The notes under the pieces: model-generated
What the model saw: the letters and a program-made list of their open reading frames with translations, nothing else
What the model was told of the DNA's origin: nothing
The model's database searches: none
Shown here: piece after piece, positions 1-20,000 of the stretch
Layout of the letters: each line of letters opens with the position of its first letter
How positions within the stretch are numbered: position 1 is the stretch's first letter
Translations under genes and position numbers: made by a program
Source: Atractiella rhizophila
Lineage: Eukaryota
NCBI GenBank assembly: GCA_021432655.1
Contig: MU271385.1
Location: 49,665-69,664, forward strand
Direction of reading: 5' to 3'
Length of the DNA: 20,000 nucleotides

Positions 1-902
1 TCTCACTTCGCCGAGAGACTGACTTTTGGACTTACGTGACATGGAAGGAGAATGGACAAAGGCTGACAGACTGGCACCGTGCAAGAAGTGATGGAAGGTC
101 AGTGCTGTTAGTACTTGTTCTGGGAGGTTTACTTTGATATACAGGTGGCCAATTCTCGATCCTCAAAGCCGCGACGCTTGGACCGCCGGTCAAGAGCTCG
201 CAGAGTCTGGCAACTTCACCTCCCACGATCAAGAAGATGTTGCTGAGAAGTTGGGAATAGGAAGTCTGTCCTTGGATGGGGTGGTGCCTCTTGTCGGGGC
301 ATTCGACACTTTAGGATTTTTTGCGAGGGACCCTACAGCATGGCGAGATTTTGCGGAAGTGATGTACATTTTCTTCTCTCCATTGTGTTCTCACGTATGA
401 TGTGGGATCGGGAACGAATGTGGATATAGGTACTCGAACTCCCCTTTGCCGCTTGTTCGAAATGCAGCCTTCCCCCGAAAAATTTTATCCACGTTCGAGC
501 GGAACGAGTCCTCTCCAGCATGGCAAATAGTAAATGTGTTTTTAAATCGTCTAGAGGAAGTGTACGGCATGCAAACCGAGTATTACAACATCACGCAGGA
601 TCTGATGACCGGAGAACATTCACTTCTAAACAAAAGCTCTATTCTCTCACTCCGCCGAGAGACTGACTTTTGGACTTACGTGACATGGAAGGAGAATGGA
701 CAAAGGCTAACAGAATGGCACCGTGCAAGAAGTGATGGAAGGTCAGTGCTGTTAGTACTTGTTCTGGGAGGTTTACTTTGATATACAGGTGGCCAATCCT
801 CGATCCTCAAAGCCGCGACGCTTGGACCGCCGGTCAAGAGCTCGCAGAGTCTGGCAACTTCACCTCCCACGATCAAGAAGATGTTGCTGAGAAGTTGGGA
901 AT
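1..902 (+). repeat. Direct tandem duplication, period 644 bp (1-258 matches 645-902)
   Basis: Alignment by eye gives 4 mismatches in 258 bp (8/652, 65/709, 71/715, 154/798). ORFs at 134 and 778 are near-identical. Confidence 0.95.
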
Positions 903-1464
903 CCTGGCACGACTTCTTGACGAAAGGCTCTGGGGCTCTAATCTCACAGACAACGATTGCAGCGATCGCATCATGGTGTATGACATAGGAACTGGTAAAA
1001 GATTTTACCTTTGTTTGATCGTCACCTACTGACGCGTACTAGGTGGATTGCCCCATTACCGAGAGGGCAAACTGAATGAGGCCGACACTAAGTACAAAGA
1101 ATCGCTGAATAACAATCGAATTGCGACGTCAATGGGGTCATTAGCAGGCGTGCCAGATTTTACGGTGCCTATTGGACAAGTGAAGTACGACTCTGTGGTT
1201 AGCAAGCACGAAGAATACGTCCCTGTTACGATAAACTGTTCGATTTTGGTATCATTGTTTTTACGCTGATGCTGACTCACGCGTGCCAGTTGTTGCCCGC
1301 AGAGGTTGCGACTTCATGCTCTGGAACCTCTTCGAAGACATGTACAGAAGGGGTCTGCTCCAAAAAGTCCAAACAGGTGCGTAAAGTTCATATAGACAAA
1401 TCTGATGTCCGGGTGAACGCTTCATCATAACACTTATGTCGCATTAGGAACTCGCGCGTTTTAA
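1..1464 (+). CDS. Amidase-signature family protein (fungal GatA-like amidase), 3' part, with an internal tandem duplication; 5' end outside window
   Basis: Motifs [44 protein letters not shown] and [13 protein letters not shown] introns at 98-144, 364-429, 742-788, 995-1042, 1238-1289 and 1377-1447 keep the frame to TAA at 1462-1464. Confidence 0.8.
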
Positions 1465-3590
1465 ACTTGACTCAATCCTCTCTCAAGGTGAGCACAAAAT
1501 GAAGGATCATGGTCGCTCATTGTATGCATAATCTCATTTCAATTCATTCTTCTTCCACATTTTGAGTGCAAGAATCAGTGAGACTTTTCCGTGAGAGTCT
1601 CCTAAGCATCCTGCGTTGCAATTGCCAAAGGGGGGGGTTCACATGGACCATGTTCCTTATTTTTGGCCGCTTCGTCTCGTCTTCCTGCGCTTTCTTCTCT
1701 GAATTCGTAGTTGCAAGTAAGTTTCTCTGATGCGTTACTGGGTGTTTTGGCTGTACCTTGTGGAGACAAGTTGCTACAGAGCAGGATATCTACGCGAATT
1801 AACACTTGTCATCGTTACCCTTTACTACCAAATGGCTCGTCATTGATCATGGTATCATGACATTTGTACTGAGACTAATTGCAACGCTTCCTCAAGGGGT
1901 AAGGCTGGTAAGACGGGTACCTTGACCTTCAAGTTTCTTAAAACTTACTCAGCACAATTCTGATTTCTGCTGACTTGTTTCAAACTTTCACGAAACGTTG
2001 GTATGTATTTAAGATTGCAAGTCAAATCCATGCAGGACAAGAGCTGAAAAATGTGAAAGGGCTTCATCAGAGTGGTTGAATCCTGCAGGACCCAACCTTT
2101 CATCATTGAAGTGACATAAAAAGGGGCATCAGGACGAGAGTAGTCCGAATCGAGTTATGCGCCTGGTTCGAGATGATCCCTCACCAATAAGAGCGCACAC
2201 CGTGAATTGCATTGAAGCGGTCCCCTCTCAAAAAGAGAAGGTACGCAATCCTCATGTGCTTCCCAACCTCTCTCTTCCTTCCCGACACCAGCACCGTACC
2301 GCGTCGACTGAGACTCATGAAACTGACAGTCCTATCCCGATCTTTCACACAACATCGGACCACCACATCCGTCACATAGTGGAGATGTGGCTAAAGACAC
2401 CCGGTGTCACACGACATTGTGAGCGAGACGAGGGAATCTTGGGACATGTTCATGGGGAAGATCCAACGAAGGAGATCCGACGAAGGCATCATCAGAGGTG
2501 CCGCACCTCTTTTCTTTTCCATAGCTAGGTGTGGAGCGATAATTCCGACACCGGCGGAAAACCTGTCGTCTCATCTCGACTAGAAGCGGCCAGGCCGGCT
2601 GAGGAATCCAGAGAGAGGGAATTTTCTTGTAGCACACACCCGCGATCGTCGCGTTCGCCATCTAGGCTGATCGACTCCCCAGAAAAAGGAGGCGGAGGAT
2701 GTTACACTCGGACCTTCCCCGTCGTGAAAGAGAACAATGAATGCTCTGAGAGTAACGACGAATCACGACCTTCATCCTGATGCCAAAGAGCTCCCCTCAA
2801 ACACCCATAACCTCAACGAACCAACCTCAGAAAGGAGGTTCCATCCGTACAATCCCCTCCCAAACTCCAACGGGCAGATATCCAAGTGAAAAGACGGACC
2901 ACCGCTTCCAACCATCCATCGAAGAGACGACAGGGTCGCTCTCGAAGGTCGTTGGTTCCACCACCAGCAGTATGAAGTCCATCCCACCTTTCATCCACCG
3001 GCTCCCACAGCGGCATCGGAATCACGCCCTCGGGAGTCGAGGACGGACGGAGGGTTTCTCGACTCAACGTCACTCCAACAGGATCGAAAGAGGAGGAGGA
3101 TTACGCTGGGAGATGGGGATGATGGGAGATTCCTTTGATAGACGTCCCACGCGTCCGTGGGACTCGATCAACCCGCGTCGATGCCCACTCCTGGAATTCG
3201 CCAGCCTCTGCACGAAAGGCTCCGACCAGGGTGCAGTCGACGGCGGCGGCGGAATGCTCGGTTCGAGGCTTGTCTTCTGGCCACAGCTAATGCTGAAGAA
3301 GACGGGGGAGAAGGTAAGCTCGATGGTGGTGGTTGAAAAAATCAACAAAGGAAGCATAAACAAGGTTCTATCCTGACTCAGTGTTTTCCTGCCACAATGA
3401 CCAATGAGAAATGAGAGTGCTTCAAGTCTACGATATAGTAAATTGCATAAGAAACTCACGACGTGAGCTCAATTACGATGATCAAGACCAACAAAAATAT
3501 GTAACTCGAAACCCAAATCTACCACTGCATCCTTTATCTCATTAGTTACTTTTCATTCCTTGCCCTCCTCCTCCAGGCATCACACGAAGG

Positions 3591-5801
3591 TCATGGACCG
3601 CAAACCTTCTTCTCTCCCGTTCCAAGCACGACCTTTCGCAAGCTGCCCATGGTCGAGAGGACGAGCGTGGAGATGCCAAAGGCGAGACAGGCCCACGCGA
3701 GGAGGACGTCTCTCCGTCTGTCCCGCTTCTTTCCCAACGACAGCTTTATGAAACATGCGGCGGGGAGACAATACGCCTGTCCATCCCATCCATCCATCCA
3801 CACAGACCACCATCGTCAATATAAAAAAATCCCCCGACACCAATAGAATAGAGTAGAACGCACCAAAGCGCTGGCGGAGAACCCGCCGGCCAGCTCGAGC
3901 ACAAGGCCCAGGTCGCAAGTAGCGAGAGCGATGGCGGTGCTGGCGACGACGAGGGCGGTGGTGACGATCCAATGTCTCTTCAGACTGAACTTTTCTTCGG
4001 GGTAGAAGTAGGTCTCTACGACTTCTCGACAGACGAACGCTTCCAGGGGGAGGGTGGTCACCATGTTGCAGCCGAGGCAGAAGCGGGCCACGTTCACGAT
4101 CGTGTCTGTTTCCTCTCGTTAGTGAGTGCGGTTGCGATTGCGGTTGCGAGGTGCATGGAGGAGGGACGAACCATCTTCGCTGAAGTTGTTCAACACGTTT
4201 CCTCTCGTCTTATTCGTAAAACACAGAAAACCGCTAGCAGACATCGCAATCGAAGCAAACACGCTCAACGCTCTACCACCCATCCAATCCATCAGCTTCT
4301 CCATCACCACCACTCCTTCCTTCAAAGCGAAGGAAGCAGAAAAGAAGGCAAAAGACGTACGTGCTGACGTGTGTGACCCACTTGAACCGATCCAACGTCG
4401 GCGTCCTCAAGCTTCCGTAGATGAGCAAGGAGTTGTGATGACAGACGAAAGCGAAAGAGATGACGCCGATCGCTTCGAACAATCCGTCGCCCAAGATCGT
4501 AAACCTCGCCTCTGGCTCTCCCCAGAGTTCGGGGACCGTCGGACCGCGGATAGCGACCGTGAGGACGATGACCGTCATCCTTTGCCTCCCATCAGTCAAG
4601 ACACGCGGAGAAAGGGAACATGGGAGAAAGGGAACATGGGAGAAAGGGAACATGGGGAGAAAGGGCGACGGACGAGATTAGGGCTAAGGCGCTCGCTTTG
4701 GACAGTTTGTCGATGTCTCGGTAGAGGGAGAGAGGGTAGGAGATGGCGGCGGTGAAGAGGAAGATGACGGGTTGTCGGCCCGTTATCCAGTCGAGGAGGG
4801 TGCCGTCTGTCGGTTGGAGGAGGGCTTTGAGGACGTGGGGGATGGTGTCGCCTCTGTTCTTCTTTCTCTTTCATCTTCTTTTGAGATCTTATGAGGAGAC
4901 ACGAACACAATGACGCCAAAGGCACACATGCCGCCTTTTCCATGTGCCATCATCGTCGTTAGTCTTTTGCAGGAGGAGGAAGAGGAAAGGAGCTCACCGA
5001 AAGCGAAACTGAATTGAAAGATGCTGGTCGCTCGTTTTCCCCAGATGCCAAAACAGGCGCTGGTGATATCTATGTACGTCCTCTGGCCGGACAATTTGGC
5101 GTTGAGGACGATGAGACGGATTGTCCAGTCGGTTACGAGGCCGAGGATGAGGAGGAGGATTAGGCCGGATACTTTGGGGCGAGGAATATAGTTTAGTGTG
5201 GTGGATTGAAGGTAAGAGAGTGACGGAGGACATAAGAGGATGCAGGAATCAGATACGTTTGAAAGAGGAAGGATGAGAGACGAACCCAGTCCAGCAGATT
5301 TTAATGCATACGGCAGGCCGATGATACCAGCTCCCAATATCGAATTGCTCATATTCGCTACTCCCACATGCCTCTCTCAACAACCATACATCTTACTGAG
5401 CGGTGAAAAAGCAAAGACGGACCAATTCCAGCAGCCAGTCCGCCGCCTTTATCGAGGACGATGAGGTTGGTATTGACAGCATCAATCTGGCCCTCTCTCC
5501 CTCTGACGATCGTAAAGCCCCTACTGATATCTCCTCCGCCCAAGCTACTGACTCTGCTATGTCCACCACCTCCAGTCTTCTGGTTACGCGAGGACGACGA
5601 GGAAATGAGACCCTCGAGCAGTGGCGCGGTCGCATCGGCCTCGTCGTCTGATTCGAGGGAGGAGAGCGAGTCTTGGGAGAGCGAGAACTCGATGGCGGTG
5701 CTCGACTTGAGCGGTGGGTAGGACGAGAGCGGGTAGGCGGAGAGGGAGCTCGTGGAGGGGGTGCGGGTGTGGGATGGGGAGCTGGGGAGGGGAGAGGTCA
5801 T
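3591..5801 (-). CDS. AVT2: Vacuolar amino-acid transporter, AVT2/SLC38A11-like (Aa_trans family), about 9 exons
   Basis: Spliced peptide contains ANMSNSILGAGIIGLPYAL, TDWTIRLIVLNAKLSG, FAFGGMCAFGVIVGDTIPHV, YPLSLYRDI.KLSKAS, AIGVISFAFVCHHNSLLIYGSL and TLPLEAFVCREV. Introns include 5358-5422, 5172-5285, 4935-4997, 4854-4906 and 4580-4673. Confidence 0.9.
4607..4665 (+). repeat. Intronic 16-bp minisatellite (GGGAGAAAGGGAACAT), about 3.7 copies
   Basis: Directly visible tandem copies inside AVT2 intron 4580-4673. Confidence 0.9.
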
Positions 5802-6058
5802 CGATTCATGTACGTGCTGATGGTGCGATGCTGCTACTCAGGCTGGGTATGTGGTAGCTATGTATGTAATAACTATGTAATATATGTAGTAGATGGTCGT
5901 TTGCGTGTCATTTGTTGGGATCCCGGCGACTCTTTCCACCAAATTACATATTACATATTCAACGACCATCTCAAACGCCACTTCTTCTTAGTAGAGGTCC
6001 TTCCAAGAAGCAATAGGGGATCACAAGTGTATAGGACGGCAATAGCCAAGGAAGAAGT
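5802..6058. promoter_or_regulatory. Putative bidirectional promoter between AVT2 and ERF2
   Basis: 257-bp AT-rich gap between divergent ATGs. TATGTAAT x2 (5863, 5874) and its reverse complement ATTACATA x2 (5943, 5950). Confidence 0.55.
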
Positions 6059-8420
6059 ATGTCGATATCGCTCCCTTCCTCCCAGCGGCAGGCGACGGTG
6101 CACATCCTCAGCCCCTCCGACTCGTCCCTCTCCTCGCCCCTTCCCTCCGCCGTCGCATCCTCATCAGCGCTCTCAGGCGACACAGCAGCATCCGCCGACA
6201 TTCCCTCGCCGGGGCACATGGCGTCATCCACCTCCATTCCAGGAGCCAATCCAAATCACGCATCCAACAATGGCAATGGAGGAGGAGGCACACTGAATGC
6301 CACCAAGAACTTCTACCGCGTCAACTCCTCCCGCACCCGCGCTCCCTCCCTCACGTCCACCGCTCCGCCCGTCCGCGCCATCTCGAGCGGCACGAGGATC
6401 TCCAACTCCCACTCGCCCGCGATCCTGCCGCACCAATCCTTCTTCCTCCCGCGAAAGCCAGCCCGAGCGGCGGCGGTCTCTCCCACGGCGACGAGGAGTA
6501 CCGCCTCCCCGACGAGGAGCAGCTTCGTGGTGAATGCGTCGCCCACTAGGAGCACGTTCTCCGTCGGCACTTTCAATACCGGTGAGCGTTCACTACGTCA
6601 CGGAGGAGGAGGAGGAGGAGGACATGAGAGCGCCATCATCCCCGACATGGACTCTGATCCAAACCCACATCCACACCCAAATCCGTTCGAAAGACCCCAA
6701 TCAGCCGCTTCGGGAACCGCCTCTGGATCTGGACATTCACATGCACATGTCAGCTCCCCATTGATGAATGTTGTCAATGCCAATACCCATCCGAATGCGA
6801 ATGCGGGTGAGAGGAGAGGTGTCTCCGTCGACCTTCCTAGAAGAGTTGGAGAGCCGTCGTCACAGCCTCGGGCGAGGGTGCTTTCTGTGGATAGGGATGA
6901 GGGATGGGGGAGGCGTGGACGGCGTGGGGAGGAGAAAGGAGAGGGAGAAATGGTCGAGATCCGCTCATCGACACTCATCCCGTCCATGGAACGATCCTCC
7001 GACCCCGACAACGACCACGACAACGAAGACGAAGATGAAGACGGATACATGCATTCGGACGGTCATTCCACTTCCCACCATTCTCACCACAAAGCGGCGA
7101 CGCCCATCACCGCCGAATCCTTCTCTTCCACCGCCGTCCTCCACCCTCCGCTCTCCTCTCAATACGACCGTTCCCCCCAAACCTCAACCACGAACGGGAG
7201 CCCCAACACGGCCTTTCCCTATCCCGGCCAAGGCATAGAAAGGAACGGCACGGTCGATACCTTCCACAGCTTCGTTCTAGACAAACAAGGCAAAAAGATA
7301 CGCCGCTGGCGCACCCACCAGGGCCAAAACACCTGGTACCTCTCCGGCCTCCTCCTCACGTCCGGAGACTCAAAGGTTCCCCTGCTCCTTTCCTCCCTCT
7401 TCGCCGTCGCCGCTCCCGCCCTCTTCTTCGTCTTCAACTCGTCCTTCTTTTGGTCGAAGGCGGCGTGGGGAAAGGCGGCGCTGCTCGTCGCTGCTTATGC
7501 GACCGTGTTGATGTGGTCTAGCATGGCGAGAGCTTGTACGACTGATCCCGGCATCTTGCCTAGGAATCTGGACGTTTGGTTACCTGGCATGGGGCTGGAG
7601 GAGGAGGATAGAGAGGGAGGTGGGAGGAGGATGAGGTATTTGAAGATTAGAGGGAAGAGAGTGGGCGTAAAGTGTACGTCCTTACTCATCTTCATCGATG
7701 GGACAGCAAGGATGGATGTTGATTGATTCGGATAGGGTGCGAGACGTGTGAGACGTACAGGCCGCCGAGGTGCAGCCACTGTCGGCTCTGCGACAACTGT
7801 GTCGAGCACACAGACCATCACGTCCGTCTCTCCTCCCTCTCCTCCTTCGCGCACTGACCAAGATGCATCGAAAACGCGCAGTGCACCTTCCTCAACAACT
7901 GCATCGGCCGACGCAACTACACGCCCTTCATCGCCTTCTTGACCTCCGCCGTCTTCCTCTGTCAGTACGTGCTCGCACTGACCATCTATCACCTCGTCGA
8001 CGTCTCGAATGAGAGTGAGAAGGGGGGATTCGTCGTCGATTGGCACACCATTGGTGCTCTCATCGTCGGCATACTCGCCCTCGCGGCTTGTATACCCATT
8101 GCGGGCTTGTGGAGTTATCATGCGCGGTTGATGTGGCGGAACGCTACCACGATCGAGATGGTTCGTCTCCTCCCCCTCATATCCTCCTGTCCTCTATCTA
8201 GCTCTGGCGAGAATGGATCTGATGACGGATGGTGGGTGAATAGTTGAGACCGAAACAACTTATCAAGCAGAGTAAAGACCTCTATGCGCTCGAGAACCCG
8301 GCGAGGAATTACTTTGCCATCCTCTGTAGACCGATGACGACGGAGAGCTGGGTGAGGCCGAGGGAGTGGGTGAAGCGGGATAAGAGGGTGGAAGTGGAGA
8401 TGAAATCGGCTCAGGTGTGA
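6059..8420 (+). CDS. ERF2: DHHC palmitoyltransferase, ERF2/ZDHHC9-like, with a long low-complexity N-terminus
   Basis: [57 protein letters not shown]. Introns 7674-7735, 7822-7881 and 8161-8243; stop TGA 8418-8420. Confidence 0.92.
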
Positions 8421-9044
8421 TCGAGCCTCAACCTCGCACATTCTATTGTCAAGCTAAGCGTGCAGGCCGTTTGGTTTGTTTCTTGTGAAGGGGATGAGAC
8501 GGTTTTTTCTTGCCTCGTGTCGTGTCGAATGTCTACTACTTGCTTCGTTCTTGATTATGTCACCTTAATTCGTTCTTTCGCATCCGCCCTTCGTTGAACT
8601 CGACCGTTTTACTTCTTTTTATCCTCTAACTTAGAGAATTTGTTTCCTTTTCCCTCTCCCTCTCCCTCTCCCGCTCACCCCCGTTTTTGCACTCGGATTG
8701 CAAGAAGTGTAACTGACTTTGATCTGACGTGTATCGATACCCGTACTCGCTTCGCACTTTCTTTCGGCTTCGTTGTTCTTTATGGTTGGTTGTAGTACAA
8801 CTTAGCTAGTAGTAATCAGATGCGTGCTCGTTGGTTTATTCCTTCTTCCAAGAAACCTTCTAGTTCTTAACTCATGGAGCCGGAGCGTGAAGAGTGAAAG
8901 ATGGGGAGAAAATGAGGTGCAACTCGAACTTAATAAAATACTGTAGCGCTGGCAGCAAGCAAACAGTGTGGAAGGAATATAGAAAGTATTCTGCATTCTC
9001 GAACAGAGCTAAGCACGAGAATCCCATCTGCCAACTGCTCACTC

Positions 9045-11163
9045 CTACTTCCCTTGCTTCTTCCTCAAGAACTTCTGCTCTCTCCTGTACATATTATCAG
9101 CCAATGCTGTAACGAAGTCAGGGAGATGACGAAAAACGAACCTCCGCTTCTTGTACTTCTGCTTGTTCATCTTCCTCCTCCGCTTCCTTTGCACGCTGTC
9201 CAAATCAATCCTCATCCTCATCCTCATCCTATCCAGTCTAGCCTTGTTCGCCGACTCTGTCCGTTCCATGGCCCTCTTCCTAACCTTGTCTAAGGTTTCT
9301 TGCCAGTAAGGCCATTCCTCCACAGCTTTCTTCAAGACTGCGATCCGCTGTGACGAACCGTCAAAGTGAGAGATAGGGTCCGTATTAATGAAATGCAAAG
9401 CGTCAGGATTGTCAATGCTCCTAAGGAATCGTTCGTCTATTGAGGCAAGAAGTCTTCGATCGTTCTGACTACCTGACTTGGAGCGTGAACCCTCGTGAGC
9501 AAGGGACGCGATACGAGATTCGAGGAGCTGAACAAAGGCATCTGTATTTGAGATGGGTACGTCGAATCGCTCCGACACTCGTTGAATCGACGTGAAAGGG
9601 GTGGAATCGATGTACTCCTTCGATTTCAAACTCGGCGGCGGTGAGCGAGAAGACAAGATGTTCTCCTTCGCTTGATCCAGGACCTTCGTCACGTCGTGCC
9701 ATTCGATCCCCGCTTGTCTCCACTTGTTCTTCTTAATGGCGGCGTCCAAGAAAGAGTTAGCCTCCTTCGCCAGCACGGTCGGGTGTTGCATTAAAGCTGG
9801 TAGCGGTGCTGGTTCGGGTATGCCGCCATACTTCGACAGACTCTTGAGAGACTGGTTGAAGGGAGCGAGCTGGGCCACTGTTCGCTTCGATGTCTCGTCG
9901 AGGAGCGGTGCGAAGGATTTCAGGACTTCATCGCGTGGAGGGGCTATGTCGGAGCGGGGAGAGATTCGTTGAGGAGCGCCAGCTAGAAAACGTCGTGTCC
10001 CTGGTGCCCATTCGGGATTGTCAGAAGAGCGTTCGGCAATGAGATATTGTTGAAGGTGCGGTCGAGATTCGTATTCCATTGCTTCCGCAAGGCTCATCTC
10101 TCTTCCCTCTTCTTCTTCAGAAGCAGACCATCGTTCGTCGCTGAGCTCTTGATAAATATCAATCTTGGAGCTCTGGGATCCAGGCACTCTTTCCTCGGCA
10201 GCTTCAAATGTAATGTCGTCTTCAACAACCTCATCGAGATTCGTATTCCATTGCTTCCGCAAGGCTCATCTCTCTTCCCTCTTCTTCTTCAGAAGCAGAC
10301 CATCGTTCTTCGCTGAGCTCTTGATAAATATCAATCTTGGAGCTCTGGGATCCAGGCACTCTTTCCTCGGCAGCTTCAAATGTAATGTCGTCTTCAACAA
10401 CCTCGTTCGCTTCTGCCAGCTCGCCTTGCATCACCTCCTCCTGCAACGGAGCATCTAGCAACTCCTCATAATCCGCCTCAGTCGGCTTCTCAAACCCCAA
10501 CACATTGATGCGCCGGTCTAAGAAATCATTGCGCATGGGAGGAGCGTCTGACTGCATAGCTCTGGTGAGTGCAGATATCGACCGGCGCTGTTTCGGACGG
10601 ATGTTGTACTCGAGAAGAGGACGATGTGCTGCCCATAAAGAGTCTACTAGGGTTGTAGACGCTTTCGGCACGTAGGGGAGGGGGCTGATGTGGAGAGTGA
10701 CGGGGATGGGGACAAGTCCTACATCTGGCCGTCGACTTGGAAATTTCCGTCGATGCGAACGAGGAGGGCGACGCGCAGAAGGGCTTTCCTCCTCCCCTTG
10801 GACTGTATTTGGCGAAGATGAAACGGTTGTACTCGACGCAGAAGTGTCAACAGGATCATCCTTATCCTTCTTGACCACGTTCTTAACGCCATCTTCCTCC
10901 TTCACACCCCCGCTATTCCCAACTGAATTTTCCTCACCTTCTTCATTCCCAGACTTCTTACCCGAACTGCTGAACGAGATACTCCTGCTCCTCCCCGTCC
11001 GCTCAGAAACTGCCCCTTTCTCCGCCCCCTTCGTGTTCAGAAAGGTGCCTCCTCCTGAGGAAAGTGATGTTCCTCCGGCTTGAAGATGGTGATGTGAAGG
11101 GGTGAAAAAGGTCGAGCCGGGAGATGAACGAAAGCGTAGGGAGAGGTGCAGTCGATTTATCAT
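9045..11163 (-). CDS. COX24: Mitochondrial COX24 / mitoribosomal mS38-domain protein (about 629 aa if the 172-bp duplicate is removed); frameshifted as assembled
   Basis: C-terminal LDSVQRKRRRKMNKQKYKKRRREQKFLRKKQGK after removing intron 9085-9141. Arg/Ser/Leu-rich N-terminus resembles a presequence. ORFs 10231-11163 and 9045-10262 share the duplicated peptide and join in frame when one copy is deleted. Confidence 0.8.
10062..10404. repeat. Tandem duplication, period 172 bp (10062-10232 / 10234-10404) with a single A between copies
   Basis: Copies are identical except one substitution (SDERW vs SEERW). Confidence 0.95.
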
Positions 11164-11891
11164 TGGATGAGCAAAATGCCCTGGCTGGAGGTCAAGGTCG
11201 ATTCTTTCTGTTGTTGCGAGGGCCCCGTGTGCGCCTGAGGGGCTTCTTATGACTCAGGAGAATCTTCTGCTTCTTACCTCTTAGTCAATGGGGATGAAAC
11301 AGGTATTGACTTGTTATCAACAAACAAGATGATTTAGAGAAAAAATAGAAGAATATGATGCATGTATATACTACTGATGGGGTGACCGGAAGACTTTATA
11401 CCTCCTACTTTCTGGGAGCATTCATGTCTCCTAGCATCCTTACTTTGGTTTGTGCTTATGTTTTCTTTTACTTCCCATTGTGCCTTCTCATTATTCAGGA
11501 GCTTTCTCTGATAACAAAGAATTGCCCTACGAGTGCAAGACCACATTCTCATTGGTTTGGTGTCGCCATGTCACAGCCTCATACATCGCCACTCTCTAAC
11601 CTTTATATACAGAGAGCTCAAAAGCACAGACTTAAATGGAAGATTGGAAGGCATGAGGTCATGAAGAATGAGGTATCAAAAATAAAATAGATCAGCTTGA
11701 ATCCACATGTGAGAGCAAACCGAGATGGTCAAAGAGACTGGTTTTAGGAAAACAGAAACTGATTGGAAGACAGGGTTCTTCTGAAAGTAGGTGGTAGCGG
11801 TGTTGTTAAATGGAAGAGTAAAATCCAAGGGCGAAAAATAAGATCCATGTAATATAAACTTTTTGAATAGACATTGGAAGGCAAATTCATT

Positions 11892-12783
11892 TTAAGAGAG
11901 ACTAGTAACCCTCCACCTGCGCTTCGTCCAATTTTGACTGGACCCTTCTTTTCTTCGAAAGTAAGAGAGAGGCAGAGGTAAATCCATCAGAAGGTGATCA
12001 TTTGGAGAATGTGAGACTAAAAATTGGGTGGATCCTGTTGCATTTTCTTCCCCTTCACCATTGCGGACAATATTCCTGGGAATGATTTGGTCGTCCATCT
12101 CATCATTTCTGCCTGGTTTTCGATAGGAAGGCAGATCAGCCCAACGAAGTTCCACCGAAGCGTTTCGCAGTGATTGTACACAAGGAGCAGAAATTGTAGG
12201 AGCAAAGGTAAGTTGATGTTGGTCGCGATCAAGGTGATGAGAAGGAAGGTGATCCTCTGCCAGAGGGTTCATCTGAAGGACATCTTTTTTATCATGCAGA
12301 TGACCCTTAGATTTGAGCATTGTGATAGAATCTTGCTGATCGATGAGTTCTAAGTCTTCTTCTCCATTCTTGACCCATTCGGTATCCTCTTCTATGGGAG
12401 AATATGAAGGAGGTGATGCAGCAGGAGGTTGAGAGAGCTCATCCTCTTCCTGGATCTTTTCCACATTGTAGGATGTCTGAAGCACAGGAGAGGATGGTGA
12501 CAGTGGAGGTGGAGAATGAGCAGGTTGGAGGACATCAGGCATATCTGCCTATCACAAACCCATTTCTAAACTGAATAAATTGAATAAAGGACAAACTGAC
12601 CTGGTATAATTCTGTGTTTATAACAATTCCATTCAGAGGTATATTTCGCTCTGATGGCCTGGTAATTGCAGGCTTCTTACCCTTGCCCACAGGAACAAGG
12701 TAAGGATTGAAATGTTCATGATAGTCATCAGTGACTCTAGCCAGTTCAGCTTGGCTGAGATTGGAGGGATAAGAATAAGACAT
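11892..12783 (-). CDS. Hypothetical orphan protein (MSYSYPSNLSQAELARV...), Pro/Ser/acidic-rich; 3' end uncertain
   Basis: ATG 12783 and intron 12549-12600 (GTCAGT...ATAG) join ORFs 12535-12882 and 11892-12542 in frame. No family recognised. Confidence 0.5.
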
Positions 12784-13138
12784 TTTGGTGAATGGAGAAT
12801 GTTGAGGAGAGTTGATGGTGGAATGCTGGTTGAGGTGGTGGGGATGCTGGTTGCCACCACAATTTTCAACAACAGAAACCACCTTTTATACCTATACAAT
12901 CCGCAGCACTGCGGAAGCAATCCGGTTTGATCTGACTCAGCTTAGTCTTGGCGGGCCCGAATACACTAGTTGGAGTTGCATTTTTGTCCTCAAACTGTTT
13001 CTGAAGTTCTGAAGAAAAGAAAAAGCAGATAGGTTGTTTGGTCGATATTGGTTCCTTTCCCGTCCGACTGACAACTACAACCAACCAACCAGAAGCAACT
13101 GCCAAAAAGTTTCCAGCTCATTCGAAACATCTCGGAAG

Positions 13139-14202
13139 ATGAGCATGAGCCTCCTGCGTCCTCTCTGTCGTTCTTTTCTCTGGGGACAGCCTTATTTCTG
13201 CCTCTCAACAGCCGTCTCCCTCCCAACGCGACTGTCCATCTCAGTCCGACATGCCTCCTCCTCCTCGTCCCCTCTAAAAATCCACGCCCTTTCCGCCGCT
13301 CCAGGGAGCATCAGAAAGGCACCTATTCTCCTTCTTCAGAGTGTACAGTAGGCTTATGTTTTTGTGTAGAGGAAAAGACTGGGTCGCGGCTCCTCTTCCG
13401 GGAAGGGAAACTCTGCAGGACGAGGAAACAAAGGACAGGGACAGCGAAAAGGGGTGTCACTGCTATTTGAAGGAGGACAAACACCAATGACAATCAAGTA
13501 TCCTAAGTTCGGACGGCCTGCAGGTCGCACGTTGTACGTCTTCTTCCTCTCTGTTTTGCTCACGGTTGTAACGGGACTGGTGTGGTGGGGAAGACGAAAG
13601 GAGAAACCTACAGCTCTGAACCTTGGGAGGATCCAAGAATGGATAGATAGCGGACGCTTGAACCCAGAGGAGGAGATCAACATGCGCCATCTTTATGTGT
13701 CTGGTTGCATTCATAACCTACGAAAAGGCGGCGTGAAGCTGCTAGGCTCTGTACGTCGCTCCGCCCACTCGTTCCAAGCTCAAGTGAATCGATGTGGTGC
13801 GGCGTATGAGTAGGACGCGACGAAATTGAAGGGAAAGATCAACATCGTCGTCTCCCGTGCATCCCAGACAGCCATCAAGCACATAGAATCATTAGGAGGT
13901 AGCGTGAAGTGCGAATATCACACTCCGCTGTCCCTGCGAGCACTGGTGAAGCCGCACACGTTCGAGAGGAAGGGAAGGCCGATACCTGGCCGACCGATGC
14001 CTGTGCGGAGGAAGGACGTGTTGTTTTATTCCAGGTGGGACAAGCGAGGTTAGTCCTTCTCCCAGCTTCTCTGCTCTTTACCCTGCAGCTGATTGATGTG
14101 TTGGTTGGGATAGGATACCTCGCGAATGAGTGGGCGGCGATGAAGGCTGCAAAGCCTTTGGTGTCACAAGTGAGTGAGGGAAAGATGGAGGCGAGCATAT
14201 AA
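13139..14202 (+). CDS. MRPL10: Mitochondrial ribosomal protein uL15m
   Basis: APGSIRK|RKRLGRGSSSGKGNSAGRGNKGQ, FEGGQTP, LGRIQEWID.GRL, GVKLLG, VSRASQTAI..IE.LGG and KRGYL. Introns 13319-13369 (GC-AG), 13534-13593, 13751-13813 and 14049-14113. Confidence 0.93.
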
Positions 14203-14483
14203 TGAAATCATAATTTGGTACATGCTGGGATAATAGTGGTTATTCTTCCATTCTACATGTGGCAAAGAGCAAATACAGTCCGTACATTCGTCCTTCGGAG
14301 GAGAGGATTCAGAAAGAAGTACACAGCAGAGAACATCTCAGAAAGCAGATTCCAGTCTTGACCCCACCACGATCTTCCTGAACCTTCAGCCCGCCTTCAA
14401 CCTCAACACCTACCATTAAACGTCATTAAACGTTCACTGCAAGCGTCCGACACTGCGAACATTCGAAGAAGCAAGTGAATGGA

Positions 14484-16052
14484 TCACTCGTCCGCAGGTC
14501 CGTACTTATCCTTCCAAATCCAACTATTCCCGACGATAGGCGTGCCCCCACTCTTCTCCGCCTTCCTATACCACGTCGCCGCCTTAAACTTATCCCTCTT
14601 CCCCCCTGGACCCCTACCGGCCAAATAAGCGTCTGCGAGACCGTTCATGGCGTCGGGGTCACCGAGGACGGCTGCCATCTCGAGGTACTCGAGACCCTTC
14701 CGCTCGTTCTTTTCGACGCCGAGACCAAAGAGGAAGGAGTTGGCGACTTCGTAGATTGCGAAGCGGAGGTAGGCTCGTTCTTCGTCGTTGCTGTTGTTGT
14801 TGCTACTACTGTTGGGGTTGGTGCTGGTGCTGTGGAGGGATTGTTGAAGGTCAACGATGGCTTCGGAAGCGGCGGAGCGAAGGTAGTGGAGTCCTTGGGC
14901 CTCGTTGGGTTGAATTCCCCATCCATGCCTGTGAGGAGATGGGGAGAACATCATCAACCTGGACCTCTTGCAGGATGATAGTAGAGGATAGGTAAGACGG
15001 AGGTACGAACCTAAGTGCCAAACCAGCCAAAATCTCGCCTCCCTTAGATCCCCTCTCCGCTAATTGAATAAACATCTTAGTGCTGAGTATCAACCTCGGA
15101 TCGTCCTCTACTGTTCCCAACTCGTCTCTCCTAATATGATGTTTCTTCTTTACGACAGTGCTCGCCTTCGACAGTGTATGAAGTTGGACTGCAAGGTGTA
15201 GAACGTCCTGGAGAGGGAGCGAGGCCAGTTTCTCATTCGTTATTGGTCCTCCATCCTTTTCCGCCCTGTCGGGGAAGAGCGCCAACTCGAGAGCGCTCAA
15301 CTGGATCGGAACGTGCGGATCGACTCTAGAAGAGCTCCTCGAGCGGGTGACGTTGAGCGGAGGTGGAGGGCTACTGAAGTCCGCGGCAGAAGAGGACGAG
15401 TCGGACTTTGCGTGTCCCCTACTGAAGAAGGCTGATAAGCGGCTCTTCCTCTTGGAGCTGACCGATGTAGGACTGCCAAGGTCCGAGGTAGGAGAGAGTG
15501 TGTCGTGGTCAACGGGTTGGAGGATGGTGTCGGCGGTGAGGATGGCCAGCGTGCGACTCTCTGGCGTGGAGCGGTCGGCGTCAAGGTCTTCTGGACGGAG
15601 GTTTGGAGGGACGAGGGAGACGCGAGAGGCGGAGCGCGAGCGGTTCTTTTCCGGTGTGCCGTTCGAGTTGGGTAGATATTCTGTAACACCATCACTCAAT
15701 CTATACTTAGCAAAAGAAAGAAGAACGTGCCAGAAGAATGCAATCCGCCGTCAATGACGCTGATGAGCGACTCGTCCTCCTTCTCACGATGAAAAGGGTT
15801 GAAGCTCCTCCGCTTCCTCTCCTTCCCTCCATTACCACCGCCTCCACTTGTAATAGAGTGCTGGGAGACGCGGGAGGAGGTTGAGGACACGGACGTGACG
15901 GAGAGATTCCTCGATAGCTGCGATATAGCGTCGTTGTACGCTGGATGGGTATTCTGGTACTGAGATGGATGGGGAAAGTCAAGCGAGTGCGGAGGGGCGA
16001 CAGGAGTCTGTGGTGGGATGATGTTTAGCTCTGGCGCTGGGGGAGACGACAT
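14484..16052 (-). CDS. Sel1-repeat protein, DSF2 / Nif1-like
   Basis: GLALRHGWG, AIYEVANSF.FG.GV, AA.LGDPDA, KFKAA.WYRKAE..G..IVGNSWIWKDKY. Introns 15681-15730 (GC-AG) and 14929-15010. Confidence 0.85.
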
Positions 16053-16314
16053 GCTTGGAGTTACTTGACGGAATATTGTTATCAGTATGTAAACTGTAAA
16101 GTAGTGAGAAGGTAATTGGGAGGTAATAAAGAAAAGGAAAAGGATTGATAAAGAGAACCAGTAAAGCGGCTTGGCAAGTGAAATTACGACAAGGTTCCGA
16201 AACACTGCCTTGTTCACTTCATTTTACATTACAGTAGGTCACATCCTCTTACAGTGTTGCACTCGTAATAACAATGCGATGAAGTCTGTGAAAGCAAATA
16301 AACAGTATTACATA

Positions 16315-16735
16315 TCACTCTTGCAGTAAAATCACATCAACATCATCATGAGCCCCTTGCAACAACATCTGACCCTCAAACGTAACGACTCCCTTCCTCT
16401 TCGCTGCTCGGAGAGTTCCATTGAGCGCCTCGACTGCCATCATAATGTTGTCCAAACAGCGCCGTCGACATTACACGAGCGAATGAGATCAAGCTCAGAT
16501 CAGATGCAGATGACGAATAGAGGGAAGAGGAGACGCACAGATGTTGCTGCATCGATCGTCCTTCACTATCTTCCCAAACTTGACCACTGCGACACCTTTC
16601 CCGTCAGCTGGCTTCTCTCCCAGTCGCTTGATCTCTACCTGTTAGGCCGACCGTCATTTATCGTTTCCCTCTGAAGATAGCTAATAGATATGTGCCCACC
16701 TTCAACAACTCGACTTCTTCGTCAATATTGACCAT
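16315..16735 (-). CDS. ABRACL: Costars family protein (ABRACL/HSPC280 homolog), 84 aa, 3 exons
   Basis: Exons 16735-16700, 16638-16539 and 16433-16315 with GT-AG introns of 61 and 105 nt give MVNIDEEVELLKVEIKRLGEKPADGKGVAVVKFGKIVKDDRCSNIFEALNGTLRAAKRKGVVTFEGQMLLQGAHDDVDVILLQE. This matches the Costars pattern (EI.RLG, VKFG, DD.C.N.FEAL.GTL.AAKR, LLQG.HDDVD..LLQ) end to end. Confidence 0.95.
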
Positions 16736-16916
16736 GATGGTAGATGTCACTTCTTGATGCACCGTCTACAGTGGAGGATAGATACTGTTAATAAAGGTGA
16801 AAGATGTGCAGAGATAGAGTTCAGGAAAGGAAGAGATTAGGTTCAATGCAACCAGGATGACAGAATCCGGCCGCTCTGACACAGTGGCAAATGATAAGAA
16901 CTGATTTGTTGAAAGT

Positions 16917-18688
16917 TCAACTTGACGTCTGCGTCTGCGTTGCAGTAACAGTATTGATCTGGAATGTACCTTCCCAACCACGTCAACAAGGTCTACCACA
17001 TCATGACACGGCTCACATTGAGGAAGAGTGGAAAAGTCTGCGGAAACTGTACAAGCCAGTCCGAGGTTGGTGAGCGCACCACGAATGGCGCCTGTCGGGA
17101 AGGAGAGGAACTAACCACCTCTCGATCAGCCAGGTTCGTCCGGATAAGAGCCATGGAATATGAAACGAAATAAAATGATAAATGAAAATGAATGCAATCG
17201 ATGAGAGTGACTAACCATCCGCGCTCGACGAACCACTTCCTCCTGAGCCGTCTCCAGCTCCCCGTCCTCCCCTTCTTTCCCACCCCATATCCATATCCCA
17301 CCCACCCGCCCTTCCCAGTCCTCCTCCCGCAAACCTGTTGTCCTACACCCACAACAAAATACCGCCAAGCATCAACCACCAAAATTTACAAAGCAAGGGG
17401 GAACAAAAATCGAACCTGTAGTACCCAGACTCCACGATGGTTCGTCCGGAGGTTATCGATCTGTTTCCCGTACAGAGTGATCCATAGATCCTTGCACACG
17501 AACTTGATGATCTCCAGCGGTTCCGGCTTCGGAGGCTCTTTCGACGTCGACGAAGGTCCGTGGGATGAAGACGCGTTGGGCATGTTTGGCGCCGGTTGAG
17601 CTTGGAGCGCAAATGGGGGACGGTCGCGCGTCAACCTTTCCGATCAATCCAAAAAATGTCACCTCCAGGTACACAGGGGAGGGGTTGGAGGAAATAGAAA
17701 CGAACCGCTCGGCCATTGCCCATCCGACTCTGTGTCCAATAGCGTCCAGTCGATGCCTCAACTCCCTCTCCTCCTCCTGTGTTAACACGGCGGCACTGGG
17801 ACGCGCCGAGTCGGTCGATGTTGTGGACGAGGATGGAAGCGGAGGGGGAACGTAGGAGGGATTGAAGAGTTGTAGGTCGTTGTGCACCATCGCTTCGAGA
17901 GCGGCGCGGGTGGAGGAGACGTGTAGGGTGGATTGGAGCAGGATGGAGATCATCTGTGTGTTTTCGCAGAGCGCATTAGTTAGTTGGGTTGGACAAGAGA
18001 CCTTCATTCATAGGGTTGGTGATGACTGTAAGACTTTGTTCCTCCCTTGAATCTGCCACTTTTACACGCGTTACAGCTTCAACCAAAAAGAAACATAGCA
18101 GCAAGTCGCAGAAATAGATTTGTGTCTGGTTCGTGCAGTTCTACACTGCATATCCGGAACTAGTCCTCCCAAGGAAGTTGGTATGAAGCAGGAAAATAGA
18201 TGAAGGACTATGCATACATATTATAAGATCATAGGTGAGTGGGAAAGATAAACTCAGTTAACAGAACAGTCAATCAGAAAGTTACGACGTTTTAACTTCA
18301 TTCGCTAACTTGTTGATATCATCTCAAATGTGCTCGACATCAACATATGCCTAAGATCCATAGTAGTGACACCCTTTCATCGACATCAAGTTGGAAACAA
18401 CATGAAGCAGAGCACTCTCCGTGTGAAAGGGAATGCTTTCGCGAACGAGAGCGCTTTGCAGAACACATATTCACAAGACAACCCATATTTTCTATACCAC
18501 CTTCGTCCAGAAAGTAAGGGACAAACCTCAGATCCGAAATAATCCCACACGAGACGATCTATCATGCCATCCTGTCTTTCCACGAGCCCCGTCACGGCGG
18601 AAGAGACGAGACTGGTTGAGGACCTGTTGCCTGCTCCGCCCGATGCTCCTGAAGCTGAGGGAGGGAAGGAGGGTGTGGAACGCGACAT
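16917..18688 (-). CDS. TRS33: TRAPP complex subunit Trs33/TRAPPC6; apparent +1 frameshift in exon 4 as assembled
   Basis: [10 protein letters not shown]...[50 protein letters not shown] and LPQCTFQI. Introns 17954-18526, 17636-17705, 17343-17415, 17111-17215 and 16970-17016. Confidence 0.88.
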
Positions 18689-18825
18689 TAGCCTTGGTTC
18701 TAGCAAATTCTATGGGCTACTCGAAATATAGATATTGCATCGGTTGAGTAATGCGACTGCATTGTTTATTACGTAGCAACAACAGCCAAAAGCAAAGATT
18801 CAAAGAAGAGGAGAAGGGAGAAGTG

Positions 18826-20000
18826 ATGCTGCCGTTCCTTCTGTCGAGTACTCTCGTAGCCTCCACTTCAGCGCTTTCGCCACACGCTCCCGCAGATCCG
18901 CTCTCCCACCCACGCTTCCAGGTGCACATCTCAGAGTCCTACCTCTACAACTCCACCGCCAACTCGCTCCTCAGCGACGGAAGGGCAATATGGGACTGGG
19001 GAGATGGGCACGAGGTGAGCATTCTGCGTCGTGGAGTCACCAGTACAAGTTGAGAGTTGAGGTGGCGCGATGAATAGCCTCAGGTCGAGGATCCACACCT
19101 GATGCGCACCAAAAGTGGACAGACCTTCCTCTGCTCCGTGCCCGTCCTTTCCCCTCCTTCTGTCCCTCAAGAAGACCCAACATCGACGACTGCCACTACG
19201 TCGGACGTGGACATCTCACCGGCGTCCCTTAACAATTCCCTCGCAGCTGGACTGGCCCTGTTGGAGCCAATGCGCGGACACTGCTTGTACTATGTCCGTC
19301 TTTCCTTCGTATTGTACTGTAGGGAGATCAGTATCCTGACAATCTGCGCTTTGTTGGGATGAAGAAATCAGGCTGGTTCACCTATTCGGTCTGCTATGGC
19401 AAACAGGTCCGACAATTCCACGAGATCCGGTCCCCTTCCAACCCATTACAACCGCTCGAAGACCCCTCGAACGACATCTACGTCCTTGGAAACTTTCCTT
19501 CCCTCCCCTCCTCCAAACCTCCATCTCCTCCCCCCGCCTCCTCCTCCGAAAAGCCGTCATCATCAGCCAGCTCAGAAACGGCATCCGCTGCAGTTGGCGA
19601 AGGAGAAGATGAACAGACAGTCTCCCTCGCTCCCTTCCATTCCACCGCACTGACCTCCCACGCCCTCTCCGCCCCTTCCCGCCGCAAGGGACACTACCTC
19701 CTCACCCACTGGACCTCCGGCACGATCTGCGACATGACCTCTCGTCCGCGCCGCGTGCAGGTAGAATACCACTGTTCCTCTTCCGCCCCGCTCGTAGACC
19801 GCATCGTCCTCATTAGGGAATTGGCCATTTGTGAATATAGCATCGTGGTTCATACCCCGAAGTTGTGTAAGGAGCAGGCGTTTGGGGATGTGGCGAAGGA
19901 GGATGAGGAGGGGAAGAAGATCGTTTGTAGACCGGTCGTCAGTGATGGCTGGACGGAGGAGCAGCCGTTGCCTACTCTAGGAGGCGAGGCGGAGCCTGAG
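18826..20000 (+). CDS. YOS9: ER lectin OS-9/Yos9 (MRH domain); 3' end outside window
   Basis: Signal-peptide-like start; CLYY|KSGWFTYSVCYGKQVRQFHE, W.SGTICDMT.RPR..QVEYHC and CEYSIVVHTPKLC. Introns 19015-19077 and 19294-19364. Confidence 0.9.

Follow-up and report, generated by a model that had tools for sequence, protein, structure and literature searches.

The founding member of the Costars family is Costars of Dictyostelium, described in two papers as a small regulator of actin and cell motility (PMC10527439, PMC7922284). The function of a human family member, ABRACL, is described in PMC7922284: the protein colocalizes with F-actin at the leading edge, its expression leads to higher F/G-actin ratios, and its interaction with cofilin was detected by both proximity ligation and co-immunoprecipitation. 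In vitro, ABRACL dose-dependently blunts the cofilin-stimulated decay of pyrene-F-actin, and on its own it neither promotes polymerization nor inhibits depolymerization (PMC7922284). With respect to the distribution of the family, three papers published in 2021 (PMC7937467), 2023 (PMC10527439), and 2024 (PMC11402703) state, citing Lin et al. 2011, that Costars/ABRACL proteins are absent from fungi, in line with the statement in the initial annotation of this locus that the family had been called so. Here we describe a member of this family encoded in the genome of the fungus Atractiella rhizophila.

The gene lies on the minus strand of the window, by which we mean the whole stretch of 20,000 nucleotides that was analyzed. 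It consists of three exons (16735-16700, 16638-16539, and 16433-16315) that together form a 255-nt coding sequence for a protein of 84 amino acids. When the exons were joined by coordinates, the spliced coding sequence contained no internal stop, whereas the unspliced frame stops after 25 residues. Both introns are of the GT..AG type, and CTAAC, a motif resembling a branch point, lies 7 nt before the 3' end of intron 1. The initial annotation had proposed a three-exon gene of 84 residues, and every coordinate that it gave was correct. Upstream of the ATG, spliced contigs extend to 16794 (run X1), 16803 (X2), and 16818 (X24); this extent of the leader is a lower bound, because assembled contigs cannot give the true 5' end. 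In the order of transcription, the features of the locus are the following:

16917..17110, minus strand: final two exons of the TRAPP-family gene upstream, with a joint that skips 16970-17016 in X23
16736..16818, minus strand: transcribed leader 5' of the Costars ATG, minimum extent from spliced contigs
16700..16735, minus strand: Costars exon 1, 36 nt, ATG and 11 codons (MVNIDEEVELLK); joined to exon 2 in X23, X1, and X2
16735-16733, minus strand: Costars ATG, the start codon and first of the 12 codons of exon 1
16639..16699, minus strand: Costars intron 1, 61 nt, phase 0, GT..AG (GTGGGC...TAACAG); skipped in three of the four runs
16539..16638, minus strand: Costars exon 2, 100 nt, 33 codons and the first base of codon 46
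16434..16538, minus strand: Costars intron 2, 105 nt, phase 1, GT..AG (GTGCGT...TGGCAG); skipped in X1, X2, and X24
16315..16433, minus strand: Costars exon 3, which includes the TGA stop (16317-16315) and matches positions 41-76 of the Pfam Costars profile

Splicing was analyzed with the assembled contigs, not the raw reads, of four public runs (X1, X2, X23, and X24, of which only X1 is recorded as RNA) aligned to positions 15600-18100 of the window. The joint 16433->16539, which skips 105 nt, was present in X1, X2, and X24, in one contig each, with shorter sides of 59, 53, and 37 letters, respectively. The joint 16636->16698 (equivalent to 16638->16700), which skips 61 nt, was present in X23, X1, and X2 with sides of 82, 97, and 98 letters. 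Both joints are exactly those predicted earlier from the letters (16699/16639 and 16538/16434), and each occurs in the contigs of three of the four runs. In X24, only two loose ends of 11 and 15 letters mark intron 1, at 16640 and 16698, and by eye these ends were read as the partner exons. Both joints occur together in a single 254-nt contig of X1, which is composed of 16375-16433, 16539-16636, and 16698-16794 (0, 0, and 1 mismatches, respectively) and is a fully spliced Costars message. In X23, Costars exons 2 and 3 were not linked by any contig, and one contig entered intron 2 by 12 nt. The contigs of these public runs give neither the ends of the Costars transcript nor its level. Among the differences listed in the aligned contigs, 6 of 9 distinct sites in the coding sequence were synonymous and the others were V61I, V28I, and G27S; taken from the listed differences only, with 22 more beyond the list, this share is at most a rough sign of constraint on the coding sequence. 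Relative to the window, X23 carried the I61 codon, two silent changes, and several small indels in the 3'-UTR (16289-16311).

To which family the product belongs was analyzed by profile, by alignment, and by predicted structure. The exons were scanned separately against Pfam-A, in which the Costars family is PF14705 (profile length 76, gathering score 24). Exon 3 alone scored 52.6 bits (E 5.2e-14) over profile positions 41-76, well above the cut-off and in agreement with the family assignment made initially, and exon 2 alone scored 17.9 bits (E 0.0034) over positions 12-39. The exons are thus collinear with the Costars domain. The 90% cluster that contains the protein also carries PF14705 in its precomputed annotation. 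For the structure comparisons we used as query and model protein KAH8913906.1, which differs from the window product by one residue only (V61I). [quoted passage not shown] The AlphaFold2 model of KAH8913906.1, built on a 13-row alignment, had a pLDDT of 86.3 and a pTM of 0.74, with helices predicted at residues 4-18, 33-38, 40-45, and 49-58 and strands at 29-32, 62-64, and 78-81. In a Foldseek search with this model, the sole match with E <= 0.001 was 2L2O (TM 0.87, rmsd 1.8, 83 columns, 61% identity), and the second match was 2KRH (TM 0.66). The predicted structure thus agrees with the atypical winged-helix fold of the family, which is defined by three helices against an antiparallel sheet. 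Across 13 sequences from fungi, a fish, Corallochytrium, and Ostreococcus, 22 columns were invariant, and all of them are present in the window's protein; the V61I site lies outside these columns. In the same alignment, the identity of the fungal protein to chytrid and animal proteins was 62-70%. Because the Pfam profile, the end-to-end alignment with 2L2O, the fold, and the size and conserved residues all agree, we assign the protein to the Costars family: it is a small, stand-alone Costars/ABRACL-family member of 84 amino acids.

A long protein of the ABRA/STARS type, with the domain at its C-terminal end, was ruled out by the position of the ATG at domain residue 1 and of the stop directly after the domain. 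The upstream exons seen in an X23 contig belong to the TRAPP-family frame, which closes at 16917.

We then compared the product with the protein databases. The spliced window product is identical, letter for letter, to GenBank KAH8921457.1, an A. rhizophila entry named 'hypothetical protein'. This means that the public annotation already contains the exact gene model, and the claim that the gene had been hidden does not hold. The related claim that it had been missed by the open reading frame track is right in that no single open reading frame spans the gene, which is nevertheless present in the public annotation. Two A. rhizophila entries make up the 90% cluster: KAH8913906.1, from a contig of 6,381 nt, and KAH8921457.1, from a contig of 76,712 nt. 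Both bear the name 'hypothetical protein', and V61I is the only difference between them. A dikaryon with two alleles or haplotigs could account for this pair, and so could a very recent duplication.

Our protein searches are limited to proteins that have 5-residue words in common with the query. A search with the 51-residue frame containing exon 3 gave 33 candidates, all 33 with E <= 0.001 and with PF14705; the best named match was KAH8913906.1, an 84-residue protein with V61I as its only difference from the three-exon product. With KAH8913906.1 as query, all 79 candidates had E <= 0.001 and PF14705, and 24 of the 79 carried fungal names: Rhizoctonia solani (12), Ceratobasidium (5), Atractiella (1), and six other genera with one match each (Clavulina, Punctularia strigosozonata, Phaffia rhodozyma, Boothiomyces, Terramyces, and Gaertneriomyces). 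Globomyces pollinis-pini was a further fungal match, found with the exon 3 frame and in the profile search. According to NCBI taxonomy, the fungal matches belong to the Atractiellales, Cantharellales, Corticiales, and Cystofilobasidiales in the Basidiomycota, and to the Rhizophydiales and Spizellomycetales in the Chytridiomycota (four genera). Several entries already bear the family name, namely 'Costars family protein' in Ceratobasidium sp. AG-Ba, 'Costars domain-containing protein' in Rhizoctonia solani, and 'costars family protein abracl' in Phaffia rhodozyma. The orders used here for Rhizoctonia, Ceratobasidium, Terramyces, and Globomyces are those to which we take these genera to belong. 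The profile search returned 2514 matches; the best 120 of these were mostly animal, and no additional fungal lineage appeared among them. No Ascomycota or Mucoromycota name occurred among the matches listed, and since the lists are not exhaustive this is not evidence of absence. In a metagenome scan, 80 of the 241 confirmed loci were kept, and no close relative of the window's gene was present among these 80 (best-segment identity at most 76%). The readable contig origins of these 80 loci were marine metagenomes or TARA. Many of the metagenome matches were uninterrupted over residues 1-84, and others started at about residues 22-31; the introns of these loci thus seem to be placed differently from those of the window's gene.

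The presence of named fungal members in the databases shows that the printed statement that the family is absent from fungi is out of date. In full-text literature searches (judged by title and listing), we found no study of a fungal Costars/ABRACL member; the 'costars family gene' of PMC3532157 was set aside because it is a gene of the host plant, not of a fungus. As to the condition set initially, that orthologs widely annotated and characterized would remove the novelty, orthologs are already annotated in several Basidiomycota and chytrids, and none was found that had been characterized. The gene in the window is already known in the databases and ordinary, and neither the gene nor its mechanism is of a new kind. 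Its main value is to correct the repeated statement that all eukaryotes except fungi have the Costars/ABRACL family. Named members come from at least four orders of basidiomycetes and two of chytrids, and the window shows one of these members to be spliced and transcribed.

To analyze the descent of the gene, we built a tree of 34 rows and 85 columns, hand-picked from about 200 proteins: the window product, 13 named basidiomycete proteins, 4 chytrids, 8 animals, Corallochytrium, 3 green algae, and 4 protists. Its resolution was poor, with 5 of the 31 inner branches starred and 14 open. In the free tree, the fungi, the Basidiomycota, and the chytrids each failed to form one group (2 changes each). 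Grouping was then evaluated by approximately unbiased (AU) tests. Holding all fungi together lowered the log-likelihood by 0.08 units (p 0.375), holding the Basidiomycota together gave a value 0.60 units above that of the free tree (p 0.536), and holding the chytrids together gave a p of 0.262. Two further groups, chosen after the tree had been seen, were the Agaricomycotina without Atractiella (cost 16.9 log-likelihood units, p 0.156) and the Cantharellales (cost 10.4 units, p 0.243). None of these five groupings was rejected, so the tests do not establish either vertical descent or transfer within fungi, and with a poorly resolved tree of 85 columns 'vertical' means only 'not rejected'. Judged by these sequences, descent from an opisthokont ancestor is compatible with the data. 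The initial suggestion of a vertically retained and patchily lost gene stands to the extent that vertical descent is not rejected (p 0.375); it is not demonstrated, and the patchiness is judged from lists that are not exhaustive.

The tree also bears on a different reading, in which the Atractiella gene is a subtype shared only with the Ceratobasidiaceae, either through transfer from fungus to fungus or through differential loss of old basidiomycete paralogs. The Atractiellales belong to the Pucciniomycotina and the Ceratobasidiaceae to the Agaricomycotina, which are distant lineages. In the tree, the window product and the A. rhizophila entry grouped with nine Ceratobasidiaceae rows (support 91/94), while Punctularia, Phaffia, and Clavulina, the last a genus of the order to which Ceratobasidium belongs, stood apart with the chytrid Gaertneriomyces (85/85). 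KAH8913906.1 is 82-83% identical to Ceratobasidium, versus 63-67% to Clavulina, Punctularia, and Phaffia. In addition, five columns, corresponding to residues 22, 27, 29, 60, and 67 of KAH8913906.1 and including a loop insertion of 2-3 residues, are exclusive to Atractiella, Ceratobasidium, and Rhizoctonia as compared with the other 10 of 13 rows, and the count of exclusive columns is 0 for all Basidiomycota, for the Cantharellales, and for all fungi. Against this reading, the AU tests do not reject the groupings of the species tree (p 0.156 and 0.243), the groups tested were named after seeing the tree, and only 85 columns were available. The end branches of Clavulina (0.47) and Phaffia (0.34) are long, so that rows with short branches may group by shared slow evolution, and no genome was seen that has both types. 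We therefore consider a subtype of this kind unlikely. The fuller proposal, that there are two basidiomycete Costars subtypes, one of which (with the loop insertion and four exclusive residues) occurs only in Atractiellales and Ceratobasidiaceae and was perhaps moved by fungus-to-fungus transfer, seems to us rather unlikely.

No function is known for the gene in any fungus, and elsewhere the family is tied to cell motility (PMC10527439 and PMC7922284), which would fit a relic that is transcribed but decaying or non-functional in a non-motile fungus. However, the reading frame is undisrupted, none of the 22 family-invariant columns has been lost, six of the nine sites that differ among near relatives (in the differences listed) are synonymous, identity to chytrid and animal proteins reaches 62-70%, and the predicted fold is confident. 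A relic is thus highly improbable.

The Costars gene is part of a compact row of genes on the same strand. The TRAPP-family gene ends 181 nt upstream of the Costars ATG, and the next open reading frame of the minus strand has its ATG at 16052, 262 nt downstream of the Costars stop. The TRAPP-family match is to Pfam TRAPP PF04051 with 23.2 bits, under its cut-off of 27, and the frame closes at 16919-16917 when the X23 joint that skips 16970-17016 is applied. A full exon model of this gene built from the joints was abandoned, as the frames of the first and last exons were inconsistent; what we retain of it is the final pair of exons with the stop. All four runs (X1, X2, X23, and X24) showed a loose end at 17955 on the minus strand with the same continuation, so that an additional 5' exon of the TRAPP-family gene, unaligned within 15600-18100, is probable. 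A further joint of X23, at 18027-18077, skips 49 nt with GT..AG on the plus strand, its shorter side being just 24 letters long. This joint may mark an intron in a plus-strand gene beside the TRAPP-family gene, or may be an artefact. One unbroken X23 contig links Costars exon 1, across the spacer of 181 nt, with the spliced exons of the TRAPP-family gene (16736-17110), and a second one leads from the 5' part of the downstream gene (15731) across the 3' region of Costars as far as 16445. These contigs spanning gene borders may reflect overlapping UTRs or read-through transcripts, and contigs cannot prove a single transcript. Other Pfam matches in the window were pieces of Ribosomal_L27A, PRKCSH, Sel1, COX24_C, and Aa_trans. 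The GC content of the 1-kb bin with the Costars gene was 0.449, and bins of the window ranged from 0.434 to 0.605.

That the gene is foreign, either as contamination of the assembly or through recent transfer from an animal, an amoeba, or a plant, would agree with the long-standing description of the family as absent from fungi and with the 61% identity to the human protein over the structural alignment, but it is hardly credible for a gene with two short GT..AG introns, placed tightly between the TRAPP-family gene (181 nt) and the next same-strand open reading frame (262 nt), continuous in an X23 contig from its exon 1 into the TRAPP-family exons, with a GC content inside the window's range, nearest relatives that are all fungal, fungal monophyly that is not rejected, and two near-identical copies deposited for A. 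rhizophila. Contamination in particular is very unlikely as the source; the initial annotation had argued against it from introns and position, and the introns and the location among intron-bearing genes of a fungal genome bear this argument out.

Altogether, the locus is very probably an ordinary nuclear gene of three exons, transcribed and spliced, that encodes the fungal counterpart of ABRACL/Costars, with a role in cofilin and actin regulation suggested by homology. The identity of 62-70% and the 22 invariant columns make the same cofilin/actin adaptor role the most likely one in a hyphal fungus. By homology, the fungal protein would be a small winged-helix-like adaptor that has no action of its own on actin and would bind cofilin or another actin-binding partner. 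It would then damp the cofilin-driven disassembly of filaments, by which actin would be shifted to the polymerized pool. In a walled, hyphal fungus this role would most plausibly be exerted at actin patches, at cables, or at the growing tip, and not in crawling. The roles proposed in the initial annotation, in hyphal-tip actin, endocytosis, and cofilin regulation, are likewise putative. For the cofilin step specifically, we see about an even chance. The most likely history of the gene itself is vertical descent since the opisthokont ancestor, with retention in chytrids and, in a scattered manner, in Basidiomycota.

That hyphal fungi, which are non-motile, retain a motility-linked regulator under constraint suggests that the family has a core job independent of motility, plausibly the control of cofilin. 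Phaffia is a genetically tractable yeast, and either Phaffia or chytrids could be simple systems in which to find this core job. The value that is left in the locus lies in the corrected distribution of the family and in the functional question in fungi, and the gene itself is solid but ordinary.

Compared with the systems described, the window's protein is closest to other fungal database entries: KAH8921457.1 is identical, and Ceratobasidiaceae proteins are 71-83% identical over the full length, with one from Rhizoctonia at 65%. Human ABRACL (HSPC280/C6orf115, 2L2O) is likewise a stand-alone protein, of about 81-84 residues, with 61% identity and a TM of 0.87 to the fungal model. The order of helices and strands in this model is the same as in the winged-helix-like fold described in PMC10527439. 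In the loop before the first long strand, the fungal protein is 2 residues longer than human 2L2O (GKGVAVVKF versus GK--LSVKF). The host also differs, being a walled fungus that does not crawl. Cofilin binding and an effect on actin have been shown for human ABRACL only (PMC7922284). [quoted passage not shown]
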